A stretch of DNA of 62,607 bases, filler included. It is 4 parts of 4 records of this genome, joined end to end, with 100 filler letters (N's around TTAATTAATTAA, not from the genome) between each part and the next. Parts side by side here need not be neighbours in the genome. Positions count along the whole stretch, not along the records: positions 25,786 to 56,607 come from SRR31156797_1850; 3 more parts are not named here. One strand, given 5' to 3'. Numbering within the stretch: the stretch's first letter is position 1; the number at the start of each line of letters is the position of its first letter. Both the position numbers and the translations under genes were made by a program. Below are positions 1 through 62,607 of this stretch, piece by piece. The notes beneath the pieces were generated by a model. That model saw only the letters and a program-made list of their open reading frames with translations, made no database searches and was not told the DNA's origin.

Positions 1-456
1 AATTTTCTCAACTGCTTTAATTCCGCAATCTAATGCAATAACAAGAGATACATTGTCTTCTGCAAAATGATCGATTCCTTTATATGAGATGCCATAACCT
101 TCTTCGTATCGGTTAGGTATATAAAAGTTGATGTGTTTAAAATAAGGCTTTAGGAAAGAGTAAACCAAGGATACAGAAGTTGTTCCGTCAACATCATAAT
201 CGCCATAAACCATTATTTTTTCATCCTTCTCAATCGCTTTTTCCAATCGGTCAATTGCCCGATCCATATCTTTCATTAGAAATGGATCGTAAAAATGATC
301 GTAAGATGGTCGGAAAAAAGTTTTAGCCTGGTCAAAAGTTTCAATGCCTCGCTGAATTAATAAATTGGATAGAAACCTGTCAATATTAAGGGCATGCGAC
401 AGGTGCTCGACCTTTTCTTCGTCAGCAGATTCTTTTATGTTCCATCTTTTCTCCAT
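1..456 (-). CDS. recJ: single-stranded-DNA exonuclease RecJ, runs off window start
   Basis: Not in ORF track. Manual translation from CAT at 454-456 gives MEKRWNIKE...LLIQRGIETFDQAKTFFRP...DPFLMKDMDRAIDRL...IMVYGDYDVDGTTS, the DHH/RecJ motif I. Confidence 0.93.
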   Translation of the reverse strand, partial: MEKRWNIKESADEEKVEHLSHALNIDRFLSNLLIQRGIETFDQAKTFFRPSYDHFYDPFLMKDMDRAIDRLEKAIEKDEKIMVYGDYDVDGTTSVSLVYSFLKPYFKHINFYIPNRYEEGYGISYKGIDHFAEDNVSLVIALDCGIKAVEKI

Positions 457-605
457 AAATTGTATGAGGCCAAATTTTGAAAGGCTAAATTTCCCAAAAA
501 AAATGGATAATCAAAACAGCCAATACGCTATTTGACCCATTTGATGCGGGATGTCTCATGTGTAATGTGTCTGAATCGTTGTTGAATCAGGTTCTTAGCT
601 CAATT

Positions 606-1310
606 CTATGCTTGAATATTTAATTGAAATACTTTTTCTAAATGTGTTAGTAAATTCCTTTTGACAGCTTCAAAATCTTGTTTTTCGCCTAGTTCTTTCT
701 CAATGGAGGTAACTCCTTTATCAATAAATCCACAAGGATTAATATGATTAAAATAACTAAGATCGGTATTTACATTCAGAGCAAATCCATGCATGCTGAC
801 ATATCGGCTGGCTTTAACACCGATAGCACAAATTTTTCTTGCTTTGGATGGGTCGTCTTTGTCAATCCAAACACCAGTTGCTCCATCCATTCGGTCTCCA
901 TTAATGCCATAATCGGCAATGCAATTGATAATGGCTTCCTCTAATTGATGGATATAAGATTTTACAGTTAAGCTCATTTCTTCCAAATCAAATATCGGAT
1001 AACCAACAATTTGACCTGGCCCATGATAGGTAATGTCGCCACCTCTGTTGCTTTTATAATAGGTGGCATTGATTTGTTTTAAGAAATCATCGTTGATTAA
1101 CAAGTTGTTTACAGCGCCGCTTTTACCTAAAGTATAAACATGCGGATGTTCGCAGAAAAGTAATTTATGCGTGATTTCTTTTGAACTATTGGAGTTTTCG
1201 CGATTATACAATTTTGCATCTATGATTGACGAAAAATTTTCTTCCTGATAATCCCATGCTTTTTTATATTCGATTAATCCTAAATCTTCAAATACAGTGT
1301 TAGTGTTCAT
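606..1310 (-). CDS. lipB: lipoyl(octanoyl) transferase
   Basis: EHPHVYTLG, RGGDITYHGPGQ, KICAIG and HGFALNVN motifs; adjacent to lipA. Confidence 0.96.
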   Translation of the reverse strand: MNTNTVFEDLGLIEYKKAWDYQEENFSSIIDAKLYNRENSNSSKEITHKLLFCEHPHVYTLGKSGAVNNLLINDDFLKQINATYYKSNRGGDITYHGPGQIVGYPIFDLEEMSLTVKSYIHQLEEAIINCIADYGINGDRMDGATGVWIDKDDPSKARKICAIGVKASRYVSMHGFALNVNTDLSYFNHINPCGFIDKGVTSIEKELGEKQDFEAVKRNLLTHLEKVFQLNIQA

Positions 1311-1328
1311 GATTTTTCTTTTTCTGAA

Positions 1329-2222
1329 TTAATCTTTTAATGCGTTAATATGTTTTTCTGCATGGTATGAAGAGCGAACCATTGGGCCACTTTCCACATA
1401 TTTAAAACCAATTTCCAATCCTATTTTTTTGTATTTTTCAAATTGCTCAGGCGTTACATATTCTTCAACAGGAAGGTGTTCTTTTGAAGGTTGTAAATAC
1501 TGACCAATGGTAAATACTTTTACACCAGAATTGTAAGCATCTTTCATTGTTTGAATTACTTCCTCTTCTTTTTCTCCAATGCCAACCATTATTCCTGTTT
1601 TGGCAACCACGCCAGCATCAGCAATATATTTTAAAACATCTAAACTTAAATCATATTTGGCCCGGCTTCTAATAATTGGCGTTATTCTGCGAACTGTTTC
1701 CAGGTTATGTGAAATAACTTCGGGCTTCGCATCTATTACTTGTTGGATTAGATGTCTTAAGCCATTAAAATCCGGAATTAATACTTCCTGAGTTGTATTT
1801 GGATTAAGTTCCTTTACTTTTAAAATAGTTTGATGCCAGATGTCGGCACCTCCATCTTCCAAATCATCTCTGTCTACAGAAGTAATAACAGCATGCTTCA
1901 ATTTCATGATTTTAATAGATCGGGCTATACGTAATGGCTCCTTTGTGTCGACGGCCAAAGGTTTTCCTGTTTTTACGTTACAGAATTTACATGATCTCGT
2001 ACAGATATCACCTAAAATCATAAAGGTAGCGGTTCCAGCACCCCAGCATTCTGCTGCATTAGGACATTTTCCACTGGTGCAAATAGTATGAAGCTTGTGA
2101 TCTCGAATGGTTTGGTGCATCCACTTATAGTCGGCAGTATTGGGTAGTTGTATTTTTAACCAGTCAGGTTTTTTTGTTCTTACTTGCATAATCTCCTTCG
2201 TTTCATTTAATTGAATATTCAT
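1329..2222 (-). CDS. lipA: lipoyl synthase (alternative start at 2189)
   Basis: KPDWLK, CTSGKCPNAAEC, CTRSCKFC radical SAM motif, RSSYHA. Confidence 0.97.
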   Translation of the reverse strand: MNIQLNETKEIMQVRTKKPDWLKIQLPNTADYKWMHQTIRDHKLHTICTSGKCPNAAECWGAGTATFMILGDICTRSCKFCNVKTGKPLAVDTKEPLRIARSIKIMKLKHAVITSVDRDDLEDGGADIWHQTILKVKELNPNTTQEVLIPDFNGLRHLIQQVIDAKPEVISHNLETVRRITPIIRSRAKYDLSLDVLKYIADAGVVAKTGIMVGIGEKEEEVIQTMKDAYNSGVKVFTIGQYLQPSKEHLPVEEYVTPEQFEKYKKIGLEIGFKYVESGPMVRSSYHAEKHINALKD

Positions 2223-2415
2223 CCCACTCAGTTGTGATGAACATTTAACCTTTCAAAGTATAGCTGCAATAGTAATTAATTCAATCCTATTAACCTATGA
2301 AATTTGTAAGGTTTAAACCTCTTGTTCATCACTTAATGAATACCTAAACATTAAAAAATAAGTTAAAGTTCACTACCTATGTACTTTTGTGCCTTCGATT
2401 TTTAAGCTTAATGAT

Positions 2416-2423
2416 TATCTTTG
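2416..2423 (+). promoter_or_regulatory. Bacteroidota -7 promoter element upstream of lysS
   Basis: TATCTTTG matches the TAnnTTTG consensus; a second match, TACTTTTG, lies at 2382-2389. Confidence 0.55.
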
Positions 2424-2541
2424 CATCGATTTTTCTTTAAAATTTTCAGAAAAACATAAAAGCTATCTCATTGATTATGTGTTTTTGATATGCATTTTAT
2501 TGGTGGGAATCATTAAATATTTTAATTGATAATAATTTGGT

Positions 2542-4269
2542 ATGAGCGCCGTTGAACTAAGCGAACAGGAATTAATCAGACGTAATAGTCTGGAAGAATT
2601 AAACAAATTAGGCATTAATGCTTTCCCTGCCGAGGAATTTGAAATCTCTCATTATTCTGAGGACATCAAAAAGTTATTTGAGGAAGACGAAAACAATGAG
2701 GAGTTGAAGGAAATAACTATGGCTGGAAGAATTATGAGCCGTAGAATTATGGGTAATGCTTCGTTTGCTGAAATTAAGGATCAACAGGGGCGTATCCAGG
2801 TTTATTTTCGTCGCGATGATATTTGTGAGGGAGATGATAAAACCATGTATAACACCGTATTTAAGAAATTACTTGATATAGGTGATATTATAGGAATTAA
2901 AGGTTATGTTTTTAAAACTCAAATGGGTGAAATATCTGTTTATGTAAAAGAGTTTAAAGTACTAACTAAATCTTTAAAACCACTTCCAATTGTTAAAGAG
3001 AAGGATGGTAAAACATATGATGCGTTTACTGATCCTGAGCAACGCTACCGTCAGCGTTATGTTGATTTAATTGTAAATGATCAGGTAAAAGATACTTTTT
3101 TAAAGCGTACCAAGATTATTAATACTATGCGTAACTTTTTTAATGAAAAAGGTTACCTGGAAGTAGAAACACCAATTTTACAATCTATACCTGGGGGAGC
3201 TGCAGCTCGTCCGTTTATTACACATCATAATGCCTTAAATATTCCATTATATTTAAGAATCGCAAACGAGCTTTATTTAAAAAGATTAATTGTTGGTGGT
3301 TTTGATGGAGTTTACGAGTTCGCCAAGGATTTCCGTAACGAAGGAATGGATAGAACACATAATCCTGAGTTTACCGTAATGGAAATTTATGTAGCCTATA
3401 AAGACTACAAATGGATGATGAACTTTACCGAAGAGATGATTGAAAAAGTGGCATTGGCGCTTCATGGAACGACTAAAGTCCAGGTTGGTGAAAATGAAAT
3501 AGACTTCAAACGTCCGTTCAAGAGAATTTCGATGATTGATTCGATCAAAGAATTTACAGGATTTGATATCTCTGGAATGCAAGAGGAAGAATTGTTTAAG
3601 GTTTGTGAAGAGCTTGGGGTTGAGACTGATCCTTCAATGGGTAAAGGAAAATTAATAGATGAGATTTTTGGTGAAAAATGTGAAGGGAATTATATTCAGC
3701 CAACTTTTATTACCGATTATCCTGTTGAAATGTCTCCGCTTTGTAAAAAACATAGAGAGAATCCTGAATTAACAGAGCGTTTTGAGTTAATGGTAAACGG
3801 TAAGGAATTAGCTAACGCTTATTCAGAGTTAAATGATCCTATTGATCAGCTAGGCCGTTTTCAGGATCAGTTAAAATTATCTGAAAAGGGAGACGATGAG
3901 GCTATGTTTATCGATATGGATTTTGTTCGTTCTCTTGAATATGGTATGCCTCCAACATCAGGAATGGGAATTGGTGTGGATCGTTTAGCTATGTTGATGA
4001 CCAACCAGCAATCAATCCAGGAAGTTCTTTTCTTCCCGCAAATGAAGCCGGAGAAAAAAGTAGAAGCAGATGGTGTGGAAAAGTTCATGGAGCTGGGAAT
4101 GGCACAAGAATGGGCTGAAGTAATTATAAAATTAGGTTATAAAAAAGTGGATGCCCTAAAAGAGGTGAAGCCGACGAAAGTACACCAGGAAGTGTGCGGA
4201 TATAATAAAAAGAACAAATTAGGATATAAAAATCCGTCACAAGACGAAGTTAAGGCTTGGTTAGCCTAA
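2542..4269 (+). CDS. lysS: lysine--tRNA ligase (class II) with Bacteroidales-type C-terminal extension
   Basis: [56 protein letters not shown]. Confidence 0.98.
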
Positions 4270-4304
4270 GAGAAAATCTTAAGGTTAATAGATAAACACT
4301 ATAT

Positions 4305-5300
4305 ATGGACGAATCATCAAGAGTAGGAATAATAGGGAGTGGTAGTTGGGCAACAGCTATTGCAAAAATGCTGATGAACAATGTGTCGGATTTGAATTGG
4401 TATTTTCGAAATCCTAAGCATATCAAAAAGTTCAGAAAGCATGGACACAATCCTAATTATCTTACAAGTGTTGATTTTGAAACTGACAAAATTCACTTTT
4501 ATTCTGATATCAACCATATTGCAGAAGAAAGTGATGTGTTAATATTAGCCATACCATCAGCCTTTTTAAAAGATGCCTTAAGTGATTTATCAGTTTCTTT
4601 AAAAGATAAATTCATGGTATCAGCCGTAAAAGGTTTGGTGTCTGAAGAGAATATGATTGTGGGAACATTTTTAAATACTTTTTATGATGTTCCCCTCGAT
4701 AATATTGGCGTTATCTCCGGGCCTTGTCATGCAGAGGAGGTGGCCTTGGAGCGATTATCATACTTGACTATTGCCTGTCAGGATGTTAAGAAAGGGCGTA
4801 CTTTTGCATCATATGTGGACTGCGGATATATTAAAACCACTATTTCAGATGATATTTATGGTACTGAGTTTTCTGCGGTATTAAAAAATATCATGGCAAT
4901 TGCCTCCGGAATTTGTCATGGTATGGGATATGGCGATAATTTTCAGGCTGTTTTAATGTCAAATGGTATTCAGGAAATAAAGCGCTTTGTAGATACTGTT
5001 CATCCGATTACTCGAGATATTAAGAGTTCTGCATATCTTGGAGACCTGCTGGTAACCGGTTATTCACAGTTTAGCCGTAACCGTACATTCGGAACAATGA
5101 TTGGTAAAGGATACTCAGTTAAATCTGCGCAAATGGAAATGTTGATGATTGCAGAGGGATATTATGCAGTTAAGAGTATCAAAGAAATAAATGAAAAGTA
5201 TAAAGTAAATATGCCAATTACGGATGCAGTTTACAATATCATTTATGAGCGAATTTCGCCATCCATTGAAATTCGCCTGCTGACCGAAAATCTTCGATAA
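4305..5300 (+). CDS. gpsA: NAD(P)H-dependent glycerol-3-phosphate dehydrogenase
   Basis: GSGSWATA, SGPCHAEEV, LKNIMAIA, GDLLVT, SRNRTFG. Confidence 0.95.
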   Translation: MDESSRVGIIGSGSWATAIAKMLMNNVSDLNWYFRNPKHIKKFRKHGHNPNYLTSVDFETDKIHFYSDINHIAEESDVLILAIPSAFLKDALSDLSVSLKDKFMVSAVKGLVSEENMIVGTFLNTFYDVPLDNIGVISGPCHAEEVALERLSYLTIACQDVKKGRTFASYVDCGYIKTTISDDIYGTEFSAVLKNIMAIASGICHGMGYGDNFQAVLMSNGIQEIKRFVDTVHPITRDIKSSAYLGDLLVTGYSQFSRNRTFGTMIGKGYSVKSAQMEMLMIAEGYYAVKSIKEINEKYKVNMPITDAVYNIIYERISPSIEIRLLTENLR

Positions 5301-5333
5301 ATAACTAGTCCTTATTCATAAAATCAATTTCAC

Positions 5334-6671
5334 ATGGAAAACTTAAAAATTGATATCTCAAAAACTTTAGATTTTGTTGCTGAAGATAAAGTAATGGGGT
5401 ATAAAGCAGAAATTGCTGCAAACCTGAAAGCTCTATATGAGAAAACAGGAAAAGGAAACGACTTTTTAGGTTGGGTTAATTTACCATCAAGTATTGATGA
5501 TGCTCAACTTTCTGATATCGAAGCTACAGCTGCCAGCTTAAAAGAAAAGGCTGAAGTTGTTGTTGTAATAGGTATTGGCGGAAGTTACCTTGGTGCAAGA
5601 GCGGTTATTGATGCTTTATCTAATAGTTTTGATCACTTATTGACAGACCGAAAGAATCCAGTTGTGGTTTACGCGGGTCAGAATATTGGTGAAGACTACA
5701 CAGCTGAGTTACTAGACTTGTTGAAAGATAAATCCTTTGCTTTAGTTGTTATTTCAAAATCAGGAACAACAACAGAGCCTGCTATTGCATTCCGTTTATT
5801 AAAAGAACTTCTTGAAAGTAAATATTCAAAAGAAGAGGCTAAAGATCGTATTGTTGCGATTACTGATGCTAAAAAAGGAGCATTAAGAACTTTAGCTGAT
5901 CAGGAGGGATATAAAACTTACGTTATACCTGACGATGTTGGTGGACGTTTTTCAGTTTTAACACCGGTTGGCTTATTGCCAATTGCTGTGGCTGGTGTTG
6001 ATATTCGTGCTTTGGTTAAAGGAGCGCAGGATATGGAAAAAACTACAGCTGATGAAGCTGAAAATAGTGCAGCTGCTACTTATGCTGCCGTTCGTAATGA
6101 ATTGTACCGTAATGGTAAGGGAACCGAAATCTTAGTGAACTATCAGCCTAAATTACACTTTGTTGCTGAGTGGTGGAAGCAGCTTTACGGTGAAAGTGAA
6201 GGTAAGGATGGAAAAGGAATTTTCCCTGCTGCGTGTGATTTCTCTACTGATCTTCACTCAATGGGGCAGTGGATTCAGGAAGGAGTTCGTAATATTTTTG
6301 AAACTATTATTACCATAACTAATGCAAATAGAACTGTTAAGATTCCAAACGCAGATGCTGATCTTGACGGATTAAACTATTTAGCTGGTAAAAGAGTTGA
6401 CTACGTAAATAAAATGGCTGAACTAGGAACTTTATTGGCGCATGTTGATGGAGGAGTGCCTAATATTAAAGTAGAAATTCCTGAGCTTAATGCTTATTAT
6501 TTAGGTCAGTTATTATATTTCTTTGAAATCGCTTGTGGTATCAGTGGATATCTTCTTGAAGTAAATCCATTTGATCAACCAGGAGTAGAGGCTTACAAGA
6601 AAAATATGTTTGCGTTACTGGAAAAGCCTGGATTTGAGGCAGAAACTGCAGCGATTAAAGCCAAGTTGTAA
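5334..6671 (+). CDS. pgi: glucose-6-phosphate isomerase
   Basis: [42 protein letters not shown]. Confidence 0.97.
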
Positions 6672-6693
6672 GAGATAAAATTATATAAGTATG

Positions 6694-6722
6694 AAACCCG
6701 GGGAATATTCTCCGGGTTTTTT
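6694..6722 (+). terminator. intrinsic terminator after pgi, likely bidirectional
   Basis: AAACCCGGGGAA-ta-TTCTCCGGGTTT hairpin followed by a T run, between convergent genes. Confidence 0.75.
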
Positions 6723-7371
6723 ATGTTTGAGATTCTAATATTTTGGTTTGAGGAATACTTGTATTTAGATAGAACAGGTTTTTGGTATAAAATTTAAAGC
6801 CTAATTTCTGGAAAAATGCAAATAGCTTTAGTTTAGCTGTTTCTTCGTCAAAATCGCCATCATCGTATCGCATAGATTGTGTAAAATCATCTAGTTTACC
6901 TCCGGCTTTCCATTTTTTTCGTGCGGTAATAAGTTGAAATGGAATAACCTCAATGGTGATTATCGAGAATAGATTCTGAAAACGACAATAAAAATCCTGA
7001 AGAACCATAGCTCCTAATTTTTTGCCTCTAAAACCTGGTAACAGATCCAGTTCCTTAATAATACAAATATTTCCGGGCTTTATTTCTTCATCTAACTTGT
7101 TAGTAAAATCTCCGGTTTCCAGATTGATGAAATGTTCGCAATTGCCAATTAACTCCTCTTGGGTTTCAAGTGTTTTTAGAAGGTCATTTCCTGTTTGTTG
7201 TATTTGACTTAGTAAAATGACAGAGAATTTAAACTGACCAACTTTCATATTTATACCGGAATCTTTATCTACAAAAACCTCAGCTTCGAAGTTGTTAATG
7301 AATTTGCAGTCTGAATCATCTTCTAAGGTGGACTTTAATTTATATGTTATAGAATAGTCAAAAGTACTCAT
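6721..7371 (-). CDS. hypothetical protein, GNAT-like
   Basis: 216-aa ORF; LDLLPGFRGKKLG resembles acetyl-CoA binding motif A; FFQKLGF resembles the GNAT C-terminal motif. Confidence 0.55.
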   Translation of the reverse strand: MSTFDYSITYKLKSTLEDDSDCKFINNFEAEVFVDKDSGINMKVGQFKFSVILLSQIQQTGNDLLKTLETQEELIGNCEHFINLETGDFTNKLDEEIKPGNICIIKELDLLPGFRGKKLGAMVLQDFYCRFQNLFSIITIEVIPFQLITARKKWKAGGKLDDFTQSMRYDDGDFDEETAKLKLFAFFQKLGFKFYTKNLFYLNTSIPQTKILESQT

Positions 7372-7487
7372 GTATAAAATATTTAGTTACAATGTATAAA
7401 TAATGCCGGTATTTCCAACGGTTCTATGTTAACGAATTTTAAATGTAAATAGTGAAATGGGTGAAAGTCGTTGATTTATAAAAGCAT

Positions 7488-7519
7488 AAAAAAGGCTGAA
7501 TCTATTTTGACTCAGCCTT
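7488..7519 (-). terminator. intrinsic terminator
   Basis: AAGGCTGA...TCAGCCTT stem with an A run on the + strand, just after the stop of the 7531-9291 gene. Confidence 0.65.
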
Positions 7520-7530
7520 GAATGCGGTGT

Positions 7531-9291
7531 TTATTTTTTTGCAACTTTAAATGTAACTTCTTTGCTCGTTTGATTCCCTAAATTATCACTAGTATCTATG
7601 GTTACCGTATAAGTTTTTTCTTGTTTAAACATTTGGACATCGGCAGGAGAGCCAGAGATGGCATAGTTCTTTTTGCTTCCTCCATCTATAGCATACCAAA
7701 TTGAGTTGGTTCCGCATTGAATGTCTGTAGCGCCAATATACATTTTTACAAAAGGAGGATAAATATTAACTTCTTTTCCATCAATAATTTCTTTTCTAAT
7801 TGGTTTGATAGAAAAATTCACAAATATTTCGGGTCCTACATTATCAATAACCACTTCGCTTTCTTTTGTAATTTCCAGGTTGTTTACATTATCACTTGAT
7901 GAAAAAGATATTTTATGCCAACCGTCTTCTTTAATGTTAAAAGAATTTCCAATTGATTTTTCTTTATTATCTATAGCATACGTTGTTTGTTGAACACCTG
8001 ATGCATTATCTTCGGTGATTAAGATTATTTCTGTTTTACTATTGATAAACATTGTGTCTCTATTGAATAACTGTGGGCCTTTAAAGTCAATACCTGTGTT
8101 TGGGGCTTCATTGTCTAAATAGACAGATAATGTCTCAATGGTAGATTTATTTGAAACCATATCAAACGTTCTATAAAATAATGTTTGGACTCCTTTTTGG
8201 TTGTTGAAGTTGAATGGCTTATCGTAGGTTTTATCAAGCGTTTTGTTATTGTAACTATATGCAATTTTACTGATGCCAAGTTGATCGTCTTCTCCAATTA
8301 GTTTGCATTTACTTCTTTCCGAAACATAAAGGTATTTACCAATATATTGATCCCCTTCTATCAATGCTGAGGCACTTGGAGCTACATGGTCTACTATAAA
8401 TGCGTAGACATTAATGTCATTGTTTGTTCCGTGATCTTTGTCTGTAATATTACCTACATTATCTTCAACCCAAAATTTAAATTCATGTTCTCCAGTGGCA
8501 ATGTAGCTTAATGGAATTTTGCTTGAATAAATTTTAACTGGTTTGTCATCGATTTGATATTTAATGTTTTTTATTCCTGAAATTTTATCTTCAGCTAATA
8601 GTTCGATGAAGGATCTCCCTGAAGCTGTTTTTCCTGATATTTCACCATCTAGTTTCCAATTCGCAATTGGAGGTGTTTTGTCTATGGTAAATTTATCAGT
8701 ACTAACGTTTTCAATATTTCCAACATGGTCAATGCTGTAATAGTGTAGTGTATATTCTTTTTCTTCTGTAAAGCTTAAACTGTCTTTATATGGTAGGTAT
8801 GGTTGCCCATCAATGCTATAATAAATAGATTCAACTCCTGAAGTTTGGTCTTTTGCAGATAAAGTGACTTTTAATCCTTTGCCATAATAACGTATATTAT
8901 TTTTTAAAAAGGTTGGTGAGTTAAAGTAGCTGCTATGTGTTGCGGGTGCAATGCCGTCTGCGTATACTTCAAATACAACATCTGCAATGGGATATACTAG
9001 CTGTTTTGTTTCAGGATCCACTTGTGAGGGAGTTCTTATGGTATTCATACCTTCGGTATCAAAATAAAAAGGATTGCTATATTTTTTGGATTCTTCGCTT
9101 TCTAATTTTTTTGCAGTATTTATATTGCTTGGATCGGTACCTAAAAATAAATACATAGGTTCGTTTTTGTTAATGTATAGTTTCCCATCTTCACTTTTAT
9201 ACATTTTCGGTGTATGCTGTAATTGTTCCTGACTTTTTGTTTGAATTACGGGAAGAGTTAGCAGTACTAGGGCGTAAATAATTTTTTTCAT
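7531..9291 (-). CDS. secreted protein with repeated Ig-like (OmpL47-type) beta-sandwich units
   Basis: Signal peptide MKKIIYALVLLTLP; about five repeats of D-x-x-S-G-[VI]-x-x-[IT]-x-Y-x-I-D ... D-x-V-G-N ... D-x-x-[AP]-P. Confidence 0.7.
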   Translation of the reverse strand: MKKIIYALVLLTLPVIQTKSQEQLQHTPKMYKSEDGKLYINKNEPMYLFLGTDPSNINTAKKLESEESKKYSNPFYFDTEGMNTIRTPSQVDPETKQLVYPIADVVFEVYADGIAPATHSSYFNSPTFLKNNIRYYGKGLKVTLSAKDQTSGVESIYYSIDGQPYLPYKDSLSFTEEKEYTLHYYSIDHVGNIENVSTDKFTIDKTPPIANWKLDGEISGKTASGRSFIELLAEDKISGIKNIKYQIDDKPVKIYSSKIPLSYIATGEHEFKFWVEDNVGNITDKDHGTNNDINVYAFIVDHVAPSASALIEGDQYIGKYLYVSERSKCKLIGEDDQLGISKIAYSYNNKTLDKTYDKPFNFNNQKGVQTLFYRTFDMVSNKSTIETLSVYLDNEAPNTGIDFKGPQLFNRDTMFINSKTEIILITEDNASGVQQTTYAIDNKEKSIGNSFNIKEDGWHKISFSSSDNVNNLEITKESEVVIDNVGPEIFVNFSIKPIRKEIIDGKEVNIYPPFVKMYIGATDIQCGTNSIWYAIDGGSKKNYAISGSPADVQMFKQEKTYTVTIDTSDNLGNQTSKEVTFKVAKK

Positions 9292-9479
9292 GGACGTGTT
9301 TTTTAAGTTATACTAGTAGATACGTTCCTGAAAAATATGAGGTTACTGCTTTGGTCACTAAAAACAAGTTGTTTACTTAAAACTAATATTTGAACGATAA
9401 AGTCGAAAAATATTTGTTTTAAAATCTTTTGTCAGTATTAATAAGAATAGATTGTATCTTTATTTCAAATTTTAAATAT

Positions 9480-11708
9480 ATGTACCAGCATAATGACCTG
9501 TCAACTCTGGTCTCTCAATTTATAAATAATACAAGTCAGAATGTTTTTTTAACGGGAAAAGCCGGAACCGGTAAAACTACCTTGTTAAAAAGAATTACTC
9601 AAAATACGCATAAAAGTGTCATTGTGGCTGCTCCAACAGGTATTGCTGCTATTAATGCCGGAGGGGTGACATTACATTCCTTATTTCAATTGCCGTTTGG
9701 TGCATTCGTGCCAGATAATAATGGTTTGGCCGGAATTAATTTACAATCGCAAATAAATACACCACGAACACTTTTAAGTTCTTTTCAAATGCATAAAACA
9801 AAACGTAATATGCTGAAGAAATTGGAGCTGCTTATTATTGATGAAGTGAGTATGTTACGTGCAGATCTATTGGATGCTATAGATTTGATATTAAGAAGTG
9901 TTCGAGGGAAAAGAGATGTTCCTTTCGGAGGAGTTCAGTTACTTTTTATTGGAGATCTATTGCAGTTACCACCTGTAATAAAAGAGGAGGAGTGGAGAGT
10001 AGTTGGAAAATATTATTCAAGTGCTTTCTTTTTTAATGCGCAAATCTTAAGACAAAGTCCTCCGCTTTATGTGGAGTTGGAAAAGATTTATCGTCAATCG
10101 GATGAGACTTTTATTAGACTCCTGAATAATCTTAGAAACAACATTATAACTTCTGATGATAAAGGGCTGCTTAATAAGTATTATAAATCAAATTATCAGC
10201 AAACAACAAATGATGGGGTGATATTGCTGACAACACATAATAAAATAGCTGATGAAAAAAATCGACGTGCTTTAGAGAGTATTTCAGAGCGATCTTTTAT
10301 TTATAAAGCTGAAATTGAAGGTGATTTTAATGAGTATAGTTACCCTGCGGATAAGGAGTTGGAGCTTAAAGTTGGAGCTCAAGTCATGTTTACAAAAAAT
10401 GACTATTCAGGTGAGCAACGATATTTTAACGGAAAGATTGGCGTGGTCAGTAAATTACTTCAAGATGAAATTGAGGTAACTTTTTCTGATGGTTCTGAGC
10501 CCGCATTGGCAGAACTTTATACCTGGGAAAATAAAAAGTATAGTGTCAATAAAGAAACCAACGAAATTGAGGAGAATATAACAGGGACTTTTAAACAGTA
10601 TCCGTTGAAATTAGCCTGGGCAATTACCGTTCATAAGAGTCAGGGGCTTACTTTTGACAAGGCTGTAATTGATGTTCAAAATGCATTTGCCCCTGGTCAG
10701 ATATATGTAGCGCTTTCTCGATTGAGAAGTTTGGATGGGTTAATTCTTAGTTCACCTATTCCGGAAGAAGGTCTTCAGCAGGATGCGTCGCTTAAAAGTT
10801 TTTCATCATCAAAGAAAACATTAGATGAACTTGAACAGGCTTTACAGGAAGCATCTAAAAAATACATGCATCAATTTTTAATTAATGCTTTTGATTTTTC
10901 TAATCTGGTTCAGGAAATTAGTCGTCATTTAACTTCTTACACCAAGGATGCAAAACGTTCAGTCAAGCAGCAATATAAATCTAATGCTGAAAGTTGGCAT
11001 AAGGAAACGCTGTCGTTAAAAGAAATTGCCGATAAATTCAGAAATGAGTTAAACAGGCTTGCTTTATCTGGAGACCCGGTTTATTTAAATAGAATAGAAG
11101 AAAGGCTGGTAAAGGCTATTGCATATTTTGAGCCGCTAATTAAGGAGGTTCATGATGACATTAGGTTGTTATGTAAGATGGTGAAAGCAACTAAAGGGAC
11201 TAAGGCATTTCAAACAGAGTTGTTGGATTTATCGAACCTTTACTTTGGGCAATTACAGGTGATTTATAAGGCGCAGACCTTAGTTCAGTCTGCCATTAAT
11301 GGGACTGGTTTTGATAAGATGGCACTGAATAATCCGGATTTCGAAGCTTCCAGAGAAATGGATGTGAAGGAAAAGAAGAAGAAAGAGTCTAAAAAGAAAA
11401 AAGAGAAAGTAGATACTAAAAAACTTTCGTTTGATCTGTATCAAAGTGGAAAAGGAATTGAAGAGATAGCGAAAGAAAGATCTTTGGCTCGATCGACTAT
11501 TGAAGGTCATTTGGCTCATTATATTGCCTTGGGCGAACTGGATGTGTTGAAATTTTTAGAAGCTGATAAAGTAAATGCGATTGAGAAGAGTATACATAAA
11601 CTCGACACCTTTAAACTAACTCCCTTGAAAGAAGATTTAGGCAGTGATTTTACCTTTGGTGAAATCAGGTTGGGAGTTGCTGCCGTAATTGGACAAAAGA
11701 CTGATTAG
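9480..11708 (+). CDS. PIF1/RecD-like SF1B helicase with C-terminal HTH domain
   Basis: GKAGTGKT, APTGIAA, DEVSM, GDLLQLPP, WAITVHKSQGLT, YVALSR; ATG 9480 is more plausible than the GTG/TTG start of the track. Confidence 0.9.
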   Translation: MYQHNDLSTLVSQFINNTSQNVFLTGKAGTGKTTLLKRITQNTHKSVIVAAPTGIAAINAGGVTLHSLFQLPFGAFVPDNNGLAGINLQSQINTPRTLLSSFQMHKTKRNMLKKLELLIIDEVSMLRADLLDAIDLILRSVRGKRDVPFGGVQLLFIGDLLQLPPVIKEEEWRVVGKYYSSAFFFNAQILRQSPPLYVELEKIYRQSDETFIRLLNNLRNNIITSDDKGLLNKYYKSNYQQTTNDGVILLTTHNKIADEKNRRALESISERSFIYKAEIEGDFNEYSYPADKELELKVGAQVMFTKNDYSGEQRYFNGKIGVVSKLLQDEIEVTFSDGSEPALAELYTWENKKYSVNKETNEIEENITGTFKQYPLKLAWAITVHKSQGLTFDKAVIDVQNAFAPGQIYVALSRLRSLDGLILSSPIPEEGLQQDASLKSFSSSKKTLDELEQALQEASKKYMHQFLINAFDFSNLVQEISRHLTSYTKDAKRSVKQQYKSNAESWHKETLSLKEIADKFRNELNRLALSGDPVYLNRIEERLVKAIAYFEPLIKEVHDDIRLLCKMVKATKGTKAFQTELLDLSNLYFGQLQVIYKAQTLVQSAINGTGFDKMALNNPDFEASREMDVKEKKKKESKKKKEKVDTKKLSFDLYQSGKGIEEIAKERSLARSTIEGHLAHYIALGELDVLKFLEADKVNAIEKSIHKLDTFKLTPLKEDLGSDFTFGEIRLGVAAVIGQKTD

Positions 11709-11720
11709 TACAAAATGTTA

Positions 11721-11728
11721 TATCTTTG
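11721..11728 (+). promoter_or_regulatory. Bacteroidota -7 promoter element
   Basis: TATCTTTG about 20 nt before the AraC start. Confidence 0.6.
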
Positions 11729-11747
11729 AGATGATTTTGTAAAAAGT

Positions 11748-12635
11748 ATGGCAAAAGTCAAGCAAAATATACCGACGTATGGGCTTCAGTCCTTTAGTCA
11801 TCCGCAATATGCAAGCAGGCAGTTTCATGTGGAACCTTTCGATGCCAATCGTCATTTTAGGGTAAGTTACCCTCATCGTCACGATTTTTTTGAAGTGCTT
11901 TATCTTACAAAAGGTTCAGGAAATCATGTGATTGATAGTAGTCAGTATAAAATAGAACCGCCTTGTGTTTTTTATATGTCGCCGGGGCAGGCGCATAAAA
12001 TTGAGTTTTCCAGTGATATTGAAGGTTACCTGTTTATTTTTGCGGCTGAGTTCTATTTGTTTGATAAGAATAACCAAAATCGCCTGTTAGAATTTCCATT
12101 CTTTTTTAATATTCATCAGGACAATCCGCCTTTGCAATTATATGATGATTCCGATTGTGAATTCTTGAAGCAATTATTTAAAAAAGGAATTAAGGAAGTT
12201 ACTAAAGAAGATGGAGGCAATGTTGATTTGCTAAGATCAATATTAGATACCATTCTTAATTATACTTCAGGTTTATATACAATTGAAGAACAGGGGGTGT
12301 CATCCGGAAGAGGTCATTTGTTAGTAAAACGTTTTTTTCAGTTAGTAGAGGAAAATTACCAAAACAATTTAAGTGTAAATCAATATGCTGATTTATTAGC
12401 CATAACTGCGAATCATCTTACTCAAACAGTTAAACAATTGACAGGACGTACTTCTAATGAAGTTATACAGAGTAAGCAAATTCTTGAAATCAAGCGATTG
12501 TTGATACACACTAGTCTTACCGTTACTCAGATTGCGGATCAGTTAAACTTTGCCGATCAATCTTATTTTACTAAGTTTTTCAAGAAATCAACTGGGGTTA
12601 CACCGGCTAAATTCAGAGCCGAATTTGTTAGGTAA
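11748..12635 (+). CDS. AraC-family transcriptional regulator
   Basis: Cupin PHRHDFFE; C-terminal IADQLNFADQSYFTKFFKKSTGVTP. Confidence 0.93.
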   Translation: MAKVKQNIPTYGLQSFSHPQYASRQFHVEPFDANRHFRVSYPHRHDFFEVLYLTKGSGNHVIDSSQYKIEPPCVFYMSPGQAHKIEFSSDIEGYLFIFAAEFYLFDKNNQNRLLEFPFFFNIHQDNPPLQLYDDSDCEFLKQLFKKGIKEVTKEDGGNVDLLRSILDTILNYTSGLYTIEEQGVSSGRGHLLVKRFFQLVEENYQNNLSVNQYADLLAITANHLTQTVKQLTGRTSNEVIQSKQILEIKRLLIHTSLTVTQIADQLNFADQSYFTKFFKKSTGVTPAKFRAEFVR

Positions 12636-12839
12636 ATATTTATGCAAATTACATGCATAAATATAAATCCATGAAAAGTACCTAATAAAAGTGTTTTTTT
12701 ACGATCATAATTCCTTTTTTTATCTGTTGATTTGTAATGTGAAGTTGCGTACCTTGCTTATCGCTTAAAAAAGAATAAGTTATTACGCAATTTAAGCAAG
12801 TAATTATTTAAGAAATTTCAAATATTTAATTTTATTAAA

Positions 12840-14075
12840 ATGGCTAATTATTTTAATACATTACCGTTACGTGAGCAATTAAACCAATTAGGAGTTTGCG
12901 AATTCATGGATAGTTCAGAATTTGCAGATGGTGTTGAAAAGCTAAAAGGTAAAAAAATAGTTATTGTAGGTTGTGGAGCTCAAGGTTTAAACCAAGGGCT
13001 GAATATGAGAGACTCTGGTTTAGATGTTTCTTATACATTAAGAGAGGCTGCTATTAAAGAGCAACGTCAATCTTGGAAAAATGCTACTGAAAATAACTTT
13101 GCGGTAGGTACTTACGAAGAGATGATTCCTACTGCAGATATGGTAGTTAACCTTACTCCTGATAAGCAGCACACTAACGTGGTAAGTGAAGTAATGCCAT
13201 TAATGAAAAAAGGAGCTACTTTGTCTTACTCTCATGGTTTTAATATTGTTGAAGAGGGAATGCAAGTTCGCGAAGATCTTACTGTTGTAATGGTTGCTCC
13301 TAAGTCTCCGGGTTCTGAGGTTCGTGAAGAGTATAAAAGGGGTTTTGGTGTACCAACATTAATCGCTGTTCACCCTGAAAATGATCCAAATGGTGACGGA
13401 TTAGAAATTGCAAAAGCCTATGCTGCTGCAACTGGTGGACATAGAGCTGGCGTTTTACGTTCTTCTTTTGTTGCTGAGGTAAAGTCTGACCTTATGGGTG
13501 AGCAAACTATTCTTTGTGGTTTGTTACAAACAGGTTCTATTCTTTCTTTCAACAAAATGGTTGAAAAAGGAATTGATAAAGGATATGCTTCTAAATTAAT
13601 CCAGTACGGATGGGAAGTAATTACTGAGGCTCTTAAAATTGGTGGTATCACCAACATGATGGATCGTCTTTCAAATCCTGCTAAAATTGAGGCATTTAAA
13701 ATTGCTGAGGAATTAAAAGTAATTATGCGTCCATTATTCCAAAAGCATATGGATGATATCATGAGTGGAGAATTCTCTTCTACTATGATGGTAGATTGGG
13801 CTAATGGAGATAAAAACCTATTAGGCTGGAGAGCTGAAACAGGAGAAACTGATTTTGAGAAAACACCAGCTGGAGATGTTGAAATTACAGAACAGGAGTA
13901 CTTTGATAATGGTCTTTTAATGGTTGCTTTTGTTAAGTCTGGAGTAGAATTAGCATTCGAAACAATGACAGAAGCTGGTATTAAAGAAGAAAGTGCCTAT
14001 TATGAATCACTTCACGAAACGCCATTGATCGCTAATACCATTGCTCGTAAAAAATTATTCGAAATGAACCGTGTA
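12840..14075 (+). CDS. ilvC: ketol-acid reductoisomerase, long class II form, 3' truncated by contig end
   Basis: [43 protein letters not shown]. Confidence 0.97.
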
Positions 14076-14175
14076 NNNNNNNNNNNNNNNNNNNNNNNNN
14101 NNNNNNNNNNNNNNNNNNNTTAATTAATTAANNNNNNNNNNNNNNNNNNNNNNNNNNNNNNNNNNNNNNNNNNNN
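14076..14175. other. artificial contig spacer
   Basis: N44-TTAATTAATTAA-N44; base composition changes sharply across it. Confidence 0.98.
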
Positions 14176-14212
14176 AGCGGGAAATCCCGTAAGAATACCT
14201 TATTATGAAGTT

Positions 14213-15097
14213 ATGAATGCTTTTTATTCTATCCGGCAGCTTCTCATCGTCCCTTTTGTCATGGTCTCCCTTCTGACAGGCTGCGTCTCGGCTGGAGTTT
14301 CGCCTGACGGGACAGTGTCGGGCGAAGCGGAGGACAACGGAAATGCGGCGGCGTCCGCCACCGCCTCGGACGAATCGGCAGAGGACGCGGATCTTACTGA
14401 TCCGGAGGGACCCGATTCACTGGTGGAGAGCACCCTGCCCGGAGGCAGTGAATTCCGCCTTGTCGGCATGAGCCCCGGCTTATATGACCCGGAAGAAGAA
14501 ATGTTCCGCGCCCTGGACCATGCCGCACGGCAGCTGGCCATTTACTACGGCGCCGTGGTGGTCAGCCAGGACTACCTTTCGGAGCGGACCGGAGCCACAT
14601 ACGCGGCCGGAAGAATCGAGATACGATACGATGAAGAACTGGCGGAGCGTTTGAAGGAAGACTGCGTTCCGGGGCTTTCCCGCAGGGGGAAGGACTACTA
14701 TGTTACCAGAGTGATTTACGAGTCTCCCGATGCCCCTGAGATTCCCTTTGCCCTTCCGCCGGGAGACGGAAAAAGGCGGCCGGGCTGGCTGGAACGGCCT
14801 CCCCTGATCGATGGCTATATCGCCGCCGTCGGCAGCGCGCAGGCAAGGCGCAGCCTGGCCGAGTCCTGGGATCAGGCCGACAGGGAAGCGATGGCGGGCA
14901 TCGCCGAATCCCTGGGAACCCAGATCCGTTCCCGTGAGGCTGAAATCGCTAAGGAGGGGGGTGGCGCCTTCAAGGCGGAGAGCTTTGTGATCTCCAGCAA
15001 ACGCATCACGGGAATGTATGTGATCGCCCGCTGGCGCTCTCCCGACCACAGGACCTATTACTCCCTGGCGGTTAAGAAGAAGGAGCAGGCCCGGTAG
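14213..15097 (+). CDS. lipoprotein, LPP20-like
   Basis: Lipobox LLTGC after a hydrophobic stretch; RPGWLERPP...AVGSA...ADREAMAGIA resembles LPP20-type domains. Confidence 0.6.
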   Translation: MNAFYSIRQLLIVPFVMVSLLTGCVSAGVSPDGTVSGEAEDNGNAAASATASDESAEDADLTDPEGPDSLVESTLPGGSEFRLVGMSPGLYDPEEEMFRALDHAARQLAIYYGAVVVSQDYLSERTGATYAAGRIEIRYDEELAERLKEDCVPGLSRRGKDYYVTRVIYESPDAPEIPFALPPGDGKRRPGWLERPPLIDGYIAAVGSAQARRSLAESWDQADREAMAGIAESLGTQIRSREAEIAKEGGGAFKAESFVISSKRITGMYVIARWRSPDHRTYYSLAVKKKEQAR

Positions 15098-15139
15098 TTT
15101 CCGGGGACGGGGATGAAACGGAATGCCTTCTCGGGAAGC

Positions 15140-15832
15140 TTAGACCTTAAGAGATGACAGGGCCTGTTTCAGCCCCTCGAAGTCGGGAGAGGGCAATTCC
15201 ATCTCGAAGGGCCTCTGCCCCACGTTCTCAGGATAGTGGGCGTCTGAGCCCGTGGTCTCGGGATAGCGGCCGCCGTTCAGTTCGCAGGGGCGTCTCATAA
15301 CCTCTACCGCATCCCAGGGGCCGTCGGGAAGGAAACCCAGCTGACTCTTTACGCTGAAGGCGGCCCGGTCTATATGGGCCGGGATAAACAGACCGCCCTC
15401 CTTATGGACCATATGGGCCAGCTCCTCCATTTCGAATTCCACGGCGCCGCTGGTCAGGTTCTTGTCCAGTTCTCCCAGGATGCTCTCGTCCTCGTCCACG
15501 ACGATCTGGTCGCCCATGAGCTCGGGGTTGTTGGGGATGGATTGGAGGTCTTCATAGATTATGTAGCTGAAGCGTACGGCGGTCTTCAGGTCGCCGAAAA
15601 GACAGAGAAGATGGGCCTCCTCCCGGCCGGTCACCTCCATGCCGAACACCGGTACGATGCCCGCGCGGCGGCAGCAGACGGCGAAGGCGGGGAGGTTGTC
15701 TCCCGCGTTGTGGTCCGTCAGGGCGAGCATGCCGATGCCCTTCGCCTTCGCCTCTTCCACCAGACGGGCGGGGGACATCTCAAGGCTGCCGCAGGGGCTG
15801 AGGCAGGAATGATTGTGAAGATCGATAAGCAT
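15140..15832 (-). CDS. PHP-domain phosphoesterase
   Basis: DLHNHSCLSPCG, ALTDHN, PAHIDR, SDAH. Confidence 0.9.
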   Translation of the reverse strand: MLIDLHNHSCLSPCGSLEMSPARLVEEAKAKGIGMLALTDHNAGDNLPAFAVCCRRAGIVPVFGMEVTGREEAHLLCLFGDLKTAVRFSYIIYEDLQSIPNNPELMGDQIVVDEDESILGELDKNLTSGAVEFEMEELAHMVHKEGGLFIPAHIDRAAFSVKSQLGFLPDGPWDAVEVMRRPCELNGGRYPETTGSDAHYPENVGQRPFEMELPSPDFEGLKQALSSLKV

Positions 15833-16158
15833 CAGAGCTTTTCGTGCACCTTCCAGGAGGCGGTGAACTGATCGTCTTTGGTCCGGTAGACGGCAACGCC
15901 CTCGTCCGCCGCCGCTTCGAGCATGTCCCCGGGAGCGGGGCGGTTATTGCAGATCAACAGGGCGCTGATCCCCGCCAGAGAGGCTACGGCCACGGTGTTT
16001 TTGTGGGCCTGTATGGTGATCAGGACCGAGTCCTCGGGGGCGTTGCCCATTACGTCGCTGAGCAGGTCGGAGGTGTATCCCCCCGTAAGGGCGTTGTCGT
16101 TCCCCTCGGAAACAAGGCACTCGTATCCCAGCTGGTCTTTCAAATCGCTAACTTTCAT
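15832..16158 (-). CDS. DRTGG-like domain protein
   Basis: GGYTSDLLSDVMGNA, ITIQAHKNTVAVA; translationally coupled to both neighbours. Confidence 0.85.
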   Translation of the reverse strand: MKVSDLKDQLGYECLVSEGNDNALTGGYTSDLLSDVMGNAPEDSVLITIQAHKNTVAVASLAGISALLICNNRPAPGDMLEAAADEGVAVYRTKDDQFTASWKVHEKL

Positions 16159-17093
16159 TCCTGTGTATCTCCTTTGCTGTTGCGGGGCTGGGTGAAGATG
16201 ACGGATGTCACGGTCGTCCCCTCCTCGACTGCTGATGTTATGGTGAACTCATCGGATACCCGTTTCACATTGGGCAGTCCCATCCCTGCGCCGAATCCCA
16301 GGGAGCGGATCCAGTCGTTGGCCGTAGAGTAGCCCTCCGTCAGGGCGTCCTCGACACGGGGGATGCCGGGCCCGCTGTCGGCGGCGATGATCTTTACCTT
16401 GTCGTTGTCGATGACGAAGTTCATGCGTCCCCCCAGGGAGTGGACCACCTGGTTGATCTCAAGCTCGTATGAGGCTACGGCGATGCGGCGGATGATCTTT
16501 CTGTCGATCCCCCTTTTTTTGAGGGTCTTCTTTATCTCGGTGGATGCCTTCCCGGCGTTCTCAAAGTCGTAACGGTGGCAGATGAAGCTCATCTCCTGGG
16601 ATCCGCTGTCCTGCACCGTGTTCTGGGGCAGCATTTCCTCCAGGCGGGTCATCTCCCTGTTCATCTCCACCAGAAGGTGGTTTACGATATCCCGGGTTGT
16701 GATGATCCCCGTCAGCTCCTTGTTCATATTCAGGACGGGGAAGCGGCCGTAATGGTATTTGTCCATGTAGTTGATGGCGAAAGAGAGGGGCATATCCTCC
16801 TCCAGAACGATGACGTTCCGGGTCATATGTTTTCCGGCTTCCTCTTCTATCAATCCCTTGTCCATGGCCTGGAGGACATCCTCCATGCTGACGATGCCGC
16901 AAAGTCTGGATTTCTCGGCAACGGGAAGTCCGGTGATCCGCTCTTCCTTCATGATCCTCTGGATCTCTCTCATGGAGCAGTGCTTGTCAGCGGTCTTGAC
17001 ATCCCGTGTCATCACATCCTTGATCTTCAGCTTGAAGATCAGCTCCAGCATGATCGACGGAGAGTTGTCCGTATTTAATGGTATACCCTGCAT
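16155..17093 (-). CDS. CBS-pair protein fused to an RsbT-like anti-sigma/Ser-Thr kinase domain
   Basis: Two CBS repeats (VMTRDV...GLPV, HMTRNV...RFPV), then DFENAGKAS, YELEIN, DSGPGI, GFGAGMGLPN. Confidence 0.85.
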   Translation of the reverse strand: MQGIPLNTDNSPSIMLELIFKLKIKDVMTRDVKTADKHCSMREIQRIMKEERITGLPVAEKSRLCGIVSMEDVLQAMDKGLIEEEAGKHMTRNVIVLEEDMPLSFAINYMDKYHYGRFPVLNMNKELTGIITTRDIVNHLLVEMNREMTRLEEMLPQNTVQDSGSQEMSFICHRYDFENAGKASTEIKKTLKKRGIDRKIIRRIAVASYELEINQVVHSLGGRMNFVIDNDKVKIIAADSGPGIPRVEDALTEGYSTANDWIRSLGFGAGMGLPNVKRVSDEFTITSAVEEGTTVTSVIFTQPRNSKGDTQE

Positions 17094-17193
17094 ATTTCTA
17101 ATATAAATGATATCGTGTTTATATCAAAGGGCTCCGCCTGGAGCCCGTAATGATAGCCAACATCGGATTATCGAAGAAAAGGAGTGAGGAAAT

Positions 17194-17706
17194 ATGGCTG
17201 TGATTGACCAGAATCTGACAGAGCGGGACCTGGAGATCCTGCGCGAGGCGGCTTCCGAAGGCCGGCAGGCGAAGGCCGCCGGGAACCATCCCTTCGGAGC
17301 CGTGCTGACCGACGGGGAGGGCAGGATCATCCTCCGGGCTCAGAACACTGTGACCACCGAGCACAACGACTGCGGCCATGCGGAGACCAACCTGATGATC
17401 GCCGCCTCGAAGAAGTTCTCCCGCGAGTTCCTGGAGGGCTGCAGTCTCTACACCTCCGTCGAGCCCTGCGCCATGTGCGCCGGGGCCGTTTACTGGACCA
17501 ATGTCAGGCGGGTGGTCTACGGGATCTCCGAGCATCAGCTTCTTGAACTGACCGGAGACGATCCGGAGAATCAGACCTTCGACCTGCCCTGCCGCGAGGT
17601 CTTTGAAAGGGGACAGAAAGAGATCACCATAGCCGGTCCCGCAGAGGACAAAGAGCTGCAGAACCTGATCGTGGAGGACCATAAGGGCTTCTGGCAGAAT
17701 CACTGA
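17194..17706 (+). CDS. nucleoside/guanine deaminase (CDA fold)
   Basis: PFGAVL, HAE, EPCAMC zinc motif; RBS GGAGTGAGG upstream. Confidence 0.9.
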   Translation: MAVIDQNLTERDLEILREAASEGRQAKAAGNHPFGAVLTDGEGRIILRAQNTVTTEHNDCGHAETNLMIAASKKFSREFLEGCSLYTSVEPCAMCAGAVYWTNVRRVVYGISEHQLLELTGDDPENQTFDLPCREVFERGQKEITIAGPAEDKELQNLIVEDHKGFWQNH

Positions 17707-17879
17707 TTCATACCAGAATGTGTTTTTTTATCCATAAATTGCTTAATCAGTCAGCTGGGAAGCAGGAAAAGGAAATACAAGCGAATAATTATGGACAAAT
17801 CCCTTTCCTTGGATAATGATAGTATGAAAAGAGAGCTTGTCTGACGACATGCGCTCAATTCAAAGGAAAGGATGAAGTA

Positions 17880-18890
17880 ATGAAAAAGTTTCTGTTCGCG
17901 CTACTGATCTGTATGATCTCTCTGTCTCCCCTGTTCGCCGGCGGTGCCCAGGAGGCTGCCGATGCTGATGAGGTAAAGGTAGCTCTGATACTTCCCAGCT
18001 CTGCCGACGACAAGGGCTGGAGCCAGAGCATCTATGATGCGGCTCTGCGCGTGGCCGAGGCCAATCCCGGAAAGATGGTTGTGGAGTACAGCGAGAATAT
18101 GAAGCCCGTAGACGCCAACTCGGCAGCGCGTCAGTACATCGCTCAGGGCTTTAAGTATATCGTTCTTCACGGTTCCCAGTATAACAACACGGCCGTTGAG
18201 CTGGGCGAGGAGTTCCCTGATGTCAGATTCGTATTCGGAACCTCTTCCGAGATTCTGGGCGATAATATCATCTCCTACCAGCCTGCCACCGAAGAGCCCG
18301 GATACCTGTGCGGCATCATCGCCGGTATGACCACGCAGACCGGCAAGATCGGCATCGTCGGTCCCGTTGACGGCGGAGACGCCGCCCAGTACAACAGAGG
18401 CTACTGGCTGGGGATCAAGTCTGTGAATCCCGGCGCGGAGATCGGCGTGGCCCACACAGGAAGCTACGGCGACTATGTAAAGGCCGGCGAGCTGGCCCAG
18501 ACCTTTATCAGCGACGGATTCGATATCCTGGCCGGTTCCGCCCAGCAGGGACTTGGCGCTCTTCAGGCCGTCGCCCAGTACCCCGACAAGGACGTCTACT
18601 GGATGGGTACCAGCGAGATGCACTTCCAGGGACCCGAAGGCTACAAACTGATGGCCGCCTGTTCCTATCTGTACGATCCCATTTTCAGCTCCATCGTAGA
18701 GGCCTTCGAGGCCGGTGAGATGGTTCCCGCCGGCGTTCTCTGGCTGACCATCGGAAACGGCGGATTTACCTTCAGCATGGCTAAGGAGAACAAGCTTCTG
18801 ACCGATGAGGTCCGCAAGGCCGTGGAAGACGCCAAGGCAGAGCTTGTGGCGGGCAGCCTCAAGGTGGACTGGCAGAGCGTTAAGTACTGA
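17880..18890 (+). CDS. BMP-family nucleoside ABC transporter substrate-binding protein
   Basis: Spirochaete-type signal SPLFAGGAQE; DKGWSQS, GYLCGIIAG, KIGIVG. Confidence 0.85.
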   Translation: MKKFLFALLICMISLSPLFAGGAQEAADADEVKVALILPSSADDKGWSQSIYDAALRVAEANPGKMVVEYSENMKPVDANSAARQYIAQGFKYIVLHGSQYNNTAVELGEEFPDVRFVFGTSSEILGDNIISYQPATEEPGYLCGIIAGMTTQTGKIGIVGPVDGGDAAQYNRGYWLGIKSVNPGAEIGVAHTGSYGDYVKAGELAQTFISDGFDILAGSAQQGLGALQAVAQYPDKDVYWMGTSEMHFQGPEGYKLMAACSYLYDPIFSSIVEAFEAGEMVPAGVLWLTIGNGGFTFSMAKENKLLTDEVRKAVEDAKAELVAGSLKVDWQSVKY

Positions 18891-18893
18891 TAA

Positions 18894-18975
18894 TCTGAAG
18901 GGGGGGCGGAACCTTCCGTCCCTTCAGAAGTTTATCCGACGCAAGTTCACAGGGCCCCCCTCCGGCGGGTCCTGT
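18894..18975 (+). terminator. two intercistronic stem-loops after the binding-protein gene
   Basis: TCTGAAGGG...CCCTTCAGA (18894-18928) and ACAGGGCCC...GGGTCCTGT (18949-18975); no strong U tract, so possibly mRNA stabilisers. Confidence 0.5.
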
Positions 18976-19039
18976 TCTGCATTTTCCGGGCATCGCTCCG
19001 GAGACCCTTATCTAAAATCAATAATTAAGGAAGTCATTC

Positions 19040-20575
19040 ATGGAAGTGGAAAAGATCCGTTCCCTGCGGGTCGAAGGGATTACCAAACGCTTTCCCGGCG
19101 TCCTCGCCTGCGACGATATCAGTCTTTCCATAGAGGAGAACGAGGTACTGGCGCTGGTGGGAGAGAACGGAGCGGGAAAGACGACCCTGATGAATATTCT
19201 GATGGGATTGTATCAGCCCGACGAGGGCCGTATCCTTCTGAACGATAGGCCTGTGCATTTCAAGTCGCCCCGGGACGCCTTCGACGCGGGGATCGGGATG
19301 GTTCATCAGCGCTATATGCTGGTTCCGAACCTGACGGTACTGGAGAACATCGCCCTGGGAATGAACGAGGCCCATAAGAAGGGGCTTGTGAAGCTGGGGG
19401 ATGTGAGAGACCGGATCGAGGAGGTCAGCCGGCGCTACGGCCTTGTCTGCGATCCCGACGCCTATGTCTGGCAGCTTTCCGTGGGCGAGCAGCAGAGGGT
19501 GGAGCTGATCAAGACCCTCTGTTACGGCGCCCGCTTTCTGATCCTGGATGAGCCGACCTCCGCCCTGACCCCTCAGGAGACGGACGAGCTCCTGGCCCTG
19601 CTGGCCAAGATGTCGGAGAGCCTGTCCATCATCTTCATCAGCCATAAGCTGCACGAGGTGAAGGCCCTCTCCCACAAGGTCAGCATCCTCCGCCACGGCA
19701 GGGTGACCTTTTCCGGGGATACGGAGGACTACAGTCCTGCCGAACTGGCTTCCTTTATGACCGGATCGGAGGTCCACCTTCCCGTGAACGATAACGCCTC
19801 CTGCGGGGAGGAAACCCTTCTGGATATAAAGAATCTGACGGTCCAAAGCGACCGGGGATTCAACGCCCTGGACGACTTCAGTCTCTCCGTCTGCGCCGGT
19901 CAGATCGTCGGGCTGGCCGGGGTGTCCGGGAACGGCCAGAAGGAGCTCGCCGAATCTATCAACGGCATTCGCAAGACCGTATCGGGTTCCATCCTCTTTC
20001 AGGACGAAGAGATCGCGAACCTCAGCCCGGGAGAGATCATCTCCAGGGGGATGGGCTATATCCCCGAAGACAGGAACACGGAGGGGATCATACCCTCCTT
20101 CTCCATCCGGGAGAACCTGATCCTCAAGGACAATCACGGCGAGAGGTTCAGCCGCTTCACCTTTCTGAATCTGCCGGAAATCCTGAAGTCCGCCGAGGAG
20201 CTGAAGGAACGTTTCGATATCCGCTGCCCCGGGACGGAAGTCGCGGCCGGCTCCCTGTCGGGGGGGAATATCCAAAAGGTCATCCTGGCCCGCGAGATTG
20301 ACCGGTCCCCTCTCTTTCTGGTGGCCGTCTATCCCACGCGGGGGCTGGACATGGGGGCCGCCGAGTTTATCCATCAGCAGCTCCTGAAGCTGAGGGAGCA
20401 GGGGGTGGGGATACTCCTTGTCTCCGAGGAACTGGAGGAGATCATCAACCTCTCCGACCGCGTGGCGGTCATCTACAAGGGGAAGGTCATGAAGGTTCTG
20501 GACAGCGGTGAGGCTGACCAGAAGAAGCTGGGACTTCTTATGGCGGGGGTGCATGATGACAAAGAAGCAGTTTGA
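19040..20575 (+). CDS. nucleoside ABC transporter ATP-binding protein (tandem NBDs)
   Basis: GENGAGKT, LSVGEQQRVE, LILDEPT, LSGGNIQK, PTRGLD. Confidence 0.95.
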   Translation: MEVEKIRSLRVEGITKRFPGVLACDDISLSIEENEVLALVGENGAGKTTLMNILMGLYQPDEGRILLNDRPVHFKSPRDAFDAGIGMVHQRYMLVPNLTVLENIALGMNEAHKKGLVKLGDVRDRIEEVSRRYGLVCDPDAYVWQLSVGEQQRVELIKTLCYGARFLILDEPTSALTPQETDELLALLAKMSESLSIIFISHKLHEVKALSHKVSILRHGRVTFSGDTEDYSPAELASFMTGSEVHLPVNDNASCGEETLLDIKNLTVQSDRGFNALDDFSLSVCAGQIVGLAGVSGNGQKELAESINGIRKTVSGSILFQDEEIANLSPGEIISRGMGYIPEDRNTEGIIPSFSIRENLILKDNHGERFSRFTFLNLPEILKSAEELKERFDIRCPGTEVAAGSLSGGNIQKVILAREIDRSPLFLVAVYPTRGLDMGAAEFIHQQLLKLREQGVGILLVSEELEEIINLSDRVAVIYKGKVMKVLDSGEADQKKLGLLMAGVHDDKEAV

Positions 20576-21665
20576 CCTTCTCTTCAAGGTCTGCATCATG
20601 CTCCTGGCCATCGCCGCGGCGGCCCTGCTGGGAGCGCTGGTCCTCTGGACCATCGGAGCTGAGGTGCTGAAGACCTTCTTCGTTATCTTTATCGAGCCCC
20701 TGAAGAGTTTTTATATCTTCACCGAGGTCATGATCCGGGCCATACCGCTTATCTTTGTGGCCCTGGGCATCACCATCGCCTTCCGCAGCGGCATCCTGAA
20801 CATCGGCGCCGAGGGGCAGATCTTTATGGGGATCCTGGGATCCACCATCGTGGCGGTGACCCTGCCGGACCTTCCCCGCTTCGCCATGATCCCCATGGCC
20901 ATGGCCCTGGCTATGGTGATGGGAGGCATATTCGGGGCCATCCCGGGATTTCTGAAGGCCCGGCTGCAGGTGAGCGAACTGCTCTCCACGGTGATGATGA
21001 ACTACATCGCCGCACAGGTTTATATCCTCTGCATACGGGGCCCGCTGATCGATCCGGCAGAGCTGGTCACCGGCTCGGGTACCCCCCAGAGCATCCGCTT
21101 CCCCAAGGCCGCATGGCTGGGCCGTCTGGTTCCGGGAACCCGTCTCCATTCGGGGATGATCATCGCCCTGGTCCTGGCCTTCATCGTCTATATCTTCCTC
21201 TGGCGTACCTCCTTCGGATACAAGATGAGAGCCGCCGGCGCCGAGGCCAAGGCCGCCCGTTACGGCGGCATCAACGTCTCCCGCTATCTGGTGGTGGCCA
21301 TGGGCCTCTCCGGCGCCCTGGCGGGGCTGGCCGGAAGCTCCGAGGTTCTGGGGCTCCACCGCCGGGCCATCGAGGGCATCACCTCGGGCTACGGCTTCAC
21401 GGGCATCGTCGTCGCCCTGTTCGGCGGGCTTCATCCGGCGGGCATCATTCCCGCGTCCTTCCTCTTCGGGCTTATCCTGGTGGGAGGGGACATGACCCAG
21501 AGGATGGTGGGCGTACCCGCCAATATGGTCCAGGTCCTTCAGGGCATCATCATCCTGGTGATCGTCTCGGTGAAGATGGTGGTCAACAATCCCTACATCC
21601 TTGAAAGGGCCGAGCGCCGATTCGGGCGTTTCATCAGCGAAAAAACAGAGGAGGTGCCCGCATGA
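20553..21665 (+). CDS. nucleoside ABC transporter permease
   Basis: NIGAEGQ, GFTGIVVALFG; ATGATG at 20553 overlaps the ATPase end. Confidence 0.92.
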   Translation: MMTKKQFDLLFKVCIMLLAIAAAALLGALVLWTIGAEVLKTFFVIFIEPLKSFYIFTEVMIRAIPLIFVALGITIAFRSGILNIGAEGQIFMGILGSTIVAVTLPDLPRFAMIPMAMALAMVMGGIFGAIPGFLKARLQVSELLSTVMMNYIAAQVYILCIRGPLIDPAELVTGSGTPQSIRFPKAAWLGRLVPGTRLHSGMIIALVLAFIVYIFLWRTSFGYKMRAAGAEAKAARYGGINVSRYLVVAMGLSGALAGLAGSSEVLGLHRRAIEGITSGYGFTGIVVALFGGLHPAGIIPASFLFGLILVGGDMTQRMVGVPANMVQVLQGIIILVIVSVKMVVNNPYILERAERRFGRFISEKTEEVPA

Positions 21666-22609
21666 TCGACTTTCTTATGGGTATTCTGATACTGGGTATC
21701 CCCTTTTCCATCTCCCTGCTTCTGGCGTCCCTGGGGGAGATGTTCAACCAGCGGGCCGGCGTCTTTAACCTGGGCTGCGAGGGGATCATGTCCATGGGCG
21801 CCTTCGTCGGTTTCCTCGTCCCCTATATGATGGGGCAGGGGGGGGCCTATCCCTGGTACGGCAACCTCCTGGGGATCCTCGCCGCCATGGCCGTGGGAGC
21901 CCTTTTGGGTCTCTTCTTCGCCGTTGTCGTCATCACATTCAAGGCTCCCCAGGGCATAGCCGGAATCGGCCTTCAGATGTTCGGCGTGGGCGTGGGCGGA
22001 ACCCTGTTCCGCCACTTCATCGGCGGGATCGCCAGCATCTCGGGGATCAACGCCGTTCCCATTCCCGGTCTGTCGAAGATCCCCCTTCTGGGAGATATCT
22101 TCTTCAACCACAACCTGATCGTCTACTTCGCCCTGCTCATGGTGCCCGCTTCCTGGTTTATCCTGATGAAGACCTCCTGGGGGCTGAAGCTGAGGGCCTG
22201 CGGGACTACCCCCCGGGCGGCGGACAGCGTGGGGATCAACGTCAACAGGATACGCTATCAGTCCCTGTTGCTGGGCGGCGCCCTGGCGGGATTGGCGGGG
22301 GCCTATCTCTCCCTCTGCCAGGTGAAGATGTTCGCCGACTCCCTGATCGCCGGACGCGGATTCATCGCCGTGGCCCTTGTCTACTTCGGCAAGTGGAGCC
22401 CCTGGGGCGTTCTCTGGGGGGCCCTGCTCTTCAGTCTGACCCAGGTCCTCCAGCTCAAGATCCAGACAATGGGGATCGCCATCCCCTACGAGTTCGCGGT
22501 CATGCTGCCCTATGTGCTGGTTATCGTCGTGCTGGCCCTTTCCCGGAAGAGTCAGCACCTGAGTCCCCTGGCCCTGGGCAAGCCCTTCGACCGGGAGAAT
22601 AGACTATAG
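21662..22609 (+). CDS. nucleoside ABC transporter permease
   Basis: GVFNLGCEGIM, AADSVGINV, GRGFIAVA, P.ALGKPF. Confidence 0.92.
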   Translation: MIDFLMGILILGIPFSISLLLASLGEMFNQRAGVFNLGCEGIMSMGAFVGFLVPYMMGQGGAYPWYGNLLGILAAMAVGALLGLFFAVVVITFKAPQGIAGIGLQMFGVGVGGTLFRHFIGGIASISGINAVPIPGLSKIPLLGDIFFNHNLIVYFALLMVPASWFILMKTSWGLKLRACGTTPRAADSVGINVNRIRYQSLLLGGALAGLAGAYLSLCQVKMFADSLIAGRGFIAVALVYFGKWSPWGVLWGALLFSLTQVLQLKIQTMGIAIPYEFAVMLPYVLVIVVLALSRKSQHLSPLALGKPFDRENRL

Positions 22610-22785
22610 GGACGTATCGCAGGACGAAGTCCGAGAAACGTGCCCGGCTTTATAGGATCGCACCACAGGCGTAGCCGAGGAGCGATCCCGGCTATTACAG
22701 GGACGTATCGCATATAGGGACGGACCACAGGCCTATAGGCCGAGGACCGTGTCCGGCTAGGACGAAGTCCGAGACCGTACCCGCT
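22605..22785. repeat. cluster of four ~45-bp REP-like palindromic units, one nested in another
   Basis: Units TA(T/C)AGG...CGGCT at 22605-22649, 22651-22693, 22696-22712 joined to 22759-22785 (split), and 22713-22758 (inserted). Confidence 0.8.
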
Positions 22786-22843
22786 CAGGGCTGCGCCCAT
22801 GGAGCGAGCCTGTTCAAGGGGCGCAGCCTGTAACCAATCCGGT

Positions 22844-22876
22844 CCCCTCCTCCTTTCGGGGAGGGGCATTCTTTTT
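22844..22876 (+). terminator. intrinsic terminator between the ABC operon and rex
   Basis: CCCCTCC...GGAGGGG stem followed by ATTCTTTTT. Confidence 0.65.
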
Positions 22877-22886
22877 CCATTCCGGC

Positions 22887-23507
22887 TCAGCTGTTCTTGC
22901 CGCTGATCTGGAAGAAGAGGTTCTCCAGCTCCAGCACGATATTCACATTCTGTATGCGTATGGACTCATTGGATTTCAACTCGACCGGCGTGAAGTTCAG
23001 TATCCCCTTGATACCCGCTTCCTGAAGCAGGTCGCGGGTATGGGACGCCGCTCCGGCGGGAACGCAGAGCACCGCCACCTTTATCTCGTGCTGGCCCACG
23101 TAGTTGTTCAGGACCTCCATGGGATAGATGGGGATGCCGTTGATCTCGGCGTCCCGGGGATTGATATCGAAGCCCGCTGAGATGTTGATTCCCTCCTTAT
23201 AGAAGGCCTCATGCTTGATCAGGGCCTTCCCCAGGTTCCCGCAGCCGACGACTACGACGTCCTGGAGCTCGCTGGTTCCCAGTAGTTTATTCAGGGATTC
23301 CAGAAGGTCGTTTATGTTGTAACCGCCCTTCCTGTTCCCCTGGCTCAGCTGCATCCTGGAAAAGTCCTTCCTCACCAGTGCCGGAGTGATGCCTACGGCG
23401 TCTCCCAGATTGCTGGAGAACACTTTTTCCAATCCAAGTGATTTGAGCTGAATCAGTATTCTTTTGTATTTGATGAGTCGTGTAGTGTATTCATTATTAC
23501 CCTTCAT
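22887..23507 (-). CDS. rex: redox-sensing transcriptional repressor Rex
   Basis: RLIKYKRIL...SSNLG...VRKDFS...GY winged helix; VVGCGNLGKAL Rossmann motif; GIKGILNFTP. Confidence 0.93.
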   Translation of the reverse strand: MKGNNEYTTRLIKYKRILIQLKSLGLEKVFSSNLGDAVGITPALVRKDFSRMQLSQGNRKGGYNINDLLESLNKLLGTSELQDVVVVGCGNLGKALIKHEAFYKEGINISAGFDINPRDAEINGIPIYPMEVLNNYVGQHEIKVAVLCVPAGAASHTRDLLQEAGIKGILNFTPVELKSNESIRIQNVNIVLELENLFFQISGKNS

Positions 23508-23516
23508 AATGCTTTA

Positions 23517-23534
23517 TTGTGACACGGTTCACAA
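23517..23534. promoter_or_regulatory. Rex operator
   Basis: TTGTGA-CACGGT-TCACAA, extending to TTATTGTGA...TCACAATAA; Rex consensus TTGTGAANNNNTTCACAA. Confidence 0.85.
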
Positions 23535-23592
23535 TAATTGTAAAGTTAGGCTCGCCTAAGCCTGTTCTATCACAAAAAATGCAAGAAATTCA

Positions 23593-23621
23593 TTGAAAAA
23601 TAACAGTTTCCTCTCTATAAT
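23593..23621 (+). promoter_or_regulatory. sigma-70 promoter of the hydrogenase operon
   Basis: TTGAAA-N17-TATAAT; RBS GGGAGG before 23663. Confidence 0.75.
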
Positions 23622-23662
23622 GGCGAAATCAATATTTTTATATAGATTAATAGGGAGGTTCC

Positions 23663-24139
23663 ATGCCTGTTGAAACAGAAGAACTGAAAATGACCGATGG
23701 TCTGCTTAGTTTCATCGAAGAATGGAAAGAGAAACCCGGTAACCTGATTATGGTACTGCACCGGGTCCAGGAAGAGTACGGCTATATTCCCCGTAACATC
23801 GCGTTCGAGCTGGGAAAGATTCTTGACGTACCTTTGGCAAAGATCTACGGAGTAGTAACCTTTTATCACTTCTTTAAGACAGAGAAGCCCGGTAAGCACA
23901 TGATCTCCGTATGTATGGGAACGGCCTGCTATCTCAAGGGCGGTCAGGATCTTATCGACGAACTGGAAAATCTTCTGGGCGTCGGATGCGGCGGAACGAC
24001 CGAGGACGGTCAGTTTTCACTGGAAGCGGTCCGCTGTATCGGATGCTGTGGTCTCGCACCTGTTCTGACAGTCGGAAACGAGGTTTTCGGAAAGCTGACC
24101 ACCGAGATGCTTCCTGAGATTATCGCCAAGTTCAAGTAA
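23663..24139 (+). CDS. NuoE-like 2Fe-2S subunit (HydC/HndA type) of an NAD(P)-linked [FeFe]-hydrogenase
   Basis: CMGTAC and RCIGCCGLAP; VVTFYHFF. Confidence 0.9.
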   Translation: MPVETEELKMTDGLLSFIEEWKEKPGNLIMVLHRVQEEYGYIPRNIAFELGKILDVPLAKIYGVVTFYHFFKTEKPGKHMISVCMGTACYLKGGQDLIDELENLLGVGCGGTTEDGQFSLEAVRCIGCCGLAPVLTVGNEVFGKLTTEMLPEIIAKFK

Positions 24140-24156
24140 TCAGCGCTTAGATCCTG

Positions 24157-24711
24157 ATGCATTATTCACTGGCTGACATGATTCTGGACCTGGTTCAGAA
24201 TTCGGTCGAGGCTGATGCCGAGACAATCCACCTGGACCTTATCCGCAGCGAAAAAAATCTGACCGTCCGCCTGGCCGACAACGGCAAAGGGATGACGGAA
24301 GGAGAACTGGAAAAGGCGAAGGACCCGTTTTACACCGACGGGATCAAGCATAGGCACCGTAAGGTCGGGCTTGGAATCCCCTTTCTGATTCAGACGGTAG
24401 AGCAGGCTGACGGCAGCTTTGAAATACATTCTGAGAAGAATATGGGAACCTCTTTGAATATACGTTTCAATCTGGAGAACGTGGATACGCCTCCGGAGGG
24501 AGATTTGCCGGGACTGTTTATGCAGACCCTCTGTTTCGAAGGGGATTACGAACTGATCATCAACAGGATGATCACCAGTGAAGAGGGAAGTGAGACCGGA
24601 TACACCCTCAGCCGCAATGAGCTGAAGGAGGTCCTGGGAGACTTCAATGATTCAGGCTCCATGGTTCTGTTACGTGACTATCTAAGATCACAGGAAGAAG
24701 ATCTTTCATAA
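24157..24711 (+). CDS. histidine-kinase-like ATPase (HATPase_c)
   Basis: QNSVEA, DNGKGM, DPFYT, GLGIP; a gene typical of hyd operons. Confidence 0.85.
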   Translation: MHYSLADMILDLVQNSVEADAETIHLDLIRSEKNLTVRLADNGKGMTEGELEKAKDPFYTDGIKHRHRKVGLGIPFLIQTVEQADGSFEIHSEKNMGTSLNIRFNLENVDTPPEGDLPGLFMQTLCFEGDYELIINRMITSEEGSETGYTLSRNELKEVLGDFNDSGSMVLLRDYLRSQEEDLS

Positions 24712-24734
24712 CGAAAGAAGCTAAGGAGATAAAA

Positions 24735-25124
24735 ATGGCTAAAATGACCCTTGAGGAACTGCGGAAGCTCCGGGACTCTCAGAAGAGCGAGATGGAGCGC
24801 AGAGACGTAGAAGGTAAAGAGACACATATCATTGTCGGCATGGGGACCTGCGGTATCGCCGCCGGTGCCAAGGAAGCCCTGGACGGATTCCTGGATGCCA
24901 TCAAGAAGAATAATTTGAACGATGTCGTAGTAAAGCAGACCGGGTGCATGGGACTGTGTTACACCGAGCCCACCGTGGAAGTCAAAGTACCGGGAATGCC
25001 CGACACTATCTACGGCAAGGTTGACGCCGCTGTAGCTGCCGAGATCGTCGAAAAGCATATCATGAAGAAGGAAATGGTTCAGAACCACGTCCAGGATAAG
25101 CCCGCAGGCGACATCATCAAATAG
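24735..25124 (+). CDS. thioredoxin-like 2Fe-2S ferredoxin (HndB/HydD type)
   Basis: GMGTCGIAAGA and QTGCMGLCYTEP. Confidence 0.88.
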   Translation: MAKMTLEELRKLRDSQKSEMERRDVEGKETHIIVGMGTCGIAAGAKEALDGFLDAIKKNNLNDVVVKQTGCMGLCYTEPTVEVKVPGMPDTIYGKVDAAVAAEIVEKHIMKKEMVQNHVQDKPAGDIIK

Positions 25125-25142
25125 GATTAAAGAGAGGAAGCT

Positions 25143-25685
25143 ATGGCAGTAAAGAACTATATACTGGTTTGTGGCGGTACCGCCTGTGAATCCGCGAAGG
25201 GAGATGATATCTACAAGAACCTCCTGAAGGAAGCGCAGGAACAGGGTGTTGCCGACGACGTACAGATTGTTAAGACCGGATGTTTCGGTTTCTGTGAAAA
25301 GGGACCCATCGTAAAGGTTCTTCCCGAACAGGCCTTCTATGTAGAGGTCGTTCCCGAGGACGCCAAAGAGATCATCGCCGAAACCGTTATCAAGGGACGT
25401 ATCGTAGAGCGCATCCAGTACCAGCCCGAGAAGGGCGCCAAGGGCGATGCCTTCGATATCGACAACATAGAGTTCTACCAGAAGCAGTACAGAATCGTTC
25501 TGAGAAACTGCGGTCTGATCAACCCCGAAAACATCGACGAGTACATCGCCAGAGACGGTTATGCCGGCCTGGAGAAGTGTCTGTTCGAAATGAAGCCCGA
25601 AGATATCATCGAAGAGCTCAAGGTCTCCGGACTCCGCGGACGCGGCGGTGCGGGATTCCCCACCTGGATGAAGTGGAACTTCACC
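25143..25685 (+). CDS. NuoF-like flavin subunit (HydB/HndC type), 3' truncated
   Basis: [38 protein letters not shown]. Confidence 0.92.
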
Positions 25686-25785
25686 NNNNNNNNNNNNNNN
25701 NNNNNNNNNNNNNNNNNNNNNNNNNNNNNTTAATTAATTAANNNNNNNNNNNNNNNNNNNNNNNNNNNNNNNNNNNNNNNNNNNN
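25686..25785. other. artificial contig spacer
   Basis: N44-TTAATTAATTAA-N44. Confidence 0.98.
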
Positions 25786-25818
25786 AGCCCTCCCGGATTA
25801 ATCCGGGAGGGCTTTTTT
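25786..25818 (+). terminator. intrinsic terminator
   Basis: AGCCCTCCCGGA-TTAA-TCCGGGAGGGCT followed by TTTTT. Confidence 0.85.
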
Positions 25819-25882
25819 CTATCCTTGCAATTCCCACCATGTACGTTTAAAAAAAAGCAACATCACAATCCGGGGGAAAACA

Positions 25883-26473
25883 ATGAACATCAAAGGCTTC
25901 TTAAAAACCGCAATCCTGCCTGCCGCCCTGCTGGCAATGACAGTTACATCAGCAGCGGCTGACGAAAAAATATTTACTGTAATCAACCATACAGATTCCG
26001 TGATCCGAGTCTGGGGCAAATCCAATGATTACAAATTCGGGCGCATCAAGCCCAAAACCATTGCCGACTGCACCTGCAACGCTCTTTACAATAAAGACTG
26101 CTTTGACAAAAAAGGCGGCAAGGCCAAGATCAAACTGGCCCTTGAAGCCAAAAACGGCAAAGACCTTTACTCCGGGGACACCTGCACCAAGCTTTACGTT
26201 GATCCCGGAACATTCATTGATGTCACTTACGACACTGATAGAAGACACATCCGCTGCGCCATCATTGATAAATATGAAATCAGACAACCCATTCCTTCAT
26301 TTGAAGAAGCTGACACCAATAAGGATGGAAAGATTGACGAGCAAGAAGCCGAGGCTATCCAGTTGAAATCAAACTTTAAGGATTTTGACGATGACCTGAA
26401 CCGGGAACTGAACCCCAAGGAATTTGATAGGGCTATCGATAAAATCAATATTTTTCGCGGCGTACCTTTCTAG
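25883..26473 (+). CDS. secreted protein with C-terminal EF-hand pair
   Basis: Signal peptide ending SAAA; loops DTNKDGKIDEQE and DDDLNRELNPKE. Confidence 0.7.
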   Translation: MNIKGFLKTAILPAALLAMTVTSAAADEKIFTVINHTDSVIRVWGKSNDYKFGRIKPKTIADCTCNALYNKDCFDKKGGKAKIKLALEAKNGKDLYSGDTCTKLYVDPGTFIDVTYDTDRRHIRCAIIDKYEIRQPIPSFEEADTNKDGKIDEQEAEAIQLKSNFKDFDDDLNRELNPKEFDRAIDKINIFRGVPF

Positions 26474-26486
26474 CACTGGAGCAATT

Positions 26487-27005
26487 ATGACCAAGAGCAA
26501 TCCTGTACTTGAAGCTATTTTTGAACGCCGTTCCATCAGAAAATTCACTGCTGAACCTGTTTCAAAAGAGGACCTGACCGCCATTCTGGAAGCCGGACGC
26601 TGGACACCCAGCGGACTGAACAACCAGCCATACCGTTTTCTGGTTATCCATGACGATGACGCGCGAGTCGAACCACTCGCTGAATGCACCAAGTACGGGC
26701 ACATCGTCAAAGCTGCCAAGGTGCTGCTCTGCGTCTTTCTGGACAAGCAGGCCATGTACAGCGAAATGAAAGATCATCAGGGCGCTGGAGCATGCACCCA
26801 GAACATGATGCTAGCCGCCCATTCACTCGGACTGGGAACCGTCTGGCTGGGTGAAATAATCAATCAGCAGGATCAGTTTTTGGAAGTAATCAAACTTTCT
26901 GCTGAACGTTATGAACTGCAAGTCGTTATTGCCCTCGGCCACCCGGATCAGCAGGGCAGCTCAAAACGAAACGAACTCTCAGAATATATGTTGGAGGATT
27001 TTTAA
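26487..27005 (+). CDS. nitroreductase-family protein
   Basis: RRSIRKF, PSGLNNQP, QNMMLAAHSLGLGTVW; ATG 26487 follows GGAG. Confidence 0.92.
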   Translation: MTKSNPVLEAIFERRSIRKFTAEPVSKEDLTAILEAGRWTPSGLNNQPYRFLVIHDDDARVEPLAECTKYGHIVKAAKVLLCVFLDKQAMYSEMKDHQGAGACTQNMMLAAHSLGLGTVWLGEIINQQDQFLEVIKLSAERYELQVVIALGHPDQQGSSKRNELSEYMLEDF

Positions 27006-27631
27006 TGGAAATCAAGATTTTTCCCCTCGGTCCGCTAGAGACCAACTGTTTTGTAATTGTTAACGAGAACAAAGCGCTGGTCATTGATCCGGGCGGCGAC
27101 CCGACTCAGGTGCTTTCCTATCTGAAAAAAACTGGAGTTGAGCTGGAGCGCATCCTGAACACCCATCTCCACTTTGACCATATCCTCGGTAACCGCGCGC
27201 TGGCCGACGCTACCGGTAAAACCATCTATGCCTCAAACGACGACCTCGTGCTCATGGACACACAGGTCGGACGCGGCGGCCTGATGGGCTTCCCGGAAGT
27301 TCCCCATTTTGATACCGAGCACATCGGTGAAGGCGAGACCGAGCTGATCGGTCTAGAATGTAAGATCTACTCTACCCCCGGACACACTCCGGGCAGCCTG
27401 ACCTTTCATTTTCCAGCCCTGAAATCCGCAATCGTTGGAGACCTCATTTTCCGCCGCTCCATCGGCAGAACCGATTTCCCCTACGGTGACACTGAACAGC
27501 TGCTGAATTCAGTCAAAGAAAAAATATTCACCCTCCCTGCTGAAACTGAACTCTTCGCCGGACACGGTCCCTCGACCAGCGTTGGAGACGAAATGAATCA
27601 CAACCCCTATTTCAGCGGGGTTCATATCTAA
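27005..27631 (+). CDS. MBL-fold metallo-hydrolase (glyoxalase II/YcbL-like)
   Basis: THLHFDH, TPGHTPGS, GDLIF, GHGP. Confidence 0.92.
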   Translation: MEIKIFPLGPLETNCFVIVNENKALVIDPGGDPTQVLSYLKKTGVELERILNTHLHFDHILGNRALADATGKTIYASNDDLVLMDTQVGRGGLMGFPEVPHFDTEHIGEGETELIGLECKIYSTPGHTPGSLTFHFPALKSAIVGDLIFRRSIGRTDFPYGDTEQLLNSVKEKIFTLPAETELFAGHGPSTSVGDEMNHNPYFSGVHI

Positions 27632-27643
27632 ACGGAGGACAAT

Positions 27644-27886
27644 ATGACCGAACAGAAGATCGTTGATGTCCGTAACAAATGCTGAGGCGTAGGACTGGAG
27701 GTAGGTTGGTACCTCCGTTTTGCGCGGAACGATGAAATAACCGCCCTAGTGGATAAAGGCACTGTAGAGCAGCTCTACCATCAGCTGGAAATCCTGCCCG
27801 AATGGACCCTTGAAACCTTTGAAGAGGAAGATCACGTGCGCGCGGTCTTCCGCAGCAAAATTCCGCGGGGCAAAAAAAACGATTAA
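27644..27886 (+). CDS. small TusA/SirA-like selenoprotein (Sec at codon 14), missed by ORF track
   Basis: RBS GGAGG 27634-27638; ATG 27644; in-frame TGA 27683-27685; frame open to TAA 27884-27886: MTEQKIVDVRNKCUGVGLEVGWYLRFARNDEITALVDKGTVEQLYHQLEILPEWTLETFEEEDHVRAVFRSKIPRGKKND. Confidence 0.82.
27687..27725 (+). promoter_or_regulatory. bacterial SECIS element
   Basis: Lower stem GCGTAGGAC/GTTTTGCGC, bulged T, upper stem GGAGGTA/TACCTCC starting 11 nt after the TGA, loop GGTTGG. Confidence 0.8.
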
Positions 27887-27888
27887 AG

Positions 27889-28494
27889 ATGAAACAACAA
27901 CCGGTAATATTCAAATGCAGCCACCACAGAAAAGGTAACAGCGACCTTGCTGCCGAACTTTTTCTCAAAGGAATCCAATCAGCAGGAGGCGACGCCGAAA
28001 CAGTCACCCTCGGCGATATGGATTTCAAACATTGTATCGGCTGCCTGAAATGCCGCACAGCAGCGGACAACCGCTGTATCTTTGCAAATAAGGACAGGGC
28101 GCAGGAATTATACGAGAAGATAATTTCCGCCCCTTTTACTTTCTTTGCCTCTCCTATATACTTCTACCATCTGCCCTCGCGGTTAAAGACCTTTATAGAC
28201 CGCGGTCAATGGGCCTTTGAAGCCGCGACAGGTAATTCCCCTGTGATGAACGGCCTGCAAAAACGCCCTGCTTATGCATGCCTCCTGGCCGGAAGGCCCA
28301 AAGGCGAAAAACTGTTTGAAGGCGCGGAGCTTTCGCTCAAATTTTTCCTCAGGTTCTTTCGGGCAGACCTTCAGCCTGCTATGGTCTTCAGAGGAATAGA
28401 CGAACCGCAGGACTTGAGCAGTAACGCTGAAAAATGCGCACTCATCACCCAATATGGAAAAGAAGCATGGCAAAGGAATATGAATAATGGCTGA
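27889..28494 (+). CDS. flavodoxin family / iron-sulfur flavoprotein
   Basis: SHHRKGNS, CIGCLKC...C, ASPIYFY, KTFIDR. Confidence 0.85.
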   Translation: MKQQPVIFKCSHHRKGNSDLAAELFLKGIQSAGGDAETVTLGDMDFKHCIGCLKCRTAADNRCIFANKDRAQELYEKIISAPFTFFASPIYFYHLPSRLKTFIDRGQWAFEAATGNSPVMNGLQKRPAYACLLAGRPKGEKLFEGAELSLKFFLRFFRADLQPAMVFRGIDEPQDLSSNAEKCALITQYGKEAWQRNMNNG

Positions 28495-28870
28495 AGATTT
28501 TTTTCCTGATTTGCGAGTTCTCGTGGCTGAAGATTCCGCTCCGGTACGGCTTGTGCTCAGAGCTTATCTTGGCAAGCTGGGTATTGAACCGTATTTTGCT
28601 GAAGATGGACGCGAAGCTTTGGAAATGCTGAGCGAAAACCGTTTTGACATGGCCTTCATGGATGTGCACATGCCGAAAATGGACGGAACTGAAGTCGTTG
28701 CCGAGATACGTAAAAAAGGGATGGTAATTCCGGTCATCGCCATGACCACCGGAGACAATCCGGACCTGCTGTCCAGATGCCTTGAATGCGGCTATGACAG
28801 CATCCTGCTTAAGCCGATCATAAAAGAAGACATTTTCCGTACAGTAAAAAAATTCCTCCCAACCTCCTAA
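28487..28870 (+). CDS. single-domain response regulator
   Basis: VLVAED, FMDVHMPKMDG, AMTT, LKP. Confidence 0.92.
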   Translation: MAEDFFPDLRVLVAEDSAPVRLVLRAYLGKLGIEPYFAEDGREALEMLSENRFDMAFMDVHMPKMDGTEVVAEIRKKGMVIPVIAMTTGDNPDLLSRCLECGYDSILLKPIIKEDIFRTVKKFLPTS

Positions 28871-28873
28871 GCA

Positions 28874-29617
28874 ATGTTCGCCCAGCTTCTGCGATACCTA
28901 TCTCCCGTTGCCGCGCTAAAGAGTCTTAAAAACGCATTTACTGAAAGACGATGCCCGGCCTGCCTGCGAATTCACACAGATAAAGGATTATGCTGCTCAT
29001 GCCTAGCCTTCATCGAAGCTAGACCGGAAAATATCTGCATAGTCTGCGGCAATGAATTCAACTCCCCGGATGCGAATGAACTACCCTGCATCAGCTGCCA
29101 GACTGTCCCCCGTAACTTCAGTAGACTTTACTTTTATAACATGCACCAAGGACAGCTGCGGGAAATGCTTCTGGACTGGAAGTTCAATAATCAATACGGC
29201 TACAACAAAATTTTCGGACAATTCATCGCTGATTTATGCGCTGATGTACCGGTAACAAATCACCCGGACCTGATTATCCCAGTCCCCCTGCACCCTTCAA
29301 GGTTGCGTAAACGTGGCTTCAACCAAGCCATTGTTCTTGCGCGTTATGCTGCCTTAGCACTCAAGACAGACCTTTCCAACCAAGCCCTGCTCCGAGCACG
29401 GAGAACCATTCCTCAGACCAGACTCAGCGGCGCTGAACGGCGTACCAATCTACATACAGCATTCACTGCTGTCCCGTCCCTCGTAGCAGGCAAAAATATC
29501 TTGCTCATAGACGACGTATACACCACAGGTTCCACAGTGGATGAGTGCTCCCGGACTTTGCTTGAAGCCGGAGCCCCCCGGGTGGAAGTTATGACTCTTT
29601 CTCGGGCCTTGATCTAA
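28874..29617 (+). CDS. ComF-family phosphoribosyltransferase-like protein
   Basis: Zn-ribbon CxxC pairs, PVPLH, RGFNQA, LLIDDVYTTGST. Confidence 0.92.
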   Translation: MFAQLLRYLSPVAALKSLKNAFTERRCPACLRIHTDKGLCCSCLAFIEARPENICIVCGNEFNSPDANELPCISCQTVPRNFSRLYFYNMHQGQLREMLLDWKFNNQYGYNKIFGQFIADLCADVPVTNHPDLIIPVPLHPSRLRKRGFNQAIVLARYAALALKTDLSNQALLRARRTIPQTRLSGAERRTNLHTAFTAVPSLVAGKNILLIDDVYTTGSTVDECSRTLLEAGAPRVEVMTLSRALI

Positions 29618-29689
29618 GGCCCAGATATAGGTAAAATTTATTTTTTATCCAAAGTTTTCCAAATACATAATTTTCCAAGGAGACTGGAA

Positions 29690-32600
29690 TTGTCCTTTAA
29701 TATCGCTGAATGGACCCGGATTATTCACAACAACACTCCTATATATCTCAGGCCCGAATCCCCGGACTGGTTTGTTCCCACCTCAACGGGTGATGCTCTA
29801 CTCTGCAATATGCAGAAAAAAAACAAGACAGAATTTTCGGAACTATCAATAGACGACAAACGTTTCCTCATGCGTCTGCCCGATGCGAACGAAACCATTT
29901 ATCCCGGAAGATACGAACAACTAAAAACAGAGACCCTGCGCGAACTCTGGTTTCACATCACCGACAATTGCAATATGTCCTGCTCCCATTGTTTGTTCTC
30001 ATCTTCTCCGCAAGCCAAGCGAGAACTGACTACAGAGCGTGTGCTGGAATTGACTGAACAAGCGGAAGAGTTAGGTTGCAAAATGTTCGCCCTCACCGGA
30101 GGAGAACCGCTGGTCCATAAAGGACTGGATAGAATTCTGACCCGCATGTTGGAAATCGAATCGAGCCATGTAGCTGTGCTGACCAACGGGTTGGCAGTGG
30201 AAACATTTTTCTCCAAACACCGCTACGATTTTAAGCGCTTGCATTTGCAGATCAGCGTAGACGGAATCGGCAAGACACACGATAAGCTGCGCGGCAAAGG
30301 CATGTTCGCCGCTCTTGAAAAATCACTGAATTGGCTTTCCGCAGAAGGCATCCCCTTCACCCTGTCCATGTGCGTGACTAAGGACAACGTACAGGAGATG
30401 AAGGATGTAGTAGAGTTCGCCGCCAGAACCGGGGCCTCCAACGTCCATTTCATGTGGTATTTTGTTCGTGGACGCGGTGAATCCGAGCAATTTATCAAAC
30501 CGGATAAAATTTATCCGCACCTGCTGGAAGCATGGGAAACCGGGGAACGTACCGGAGTGACCATCGACAATGTCGAAGCAGTAAAAAGCATGATTTTCGC
30601 TCCTTGCGGAACCATACACGACGGCTCAACTGCCGGGTGGGAATCACTTGCAATAGGACCGGATGAAAATCTTTATCCATCAGCCGCAACTGTCGATATT
30701 AGCAAGCTAGCCACCTGTATTAATGACAATTTAGAGCAAACATGGAAGCAAAGCCCCATCCTTGAAGAGCTGCGCAAAAGCAGTGGTAAAAACCTTAAAA
30801 ATCCTTTTAAGCTGATCCTCGGAGGCGGAGATACCGACCACAGCTATATGCATAAGCAAAGCTTCATCGGAGATGATCCATACAGCTCTCTTTATGAAAA
30901 GCTGGCCCTTGAACTTATCGCCCGTAAGTCTGCTGAGTCGAAACGGCACGACAGTCCGCGCTTGTTACTTAAAATGGGAGACAAACTGGACCGCTGTTCC
31001 GGACATGGTGCAGTGGCCCTGACCCACACAAACTGCCTGCTGGCCGTAGCAGGTAACAACAGCCTTGCCGTGGTTAAGGATTTCTACACCGAAGCGGCAG
31101 GTGTGGATCAGGATAAGATTATCAATCCGGCCGGTTATGAAGCCAAACTGATGGAGCACATCCCCTCAAAATACCGTTTTCGGGGTTACGGATGCGGTTC
31201 TCCAATCATGGACGCCGGAATTTCAAAAGGCGAACATGTGGTAGACCTCGGCTGCGGGCGGGGCATTGAATGCTTCATCGCAGCCAAAATGGTCGGACCA
31301 GAAGGCAGGGTAACCGGGATCGACATGCTTGCCCCCATGCTTGAACATGCCCGCGAAGGACAGGCTGCGGTTGCTGAAAAGCTCGGATATGACAACATGG
31401 ATTTCCGCAAGGGCTACCTTGAAACCCTGCCCATTGATGATGACTGTGCAGACCTGCTGCTTTCCAACTGTGTTCTCAATCTTTCCACGGACAAGCGGCG
31501 CACTTTTTCTGAGATGTTCAGGGTACTCAAGCCCGGAGGCAGACTAACCATATCTGACGTGGTTTGTGAGACTGAACCGGGACCGGAAATCCGTAATGAC
31601 GATACTCTGCACGGGGAATGCATTGCCGGAGCACAAACACAGAAAAACCTTTGTGGATTACTGGAAGAAGCAGGCTTCGAATCCCTGATCATGATCAAAC
31701 GGTTCCCCTACCGAACTGTGGGCGGACACCAATTCTTTTCCTTGACCTTCTCGGCCCGAAAGCCGAACGAAGGAGACATGGTCAAGACCGTCTACCGTGG
31801 ACCGCTTAAAACTGCTATTACCTCCAGCGGAGCCATACTCACTCCCGGAAGTGTCATAGAAATCCCGAAGCAGGAGGCAACCCTGCTCGGAGAACAATTG
31901 TTTATAATAAGTAATGATGGCGCGGTGGAAAATGTATTTATCGGTGAATCCTGCTGCTGCCCAACACCTGATTCTTTTGACAAACCGGATGCTGAAACCC
32001 AAAAAGAGCATACCCACACGGGCCTTTCCCTGAAAAGCATGGAAGGATGCATGGTTTGCGGGGCAGAATTGGAATACCTGACCTCATACCGGGAAATGAT
32101 TTGTGCCTTCTGCGGAGAAAAGCATGAAGCCAACGGGCATTGCGTGAACGGACACTTTGTCTGTGACAAATGTCATAGCGAAGACGGAATGGAAGTTCTG
32201 CCCCACCTGCTTAAGTCCAGCACAGAGACAGATATGATCGAGTTGCTCAAGAAAACACGCAGTCATCCGGCCATTCCCATGCACGGACCGGAACATCATG
32301 CCCTTATTCCTGGTGTAATTACAGCTGCTTACAGAAATAGTGGCGGGGGTATTGACGAGAGGGTCATAGATACGGCAATATCGCGCGGCGCAAAAGTTGC
32401 CGGAGGGTTCTGCGGATTCATGGGAGTCTGCGGGGCAGCCATCGGCGTAGGTACAGCCATGAGCGCCATTCTGGAAGCAACCCCGTTAACGGCGTCTGAA
32501 CGCTCCATTGCCCAGAAAGGGACACTCGCGGCTCTGAAAATGATTGCGGACATAGAAGCTGCGCGCTGCTGTCAGCGTGACTGCTGGTTGGCTTTAAAGG

Positions 32601-32791
32601 CTGCGGCACAAGTTTCAGAAGAGGTTCTGGGCTTGCGCCTTAAGGCAGATGCGCATATACTATGTGATCAAATGAGTACTAATAAAGAGTGCATGGGGCG
32701 CAATTGCCCGGTGATTAGAAACAGTAAGAGTAATCAACCGAATGTGATTCAACTTCTGGGGACGATAAAAAATTCTGAAAAAAAAGTTTAA
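29690..32791 (+). CDS. radical SAM / ArsM-like SAM methyltransferase / Cys-rich (DUF5714-like) fusion protein
   Basis: CNMSCSHC and LTGGEP; YGCGSP, VDLGCGRG, SNCVLNL, ECIAGA; C-terminal CMVC, CAFC, HGPEHH, CGFMGVCG, RCCQRD; TTG start after AAGGAG. Confidence 0.85.
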   Translation: MSFNIAEWTRIIHNNTPIYLRPESPDWFVPTSTGDALLCNMQKKNKTEFSELSIDDKRFLMRLPDANETIYPGRYEQLKTETLRELWFHITDNCNMSCSHCLFSSSPQAKRELTTERVLELTEQAEELGCKMFALTGGEPLVHKGLDRILTRMLEIESSHVAVLTNGLAVETFFSKHRYDFKRLHLQISVDGIGKTHDKLRGKGMFAALEKSLNWLSAEGIPFTLSMCVTKDNVQEMKDVVEFAARTGASNVHFMWYFVRGRGESEQFIKPDKIYPHLLEAWETGERTGVTIDNVEAVKSMIFAPCGTIHDGSTAGWESLAIGPDENLYPSAATVDISKLATCINDNLEQTWKQSPILEELRKSSGKNLKNPFKLILGGGDTDHSYMHKQSFIGDDPYSSLYEKLALELIARKSAESKRHDSPRLLLKMGDKLDRCSGHGAVALTHTNCLLAVAGNNSLAVVKDFYTEAAGVDQDKIINPAGYEAKLMEHIPSKYRFRGYGCGSPIMDAGISKGEHVVDLGCGRGIECFIAAKMVGPEGRVTGIDMLAPMLEHAREGQAAVAEKLGYDNMDFRKGYLETLPIDDDCADLLLSNCVLNLSTDKRRTFSEMFRVLKPGGRLTISDVVCETEPGPEIRNDDTLHGECIAGAQTQKNLCGLLEEAGFESLIMIKRFPYRTVGGHQFFSLTFSARKPNEGDMVKTVYRGPLKTAITSSGAILTPGSVIEIPKQEATLLGEQLFIISNDGAVENVFIGESCCCPTPDSFDKPDAETQKEHTHTGLSLKSMEGCMVCGAELEYLTSYREMICAFCGEKHEANGHCVNGHFVCDKCHSEDGMEVLPHLLKSSTETDMIELLKKTRSHPAIPMHGPEHHALIPGVITAAYRNSGGGIDERVIDTAISRGAKVAGGFCGFMGVCGAAIGVGTAMSAILEATPLTASERSIAQKGTLAALKMIADIEAARCCQRDCWLALKAAAQVSEEVLGLRLKADAHILCDQMSTNKECMGRNCPVIRNSKSNQPNVIQLLGTIKNSEKKV

Positions 32792-32799
32792 TTACCTAC

Positions 32800-32829
32800 T
32801 TGACTTTTCCACCTAGATACGAATATCTT
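32800..32829 (+). promoter_or_regulatory. putative sigma-70 promoter of rplU-rpmA
   Basis: TTGACT-N18-TATCTT. Confidence 0.45.
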
Positions 32830-32861
32830 CCCCTCTCTTACGTGACGGAGGTAAGTAAAAA

Positions 32862-33173
32862 ATGTATGCAATAATTGAGACTGGCGGCAAGCAGTTCCGC
32901 GTTGAAGAAGGTCTGGAACTCAATGTCCAGAAAATGGACGCTGAAGCAGGCACAAAAGTCGATCTGGATAAAATTCTTCTTATCGGTCAGGGCGAAGACG
33001 TTAAAATCGGCGCTCCTTATGTTGAAGGTGCGAAGGTTTCCTGCACTGTTGTAGAACACGGTCGTGACAAAAAGATCGTTGTCTTCAAAAAAAGACGCAG
33101 GAAAGACTCTCAGACCAAACAGGGTCATCGTCAGGACTACACAAGAATCAAAGTGGAAGCCATTCAGGCTTAA
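32862..33173 (+). CDS. rplU: 50S ribosomal protein L21
   Basis: MYAIIETGGKQFRV, GHRQDYT. Confidence 0.98.
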   Translation: MYAIIETGGKQFRVEEGLELNVQKMDAEAGTKVDLDKILLIGQGEDVKIGAPYVEGAKVSCTVVEHGRDKKIVVFKKRRRKDSQTKQGHRQDYTRIKVEAIQA

Positions 33174-33206
33174 GCTTGACGACAGAACCTACTAAGGAGG
33201 CTAATA

Positions 33207-33476
33207 ATGGCTCATAAGAAAGCGGGCGGTAGCTCGAAGAACGGTCGCGATAGTAATGCCCAACGACGTGGTGTGAAACGTTTTGGTGGTCAGGAAGTAC
33301 TGGCTGGCAACATTCTTGTTCGCCAGGTTGGTAGTAAAGTCCACGCTGGTAAAAACGTTGGCACCGGTAAAGACTGGACCTTGTTTGCACTGGTTGACGG
33401 TGTTGTGAAGTACGAAAAGTACATTCGCAAAAACCGCGTAAAAACCAGAGTACACATCGTTCCTGCCGAAGCCTAG
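33207..33476 (+). CDS. rpmA: 50S ribosomal protein L27
   Basis: [16 protein letters not shown]. Confidence 0.98.
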
Positions 33477-33499
33477 ACATCAGGCGAAAGCTTTTTTTC

Positions 33500-33538
33500 A
33501 GGCAGGGGTCGCATTACACAATGCGTCCCCTGCCTTTT
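33500..33538 (+). terminator. intrinsic terminator after rpmA
   Basis: AGGCAGGGGTCGCATT-ACAC-AATGCGTCCCCTGCCT followed by TTT. Confidence 0.75.
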
Positions 33539-33609
33539 CGTGTCTTTTCGGCAATATTCTTTTATAGAAAACAAACCATATTATTCCGATTTCACTCCCC
33601 TCCCCCTTC

Positions 33610-33681
33610 AGGGATTCTAAAAGAAAATTATTTCCTTTGGCAGCCGGAGGAGAAATCACCCAACAAAGCGCTAAGCGCATC
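33610..33681. repeat. degenerate REP-like intergenic repeat
   Basis: GGGATTC...CCTTTGGCAGCCGGAGG...AAGCGCTAAGCGCATC; the core is the reverse complement of CCTCCGGCGG at 35871. Confidence 0.45.
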
Positions 33682-33698
33682 CTAATCAGGTATTTGTT

Positions 33699-34757
33699 AT
33701 GAAATTCATAGATGAAGCAACTATCACGGTACGTTCCGGCAAGGGCGGTAACGGATGCGTGGCATTCCGCAGGGAAAGATTTATCCCCAAGGGCGGCCCC
33801 AGCGGCGGTGACGGCGGTAAAGGTGGAGACCTCATTTTCAGGGGCAGCTCCAAACTTCTGACCCTCTACGACTTCAGACTAAAAAGAGTCTACGAAGCCA
33901 AGAATGGCCAGCAGGGCATGGGCCGTGATAAATACGGCAAGGCTGCTGACGATACCATTATTGATCTTCCTCTCGGTACACTCGTTTATGAAGTGAACCC
34001 TGAAGACGGCAGCGAAAAACTCATCGCCGACCTGACCAAAGAAGGCCGCGAGATGGTCATCTGCAAGGGCGGTGACGGTGGACGCGGAAACATCCACTTC
34101 AAATCCTCCACCAACCAGGCCCCGCGTCAGGCAGAGGAAGGATTCCCCGGCGAGGAAAAACGTATCCGCCTGCAGCTCAAGATCATTGCGGACGTTGGTC
34201 TGCTTGGTCTGCCCAACGCAGGTAAGTCCACATTTATTTCCAAAATTTCCGCTGCGAAACCCAAAATCGCAGCCTACCCCTTCACCACCCTTGTGCCCAA
34301 CCTCGGCGTGGTGGATGATGACATGGGCAGCAAGCTGGTCATCGCTGACATTCCCGGACTGATTGAAGGAGCCAGCGAAGGTCTTGGACTGGGCCACCGT
34401 TTCCTCAAACATGTGGAACGGACCAGATTCCTCGTTCACATCCTCAGCGCAGAAGACCTGAGCCTTGAAGATCCTTTTGAAGGATTCAACATGCTCGATG
34501 AAGAACTGCGCATCTTTGATGAGGAAATGGCCTCTAAAACCCAGCTGCGTGTCATCAACAAAATCGACCTGCTTTCCGAGGAAGACCTTGAAACAATCAA
34601 GGCCAAGGCCAAAGAAACAGGTGAAAAAATTTATTTCATATCCGCCCTCCACAGTAATGGGGTTCAGGAACTCCTCAGTGACATGTGGGACAGATTCAAA
34701 GCAATGAATCAAGAGGAAAAAAATGACCAGGATGAGCAACAGGATTCAGACGCTTAA
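33699..34757 (+). CDS. obgE: GTPase ObgE/CgtA
   Basis: MKFIDEA, GGPSGGDGG, GLPNAGKS, YPFTT, DIPG, NKID. Confidence 0.98.
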   Translation: MKFIDEATITVRSGKGGNGCVAFRRERFIPKGGPSGGDGGKGGDLIFRGSSKLLTLYDFRLKRVYEAKNGQQGMGRDKYGKAADDTIIDLPLGTLVYEVNPEDGSEKLIADLTKEGREMVICKGGDGGRGNIHFKSSTNQAPRQAEEGFPGEEKRIRLQLKIIADVGLLGLPNAGKSTFISKISAAKPKIAAYPFTTLVPNLGVVDDDMGSKLVIADIPGLIEGASEGLGLGHRFLKHVERTRFLVHILSAEDLSLEDPFEGFNMLDEELRIFDEEMASKTQLRVINKIDLLSEEDLETIKAKAKETGEKIYFISALHSNGVQELLSDMWDRFKAMNQEEKNDQDEQQDSDA

Positions 34758-35865
34758 GGAAGCTAAACGCATTGTTGTAAAAATCGGCAGCGCGGTGCTG
34801 ACCACGAATGAGGGAATCAACCTCGGCCTGATCTGCCGCCTTGCCGACCAACTGGCGACCCTGCACGAACGCGGGGTCGACATAGTCCTAGTCTCGTCCG
34901 GTGCTGTTGCTGCCGGACGAAACTCCATTCCATCCGGCGCTAAACTGGATGACCTGCCTGCACGTCAGGCTGCCTCGGCCATCGGACAGTCCCGGCTCAT
35001 GCATGAGTATGACGAGACCTTCCGCCGTTTCGGCCTTGTTACCTCACAAGTCCTGCTCACCCGTGACGACCTCAAGCACCGCGACCGTTTCCTCAATGCC
35101 CGCAACACCCTTTCAAGGTTACTTGAATGGCGGGTAATTCCTATCATCAATGAGAACGACACTGTTGCAGTTCAGGAACTGGAATTCGGGGATAACGACA
35201 CCCTTGCCAGCCTGATCTTAAACGTGGTGGAAGCAGATCTGTTCATCAACCTCACTTCTGCTGACGGTGTTTTCGACAAAAACCCGGACAAGAATCCCGA
35301 TGCCAAGCCGCTGGCCTGCATTGAAAACGTCCACGATCTCGACCTTGATGCCATGTGTGACGGCAAGACCGCTGTCGGTTCCGGAGGTATGTTCTCCAAG
35401 ATGCGTGCTGCCAACCGTGCGGCCCAGCTTGGTGTGCCGACCCTGATTCTAGCGGGCAAAGACCGCATGATCATTGAGCGCGTCTTTAACGGCGAAGAGT
35501 GCGGAACATGGATTGTACCGGATGATAAATCCGTTTCCCGCCGCAAATACTGGCTTGCTTACCATTGTGACCCCGCTGGAGATCTGATCATTGATTCAGG
35601 AGCGGAAAAAGCGTTGCTTTCCGGGGGTAAAAGTTTGCTCCCAGCTGGGATAACCGATGTTGATGGAAAATTTAAAGCCGGAGAACTTGTCCGCGTTGTC
35701 AACACATCAGGCAAGTCTCTTGCTGTTGGATTGTCCTGTTATAGCTCTGCAGACATGATCAAAATTATGGGCTGCAAATCCTGCAATATCGAATCGATTC
35801 TAGGCAAGTGCCCCTACCCCGAAGCAATTCACCGAGACAACCTGCTGCTGGACGCTGCACTTTAA
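34723..35865 (+). CDS. proB: glutamate 5-kinase with PUA domain
   Basis: VVKIGSAVL, SSGAVAAG, PIINEND, GDND, GSGGMFSK, IHRDNL. Confidence 0.97.
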   Translation: MTRMSNRIQTLKEAKRIVVKIGSAVLTTNEGINLGLICRLADQLATLHERGVDIVLVSSGAVAAGRNSIPSGAKLDDLPARQAASAIGQSRLMHEYDETFRRFGLVTSQVLLTRDDLKHRDRFLNARNTLSRLLEWRVIPIINENDTVAVQELEFGDNDTLASLILNVVEADLFINLTSADGVFDKNPDKNPDAKPLACIENVHDLDLDAMCDGKTAVGSGGMFSKMRAANRAAQLGVPTLILAGKDRMIIERVFNGEECGTWIVPDDKSVSRRKYWLAYHCDPAGDLIIDSGAEKALLSGGKSLLPAGITDVDGKFKAGELVRVVNTSGKSLAVGLSCYSSADMIKIMGCKSCNIESILGKCPYPEAIHRDNLLLDAAL

Positions 35866-35867
35866 GA

Positions 35868-35912
35868 ATGCCTCCGGCGGACAGTAAAACTTTTTAGTAA
35901 GGCTTCGCCGCC
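35868..35912. repeat. degenerate REP-like intergenic repeat
   Basis: ATGCCTCCGGCGG...AAAACTTTT...GCTTCGCCGCC immediately after the proB stop. Confidence 0.45.
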
Positions 35913-35942
35913 AGTGCATTAGATTTACCATATTCATTTATT

Positions 35943-35973
35943 AGGACAGGCTTAAACGCCTGTCCTTTTTTTT
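35943..35973 (+). terminator. intrinsic terminator after proB
   Basis: AGGACAGGC-TTAAAC-GCCTGTCCT followed by a T run. Confidence 0.85.
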
Positions 35974-36034
35974 GCTCAATAATTACGCCTTGAATAAAGT
36001 AATTATTTTTATCTATATTTTTATCACTCCAATA

Positions 36035-36061
36035 TAAAGTATTCTCAAGAACAGCCGATTA
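36035..36061 (+). promoter_or_regulatory. sigma-28 (FliA) promoter
   Basis: TAAA-N15-GCCGATTA against consensus TAAA-N15-GCCGATAA, about 50 nt before the ATG at 36111. Confidence 0.8.
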
Positions 36062-36110
36062 TTCACCTAATACAAGACTCACTCAAGTCTATGTCAAAGG
36101 GGTCATAATC

Positions 36111-37349
36111 ATGCGTATCTCATCATTCGGACAGCCGACAACCTCCACTTTCGACATCAAAGCAATTACCGATGATTTCAGAAGAAAAAATGTGGACAAA
36201 ATTGCTGACGAAAAGAAAAAAATTGAAGAAGGCATCAAAACCGAAAAAAATGTTTCGCAATACGATCTCGGCTTTACAATCGAAATGGCCATAAACGAAT
36301 CCTGCAAATTTCTGCATGAAGGATTATCCAGAATATTCATAGGTGGAGAGTCCACGCTGGCCGGTAGGACTAGTAAAGAATACGACAAGCACATTGAACA
36401 GCTATCCGAAGCAATTCAGCTACAGGACTACAAAAAAGCAGAAAAACTTATAGACAGATTCTTCGGCGGAAGCACCGATAAGATCGTCGGCAAAATTAAA
36501 ATGCTGGCCGAAGCAACTGAAGAAAAATTCTGGAATGCATTAGAAGATGGGATCGCTGCTTTGCCAGGAGGAGGAGCTCAATATAATTTTAGATACGATG
36601 GTAAGACGTATGAAAAAATAACCATAAAAGAGATGACCATGTTGGCCTCGAGACTGTCGAGAGAAGAAGTAGACCCTTTTTCAGATCAGGATTTCTCAGG
36701 GATTACCGACTCCATCCGCAAAGCCGCAGTCGAAAATGCCAAAGTAAAACTGAAACATGCCGGGCGTAACAAATATTCTGAGGACGCAGTAAGCGTCACA
36801 GCTTCAGCTGCTGAATTTTCTCGCAACAAAATTTTTAATACTAACGATATCGTCATCAAGGAAGACGAAAAACAATTAGCCGATATTTATGCGCTTGAAC
36901 CCGACGAGAAACTAAGTCAGGAACAACTCGAGAGACTAAAACACCGAAACACGCGTAAGACAGATAATTTTTACGATTACGCACGGGAACGAGTTAAACG
37001 CTTCTACTCAATATACGGAACCCTGAAAAGCACTGCTATGCTGGTTAAAAAAGGTGAAGAAGAGCAGGAAACACCAGCTAAAACATCTGAACGGGTAACA
37101 GCAGACGGTGCCTTAGGGCAGCAGACATCAGCAACAGAAATAGAGAAAATGTCACTTACGGCTCCAGTACAACCATTGGTCAAAGCTCAGCAAAATCAAA
37201 TACAATTACAAAATGATCTCAGCAGCATGCTCCTGCAAGACCATCCAGAAAAGAACAATGTAAATGATACCGATGCCATAAAAAAATATAAGACCCAGCA
37301 GACCAAATGGGAAGAATATTTATCCGGTTCCAATCAGGAGGATAAATAA
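36111..37349 (+). CDS. hypothetical protein, paralogue 1 of 3
   Basis: 412 aa; shares LAGR..EY..HI..L..AI..QD...AEK.I..F and K.KLK.AG.NKYSE...SVT with the next two ORFs. Confidence 0.85.
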   Translation: MRISSFGQPTTSTFDIKAITDDFRRKNVDKIADEKKKIEEGIKTEKNVSQYDLGFTIEMAINESCKFLHEGLSRIFIGGESTLAGRTSKEYDKHIEQLSEAIQLQDYKKAEKLIDRFFGGSTDKIVGKIKMLAEATEEKFWNALEDGIAALPGGGAQYNFRYDGKTYEKITIKEMTMLASRLSREEVDPFSDQDFSGITDSIRKAAVENAKVKLKHAGRNKYSEDAVSVTASAAEFSRNKIFNTNDIVIKEDEKQLADIYALEPDEKLSQEQLERLKHRNTRKTDNFYDYARERVKRFYSIYGTLKSTAMLVKKGEEEQETPAKTSERVTADGALGQQTSATEIEKMSLTAPVQPLVKAQQNQIQLQNDLSSMLLQDHPEKNNVNDTDAIKKYKTQQTKWEEYLSGSNQEDK

Positions 37350-37351
37350 TT

Positions 37352-38497
37352 ATGCGTGTACAGAGTTTCAATCAATTCAGCCAAATACAGACTGGTTCTT
37401 TCAAGCTTGGTAATACCAAGGACGAAAACCCCACTCTCCCTAAGAGGATTGTAGCTTCGCCAGCAGACCTGCCTCCCCGTAAAGTCTCCCAGAACAGTGT
37501 TGAATTTCAGATTCAGAAAGCCATGCGCAAATCAGCCAACTTCCTGAAAAAGGGATTGGATAAAATCTTTGATAACGGAGAACAACTGCTAGCTGGCCGT
37601 AACAGAGAAGAATACCGAGAACACATCAAAGAGCTTGGGAAAGCCATCCAAGGACAAGATTCCAAACGAGCAGAAAAGCTAATCAATAGATTTTACAATG
37701 GTGACACGGATGAAATTATTACGCACATTGAAAACCTGACCAAAGCTGCTGAGGACAATTTCTGGGACAACATTGAAGAAGGTCTCAACTTTCTGAAAAA
37801 AGACGGCCTGAAATGGACCTTGTATGTAGACGGAAAGGAGCGCGACGATCTCTCTTCTTTTGACCTTGCCAAAATGGCCATTAAAAAATCACGTAATGAG
37901 GCAGACAAATTTTCATCCGAAGATCTTGACGACCTTGTCACTGCCACCCGTGACGGGGCTGTAGCCCACGCCAAGGGTAAACTAAAAAATGCGGGCCAAA
38001 ACAAATATTCAGAAGACGCATACAGCGTAACCCACGCGGCCACGGATTATGCCAAAGGAAAAATATTTAACACCGATGATTCCAACTACGAAGAAGATGA
38101 AAAAGTTCTCAAGGACATAGACGAACTTTATTACAACGAAGATGTGACCGAAGAGCAGCTGGACCGTCTGCGACACCAGAACACCCGCAAGGCTGATAAA
38201 TTCACCAAATTCATGCGCGGCAGTGCCGAAGCATTTACTTATGAATTTGATAAGCTGAAACTGGCCGCAAGCCCCCGAGTTGAGGAGAAATCGGCCAATT
38301 CCCAAGAACAGACTCAAGCTGCATTGTCACCCATGGGACAGCAATTGGAGAATGGCATTGATCCGCAACTAATGTCTTTGGATGTAAAGGGCATGCTTAA
38401 TTCATCGCAGCAAAATGAAAACACCGAAAAGCAAGCCGAAAAATACACAAGCAATGTAACAGAAGAGATCTACCCTTCAATCGACTGGAAAATCTAA
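37352..38497 (+). CDS. hypothetical protein, paralogue 2 of 3
   Basis: 381 aa; RBS GGAGG; KGKLKNAGQNKYSEDAYSVTHAA. Confidence 0.85.
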   Translation: MRVQSFNQFSQIQTGSFKLGNTKDENPTLPKRIVASPADLPPRKVSQNSVEFQIQKAMRKSANFLKKGLDKIFDNGEQLLAGRNREEYREHIKELGKAIQGQDSKRAEKLINRFYNGDTDEIITHIENLTKAAEDNFWDNIEEGLNFLKKDGLKWTLYVDGKERDDLSSFDLAKMAIKKSRNEADKFSSEDLDDLVTATRDGAVAHAKGKLKNAGQNKYSEDAYSVTHAATDYAKGKIFNTDDSNYEEDEKVLKDIDELYYNEDVTEEQLDRLRHQNTRKADKFTKFMRGSAEAFTYEFDKLKLAASPRVEEKSANSQEQTQAALSPMGQQLENGIDPQLMSLDVKGMLNSSQQNENTEKQAEKYTSNVTEEIYPSIDWKI

Positions 38498-38509
38498 CCG
38501 AGGGAATCT

Positions 38510-39733
38510 ATGCAAATCAATTCCACCGCCCAAAGCACAGTTGGTTCTTTTAATTTCCGCGCTCAGCAGGAAGAAGCCACTTCACGCAAAGTGGAAAATG
38601 AATCCGCAAAAACTTCAACCGCGAAGTCAGTCAACGGCAAAGAAGAACTGACCGTAATTAATCCGATTGAATGGGAAAGTATTGAAGTTGAAATTGCCAG
38701 AATTGTTGATGAAAAATCCAATGAGCTTCAAGCGGGGCTGGGAAAAATTTTCGAAGAAGGTAACGAGAACCTTCTTTCCGGCAAATCAGGGCTTGAGTAC
38801 GATAAACACATCAAAGAGCTTGCCGCAGCAATCGACGGACAGGATTTCAAGAACGCTGAAAAGATCATCGACAAATTCTTTACCGGCGACAAAGACAAGG
38901 TCATTGAGCGGGTCCAAAGTTTAGCTAACTCGGTGAAAGACAGCTTCTGGAATAAAGTGCGCGATAAATTCAAAGACCTGTATATAGCCGAACACCGCAC
39001 CACATACAAAAAAGGAGAAGAGCCAGAAAGTGCATTGCCCTACGTGCAACGCGCCATTGAGCGAGCCAAGGCCACATCTGCAGAATACGACATCAGCGAC
39101 AAAGATATTGCCAACCGGGTAAGCTCCACCATCGACACAGGGACTGAACAGGCAAAGGGCAAACTCAGGAACGCAGGTCGTAACCGCTACTCCGAAACTT
39201 CAGAAAGCGTAACTCACGCAACCGCCCAATACGCCCGCGATAATATCTTCGGTGGTGATGAGAATTCCAGAAAAGAAGATAAAATAAATATGGACGCAGC
39301 CCGAGATAGTTTTGATGATATAAATGAGTTTATTTACCCCTCTCAGCAAACGGTCGACAAACTGAATGAGGCCAACAAAAGCAAAAAAGATGATTTTTCC
39401 AAATACCTGTTCAAAAGCGGTGAAGCCTATTTTGAAGCCTTAAAATCAGAACTAGGTGTGAAGAAACTCTCCAGCAAAGATTATATAACTGTCGAAGAGG
39501 AACAAGCCTATCAGGATTATCTCAAATCACAAGAAGGGCAGACTGCAAAGCCGGTTAAAATGGAATTCGGACCCGTAGCGGATATCCCAATGACTCTGGG
39601 ACTTCAGGACAGCATAACAAAGCAAGCCTTGTTCTCTCCCGTCAAAGTCACCGAACTTTATGGCAACGAAGAGGAGCAACAGTTCGGAACCAAGAGTAAA
39701 AAGCAGGGAAACAGCTTTGCCGGATGGGTTTAA
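38510..39733 (+). CDS. hypothetical protein, paralogue 3 of 3
   Basis: 407 aa; RBS GAGGG; KGKLRNAGRNRYSETSESVTHAT. Confidence 0.85.
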   Translation: MQINSTAQSTVGSFNFRAQQEEATSRKVENESAKTSTAKSVNGKEELTVINPIEWESIEVEIARIVDEKSNELQAGLGKIFEEGNENLLSGKSGLEYDKHIKELAAAIDGQDFKNAEKIIDKFFTGDKDKVIERVQSLANSVKDSFWNKVRDKFKDLYIAEHRTTYKKGEEPESALPYVQRAIERAKATSAEYDISDKDIANRVSSTIDTGTEQAKGKLRNAGRNRYSETSESVTHATAQYARDNIFGGDENSRKEDKINMDAARDSFDDINEFIYPSQQTVDKLNEANKSKKDDFSKYLFKSGEAYFEALKSELGVKKLSSKDYITVEEEQAYQDYLKSQEGQTAKPVKMEFGPVADIPMTLGLQDSITKQALFSPVKVTELYGNEEEQQFGTKSKKQGNSFAGWV

Positions 39734-40482
39734 GTCTTTTCCTTTTCTTTCAGCTCATCCTTTTCTTCTTGCTCCAGACTCTTCTGAGAAAGGAAGGCTC
39801 CAAGAATTCCGGCGATAAATACAGCTAGGTACATCTGCCCAAAAAGCCCCTGCAGAATTGCAAGAGAGCGAGCCATAAGTGAAACAGGAAGAACATCCCC
39901 ATAGCCCACAGTAAGCATGGTTACGTAGCTGAAGTAGGTCAAGGCTCCTCGTACAGTGAAGACGTTACTTTCAGAGCCAATACCCGAAAATGCCCCTTCA
40001 TTAAAAATTGCACACAGGCTGTAAGCATCGGACCAGACCAAACCGGCCAGCATATAGATACAAATAGCACCGGAAATTAAATCTCTCGTGACCTTCTTCT
40101 GTCGCCACATAAAATTCTGTATGCCCCAGATGGCAATAACCAGCATGAGCATATCCGCACCTTCGCTGCCAGCCAGCCATGTGAGATTCTTTGTTCGCAT
40201 GAACATAATAGAACTGACTAATGATATTCCATACAAAACAAAGTATGCGTAAAGCTTGACCCTATTGACAACGATGGCTGCAACTGCTGAGACCAAAACT
40301 AAGTAGGTATGAAAATAAAGCACCTGCTGCAGAAACAGTGAGTCACCGGCAATGGGACTAATAAATATCTGAATTACCAGAAATCCAAGCAAGACCGTAA
40401 ACTTTGACGGGCTATATTTGAAAATATGATAAAGCCTGAACAGAAATGGGCTGTAATTAAATTCTTGATTTGATCCGGACAT
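39730..40482 (-). CDS. potassium channel family protein
   Basis: Selectivity filter TVGYGD; multiple TM helices. Confidence 0.88.
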   Translation of the reverse strand: MSGSNQEFNYSPFLFRLYHIFKYSPSKFTVLLGFLVIQIFISPIAGDSLFLQQVLYFHTYLVLVSAVAAIVVNRVKLYAYFVLYGISLVSSIMFMRTKNLTWLAGSEGADMLMLVIAIWGIQNFMWRQKKVTRDLISGAICIYMLAGLVWSDAYSLCAIFNEGAFSGIGSESNVFTVRGALTYFSYVTMLTVGYGDVLPVSLMARSLAILQGLFGQMYLAVFIAGILGAFLSQKSLEQEEKDELKEKEKT

Positions 40483-40623
40483 GAGACATTATTACCTCAC
40501 AACAGCATGTAATTCCATATTTTTATAGCTAATCAGCTATTTTAAACCCTTCCCGGCAGTTGCTAAGAGTCCAGATTGGGAGTAGCTTTCGTGGTTCACA
40601 TCACTCCAAAGGATTATTCGCTG

Positions 40624-41802
40624 ATGGAAGCTTTATATAAAAACAAGAACTTACAGATAGTTTTCTCTGTCACACTCATGGCAATCATGGGTGTTTCCAG
40701 CATCATCCCGGCCTTGCCGGACATGATCCGTGAATTCGGTATCTCCGCATCAACAATCGGGCTGATCTTTACTATTTTCACCCTGCCCGGAATTCTCTTC
40801 GCTCCTTTGGCCGGAATCTTTGCCGACCGGTTGGGCCGAAAAAAAATTCTCGTACCTTCACTGGTGATCTTCGGAGTTGCCGGGACAGCCTGTTTTTTTG
40901 CACCTGATTTCCATTCCCTGCTCCTGATCCGTTTCATTCAGGGAATCGGGGCTGCGGCTATCGGGGTTATCAACCTGACCATCATCGGTGATCTTTTCAG
41001 CGGTAAAGACAGGATCAAGGCCATGGGACTCAATGCTGGAGTCCTGAGTATGGGCACAGCCATCTTCCCTGCCATTGGAGGGATATTGGCCCAGATCAGC
41101 TGGGAGGCACCTTTCCTGCTCTCGCTCACAGCTCTCCCGCTGGCATGGGTAGTAGCCGTCAAGCTGGATAATCCGGAACCGTCATCCAGTGACAACTTCA
41201 AACGGTACATGAAAGCAGCCCTTGCCGGAATGCGCAGTAAAGAAGTTTTAAGCCTTTTTGCTATTTCTCTGCTAACTTTCATCATCCTTTACGGGCCGAT
41301 TGTCACCTATCTGCCCCTGCTACTCAACTCCCGGTTTGAGGCTTCCCCTTTAATGATCGGACTGGTTATTTCCAGTGCATCATTCATCACCGCACTGGCC
41401 GCATCACAGATGGGCAGACTGGCCCATTTCATGTCCCAGCCGCTGATGATCTCCCTTTCCGCATTTGCCTACGGTGCAGCTATGATCATGCTCCCTGAAG
41501 CGGAATCGGCTTTGTGGTGTATTCTCCCGGTCTGTATGTTCGGTCTGGGACAAGGGCTGAACATGCCCAATTCCATGTCCATGCTTACAGCAATCGCCCC
41601 CATGGAACAACGCGCGGTATTTATGTCTGTGAACGGAATGTTACTGCGTGCGGGCCAGACAATTGCTCCGATACTGATGGGACTGGTATATTCCGGCTTT
41701 AGTCTGCAGGCTGTTTTCTATGCCGGGGCTGTGGTGGCAGCAGCAATATTGGTTATTTCAACTATGTTTTTACGAGGATTTGAAGCGGAAACAGCGCAAT
41801 AA
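40624..41802 (+). CDS. MFS transporter
   Basis: GIFADRLGRK motif A, RFIQGIG; about 12 TM segments; ATG 40624 preferred. Confidence 0.93.
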   Translation: MEALYKNKNLQIVFSVTLMAIMGVSSIIPALPDMIREFGISASTIGLIFTIFTLPGILFAPLAGIFADRLGRKKILVPSLVIFGVAGTACFFAPDFHSLLLIRFIQGIGAAAIGVINLTIIGDLFSGKDRIKAMGLNAGVLSMGTAIFPAIGGILAQISWEAPFLLSLTALPLAWVVAVKLDNPEPSSSDNFKRYMKAALAGMRSKEVLSLFAISLLTFIILYGPIVTYLPLLLNSRFEASPLMIGLVISSASFITALAASQMGRLAHFMSQPLMISLSAFAYGAAMIMLPEAESALWCILPVCMFGLGQGLNMPNSMSMLTAIAPMEQRAVFMSVNGMLLRAGQTIAPILMGLVYSGFSLQAVFYAGAVVAAAILVISTMFLRGFEAETAQ

Positions 41803-41899
41803 CATTATGACAAGCGCAATAATTGACTGAAAAGTAATTTTTGTTCATTTTCGGACTTCTCAAATAGGGGATCAATTTAAACAGGGACTGTCCGGAAAA

Positions 41900-42085
41900 A
41901 TGAAAGTTGGATTTATAGCCTTCATGGAGCATATCTTTAATCCGCTCCACATATATTGCAGACTCGTGGACTGCGGCCTTTCTTCAGCAAAAGCTAAAAA
42001 GGTGGCCCGAACTTACGAGTTGTGTTTCTTCAAGCCTGCGACCTTGTGCATCCCTGCGATCAGACATCAAAAGCGGGCGAAGTAA
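41900..42085 (+). CDS. small hypothetical protein
   Basis: 61 aa with EHIFNPLHIYCRL..CG motif; fills the gap between genes. Confidence 0.6.
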   Translation: MKVGFIAFMEHIFNPLHIYCRLVDCGLSSAKAKKVARTYELCFFKPATLCIPAIRHQKRAK

Positions 42086-42431
42086 GCTCGTTATCGATGG
42101 TATCTGCATCCTCAGCATTAAATTGAATCAGACGACGCAGGTGAGTAAAACTGACTTCATCCATATGATGGAAATCTGCAGCCAGCCCATCTTCATCTGA
42201 ACGGACCACCCTGGCGCTTACCCTTATAATCGCGTCTTCAGAGAGCGGAATAGAAATCTCGCACTCATCCCCCACGACAAAGCCTTTCACGGGATCGCAA
42301 AGAATCCCCTTCAAGCTAAGATTATGCGACTCCACAAAAGCATCAATATCTTCTTTGTGTAAAACAACCCTGAAGCCTGCATTTACTCGGGTTCTACGTC
42401 TCTTATTCTGATCCATGAATTCTCCACGCAC
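42060..42431 (-). CDS. PilZ-domain c-di-GMP receptor
   Basis: RRRTR (RxxxR) and NLSLKG (D/NxSxxG). Confidence 0.88.
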   Translation of the reverse strand: MRGEFMDQNKRRRTRVNAGFRVVLHKEDIDAFVESHNLSLKGILCDPVKGFVVGDECEISIPLSEDAIIRVSARVVRSDEDGLAADFHHMDEVSFTHLRRLIQFNAEDADTIDNELTSPAFDV

Positions 42432-42512
42432 TTTTAGTAAAGCTGTAAAACCATTTTTTTCTATTTACTCAATATTGCTTCCTTCTTCAATAGCAACGTA
42501 AGAGTTTAATTC

Positions 42513-43739
42513 TTAAAAAGAACACCCCTCCCGATTTGTCTTCCGCCTTTCGCCCGGGGTGATATCCCCAACCTTCTTTAAAGCGAAACGGGTGCAAATC
42601 GGGCCTGCGATCTCGAAAAAGACAGTGGTTGCCGCGATAACTGAAACCACGGCCTCAAATTCCTCAAACCTGTGAGCTGCAGTGAGTGCCATCCCAAGGG
42701 CAATCCCGGCCTGCGGCATTAAGGCCATGCTCATCCACTTGCCGAAAAACAGATTTTCACCACCCTTTTTCGCCCCAAGGATGCTTCCTACAAAACGACT
42801 GCCTATGCGCAACAGAATGTAAAACATAATCAGCTTCTGGTTAACGTAAATATGTTCAACCTCAATATTTACCCCGGCAAACAAGAAAAAAAGCACTACA
42901 ATGGGCCACTCAATGGACCGTATTGAATAAAAGGAGCAATCCATGCGCTTGGCAAGATTGACTACCACCATCCCCATGGTCATGGCCGCCAACAGGAAGG
43001 AAACATCCAGCCACATGGCGACACCGCCACAGATACAGACCATACCCAGAGCTTCGAGCAAAGTATGTTCCCCGGATTTCAAATATCCGGTCAGATAGCT
43101 CATAGGAGCCCCCAAAACAGCACCCACGAAAATTGCATACACAATATCCTTACCACCGTGCGCCAAAGTCTCAACGCTACCACCGCCGCCGCTGGCCAGC
43201 ATCTGGGCCGCAGCCAGCATAAGACTGAAAACAATCAGACCGAGAGCATCATCAAGGGCAATAATCTTGAGCAGGACTTCGGTAAAACGGCCCTTGGCAT
43301 TGACTTCATGAACTACATCCACAGTAGCAGCAGGAGCAGTCGCCGGAGCTATACCACCGTAAATCAGGGCTAACGGCAAGGGGATACCTGCCAACCAAAG
43401 TCCACCACCAACGATTACCGCAGTAGCCCCCACTACCCCGAGAGTAATCCAGAGCACCAGCATGCCTGAACGACGCAAAGATGCATACTGCAAGGAACTA
43501 CCCAGCAAAAAGCCGATCATGACCAAGGCCATGTCTGCAACTACGGGCATCCAGCTCTGAGTGGAAACCGGAAGCAGGTCAAACCCGGACGGCCCGATCA
43601 GGAACCCGGCAACCATAAGTATCGAAACCCTCGGGATAGGGGTATTTCTGCCGATGGTATCAGCTAAGAAACCGACCATGAACAGCATTCCGAGAGTAAT
43701 AAGGGTCAAAGCGGATACAGTCATCTGGACGTCCTTCAT
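42513..43739 (-). CDS. cation:proton antiporter
   Basis: ATAPAAT, ALDDA, PQAGIALG; many TM helices. Confidence 0.9.
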   Translation of the reverse strand: MKDVQMTVSALTLITLGMLFMVGFLADTIGRNTPIPRVSILMVAGFLIGPSGFDLLPVSTQSWMPVVADMALVMIGFLLGSSLQYASLRRSGMLVLWITLGVVGATAVIVGGGLWLAGIPLPLALIYGGIAPATAPAATVDVVHEVNAKGRFTEVLLKIIALDDALGLIVFSLMLAAAQMLASGGGGSVETLAHGGKDIVYAIFVGAVLGAPMSYLTGYLKSGEHTLLEALGMVCICGGVAMWLDVSFLLAAMTMGMVVVNLAKRMDCSFYSIRSIEWPIVVLFFLFAGVNIEVEHIYVNQKLIMFYILLRIGSRFVGSILGAKKGGENLFFGKWMSMALMPQAGIALGMALTAAHRFEEFEAVVSVIAATTVFFEIAGPICTRFALKKVGDITPGERRKTNREGCSF

Positions 43740-43896
43740 TTCTTTTAAGTCTAATCAGGCATAATACTTATTCCTTGTACTTTCATAATAAACTATTTTC
43801 ACTGAACAACAAAGAAATTCAGATAGAAGCGCAACCCCCTCATTGATTGTGCATTCACTTTTGTATGTATACCCCCTAGAGCCCCCCCTTAAGACC

Positions 43897-43958
43897 ATTG
43901 CATGCAATTTATTGCTTGCAATTAAACTCATTTTAATCTAGCTGAATGAGCGTTCACT
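43897..43958. promoter_or_regulatory. candidate operators upstream of satP
   Basis: ATTGCATGCAAT (43897-43908), ATTGCTTGCAAT (43911-43922), TGAATGAGCGTTCACT (43943-43958). Confidence 0.45.
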
Positions 43959-44078
43959 ATTCACAAAAACACACCCACACTCCACCAACACCCACCACTC
44001 ACATTTTCCGCTGCACCCCACCGACAGTGGAAAGCCGGATTAAGTGTGTTTTGAAAGACTTATTTTTAGGAGAGACAA

Positions 44079-44636
44079 ATGGAATCAAAACTCGCTAACC
44101 CCGCCCCGTTGGGCCTGATGGGATTCGGCATGACCACCATCCTGCTGAACATCCACAACGCAGGATTTTTCCCCATCAGTTCCATGATCCTTGCCATGGG
44201 AATTTTCTACGGCGGCATCGCGCAGGTCATCGCCGGAGTGATGGAATTCAAGAAGGGCAACACCTTCGGAACCACTGCCTTCACTTCCTACGGCCTTTTC
44301 TGGCTGACCCTCGTAGCCTTGATCGTCATGCCCAAGATGGGGCTTGCTGATCCCACCCCGCACGCATACATGGGCTGGTACCTGCTTATGTGGGGTATTT
44401 TCACCCTGTTCATGTTCTTTGGAACCCTGAAGAGTAACAAGGTGCTGCAATTCATCTTCTTTTCCCTGACCGTGCTTTTCTTCCTGCTTGCTGTGCGCGA
44501 TTTCACCGGCAGCCACTTCGTCGGCACCATTGCCGGATGGGAAGGAATAGTCTGCGGAGCATCCGCATTCTACCTCGCCATGGCTGAAGTCATCAACGAA
44601 CAGTACGGACGCACCATCCTGCCTATCGGCGAATAA
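44079..44636 (+). CDS. satP: acetate/succinate uptake channel (SatP/YaaH)
   Basis: [30 protein letters not shown]. Confidence 0.93.
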
Positions 44637-44660
44637 AGTACCGCTTCTCATAAAAGCCCT

Positions 44661-44695
44661 AAGGCCGCGCAGCTTGATGCTGTGCGGCCTTTTTT
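44661..44695 (+). terminator. intrinsic terminator after satP
   Basis: AAGGCCGCGCAGC-TTGAT-GCTGTGCGGCCTT followed by TTTT. Confidence 0.85.
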
Positions 44696-44819
44696 AATGC
44701 CATCACGCGGCTAAGAACCTCACACTTCCCCTCACCCGACTTTTAAATTATAGATAGCGGACGCCACGCGGAGCCTATGTCCGCTTAAGCACAGAATAAG
44801 CTTCAGGAGAAAACCGAAC

Positions 44820-45704
44820 ATGAATATGGAACATGATATTACAAGGGCTAAATTTCTGATTGAATCGCTGCCGTACATCAAAGAATTCTACGGCGAAACC
44901 GTTGTCATCAAATACGGTGGCAACGCCATGATTGATGAAAGCCTGAAGCGAGCATTCGCCCTGAACATTATCCTACTGAAATACATCGGTATCAACCCGG
45001 TGGTCGTACATGGCGGTGGGCCGCAGATTCAGAAAATGCTTAGCGCGTTGAACATCGACAGCCAGTTCAAGAGTGGATACCGGGTTACCGACGAAGCGAC
45101 CATGGACGTGGTTGAAATGGTTCTCGTGGGACAGGTTAACAAGCAAATCGTCAACCTGATCAACCTGCACGGCGGCAAAGCCGTAGGTCTTTCCGGTAAA
45201 GATGGTATGCTTATCAAGGCCGAGCAAAAAGAACTGGTCATTGAATCCGAGACCAAAGCACCTGAAATCATAGACCTCGGCAAGGTGGGTGAAGTAACTG
45301 AAGTCAACACAACTCTGATCGAATCCCTGCAAAGCGAAGGATTCATCCCTGTTATCGCTCCCGTAGGCGTAGATGACGAAGGCTCCACCTACAACATCAA
45401 CGCCGACTCCGTAGCCGGGGCAGTTGCAGCAGCCATGAATGCCAAACGTCTACATTTGCTGACCGACGTGCAGGGGCTGCTTGATGCTGAGAAAAATCTG
45501 ATATCTTCCTTGAACTGCCGCGAAGCAGCCGAAGCTATCGATTCCGGTGTAGCCAAGGGCGGTATGATCCCCAAGCTGAGCTGCTGCCTTGAAGCGGTAC
45601 ACAGCGGAGTTGAAAAGGCGCACATCATTGACGGGCGCGTTGAAAACTGCGTGCTGCTGGAACTTTTCACTAAAAACGGTATCGGCACTGAGATTGTCGG
45701 TTAA
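44820..45704 (+). CDS. argB: acetylglutamate kinase
   Basis: [32 protein letters not shown]. Confidence 0.97.
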
Positions 45705-45719
45705 TCCGGGGAGAGAAGA

Positions 45720-46430
45720 ATGAAAGCCATTGCCATTGTCGGAAAAAAGAAGACCGGCAAAACCACCATGGGCCTTGCTCTAGTCAAGAAACTCACTGAA
45801 AAAGGGTACAAGGTCGGTGTGCTCAAACATTCCCACCACGGCTTTGACGGAGCCGAAGGCGCGGATACCGAAGAATACAAGAAAATCGCATCTTGTGTGG
45901 CTGCATACTCCCCCAGCGAGTCCTTTGTTTCCTGGAAACAGGAACGCACTGTTCAGGACCTTATTCCGCTCATGGATGCCGACGTAATCGTCATGGAAGG
46001 CGGCAACAAGGTCGGCTGGCTGCCACGAGTGATCATGGTCCGCGAAGATAACGACGACAAAGAATTTTACCCTGAGCTAGCCCTGAAACAAATTCCGGCC
46101 TGTTCACCGGAGAATCCACCTTCCGATGAACTTTTGGAAGAGTTGGCCGATTTGGTCATGGATAAGGGTTTCATTCTGCCGGGACTTAACTGCGGGGCCT
46201 GCGGACGCGAATTCTGTATGGATTTCGTAACTGACATCATTGCCGGGAAAGCCCGAGTTTCCGGATGTCAGGCCATGAAGACGCAGATGGCCGTTACCTG
46301 CAACGGTGCCGAACTGGGCTTCAATCCCTTTGTGGCCGACATGCTTTCCGCCGGGATTACTGCCATGCTCAAGCAGCTAAAAGGGTACGTACCCGGAGAC
46401 ATTGAGATTAAGATAAAAAATCAGGGTTAA
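45720..46430 (+). CDS. mobB: molybdopterin-guanine dinucleotide biosynthesis protein B with Fe-S domain
   Basis: GKKKTGKTT, KHSHHGFD, LNCGACG..C; upstream of moeA genes. Confidence 0.85.
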   Translation: MKAIAIVGKKKTGKTTMGLALVKKLTEKGYKVGVLKHSHHGFDGAEGADTEEYKKIASCVAAYSPSESFVSWKQERTVQDLIPLMDADVIVMEGGNKVGWLPRVIMVREDNDDKEFYPELALKQIPACSPENPPSDELLEELADLVMDKGFILPGLNCGACGREFCMDFVTDIIAGKARVSGCQAMKTQMAVTCNGAELGFNPFVADMLSAGITAMLKQLKGYVPGDIEIKIKNQG

Positions 46431-46437
46431 TTAGAAA

Positions 46438-47679
46438 ATGAACCATGAATTTTTCAATATTATCAGCAGGGTTGAATTTGAAGCCCTGCTGAATTCTTTT
46501 GCAGCGGTGGACACTGAAAAGGTTTCCATTTCCGATTCCTGCGGACTGGTACTTGGTGAAAATATTATCTCACCGGAGGACCTGCCCCCTGCGAATCGCT
46601 CCTGCATGGATGGTTATGCTGTAAACGCCCGTGATGCTTTCGGGGCAACCGAAGGCAATCCAGCTTATCTGGAGTGCTCCGCCATCCTCAAGGTTGATGA
46701 AAATCCTGATTTTGAACTCCAGCCCGGAGAATGCGCGGCCATCCCCACCGGGGGAACTTTACCTGACGGGGCCGATGCCGTGGTCATGGTTGAACATACT
46801 CAGGAACTGGGAGCCGGAACCATTGAAATCCGCAAATCATCTGCTCCGGGCGAACACACTATGCTCAAGGGCGAAGATGCCGCCAAGGGAGATGTCATTT
46901 TTCAGGCCGGACACAAGGTCCGCTTTCAAGATATAGGATTACTGGCTGCGCTGGGTATCAAGGAAGTTTCCATCCACCGCAAACCGCGCGTAGGTATCAT
47001 CTCCACCGGGGATGAACTGGTTAAAATAGATTCCCCGCAAAAAGTCGGCACCATCCGCGATGTAAATTCGCACACCTTGCGCTGCCTTGTTAATGAAGCG
47101 GGCGCGGAAGCAGTGAGCTATGGTATTGTTCGCGATGAGCTGGAAAAGCTTGAGGATACACTTGCAAAAGCCATTTCCGAAAACGACTTAGTACTCCTTT
47201 CCGGAGGAAGCTCAGTGGGTATGCGCGATTTGACAGTTCAAGCCATTGAATCCATGCATGATTCCGAAATCCTCGCCCACGGAGTGGCCATCAGCCCCGG
47301 CAAACCTACCATCCTCGGACGGGCAGGAAGTAAGCCGGTATTGGGACTGCCCGGACAGGTAACCTCAGTACAAGTAGTCATGCTTTCACTGGTTGTGCCT
47401 TTCATCCGCCAACTCATGGGCCAAAAGGATGCATTTTCAACATCCGGGCGGCCAATGATTCAAGCCGAGCTGGGCCGCAACACCGTTTCCAAGCCGGGGC
47501 GCGAAGATTACGTGCGCATGAAACTGACCAACCGCGAAGACGGCTTACCTTTAGCCGAACCCATTTACGGAAAATCCGGCCTGCTTAGGACTATGATTCA
47601 GGCTGACGGATTGATGATCATCCCTGCTGACACCGAAGGTTTCTACGCCGGAAATACTGTTAACATCTGGAAAATTTAA
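46438..47679 (+). CDS. moeA: molybdopterin molybdotransferase
   Basis: SCMDGYAV, STGDEL, SGGSSVG, PGKP, LPG. Confidence 0.93.
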   Translation: MNHEFFNIISRVEFEALLNSFAAVDTEKVSISDSCGLVLGENIISPEDLPPANRSCMDGYAVNARDAFGATEGNPAYLECSAILKVDENPDFELQPGECAAIPTGGTLPDGADAVVMVEHTQELGAGTIEIRKSSAPGEHTMLKGEDAAKGDVIFQAGHKVRFQDIGLLAALGIKEVSIHRKPRVGIISTGDELVKIDSPQKVGTIRDVNSHTLRCLVNEAGAEAVSYGIVRDELEKLEDTLAKAISENDLVLLSGGSSVGMRDLTVQAIESMHDSEILAHGVAISPGKPTILGRAGSKPVLGLPGQVTSVQVVMLSLVVPFIRQLMGQKDAFSTSGRPMIQAELGRNTVSKPGREDYVRMKLTNREDGLPLAEPIYGKSGLLRTMIQADGLMIIPADTEGFYAGNTVNIWKI

Positions 47680-47691
47680 AAGAGCAAAGCA

Positions 47692-49623
47692 ATGAGTCGC
47701 AACATCTACCTCAAAACCATCCCCGTTCCCGAAGCCGTGAAGACAGCCATGGCTGCCCTTGACCGCGAAACATTGGTCCAAACCGAAACCATCCCGGTTC
47801 ACGAAGCTCTTGGACGTGTAACAGCCAAAGCCGTTATCGCCCGCTGTTCCTCCCCCACCTATCATTCCGCTGCCATGGACGGTTACGCTGTCAAGAGCGA
47901 CACAACTTTCACCGCCCGAGAGGGCCAGCCCCTGCTGCTGAAAAAAGAAGAAGGATGCATTGCGGTCAACACCGGAAATCCCCTACCTGATGACATGGAC
48001 GCCATCATCATGATTGAGCATGTGGTGGATGAAGGCGAGGACATTTCCATCGAAGCCCCGGCTTTTCCATGGCAGCATGTCCGCCGCATAGGTGAAGACA
48101 TTGTTGCTACAGAGATGCTGCTTCCCCGCAAACATACAATTTCAGCTTTCGATATGGGCGCACTGCTTTCCGCCGGGATCTACGAGGTCAAGGTCTATGA
48201 AAAAATCCGCATGACCTTCATCCCCACCGGGGACGAAGTACTGCCCTTTGTGGATCGTCCCACCCCCAAACCGGGTGAGGTAATAGAATCCAACTCACAG
48301 GTATTCAAATCCTTGGCTGCCGGACTGGATGTGGAATTCAACTTCACCGCTCCAGTTAAAGACCGTGAAGAGAAACTAACCGCAGCAGTGGAAAAAGCAC
48401 TCAAGAATTCACACATTGTGGTGGTCGGAGCCGGGTCCTCGGCGGGTAGCAAAGATTTCACGCGCATTGTTTTTGAAAAGTTGGGCCAACTGCTGGTTCA
48501 CGGCATCGCCGTTATGCCCGGTAAGCCTACTGTTCTGGGAACCGCACAAGGCAAACTGCTGGTGGGCGCACCGGGCTATCCGGTCAGCGCAGTAGTCTGC
48601 TTTGAAGACGTACTCACCCCGATTATTTCATGGCTGGCGGGTAAACATGAACCGCAACGCGACAAGGTGCAGGTCCGTCTGGCCCGCCGCACTCCTTCCA
48701 AGCCCGGACAGGAAGAGATCGTCCGTCTGGCTGTGGGACAGGTTGGCGATGAATATATCGGCGTGCCCCTTTCACGCGGCGCAGGCATGATTACCACCCT
48801 TACCAAAGCGCAGGGCTTCACCCGCGTTCCTACGGAAAGTGAAGGAGTCGAGCTTAATGACACCGTAGATGTAGAACTTTTATCCAGCCGCACCGAACTG
48901 GATAAGGTGCTCATGCATGTGGGCAGTCATGACAACACCATCGACATGCTTGCCGACATGCTCATGGGCGGAGACAGCCCGCTGCGTCTGGTCTCGACCC
49001 ATGCCGGGTCCATGGGCGGTTTAACCGCGCTGAAGAATGACATGACCCTTTTTGCCGGAGCGCACCTTTTCGATCCGGAAACCGCTGATTTCAATTTCCC
49101 GTTCATCGAAAGATACCTGCCCGGAATGGAAGTAACCGTGGTCAACCTCGCCATCCGCCATCAGGGTTTTATCGTACCTAAAAGCAATCCCCAAAACATC
49201 GCTAGCATTGAGTCGCTAGGCGGTTTAAACATCAATTTCATCAACCGCCAGCGTGGAGCCGGGACCAGAATCCTTTTCGACTACCATATGAAAAAAGCAG
49301 GCCTGAAACCGATGGATATCCTCGGCTATGACCGCGAAGAATTCACCCATATGGCCGTGGCCGCCAATGTGCTTACCGGAGCCGCAGATTGCGGACTGGG
49401 CATCTTTGCAGCAGCCAAGGCACTGGACCTTGATTTCGTACCGCTGGCCCATGAACGGTATGATCTGATAATCCCGCAAAAACATATGGATGACAGCAGG
49501 ATAAAAACACTGCTCGAACTCATAAAATCTGATAAGGTCAAGCAGGCTATCAGCGAACTGGGTGGTTATGAAACAGATCTTACCGGACAGAAAATGAAAC
49601 CGGGAGTAGGTCTGGGATACTAA
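47692..49623 (+). CDS. moeA: MoeA fused to a periplasmic-binding-like (PBP) domain
   Basis: AAMDGYAV, PTGDE, GSSAGSKD; C-terminal GSHD, GSMGGL, INRQRGAGTR, ERYDL. Confidence 0.9.
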   Translation: MSRNIYLKTIPVPEAVKTAMAALDRETLVQTETIPVHEALGRVTAKAVIARCSSPTYHSAAMDGYAVKSDTTFTAREGQPLLLKKEEGCIAVNTGNPLPDDMDAIIMIEHVVDEGEDISIEAPAFPWQHVRRIGEDIVATEMLLPRKHTISAFDMGALLSAGIYEVKVYEKIRMTFIPTGDEVLPFVDRPTPKPGEVIESNSQVFKSLAAGLDVEFNFTAPVKDREEKLTAAVEKALKNSHIVVVGAGSSAGSKDFTRIVFEKLGQLLVHGIAVMPGKPTVLGTAQGKLLVGAPGYPVSAVVCFEDVLTPIISWLAGKHEPQRDKVQVRLARRTPSKPGQEEIVRLAVGQVGDEYIGVPLSRGAGMITTLTKAQGFTRVPTESEGVELNDTVDVELLSSRTELDKVLMHVGSHDNTIDMLADMLMGGDSPLRLVSTHAGSMGGLTALKNDMTLFAGAHLFDPETADFNFPFIERYLPGMEVTVVNLAIRHQGFIVPKSNPQNIASIESLGGLNINFINRQRGAGTRILFDYHMKKAGLKPMDILGYDREEFTHMAVAANVLTGAADCGLGIFAAAKALDLDFVPLAHERYDLIIPQKHMDDSRIKTLLELIKSDKVKQAISELGGYETDLTGQKMKPGVGLGY

Positions 49624-49646
49624 TACAACATCTTGCCGGAGGGGGT

Positions 49647-50132
49647 ATGAACAAGGACAAAGAGCACATAGTCAGGCAGAAATGCCGCGAAAATGTAGTC
49701 GGCTTTGCCCCGTTCCGCTACCGCTTCGGCAAAGGCAGCTTCATCCGAGAAGGTCTGCTCAATATCGGTAAATTCGAGGACAAAGAAGGCGGCCACCTTG
49801 TGCTGACCTTCATCTTCGATTCCGACTCAATCATGACCGATAACGACATCTTGGATCGCATGGCACGGCTGGACTTCAGCCCCATGGCCCGCAAAGGATT
49901 ACTCACCGCATTACGCAATTCAGCTGAATTCGAGCAGAACGAAAATTTCGCCATGCATGAATTCAGCTTTTATTTTGATAAAATGCCCGCCGACATTCCC
50001 AACTTGATCAATCATTGCTTCATCCCCTTCTTTCTCGAGCACCTCTACATGCGTATCGGGGATGTTGAGTGGATGGAAGATGAGAAAATCAGGGGGTTAT
50101 TTTGCAGGGTGAAAAGTAATCTTTTTGGCTAG
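49647..50132 (+). CDS. hypothetical protein
   Basis: 161-aa ORF with RBS GGAGGG; no motif recognised. Confidence 0.7.
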   Translation: MNKDKEHIVRQKCRENVVGFAPFRYRFGKGSFIREGLLNIGKFEDKEGGHLVLTFIFDSDSIMTDNDILDRMARLDFSPMARKGLLTALRNSAEFEQNENFAMHEFSFYFDKMPADIPNLINHCFIPFFLEHLYMRIGDVEWMEDEKIRGLFCRVKSNLFG

Positions 50133-50143
50133 GAGTTAAACAT

Positions 50144-51253
50144 ATGGACCGCAGAAAATTTCTCAAACTTACTTCCGCCGGTGCTGTGGCTGTTTCGACA
50201 CAGGGAATATTCACTCTAACCGGATGCAATAAACAGAAAAAAAAGAAAACCACCAAGGAAATCGGATGGTTCATGACCGGGCCACCTAAGTACACTGTAG
50301 CTGATGCCCATTTCCATTATGTGGACTTCCTGCAGCAAACTGAAGGTACGGCAAATTTGATCAAGGCCATGAATGCTAACGGCGTGGAGCACATCATGTT
50401 TTCCGGCATGCCGCTGGTCAAGAAATGGGATAAAGACGAACCTGAGGCTCCCAAATACTACATGGAAGATAATTGCCGAGTTTACTGGTATTCAGCCACG
50501 GATTTTCTTGTTGCCCAAGCAATTCTGCAGTTACCTGAAAATGAACGCTACCGCTTTCATCCCTATATCTGTGCCTTCAATCCCACTGACAAATACGCCG
50601 TTGATCATATCAAACGTATGATCGACCAGTATGGCGACTTATGGGAAGGAATCGGTGAAATCTTCGGACACCGCGACGACCTGACCAACCTGACCTACGG
50701 TGAGACTGCCCGGGCTAACCATGTAGCCTTGGACCCGGTTTACGATCTGGCCGCAGAAAAAGATCTTCCGGTATCGCTGCACAACAACTGCACCTCTAGA
50801 ATTAAGCTGGACAACCCCATGTATATTTATGAGGTGGAAGATGCACTGGCTAAACACCCGGACACCCGCATTGTATGGGCCCATGCAGGGCTCAGCCGTT
50901 ATCTGGACGTTGATCCTGTAAAATATACCGACCTGCTCGGAGAAATGATGGTCCGCCACGACAATCTCTGGATAGATCTTTCATGGATCATCTATGAGGA
51001 CAACATCACTTCCGGCAAGCCGAAATATGATGTCAAAGATTGCTGGCTAAAGTTGGTAAAAAACTTTTCGGACAGATTTATGATCGGCTCTGATGCTGTG
51101 GGCAAATATGAAAATTACGGATTCAACATCAGGAAATATTATACCCTACTTGATGAATTGCCGGAAAAGATGGCCCGCAAGGTTGCCAAAGACAACTATA
51201 TCTCGGTACTCCCCAAAAGAGTACGCAAAAAACTGGCTGCAAGGCCCGCATAA
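50144..51253 (+). CDS. Tat-exported amidohydrolase-family lipoprotein
   Basis: DRRKFLK Tat motif, LTGC lipobox, DAHFH, GIGE, WAHAG, IGSD. Confidence 0.8.
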   Translation: MDRRKFLKLTSAGAVAVSTQGIFTLTGCNKQKKKKTTKEIGWFMTGPPKYTVADAHFHYVDFLQQTEGTANLIKAMNANGVEHIMFSGMPLVKKWDKDEPEAPKYYMEDNCRVYWYSATDFLVAQAILQLPENERYRFHPYICAFNPTDKYAVDHIKRMIDQYGDLWEGIGEIFGHRDDLTNLTYGETARANHVALDPVYDLAAEKDLPVSLHNNCTSRIKLDNPMYIYEVEDALAKHPDTRIVWAHAGLSRYLDVDPVKYTDLLGEMMVRHDNLWIDLSWIIYEDNITSGKPKYDVKDCWLKLVKNFSDRFMIGSDAVGKYENYGFNIRKYYTLLDELPEKMARKVAKDNYISVLPKRVRKKLAARPA

Positions 51254-51277
51254 TCAATAGTTTTCAGGAGAAACAAA

Positions 51278-51472
51278 ATGCCCATAATAAAAGTTGAAAT
51301 GTTCGAAGGCAGAACCCTTGAGCAGAAGAAAGAAATCGTAGAAGTCTTCTCAAAAGAAATGGCGCGCATCACCGGATGCAGCGTGGAGTCTATTTACGTT
51401 GTCATTGATGAGGTGAAAAAAGAAAACTGGGGTGCCGGAGGGGAGCTTTGTTCGGAGAAATTTCCGGATTAG
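51278..51472 (+). CDS. 4-oxalocrotonate tautomerase family protein
   Basis: N-terminal Pro (MPII), GRTLEQK, NWGAGG. Confidence 0.92.
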   Translation: MPIIKVEMFEGRTLEQKKEIVEVFSKEMARITGCSVESIYVVIDEVKKENWGAGGELCSEKFPD

Positions 51473-51505
51473 AAAATATTTTCTCACACCAAAATTCAAG
51501 ACAAA

Positions 51506-51532
51506 GCCCCGGCAGGATAATCCCGCCGGGGC
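51506..51532. terminator. hairpin between convergent genes
   Basis: GCCCCGGC...GCCGGGGC; second hairpin ATCGGGAC-AAAG-GTCCCGAT at 51551-51570. Confidence 0.55.
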
Positions 51533-51599
51533 CAATTTTATATAAGAATGATCGGGACAAAGGTCCCGATTGTTTACTTCATAAATCCAAGTCCCACCC

Positions 51600-52043
51600 C
51601 TATTCCAGATACGTCTTCCGCCCCCTGAAAAAGGCATACATGGCCACCATGCCCAGCAGCATTGCGAACCCCAGATGAGTCCAGTCAATAAGCATTACTG
51701 TGAACGGATCAAAGGTCACCGAATGCAGGTTCTTGACCACCCGCAATGCTCCGGTGCCGAGGACTGCCCCGTAGAGGACAACGCGCAACATACCGGATGG
51801 CGACAACTTGAACCGATGCTTTCCGGCCATGATGAACATGGTCAGCAGGTACAGGGCCGTGAAGAGTAGTACGGCCCCAAATACATAATGAAGCTTATTG
51901 GTCAGATAAAAATCATTCAGCCAGCCCAAGCCCGGAATATCCGAGATATAGTAACGTTTGAATATGGGCATTTGAGCTGCTCCGGTCAGGGCCAGAGCGA
52001 AAATGGTCCACTTGAAAATACAGGCAAAAATACGGCTAGTCAT
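51600..52043 (-). CDS. 4-TM membrane partner of the Fe-S protein, cytochrome b-like
   Basis: TGAAQMPIFKRYY, His in TM segments (KLHY, WTHLG); start overlaps the upstream gene stop. Confidence 0.7.
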   Translation of the reverse strand: MTSRIFACIFKWTIFALALTGAAQMPIFKRYYISDIPGLGWLNDFYLTNKLHYVFGAVLLFTALYLLTMFIMAGKHRFKLSPSGMLRVVLYGAVLGTGALRVVKNLHSVTFDPFTVMLIDWTHLGFAMLLGMVAMYAFFRGRKTYLE

Positions 52044-53031
52044 TGTCCTTACCTCCTGCTGCGGAAGCAAGAAACTTTCCGGCCTTGCCCAGACCGGCCA
52101 CCAGTCCGGCAGCTATTCCGGCAAAGGGTGCTATCCCCACTGCATAAGCCAGCTTTTCTTCATCAGCCATGGAGTCTTCCACTCGATCAAGTCCGGGCTT
52201 TCCGGGTCCCGTTTCAACGGCCTCATTGAGCAACTCGAACGGTACAGGGGAAAGGTAGATGGTATTAGTACCACCGTTTTCATCCTCACCGTAGATGAAC
52301 CAGTTATTCTGCTTGGCGAGTTCGTGAGCCTTTTTGAGAATTTCACTGCGCGGTCCAATGGTCTGCACATCTTCGGGACAGGCTTCAATACAGGCCGGAA
52401 GCTCGCCCTGACCAATGCGATTGTAGCAACGATCGCACTTGTACATGACTCCGTTCCCGGCAAACTTGGGCATGAGCCGCAGATACAAGCCCACCCCGGT
52501 CTGACGCTGAGGGATGTGCCACGGGCAAACCGTGCGGCACTTGGCCCCGCCAAGGCAGACATCCTCATTGATGCGCACGATGCCGTTCTTCTGCTTTCCA
52601 GCCGCACCCCAAGGACATAGATTGGCGCAAGGAGCATTGCGGCAGTGCAAACAGCGACGGGGGATGTTTACTTCATGGATTTTACCTTCGAACTCCACTT
52701 CCGCGGTCTGGATGTAGAGCCAGTTGTAGGGAGTCAGACGATCATCAACGTCTCTGCGATCCGACCAATCCTCGACCTTCACCCGTGATGTGGGATACAT
52801 TTCAGGGTAAGGCTTTTTGGGTTCTGGAAACTTGGGTTCATTCACTTCGCGGCAGGCAGAAACGCACTCACCGCAAGCGATACACTTGGTAAGATCAAGC
52901 AAGGTACAAAGCTCTTCATCGTTAGTCCCTGCAGCCGCTACTTCACGGGCAGGCAGGAGCATGGCAGCACTTCCGGCTCCCAGCCCCTTTAAGAAATTTC
53001 TCCGGGAAATCCCATTCTTCTTATCTGTCAT
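52036..53031 (-). CDS. Tat-exported 4Fe-4S dicluster protein (FdnH/HybA-like)
   Basis: SRRNFLK; CIACGECVSAC, CLHCRNAPC..LCP, CLGGAKCRTVCP, KCDRC...PACIEACP; C-terminal TM anchor. Confidence 0.9.
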   Translation of the reverse strand: MTDKKNGISRRNFLKGLGAGSAAMLLPAREVAAAGTNDEELCTLLDLTKCIACGECVSACREVNEPKFPEPKKPYPEMYPTSRVKVEDWSDRRDVDDRLTPYNWLYIQTAEVEFEGKIHEVNIPRRCLHCRNAPCANLCPWGAAGKQKNGIVRINEDVCLGGAKCRTVCPWHIPQRQTGVGLYLRLMPKFAGNGVMYKCDRCYNRIGQGELPACIEACPEDVQTIGPRSEILKKAHELAKQNNWFIYGEDENGGTNTIYLSPVPFELLNEAVETGPGKPGLDRVEDSMADEEKLAYAVGIAPFAGIAAGLVAGLGKAGKFLASAAGGKDND

Positions 53032-53093
53032 ATATTTTCCTTTATGAACTGCAATAATTTCAGCTTCATCATGAAACGGGTTAATAAAGACAA

Positions 53094-53109
53094 AGCAGAA
53101 TCCATACCT
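53094..53109 (-). promoter_or_regulatory. sigma-54 (-24/-12) promoter of the Fe-S operon
   Basis: Minus strand AGGTATGGATTCTGCT = GG-N10-GC, close to TGGCACG-N4-TTGCT; divergent from an enhancer-binding protein gene. Confidence 0.65.
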
Positions 53110-53289
53110 ATTTTTAATATTCTGTTAATAACTACCATATTTACACTAGTTATTGCTAGTTATCCGGTAAATTTCACCTGTCTACTGTTTGCAACAGCCA
53201 ACCGACTGTTGAACATATGTGCAATCACATGTACAATTAAAGACACAAACTTGAACAGTTGAACACTTTTTTAAACACTGGACAGATCT

Positions 53290-54666
53290 ATGACTGAGCA
53301 GGATATTAATCTTTATCTTCGGGAAGTAATCGACACCATGAACGACGGGCTGATCATTGTCCGCCCGGACGGTACCATAATGATGGTCAATGACGCCCTG
53401 CTGCGCATGACCGAATTTTCCAAAGATGAATTACTGAATAAACCCTGCTCCGTGCTGGGCTGCGATGCCTGCCGGATTGTGCGTGAACAAGCTGAAGGAC
53501 ACTGGTGCGGGTTGTTTGAAAAAAAGAAGGAAAGCCGCAAGAACTGTCATATCATCGGTAAAAACGGCAATTACCTGCATGTGCTAAAAAACGCTTCCCT
53601 GCTCCGGGATGATGAGGGCAATATCCTCGGTGCGGTGGAGACGGTCACTGACATCAGCGAACTGGACCGTAAGGAACTGATCATCCGAGAACTCTCTCAA
53701 AAACTGAGGCACGAGGAAAATGGATTCTGCGGATTCGTTGGACACTCCCCTGCCATGCAGAAAATATATACCCTGCTGGGCAAAGCTGCCCGATCTGATG
53801 CCCCGGTCATCATTTATGGAGAATCAGGCACGGGTAAGGAACTGGCTGCACAGGCTATCCACGAAATGAGTCCACGCGCGGACAAACCTTTTGTGCAGCT
53901 CAATTGTGCCGCGCTTAATGAATCACTGCTGGAAAGTGAATTGTTCGGACATGTAAAAGGTGCCTTCACCGGAGCTTACCGCCACAGGCAGGGCCGATTT
54001 GAGGAAGCTGCGGACGGTTCCATATTTCTCGACGAAATCGGCGATGTTCCATTACCCATTCAAGTCAAACTGCTGCGGGTGCTGGAAACACGTTCCTTTG
54101 AACGGGTAGGGGAAAACATCAACCTGTCCATGAACGCAAGACTTATTACAGCCACCAATCAGGATCTCAACCAGCTTGTGCAGAACAAGCAATTCCGTGA
54201 AGATTTTTTCTTCCGCATCAATGTCATCCCTGTACACCTGCCGCCCTTGCGCGAACGCAAGGAGGACCTGCCCCTGCTTGTGGATCACTTCATCAACATA
54301 ATTGAACACCTTGATCATAGCGAAGGTCCGGCCCCGGAAACCATGCGTAGACTCATGGAGTACCACTGGCCCGGAAATGTGCGAGAGCTAAAAAGTGCGC
54401 TGGAATACGCCGCAGTAGTTAAAGACAGCGGCCCGATCCTGCCTGAACACCTGCCACCACAGATCAGTGCTGATACAGTCACTAGATGCCCATGCCCGGA
54501 ACAACCGGACGTAATAACCGTCCCTGACGAAAAGCAGGAACTCATCAACGCTTTGAAACAAGCCGGGGGTAACAAAAGTAAGGCCGCAAAAATTCTCGGA
54601 ATCAGCCGGGGAACCGTCCACAACCGCATACGCAAATATTCAGTCCAGTATCGGCTGGAGGGGTAA
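53290..54666 (+). CDS. PAS-domain sigma-54 enhancer-binding protein
   Basis: [35 protein letters not shown], Fis-type HTH. Confidence 0.96.
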
Positions 54667-55077
54667 TTACATACCTGAAAACATGCACTATTACTGAACT
54701 TTATACGGACCAGTGCAACATTCTAAAAAGATTATACGGTCGACACCACTGGACTTTTCGGCTGTTTTTGAGTAAATACTTTTTCAACATCGGGAAAAAG
54801 CATCCGCTAATTCCCCACAAAGCGCCGTACAACCATTTACACTGGAATGCAGTAACTCCTACCCTGCACCAGTCCGAAAGAAATCACATTTCTGCCCGCT
54901 TACATATCCGGACCAGCAAGGCATCAGCCCCTGCACCCGGACCGCAAGACCCGGCATCAGGCAGGTTTGCACTTTACTGGTTCACAGTACGCAAACCCTG
55001 CATTTGAGTGATGCTTGATTTTGCCCAGAAACAGAACTTCTCAACAGCGGCACAGACACTTAACCGGAGGACACGAC

Positions 55078-56367
55078 ATGAGCGATAAAGACATTGCGAT
55101 CCTTAAGTATGACGGCAAAGAATACCAACTGCCCGTAATCCACGGAACAGAGGGCGAAACAGGCATCGACATCACCAAACTCCGATCAGAAAGCGGCCTG
55201 ATTACCTATGACCCGGGCTACGGTAATACCGGTTCCTGCACCAGTAACATCACCTTTGTAGATGGCGAAAACGGCATTCTGCGTTATCGCGGCTATCCTA
55301 TTGAGGACCTTGCAAAACATGGTAAATTTATCGAGACCGCATGGCTGCTCATCTTCGGTGAACTTCCACTCAAGGAAGACCTTGCCCGCTTTTCCGCACT
55401 GCTTACCGCGGAAGAACTGATCCACGAGGATCTGCGCCATCACTTTGAAGGCTTCCCGGCCCATCGCAACCAGCCCATGGCTATTCTCTCCGCAGTTATC
55501 AACGCGCTTGGCAGCCACAACCCGGACCTCAACGACATCACCGACAAGTCCGAATTTTTCCTTGCCGTTGGTAAGATCATTTCCAAGGTGCGGACCATCG
55601 CGGCCTTTTCATACCGCAAATCCATCGGCCGCCCCTTTGTCTACCCGGACCCGGAACTGAGCTATTGCCACAACTTCCTGCACATGATGTTCTCCATCCC
55701 TTACAAGCAGTACGATCCGCCCATTGAAGCAGTGAAGGCTCTCTCGCTGATCTTCCAGCTGCACGCGGACCACGAGCAGAACTGCTCCACCTCCACCGTA
55801 AGGATGGTTGGTTCCACACAGGCGAATATTTTCGCATCGGTATCTTCAGGCATCTGCGCCCTTTGGGGCCCCCTACACGGCGGAGCCAATGCTGCGGTGA
55901 TCGACATGCTCGAAACCATCAACAACGGTGATTACACCATTGATGAATACATCGAGAAGGTTAAAAAGAGAGAATGCCGCCTCATGGGCTTCGGTCATCG
56001 TATCTACAAGAGCTTTGACCCGCGCGCGAAAATCCTCAAAAAAGCGACCCATGACCTGCTCCAGCACGGCTTCAGTGACGAACTGCTGGATATTGCCATG
56101 CAGCTTGAAGAGCGTGCCCTTTCCGATGATTACTTCGTCGAACGCAAGCTATACCCCAACGTGGACTTCTATTCCGGCATCATCCTGCGCGCACTGGGTA
56201 TCCCGGTTGCCATGTTCCCGGTAATGTTCGCCATCGGACGTATGCCCGGCTGGATCGCCCACTGGTACGAAGATTATACCAACCCGACATCAAGAATTAA
56301 CCGCCCGAGACAGATTTACACTGGCGAAACTCCCAGAAATTACGTACCTATAGATTTCAGGAAGTAA
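55078..56367 (+). CDS. gltA: citrate (Si)-synthase
   Basis: YDPGY.NT, LRYRGYPIE, HADHEQNCSTS, GPLHGGAN, GFGHRIYK, YPNVDFYSG; ATG 55078 after GGAGG. Confidence 0.97.
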   Translation: MSDKDIAILKYDGKEYQLPVIHGTEGETGIDITKLRSESGLITYDPGYGNTGSCTSNITFVDGENGILRYRGYPIEDLAKHGKFIETAWLLIFGELPLKEDLARFSALLTAEELIHEDLRHHFEGFPAHRNQPMAILSAVINALGSHNPDLNDITDKSEFFLAVGKIISKVRTIAAFSYRKSIGRPFVYPDPELSYCHNFLHMMFSIPYKQYDPPIEAVKALSLIFQLHADHEQNCSTSTVRMVGSTQANIFASVSSGICALWGPLHGGANAAVIDMLETINNGDYTIDEYIEKVKKRECRLMGFGHRIYKSFDPRAKILKKATHDLLQHGFSDELLDIAMQLEERALSDDYFVERKLYPNVDFYSGIILRALGIPVAMFPVMFAIGRMPGWIAHWYEDYTNPTSRINRPRQIYTGETPRNYVPIDFRK

Positions 56368-56430
56368 TTCTAGTCAATATCGGTTCGAGGCTTATCCGGC
56401 CCCGGAACGATGGATATACCTACCCGGATA

Positions 56431-56484
56431 TGCCCGTAATCCCGCCCCGCACAAGGGATGAGATTACGGGCAATACTTTTTTTT
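56431..56484 (+). terminator. intrinsic terminator after gltA
   Basis: TGCCCGTAATC...GATTACGGGCA stem followed by a T8 run. Confidence 0.7.
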
Positions 56485-56580
56485 AACGGACTGAAATTTA
56501 AATTATTTTAAAAAAACTTAAATTTATTTAAAAAAAGGCTTGCAATTCTCAGGCGATATTTATAAACAGTTCTTCGCCGT

Positions 56581-56607
56581 GCCGAAGTGGTGGAATTGGT
56601 AGACACG
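56581..56607 (+). tRNA. 5' part of a tRNA, most likely tRNA-Leu, truncated by contig end
   Basis: GCCGAAGTGGTGGAATTGGTAGACACG is an acceptor strand plus D arm typical of tRNA-Leu; anticodon not visible; AT-rich UP element and TTGCAA upstream. Confidence 0.8.
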
Positions 56608-56707
56608 NNNNNNNNNNNNNNNNNNNNNNNNNNNNNNNNNNNNNNNNNNNNTTAATTAATTAANNNNNNNNNNNNNNNNNNNNNNNNNNNNNNNNNNNNN
56701 NNNNNNN
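56608..56707. other. artificial contig spacer
   Basis: N44-TTAATTAATTAA-N44. Confidence 0.98.
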
Positions 56708-58417
56708 CCTTTCAACAACATCAATTCCTAAAAGATCAAGTCCCGTTTTAATCGTTTGAGAAACTGCTTTTGAAAGTATGAGTCTTGACTGGATCATCTT
56801 TTCTTCGCCTTTAAGGATCGGTGTGGAATTATAGAATGAGCTAAACTTCTGCGCGAGATCAAAAATATGGTCAGCTACAAGGTTAGGTTTATATAATTCA
56901 GCGGCTTTTTCAACTGTCTCAGGGAACTTTATCATTGATGTTGCAAGCTGTTTTTCCGCTTCTGTTTCAAGGATGATTCCTGAATTTATATCAATAGTTA
57001 TCCCGTTTTTCTCTGCTTTTCTGAAAATCGAGCAGACTCTTGCAAAGGAATATTGCAGATAAGGAGCAGTATTTCCTTCAAAACTTAGTGCTTTGTTCCA
57101 TGAAAAATCAATGTTGCTGACTCTATTCTGAGAAAGGTCGGCATATTTAAGAGCGCCGGTTCCGACAACTTTTGCAATGTTCATCTTTTCATCCTGCAAA
57201 AGGTCAGGATTCTTTTCATTAACAATTTCATAGGCTCTTTTTTGAGCTTCATCAAGAAGTTCATCAAGCTTAATGGTGTTTCCTGCTCTGGTGCTCAGGA
57301 TCTGTCCGTTAAAAGACATGATACCAAAAGTTACATGATCAAAATTTGCATCCCAACCCAACTTCTCAGAGATCTTAAAGACCTGCTTAAAGTGGCTGAT
57401 CTGGCGGTCATCAGTGACATAAACTGCTTTGTTAAGATCATAGTTTTCTTTTTTAAACTTAACTGTTGCAAGATCACTTGTTGAATATAGAAATGTTCCA
57501 TCTTTTTTTCTAATTATACATGGGTGAAGATTTTCATCTTCTTCAAAAAACACAACAAGTGCTTCGTCATCAACAACTGCTATCTTCTTTTCTTCAAGAA
57601 GTTTAACAACTTCAGGCATCATCGGGTGATAGAATGATTCGCCGTAGTATGTGTCAAATTCAATACCCAAACGATCGTATATTCTCTTACATTCCTTTTT
57701 TGTAATGTCAGAAAAAACTTCCCAGAGCTCATTGTTCTCTTTGTCACCGTTTTGAAGTTTTTCCAGCTCAGCTCTGGCTGCATCTTTAAGTTTCGGATCT
57801 TTGTCAGCTTCATCCCCAAACTTGATATAAATTCTTTCAAGTTCATTGATCGGATCTTTTTCAAAAGCATCTTTATCAAGCCAGTTTCTATAGCCGATGA
57901 TCAGTTTCCCAAACTGAGTTCCCCAGTCACCAAGATGATTGTCAGCAATAACTCTATAACCAACAAAAGTCATTATCCTTTTAATGCTGTCACCGATAAT
58001 TGTGGTTCTAAGATGACCTGCATGCATAGGTTTTGCAATGTTAGGAGAAGAATAATCAATAACCACATCACCCTTAGTGTTAACGTGATCAAAAGACCAT
58101 TTTTCGGTTTCCATTTTCTTGAGGACAGAAGAAATAAAACTTTTATCAAGGAAGATGTTGATAAAGCCGGGGCCTGCGATCTCAAGTTTTTCTATTGTTT
58201 CATTTTCAGGAAAATTGTCGATGAGTTCCTGAGCGATCTGACGGGGAGCCTTTCTAAATATCTTTGCTCCGGCCATTGCGATGTTCGTTTGATAGTCACC
58301 AAACTTTTCATTACTCGCTGGTTGGATAAAGAGTTTGTCCCAATCTGAAAAATCAGAGTCTAATTTTTTTACTGCCTCAGCAAAGAGGTCTGTGATGATC
58401 CCGGTAATTAACTTCAT
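56708..58417 (-). CDS. argS: arginine--tRNA ligase; last codon(s) cut by contig edge
   Basis: DYSSPNIAKPMHAGHLR, HLGDWGTQFG, GNTAPYLQY; start CAT 58415-58417 after GAGGG. Confidence 0.97.
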
Positions 58418-58511
58418 GTTCCCTCGTCTAAAAAATAACGCAGGAATGTATAGCACAAAGTGAAAAGAAGCTCAAATTTTGAATTTTTTTTCGCAACAAT
58501 TTCAAACTTCT

Positions 58512-58552
58512 ATGTAAAAAACTTTCGACTAAATGTAAAAAATACTTGACAT
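58512..58552. promoter_or_regulatory. tandem candidate XRE operators
   Basis: ATGTAAAAAACTTTCGACT and ATGTAAAAAATACTTGACAT, 21 bp apart; the second overlaps the -35. Confidence 0.6.
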
Positions 58553-58574
58553 AAAGTCTGGTGTAGATTACATT
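58546..58574 (+). promoter_or_regulatory. sigma-70 promoter
   Basis: TTGACA-N17-TACATT. Confidence 0.75.
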
Positions 58575-58627
58575 GTGTATGGTCGAGTTGACTTTTTGTA
58601 AACTTAGTCATACCAACGGAGGTTGAC

Positions 58628-59074
58628 ATGGAATATCAGGAAAAAAGGGCTTTAGTTAATCTTACAACAACAATAGTTTTTTTCGCAGTGTACTATTTTT
58701 ACGTTTATGGACAGTATACTGAGTTGGGTATAGCTGACGGGACAGACCTTACTTTCTGGGCGAAGTACATTCTCTGGCTCATACCGTACATGATAGTTTT
58801 AAAGATCATTGTTCACATAATTATGAACGTTGTGACCGTAGCGGTAACCAAACAGGGGCCAAAGGAACTTGAAGATGAGATGGATAAATTAATTGATCTG
58901 AAGGCAACAAGGAATGGTTATATAGTTTTTATGTTCGGGTTTTTGTTCTCAATGCTGGCACTAGTCATGGAGTACTCTCCTCACACAATGTTCATGATCA
59001 TGTATGCTGCTTTTATTGTATCAGGTCTCATAACAGAAGGATCAATGTTCTATTACTATAAGAGGGGAGTGTGA
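58628..59074 (+). CDS. membrane protein, DUF2178-like
   Basis: 4 TM segments; DEMDKLIDLKA (DERD-type) motif; ends YYKRGV; next to an XRE gene. Confidence 0.7.
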   Translation: MEYQEKRALVNLTTTIVFFAVYYFYVYGQYTELGIADGTDLTFWAKYILWLIPYMIVLKIIVHIIMNVVTVAVTKQGPKELEDEMDKLIDLKATRNGYIVFMFGFLFSMLALVMEYSPHTMFMIMYAAFIVSGLITEGSMFYYYKRGV

Positions 59075-59075
59075 T

Positions 59076-59303
59076 ATGGCTAAATGTCAGATAAATAACA
59101 ACATTCGAAAGCTGCGTTTTGAGAACGATGAGATGACCCAGCAGCAGCTTGCAGATCTCTCCGGAGTCACAAGACAGACAATTGTGGCAATTGAAAAGGG
59201 AAAATATTCTCCATCTCTTGAGCTTGCGTTTAAAGTTGCGCTTGCATTCAAGGTGCCGCTTGAGGAAGTTTTCTCTTATGAAGAACAAGAGAAGAATAAA
59301 TAA
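59076..59303 (+). CDS. XRE-family HTH regulator
   Basis: MTQQQLADLSGVTRQTIVAIEKGKYSPSLELAF. Confidence 0.95.
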   Translation: MAKCQINNNIRKLRFENDEMTQQQLADLSGVTRQTIVAIEKGKYSPSLELAFKVALAFKVPLEEVFSYEEQEKNK

Positions 59304-59308
59304 GGATA

Positions 59309-60307
59309 ATGGAGGAAAAAATGAAAGCAGTTTTACATACAAAATACGGAGAGCCCGAGCTTCTTGAATATAAAGATGTTCCGACTCCTGAACCGAAGGA
59401 AAACGAAGTTCGTATCAAGATACATTCAACATCAGTGACAAGTGCGGATTGCAATGTTAGAAGTCTTTGTTTTGCTCCGAAAATTGCAAGACTTCCAGCA
59501 AGGATGTTCTTTGGGTTTTATACTCCGAAATTTAATATTCTGGGGACAGAGTTTTCAGGAGTTATAGACAAGGTTGGAAAAGATGTGAAAAAATTCAGGG
59601 TGGGCGATGCTGTTCTTGGAACTCCTAAAATGGAGTTAGGAGCTCATGCAGAATATAAAGTAATGGCGGAAGATGGAAATCTCCTTAAAAAACCGGAAGA
59701 TGTATCTTTTGATCAAGCGGCTTCTCTACTTTTTGGCGGTAACACCTCTCTTTACTTTTTAAGAGATAAGGCACAAATTCAAAAAGGCCACAAAGTTCTG
59801 ATCTATGGTGCTTCGGGGTGTCTTGGAACATACGGTGTGCAGCTTGCAAAACATTTTGGTGCCGAGGTTACAGCAGTTTGCAGTACAGGTAAGATTGACA
59901 TGATGAAAGAAATAGGTGCAGACTATGTGATCGATTACACTAAAGAAGATTTTACCAAAGGTAATGAAAAGTACGATATTATCTATGACACTGTGGGAAA
60001 AGCACCAGTCTGTGACAGCAGGAAGGTATTAAAAAAGGAAGGTGTGTATCTTTCAGCCTATTTTAGACTTGAAGATATTTTAGCATCAATGTGGACAGGA
60101 ATTACCGGTAGCAGAAAAGTGCTTCTTGTGGGATCAGCTTCTGAAACTCTCGACAACTATGGGTTTCTCACGGATCTTATGGCAAAAGGAGTGCTCAGGT
60201 CAGTTATTGACAGAACTTTTCCTCTGAAAGATGCTGCAAAAGCTTTTAGATATGTCGAACAAGGTCATAAAAAGGGAAATGTAGTATTAAAAGTTTCAGG
60301 AGAGTAA
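59309..60307 (+). CDS. NAD(P)-dependent medium-chain oxidoreductase (Zn-independent MDR)
   Basis: GASGCLG, GADYVIDY, GHKKGNVV. Confidence 0.92.
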   Translation: MEEKMKAVLHTKYGEPELLEYKDVPTPEPKENEVRIKIHSTSVTSADCNVRSLCFAPKIARLPARMFFGFYTPKFNILGTEFSGVIDKVGKDVKKFRVGDAVLGTPKMELGAHAEYKVMAEDGNLLKKPEDVSFDQAASLLFGGNTSLYFLRDKAQIQKGHKVLIYGASGCLGTYGVQLAKHFGAEVTAVCSTGKIDMMKEIGADYVIDYTKEDFTKGNEKYDIIYDTVGKAPVCDSRKVLKKEGVYLSAYFRLEDILASMWTGITGSRKVLLVGSASETLDNYGFLTDLMAKGVLRSVIDRTFPLKDAAKAFRYVEQGHKKGNVVLKVSGE

Positions 60308-60313
60308 GAAAAA

Positions 60314-61303
60314 ATGAAAGCAGTTACATGTAGAAAATACGGTCCGCCTGAAATTCTTAATATTGAAGAGTTAAAAAAACCTGCTCCAAAAGAAGATGAG
60401 GTCCTGATAAAAGTTCATGCTGCTATAGTATCTCCTCCTGATTGTGCTTTTAGAAAAGCGGAACCATTTATTGTAAGGTTTTTTGCGGGATTTTTTAAAC
60501 CGAAGAACCCGGTACCTGGAGAACTTTTTTCAGGAGTTGTCGAAAGTGTCGGACAAAGTGTGACCAGATTTAAAGAGGGTGATGAAATATTCGGGTCAGC
60601 CGGTATGAATCTTGGAGCATACGCTCAGTATGTCTGTGTAAAAGAGTCAGAGATGCTTGTTAAAAAACCAGAAGAGATCAGTCACGTAGAAGCTGCGGGC
60701 ATTGGTGACGGTCCAATAACGGTCTTGCCTTTTTTAAGAGATAGTGCCGGGCTTGAAAAAGATCAGAAAATTCTAATTAACGGCGCATCAGGAAGTGTGG
60801 GTATTGCTGCGGTTCAGGTTGCAAAATTTTTAGGTGCTCATGTGACGGGAGTTTGCAGCTCTTCAAATATTGAAATGGTGAAGGGTCTTGGAGCTGATCA
60901 AGTTATAGATTACACATTAGAAAAATTCTTTTCATCAAATGATAAATGGGATGTTGTCTTTGATGCTGTTGGAAAAAGCTCGTTTTCAGAGTGTAAAAAT
61001 GTGTTGACTGATAACGGTGTGTACATGACAACTGTTCCATCTTTTGGTGTGATGTCAAGGATGATGCTCAGCTCAAAAAGCAAAGGGAAAAGGGCTGTCT
61101 TTTCTGCAACAGGACTGCGAAAAGTGGAAGATAAAACAAAAGACACGATCTTTTTAAGAGACCTCGTTGCAAAAGGAAAGATAAAAATAGTAACGGACAA
61201 GGTCTACCCGATGGAAGAGATGGTTGAAGCTCAGACCTATGTTGAGACTGGTCATAAAAAAGGAAATGTTGTTGTAAATATTATCCAAGGAGAATCAGAA
61301 TGA
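60314..61303 (+). CDS. NAD(P)-dependent medium-chain oxidoreductase (Zn-independent MDR), paralogue
   Basis: NGASGSVG, GADQVIDY, GHKKGNVV. Confidence 0.92.
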   Translation: MKAVTCRKYGPPEILNIEELKKPAPKEDEVLIKVHAAIVSPPDCAFRKAEPFIVRFFAGFFKPKNPVPGELFSGVVESVGQSVTRFKEGDEIFGSAGMNLGAYAQYVCVKESEMLVKKPEEISHVEAAGIGDGPITVLPFLRDSAGLEKDQKILINGASGSVGIAAVQVAKFLGAHVTGVCSSSNIEMVKGLGADQVIDYTLEKFFSSNDKWDVVFDAVGKSSFSECKNVLTDNGVYMTTVPSFGVMSRMMLSSKSKGKRAVFSATGLRKVEDKTKDTIFLRDLVAKGKIKIVTDKVYPMEEMVEAQTYVETGHKKGNVVVNIIQGESE

Positions 61304-62607
61304 GTTCAGATACAGCAAAAAAGCGTGGATTTGAATATAAAAGTAAGTTTAAGATCTTTGGGATTCCGTTTATTCACATTTCCTTCGTTTACGGAAAATA
61401 TTTTATTCCTAAACCTGCAAAGGGAATTATTTCAATAGGTCATTTCGGAGTAGGAATAATCAATATTTCTCAAGTTGGGATTGGTGTTTTTAATATTGGA
61501 CAGATCGCGATTGCTGTTTTTGCAATTGCTCAGGTTGCACTTTCATATTCATGTATTGCTCAGGTAGCTATATTCTTTAATTCGGGTTCTGGCTACGTTG
61601 AAGTAGATCTCAAACAAGAATATGCTGCATATACCTGTGAATCAGACTACAGCTATAAGGTTCCTGAAAAGATTGACGATAGTTTAGATGTCGGTCATCT
61701 TGAAAAAGTTGGAATCAATCCGACATTTCTTGAAGAAGCTGTAGGTCATCTAGAGTGTGGCCGGTATAAAGAAGTGCATTCGATGCTCATCTTCAAGGAC
61801 GACAAACTTGTTTTGGAAGAGTATTTTAAGGGGCATAAATTTCAATGGAATGTGCCAGGTCAGATCGGTGCATTGGTAGATTGGGACAGGGAAACGCCAC
61901 ACGATATATGTTCAGATGCAAAAAGTGTAACTTCTGCTCTTATTGGAATTGCAATTGATAAGGGGTTTATAAAAAGCGTTGATCAGTCTATATTTGACTA
62001 CCTTCCGGAGCATCAGCATCTTAAAAAAGATGGAAGAGAAAGGATAACAATTGAGCATTTATTAACAATGACTTCAGGATTGCAGTGGAAAGAATGGGGC
62101 TCTTCATTTGAGAATATGAAAAATCCAAATGTTGAGATCTGGTTTCAGAAGAAAGACCCAATTACATATATCCTTGAAAAATCTTTGATCAACACTCCAG
62201 GGACAAAGTTTAATTACTCTACAGGGAATATGATGATTCTTGGTGAGATATTAAAAAATTCTTCACAGATGCCGCTTGAGGAATTTTCAAAGAAATATTT
62301 ATTTGAGCAGCTTAATATTAATTCTTTTAACTGGGCATCTAAATTCAAGAATGGTGTTGATAGCAATACATTAGAAATAACACCAAGAGACATGGTGAAG
62401 TTCGGTGTAACATATCTTAATAAAGGCAATTGGAATGGTAAGCAGGTTGTTCCAGAGGAGTGGGTTAATAAAAGTAAGACCCCATTTGCGGGAAATCGCG
62501 GAATTGATGTTCCTGGTGAAGATTCAGGAATATTAGAATACTCCTATTCATGGTGGCTTAAAGAGTACAATATTTCCGGGAAGAAAATAAAGATGTTTTA
62601 TGCAGGA
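61300..62607 (+). CDS. beta-lactamase-family serine hydrolase with N-terminal Gly-rich domain, runs off window end
   Basis: Not in ORF track. ATGA overlap at 61300; manual translation gives VHSMLIFKDDKLVLEEYF, S-D-A-K (SxxK, TCA at 61912), ITIEHLLTMTSG, FNYSTG, TPRDMVKFG. Confidence 0.88.
   Translation, partial: MSSDTAKKRGFEYKSKFKIFGIPFIHISFVYGKYFIPKPAKGIISIGHFGVGIINISQVGIGVFNIGQIAIAVFAIAQVALSYSCIAQVAIFFNSGSGYVEVDLKQEYAAYTCESDYSYKVPEKIDDSLDVGHLEKVGINPTFLEEAVGHLECGRYKEVHSMLIFKDDKLVLEEYFKGHKFQWNVPGQIGALVDWDRETPHDICSDAKSVTSALIGIAIDKGFIKSVDQSIFDYLPEHQHLKKDGRERITIEHLLTMTSGLQWKEWGSSFENMKNPNVEIWFQKKDPITYILEKSLINTPGTKFNYSTGNMMILGEILKNSSQMPLEEFSKKYLFEQLNINSFNWASKFKNGVDSNTLEITPRDMVKFGVTYLNKGNWNGKQVVPEEWVNKSKTPFAGNRGIDVPGEDSGILEYSYSWWLKEYNISGKKIKMFYAG

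Follow-up and report, generated by a model that had tools for sequence, protein, structure and literature searches.

A conserved gene with an in-frame TGA in Desulfovibrionia that almost certainly encodes a small Cys-Sec protein with a predicted TusA-like fold

Between the end of an MBL-fold hydrolase gene at position 27631 and the start of a flavodoxin-like gene at 27889, both on the plus strand of the window (i.e. the whole stretch of 62,607 nucleotides that was analysed), lies an intergenic gap of 257 nt, and the question that it raises is whether it holds a gene in which an internal TGA is read as selenocysteine. A preliminary description had proposed exactly this, and when the letters were read again its account of the frame was reproduced in full. 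A Shine-Dalgarno sequence GGAGG (27635..27639, +), followed by 5 nt and an ATG at 27644, precedes a frame of 80 sense codons plus TAA (27644..27886, +, translated with TGA=U) that contains a single TGA, at codon 14; most relatives likewise carry a purine-rich GGAG-type box ahead of the homologous ATG. The TGA (27683-27685, +) comes directly after the codon of Cys13 (27680-27682, +), in the context VDVRNKC-U-GVG, and the frame ends with TAA at 27884-27886, 2 nt before the next ATG (27889). An antisense ORF over the same region (27612-28070, 152 codons) was rejected, as just 3 of the 31 sequences keep it open; in the closest relative, each of the three antisense frames is interrupted by stops.

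Whether the TGA ends a reading frame or belongs to it can be judged from relatives of the locus, among which the preliminary description had suggested looking for a conserved TGA, for TGA/Cys alternation and for covariation in the hairpin that follows. The Cys-TGA pair, the frame and the hairpin are present in 31 of 32 genome loci, and the in-frame motif Cys-TGA-G[VL]G[LMQ]E[VI]GWYLR occurs in 31 of the 32 as well as in every metagenome locus with upstream sequence (20 identified by script and, in addition, L076, a locus with Ns, in a metagenome scan based on the narrower alignment A5). Such a recurrence is far more than chance would produce. L032, tried as a relative, lacks the motif and was set aside as a chance match. 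In the codon-level comparison of 49 intact sequences (the protein alignment A1 has 31), TGA is found in all 49, with the Cys codon before it being TGC in 35 and TGT in 14. Invariant residues upstream of the TGA include D8 and C13; D8 is written GAT in 32 sequences and GAC in 17, R10 uses four CGN codons, and third-base variation is also seen at G15, V16 and G17. Third-base variation at invariant upstream residues shows that the sequence ahead of the TGA is coding, and in the same frame. Downstream, the invariant residues are G15...F26, W54 and H64, and there is no conserved restart after the TGA (GTG stands at codon 16 in 21/49, ATG at codon 18 in 19/49). Judged by this codon pattern, 27644-27886 is a real and strongly conserved protein-coding gene, with the conserved TGA that had been looked for and with coding-type conservation on both sides of it. 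The alternation of TGA with Cys did not appear: neither the 49 aligned sequences nor the 150 genome matches listed include a Cys form at the Sec position, and because there is no Cys homologue, selenoprotein prediction by the usual Sec/Cys criterion is inapplicable. Such homologues strengthen the prediction of a selenoprotein, but are not what defines one. The sole full-length database protein (P0024) has W at this position, which may go back to a TGA that was translated under code 4, or to a genuine TGG codon.

After the UGA, and inside the ORF, the RNA fold of 27680-27740 gives a hairpin at 27687..27725 (+) that agrees with the earlier account in each of its elements, namely a lower stem of 9 bp (27687-27695 / 27717-27725), a bulged U (27696), a perfect upper stem of 7 bp starting 11 nt after the UGA (27697-27703 / 27710-27716) and a G-led loop, GGUUGG (27704-27709). 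Its fold has an energy of -24.4 kcal/mol (z = -3.93), which 0 of 200 dinucleotide shuffles equalled. The upper stem is paired in 99.4% of cells, compared to 38-71% when slid. Stem pair 22-33 is GC in 20, GU in 11 and AU in 18 of the 49 sequences; the lineage with V20I (GTA to ATA) has TAT at Y23 without exception, so that this pair is never unpaired in the 49, and it is in this one compensated pair that the SECIS covariation was found. Synonymous sites are frozen in those codons that make up the upper stem and loop (GAG in 49/49, GTA or ATA in 47/49, GGT in 47/49 and CTC in 49/49); at the flanking invariant residues the third position has 0.86-1.64 bits. The lower stem is poorly conserved, several of its pairs being open in between one third and one half of the sequences. 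The preliminary description had likened the geometry to that of the E. coli fdhF SECIS, in which a bulged U lies within a short upper helix. This comparison stands for the 11-nt distance from UGA to upper stem and for the bulged U as such, but the bulge here is found beneath the upper stem of 7 bp, and conservation across the family does not extend to the lower stem. With its 6-nt loop led by GG, its stem of 7 bp, a distance of 18 nt between UGA and loop and an MFE below -7.5, the hairpin has all four features by which the bacterial SECIS (bSECIS) model is defined in section 5 of PMC13188914. Its position directly after the UGA and within the ORF is shared with bSECIS elements in general, whereas it is unusual for them that the stem-loop sequence hardly varies throughout a class.

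Genes for selenocysteine synthesis and insertion accompany the family: selA, selB, selD and tRNA-Sec all scored over cut-off in each of the five carrier genomes checked, i.e. relatives of the window's genome, including the closest one (90% protein identity). Neither Rfam nor the tRNA search gave a hit in the window itself. The selD gene of the carrier genomes itself contains one in-frame TGA, and its SECIS has a geometry similar to that of the hairpin at 27687-27725. With a TGA kept in 49/49, coding conservation on both sides, a frozen stem, a compensated pair and the Sec machinery in 5/5 carriers, the proposal of a hidden selenoprotein is borne out, and the internal TGA almost certainly encodes selenocysteine (Sec14).

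A profile search matched 170 of the 301 sampled genomes of the class Desulfovibrionia, with a TGA inside 150 of the 150 class-wide matches listed; in a phylum sample 4 of 401 genomes had a match, all four of them also in the class sample. Going by these matches, the family is widespread in Desulfovibrionia, which are sulfate-reducing bacteria. It has indeed been missed by gene callers, as had been supposed, in that database relatives are N-truncated and start just after the TGA (6/6 in one search, 26/29 in another), and those bearing a name are called 'hypothetical protein'. Two apparent fused relatives, P0027 and P0031, are TPR/STAND and zinc-finger proteins and were rejected as chance matches. 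The selenoprotein family is absent from Pfam, from NCBIfam and, as tabulated there, from the 2026 prokaryotic selenoprotein catalogue: no Pfam family matched the window protein or any of the 31 members, NCBIfam release 20.0 had no relevant match to the window protein or the 31 members (its only two hits were response-regulator models, with E 0.16-0.23), and a TusA-type entry is missing from Table 1 of PMC13188914, which covers all 119 families. When the family profile was searched against PDB sequences, 0 matches were obtained at E <= 10, and a literature search for TusA/SirA-like or Maridesulfovibrio selenoproteins yielded YedF and unrelated papers only.

As to what kind of protein this might be, the AF2 model (pLDDT 85.9) has strands at residues 5-8, 31-36, 54-60 and 65-71 and helices at 16-26 and 38-50, a predicted β-α-β-α-β-β two-layer sandwich like that of the TusA/SirA/YeeD sulfur carriers, with the Cys-Sec dyad predicted to lie in the loop capping helix 1, i.e. 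at the site of the TusA persulfide Cys. The top three structural matches are TusA-family proteins. In a Foldseek search against the PDB, TusA-family chains had the best TM-scores, while no match reached E <= 0.001, and hhalign against a 26-sequence TusA alignment covered 66 columns and placed Sec14 on the TusA Cys, in a weak alignment (E 0.0025, probability 12%). The Pfam model of TusA (PF01206) matched none of the 31 members at E <= 1, and in a six-frame search of five carrier genomes it found canonical TusA domains and missed the selenoprotein locus. The TusA/SirA-like assignment made earlier is thus upheld at the level of the fold, but not by the Pfam TusA model nor by the CPxP motif, which is absent from the start of helix 1. 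Two details of that assignment did hold, as Sec lies six residues past the conserved Asp of strand 1 (D+6), and CPxP is replaced by C-U-G, the sequence C-U-G-V-G being invariant in 31/31; TusA domains of the carrier genomes have C-P-[QGE]-P at this place. Compared to TusA/SirA/YeeD(TsuB) proteins (PF01206), the length (~75-80 residues), the sandwich topology and a reactive chalcogen residue capping helix 1 are alike, but the reactive residue here would be Sec with a vicinal Cys, the invariant W22, Y23, R25, F26, W54 and H64 have no TusA counterpart, and the neighbouring genes encode flavin reductases and an MBL hydrolase instead of sulfur-trafficking enzymes.

These neighbours, all on the plus strand, are well conserved. 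A nitroreductase-family flavoprotein gene (26424..27005; Pfam Nitroreductase, 1.7e-29; 27/31 genome loci), whose stop overlaps the start of the MBL gene, is followed by the MBL-fold hydrolase gene (27005..27631; Pfam Lactamase_B, 1.8e-31), which is upstream of the selenoprotein gene in 31/31 loci; its product is of the short YcbL or glyoxalase-II type, with 7ev5, 7l0b, 2zwr and 2xf4 as best PDB sequence matches. Downstream, also in 31/31 loci, a flavodoxin-like FMN reductase (27889..28494; Pfam FMN_red and Flavodoxin_2) starts 2 nt after the selenoprotein stop. It has four invariant cysteines (C49, C52, C55 and C63 in alignment A7), and its AF2 model (pLDDT 91.3) is most similar in Foldseek to azoreductases and NAD(P)H:quinone reductases (E 2e-8). 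A response-regulator receiver gene (28487..28870; Pfam Response_reg, 2.4e-25) overlaps the flavoprotein stop and is limited to Maridesulfovibrio-type loci (10/31). The last conserved member of the cluster is a ComF-like phosphoribosyltransferase-domain gene (28874..29617; Pfam Pribosyltran, 2e-6), found in 28/31 loci with the three misses at contig ends. In the Desulfovibrionaceae the selenoprotein gene always lies between the glyoxalase-II-like hydrolase and the four-Cys FMN reductase (31/31 loci), and to judge by the spacing in the window, where genes overlap or are separated by 2-12 nt, they form a single operon. A second, YLRL-type subgroup, making up 14 of the 22 metagenome loci, does not have the Desulfovibrionaceae gene order.

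The following course of events can be envisaged for the product. SelB carrying Sec-tRNA(Sec) would be recruited by the in-ORF hairpin 11 nt past the UGA, so that codon 14 would be read as Sec and not as a stop, yielding the vicinal dyad Cys13-Sec14. This dyad may then alternate between a selenolate/thiol and an intramolecular selenenylsulfide, as in the GCUG chemistry of animal thioredoxin reductase: its selenium would take up an oxidising or a sulfane-sulfur/electrophilic substrate, and Cys13 would resolve the adduct on Se. Re-reduction might be provided by the presumably co-transcribed flavoproteins, i.e. the four-Cys FMN reductase downstream, which would be translationally coupled, and/or the nitroreductase-family protein, with the glyoxalase-II-like hydrolase possibly acting in the same detoxification or relay pathway. 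Both the proposed chemistry and the partners are suggested by gene order only, and the function, whether selenenylsulfide redox or S/Se relay, we can only infer. Taken as a whole, the explanation that the locus encodes a SECIS-recoded 80-residue selenoprotein with a predicted TusA-like fold and a putative Cys13-Sec14 redox mechanism seems to us about 80% probable.

The parallel with thioredoxin reductase has its limits. In the animal enzyme, Gly-Cys-Sec-Gly belongs to the flavoenzyme, at whose C-terminus it is part of a flexible tail, and neighbouring Cys and Sec residues with a Gly after them are able to form an eight-membered selenenylsulfide ring that a flavoprotein can reduce. This arrangement of Cys, Sec and Gly is alike, but there is no homology, and the dyad found here lies close to the N-terminus of a small α/β protein of its own, the flavoprotein being the product of a separate gene. 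Among bacterial selenoproteins, CU motifs have been catalogued in SaoL, SaoC, MbdU, HgcA, the Csac_0668 family and KCU-star/DUF466 (as given in PMC13188914 and 10.1101/2022.07.06.499078). On these accounts, those families and the present one have in common the Cys-Sec dipeptide and database entries that are cut off at the TGA, whereas fold and gene context differ. The local K-C-U context does recall the motif that gives KCU-star its name, but there Sec is by name C-terminal, while here 66 residues follow it. None of the 31 members matched the NCBIfam models of SaoL (NF040728), SaoC (NF040734), MbdU (NF045648), HgcA (NF040863) or KCU-star (NF033934).

An explanation without any selenocysteine would be that the TGA is a true stop, which would leave a 13-residue leader peptide, an attenuator or stability hairpin, and downstream either a separate small ORF or untranslated sequence. 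Gene callers do annotate only the part after the TGA, and a hairpin by itself could be a regulatory stem-loop. Under such a reading, however, there would be no place for a frame that is kept across the TGA in 49/49 with amino acids conserved on both sides, for the invariant Cys codon immediately before it or for the lack of a conserved start codon after it; moreover, the predicted first β-strand (residues 5-8), which precedes the TGA, belongs to a single domain that is modelled with confidence, the hairpin agrees with the SECIS model, and Sec is decoded by the hosts. A true stop is accordingly highly improbable. Two further readings accept the selenoprotein and differ in what the dyad is for. 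One of them, in which Cys13 and Sec14 together form a ligand for soft metals, metalloids or organometals, in a chaperone or a trap (for Hg, As, Cu or electrophiles), draws on the metal or organometal chemistry to which SaoL, SaoC, MbdU, HgcA and Csac_0668 are tied (in the accounts of PMC13188914 and 10.1101/2022.07.06.499078), and on the YLRL subgroup, where a MoeA/PBP_like fusion lies upstream in 4 of 8 examined loci, followed in 2 of these by a ZIP transporter. The conserved Desulfovibrionaceae cluster, on the other hand, contains no transporter, no MerR/ArsR regulator and no metal-resistance gene, and the 31 members have no sequence relation to the catalogued CU families by NCBIfam, so that we consider a metal ligand unlikely.

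The other would make the protein a TusA-type carrier, by analogy with the persulfide transfer carried out by TusA, DsrE and YeeD/TsuB: Sec14 would accept and hand on sulfane sulfur or selenium (as Se-S(H) or Se-Se), with Cys13 modulating or resolving. What speaks for a carrier are the three top-ranking structural matches, all of them sulfur carriers, the alignment of Sec with the TusA persulfide Cys (in the weak hhalign alignment of 12% probability) and the occurrence of YedF-like TusA-domain genes in the carrier genomes. DsrE-like, rhodanese-like and YeeE/YedE proteins, moreover, are already catalogued as sulfur-handling folds whose active Cys is replaced by Sec (Table 1 of PMC13188914), but for these and for YedF there are abundant Cys forms and recognition by Pfam/NCBIfam, neither of which applies here, and YedF in the carrier genomes keeps its CPQP motif with Cys. 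Against a carrier, CPxP and other near-invariant TusA columns are missing, the neighbouring genes encode flavin reductases and an MBL protein of the thioester-hydrolase type, and the conserved cluster is without a cysteine desulfurase, rhodanese, DsrE or DsrC-type partner; the sulfur-trafficking proteins looked for among the conserved neighbours (IscS, DsrE/TusBCD, rhodanese, DsrC and YeeE) were all absent. It is therefore conceivable, though somewhat doubtful, that the selenoprotein is such a carrier.

The SECIS-recoded selenoprotein with a putative redox dyad would have consequences beyond this locus. For Desulfovibrio vulgaris, eight selenoproteins are listed in PMC1794560, and the 2026 prokaryotic catalogue gives 119 families (PMC13188914). 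Sulfate-reducer selenoproteomes serve as reference sets, and a family that is found in 170 of 301 sampled Desulfovibrionia genomes with neither a model nor a catalogue entry is a sizeable blind spot, which exists because there is no Cys form and methods based on Sec/Cys homology cannot find the family. The sequences collected here would supply a family model for annotation pipelines, and the very clean SECIS, conserved over the whole class, would be material for studies of SelB recognition in Desulfovibrionia. The protein is furthermore small and tractable for asking why selenium would be indispensable at a vicinal Cys-Sec site, and it draws attention to a conserved operon in which the selenoprotein is joined by a glyoxalase-II-like hydrolase and two flavin reductases. 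A more tentative idea, to which we give rather little weight at present, is that this is an obligate-selenium TusA-fold family, lacking Cys forms altogether, in which the persulfide cysteine would have become a free-standing Cys-Sec selenenylsulfide centre that is recharged by a dedicated Fe-S flavoprotein, forming the core of an unrecognised Se-dependent defence or relay system in more than half of Desulfovibrionia species. If true, its targets would be sulfane sulfur, electrophiles or oxidants, and it would be a counterpart of the GCUG tail of thioredoxin reductase.

The stretch at 27644-27886 (+) very probably (at roughly 90%) encodes a real selenoprotein. Computation established the gene with its conserved UGA, a SECIS-type hairpin, a predicted fold and the synteny, as well as Sec machinery in relatives. 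Between the end of an MBL-fold gene (27631, +) and the start of a flavodoxin-like gene (27889, +), reading of the sequence places on the same strand a GGAGG (27635-27639) five bases 5' of an ATG at 27644, followed by a frame of 80 sense codons that ends in a TAA (27884-27886), two bases before the flavodoxin-like ATG. The sole break in this frame is a TGA at codon 14 (27683-27685, +), with a Cys codon immediately 5' of it (i.e. Cys13-Sec14), which is the layout given in the preliminary description. An antisense ORF at 27612-28070 was rejected as a gene, since it is not conserved.

The suggestion that gene callers miss this gene was borne out by database proteins. A word-indexed protein search returned six close relatives, all of 45-65 residues and beginning just past the TGA, the five named entries among them all being called 'hypothetical protein'. 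An exhaustive search with HMMER, covering 1.84 billion representatives, gave 29 matches, 26 of which are small and begin at query residues 16-21, or in one case at 36, which indicates truncation at the TGA; two others were rejected as unrelated large proteins, and P0024, a database protein of full length, carries W at the Sec position. At the nucleotide level, scanning a single genome from each species gave 32 loci, of which L032 was rejected as a match by chance. The other 31 (from Maridesulfovibrio, Pseudodesulfovibrio, Nitratidesulfovibrio, Desulfovibrio and MAGs) each hold a single frame, with an ATG 11-14 codons upstream and then the motif ...D-x-R-x-x-C-TGA-G-V-G-[LMQ]-E-V-G-W-Y-L-R-F.... 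When metagenomes were scanned with the E-I-G-W variant, 22 further loci emerged, and Cys-TGA was present in every one of these with upstream sequence.

Codon statistics were drawn from 49 intact sequences, excluding L019 and L086 (decayed), L072 (a duplicate), L076 (containing N) and L088 (5'-cut). Codon 14 is TGA in all 49, with coding conservation on either side, as expected for orthologues of a selenoprotein gene. The Cys codon ahead of it is TGC in 35 and TGT in 14, D8 is GAT in 32 and GAC in 17, and R10 uses four different CGN codons; this third-base variation implies that the sequence 5' of the TGA is evolving as a coding region and shares its frame with the sequence 3' of it. There is no conserved start codon after the TGA among the 49 sequences, the potential restarts being a GTG at codon 16 (21/49) and an ATG at codon 18 (19/49). 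In the decayed copies (L019, about 500-790; L086, about 2548-2700), which may be either true pseudogenes or errors of long-read assembly, the reading frame is lost shortly past the hairpin; L019 also has an interrupted frame for the downstream flavoprotein. Five Nitratidesulfovibrio-type loci (L023, L024, L026, L027 and L029) have the selenoprotein frame extended by 25-40 Gly/Pro/Asp-rich residues (about 3240-3333 in L029), ending in a conserved ...GGG[RH]HTGG[HR]GKE with a TAG just 5' of the flavoprotein ATG; L031, of the same type, has an earlier stop.

RNA folding of 27680-27740 reproduced the hairpin that had been claimed: the lower stem has 9 bp and is followed by a bulged U, the upper stem is a perfect 7-bp helix beginning 11 nt past the UGA, and the loop is the G-led GGUUGG (-24.4 kcal/mol; z = -3.93; equalled by none of 200 shuffles). 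It agrees with the consensus model of bacterial SECIS elements given in section 5 of PMC13188914 on each of the model's four constraints, the features scored being a 6-nt loop starting with GG, a 7-bp stem, a UGA-to-loop distance of 18 nt and an MFE far below -7.5. The selD SECIS of the same genomes is similar in geometry, its 7-bp G+C stem lying about 13 nt past the UGA and its loop being G-rich. Third-base entropy is 0.86-1.64 bits at the invariant flanking residues D8, C13, G15, V16, G17, R25 and F26, and only 0-0.29 bits within the stem-loop (49 sequences), where the frozen codons (GAG 49/49, GTA or ATA 47/49, GGT 47/49, CTC 49/49) include some that G+C-rich genomes disfavour. The single free stem-loop site, Y23 (TAC/TAT), swaps a G-C pair for G-U only, and in the V20I lineage (GTA to ATA) Y23 is always TAT, giving an A-U pair. 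The SECIS covariation that had been proposed as a check was therefore found at one stem pair, which is GC in 20, GU in 11, AU in 18 and unpaired in none of 49 distinct rows, a count that is not a probability, since the rows are related. Across the upper stem 99.4% of cells are paired, versus 38-71% with the partner slid; the lower stem is partly kept, several of its pairs being unpaired in one third to one half of the sequences.

In all five orthologue-carrying genomes checked (relatives of the window's genome, including the closest), selB, tRNA-Sec, selA and selD score above curated cut-offs, and selD itself holds one in-frame TGA; a scan of the window for tRNA and Rfam families found none. 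In an even sample of 301 genomes from the closest relative's class, 170 were matched by a profile built from the 31 sequences, and among the matches listed 150 of 150 have at least one TGA inside, none being stop-free (there are 30 further matches). In a phylum-wide sample 4 of 401 genomes matched, all four also being in the class sample. The anticipated alternation of TGA with Cys failed to appear, no Cys form being seen at the Sec position among the 49 aligned sequences or the 150 matches listed.

Every one of the 31 genome loci has the gene flanked by the MBL-fold hydrolase and the flavodoxin-like reductase, with a nitroreductase-family gene upstream in 27 and a ComF-like gene downstream in 28 (the absences being mostly at contig ends), and a response-regulator gene inserted in 10. 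The six genes of the window cluster either overlap or have no more than 12 nt between them, and are therefore likely to form one operon. The MBL protein is closest to short YcbL-type glyoxalase II enzymes (7ev5, 7l0b, 2zwr, 2xf4). The downstream flavoprotein, with no sequence match in the PDB, is modelled (pLDDT 91.3) with a fold like that of FMN-dependent azoreductases and quinone reductases (Foldseek E about 2e-8); the spacing of its invariant cysteines (C49, C52, C55 and C63) presumably resembles that of archaeal iron-sulfur flavoproteins. Main-group neighbours occur in 8 of the 22 metagenome loci, and the other 14 form a second subgroup (...Y-L-R-L...) with none of them. Of 8 such loci examined, 4 have a MoeA/PBP_like fusion upstream, and in 2 a ZIP transporter follows. 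Loci of this subgroup (L068-L080, L086) read ...KCUGLG[LM]EIGWYLRLSR..., with Cys-TGA and hairpin as in the main group.

Around the window cluster, a 1033-residue protein (29690-32791, +; radical-SAM, class-I methyltransferase domain and DUF5714) is conserved immediately 3' in Maridesulfovibrio-type loci, and a probable secreted 196-residue protein with an EF-hand calcium-binding motif (25883-26473, +), just 5', is conserved there only in such loci. At 25687-25785, twelve bases (TTAATTAATTAA) between two N runs look like an all-frame stop linker joining contigs, so that the window seems to be a concatenated draft; a NuoF/HydB-like ORF at 25143 is cut by this linker, and the selenoprotein cluster is on the piece starting at 25786.

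The likeness to TusA/SirA held for the predicted fold and site, and did not extend to the Pfam TusA model. None of the 31 members matched a Pfam or NCBIfam family, the family profile found nothing among PDB sequences, and a six-frame search of the five carrier genomes with the Pfam TusA model, which did recover their canonical TusA domains, left the selenoprotein locus undetected; the protein thus falls outside the TusA family as defined by Pfam. AlphaFold2 (31-row alignment) predicts a confident single domain (pLDDT 85.9, pTM 0.75) in the order β1 5-8, α1 16-26, β2 31-36, α2 38-50, β3 54-60, β4 65-71, with the Cys-Sec dyad in the α1-capping loop. Foldseek gave no match at E <= 0.001; its best TM-scores were to YeeD/TsuB (0.72), TusA (0.66) and a SirA-like protein (0.60). 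Further structural matches were to other IF3-like folds (Smr at 8.4, HP1264 at 8.1 and Alba around 7). A profile-profile alignment with 26 TusA domains from Desulfovibrionia genomes, weak in itself (E 0.0025 in a single comparison, probability 12%), spans 66 columns end to end and puts Sec14 on the TusA catalytic Cys, with Cys13 one residue earlier. The fold is probably TusA-like, and the dyad site is TusA-like. Each carrier (G001-G005) also encodes a ~200-residue protein (L033-L037) with an N-terminal TusA domain (C-P-Q-P) and a C-terminal part with C-G-T-C, which we take to resemble the selenium-metabolism protein YedF.

The recoding mechanism is ordinary, and the family appears to be undescribed. 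Table 1 of a 2026 review (PMC13188914) lists 119 selenoprotein families and subfamilies, among which there is no TusA-type family or any other that fits; its CU-motif families all have NCBIfam models, none of which matches the 31 members. The D. vulgaris selenoproteome, as tabulated in PMC1794560, has SelD, FdhA, DsrE-like, GlpC, HesB-like and FrhA only, and no published account of such a protein was found in the literature, subscription journals and supplements aside.

As to function, the protein could be a pure S/Se carrier, which we consider rather unlikely, or its role could be that of a metal or electrophile ligand, which seems improbable. Tentatively, a redox dyad is preferred: Sec14 and Cys13, capping helix 1, would be linked reversibly as a selenenylsulfide, through which the dyad may serve as a small relay (redox or S/Se), recharged by the neighbouring flavin reductases, with the glyoxalase-II-like hydrolase working in the same pathway.
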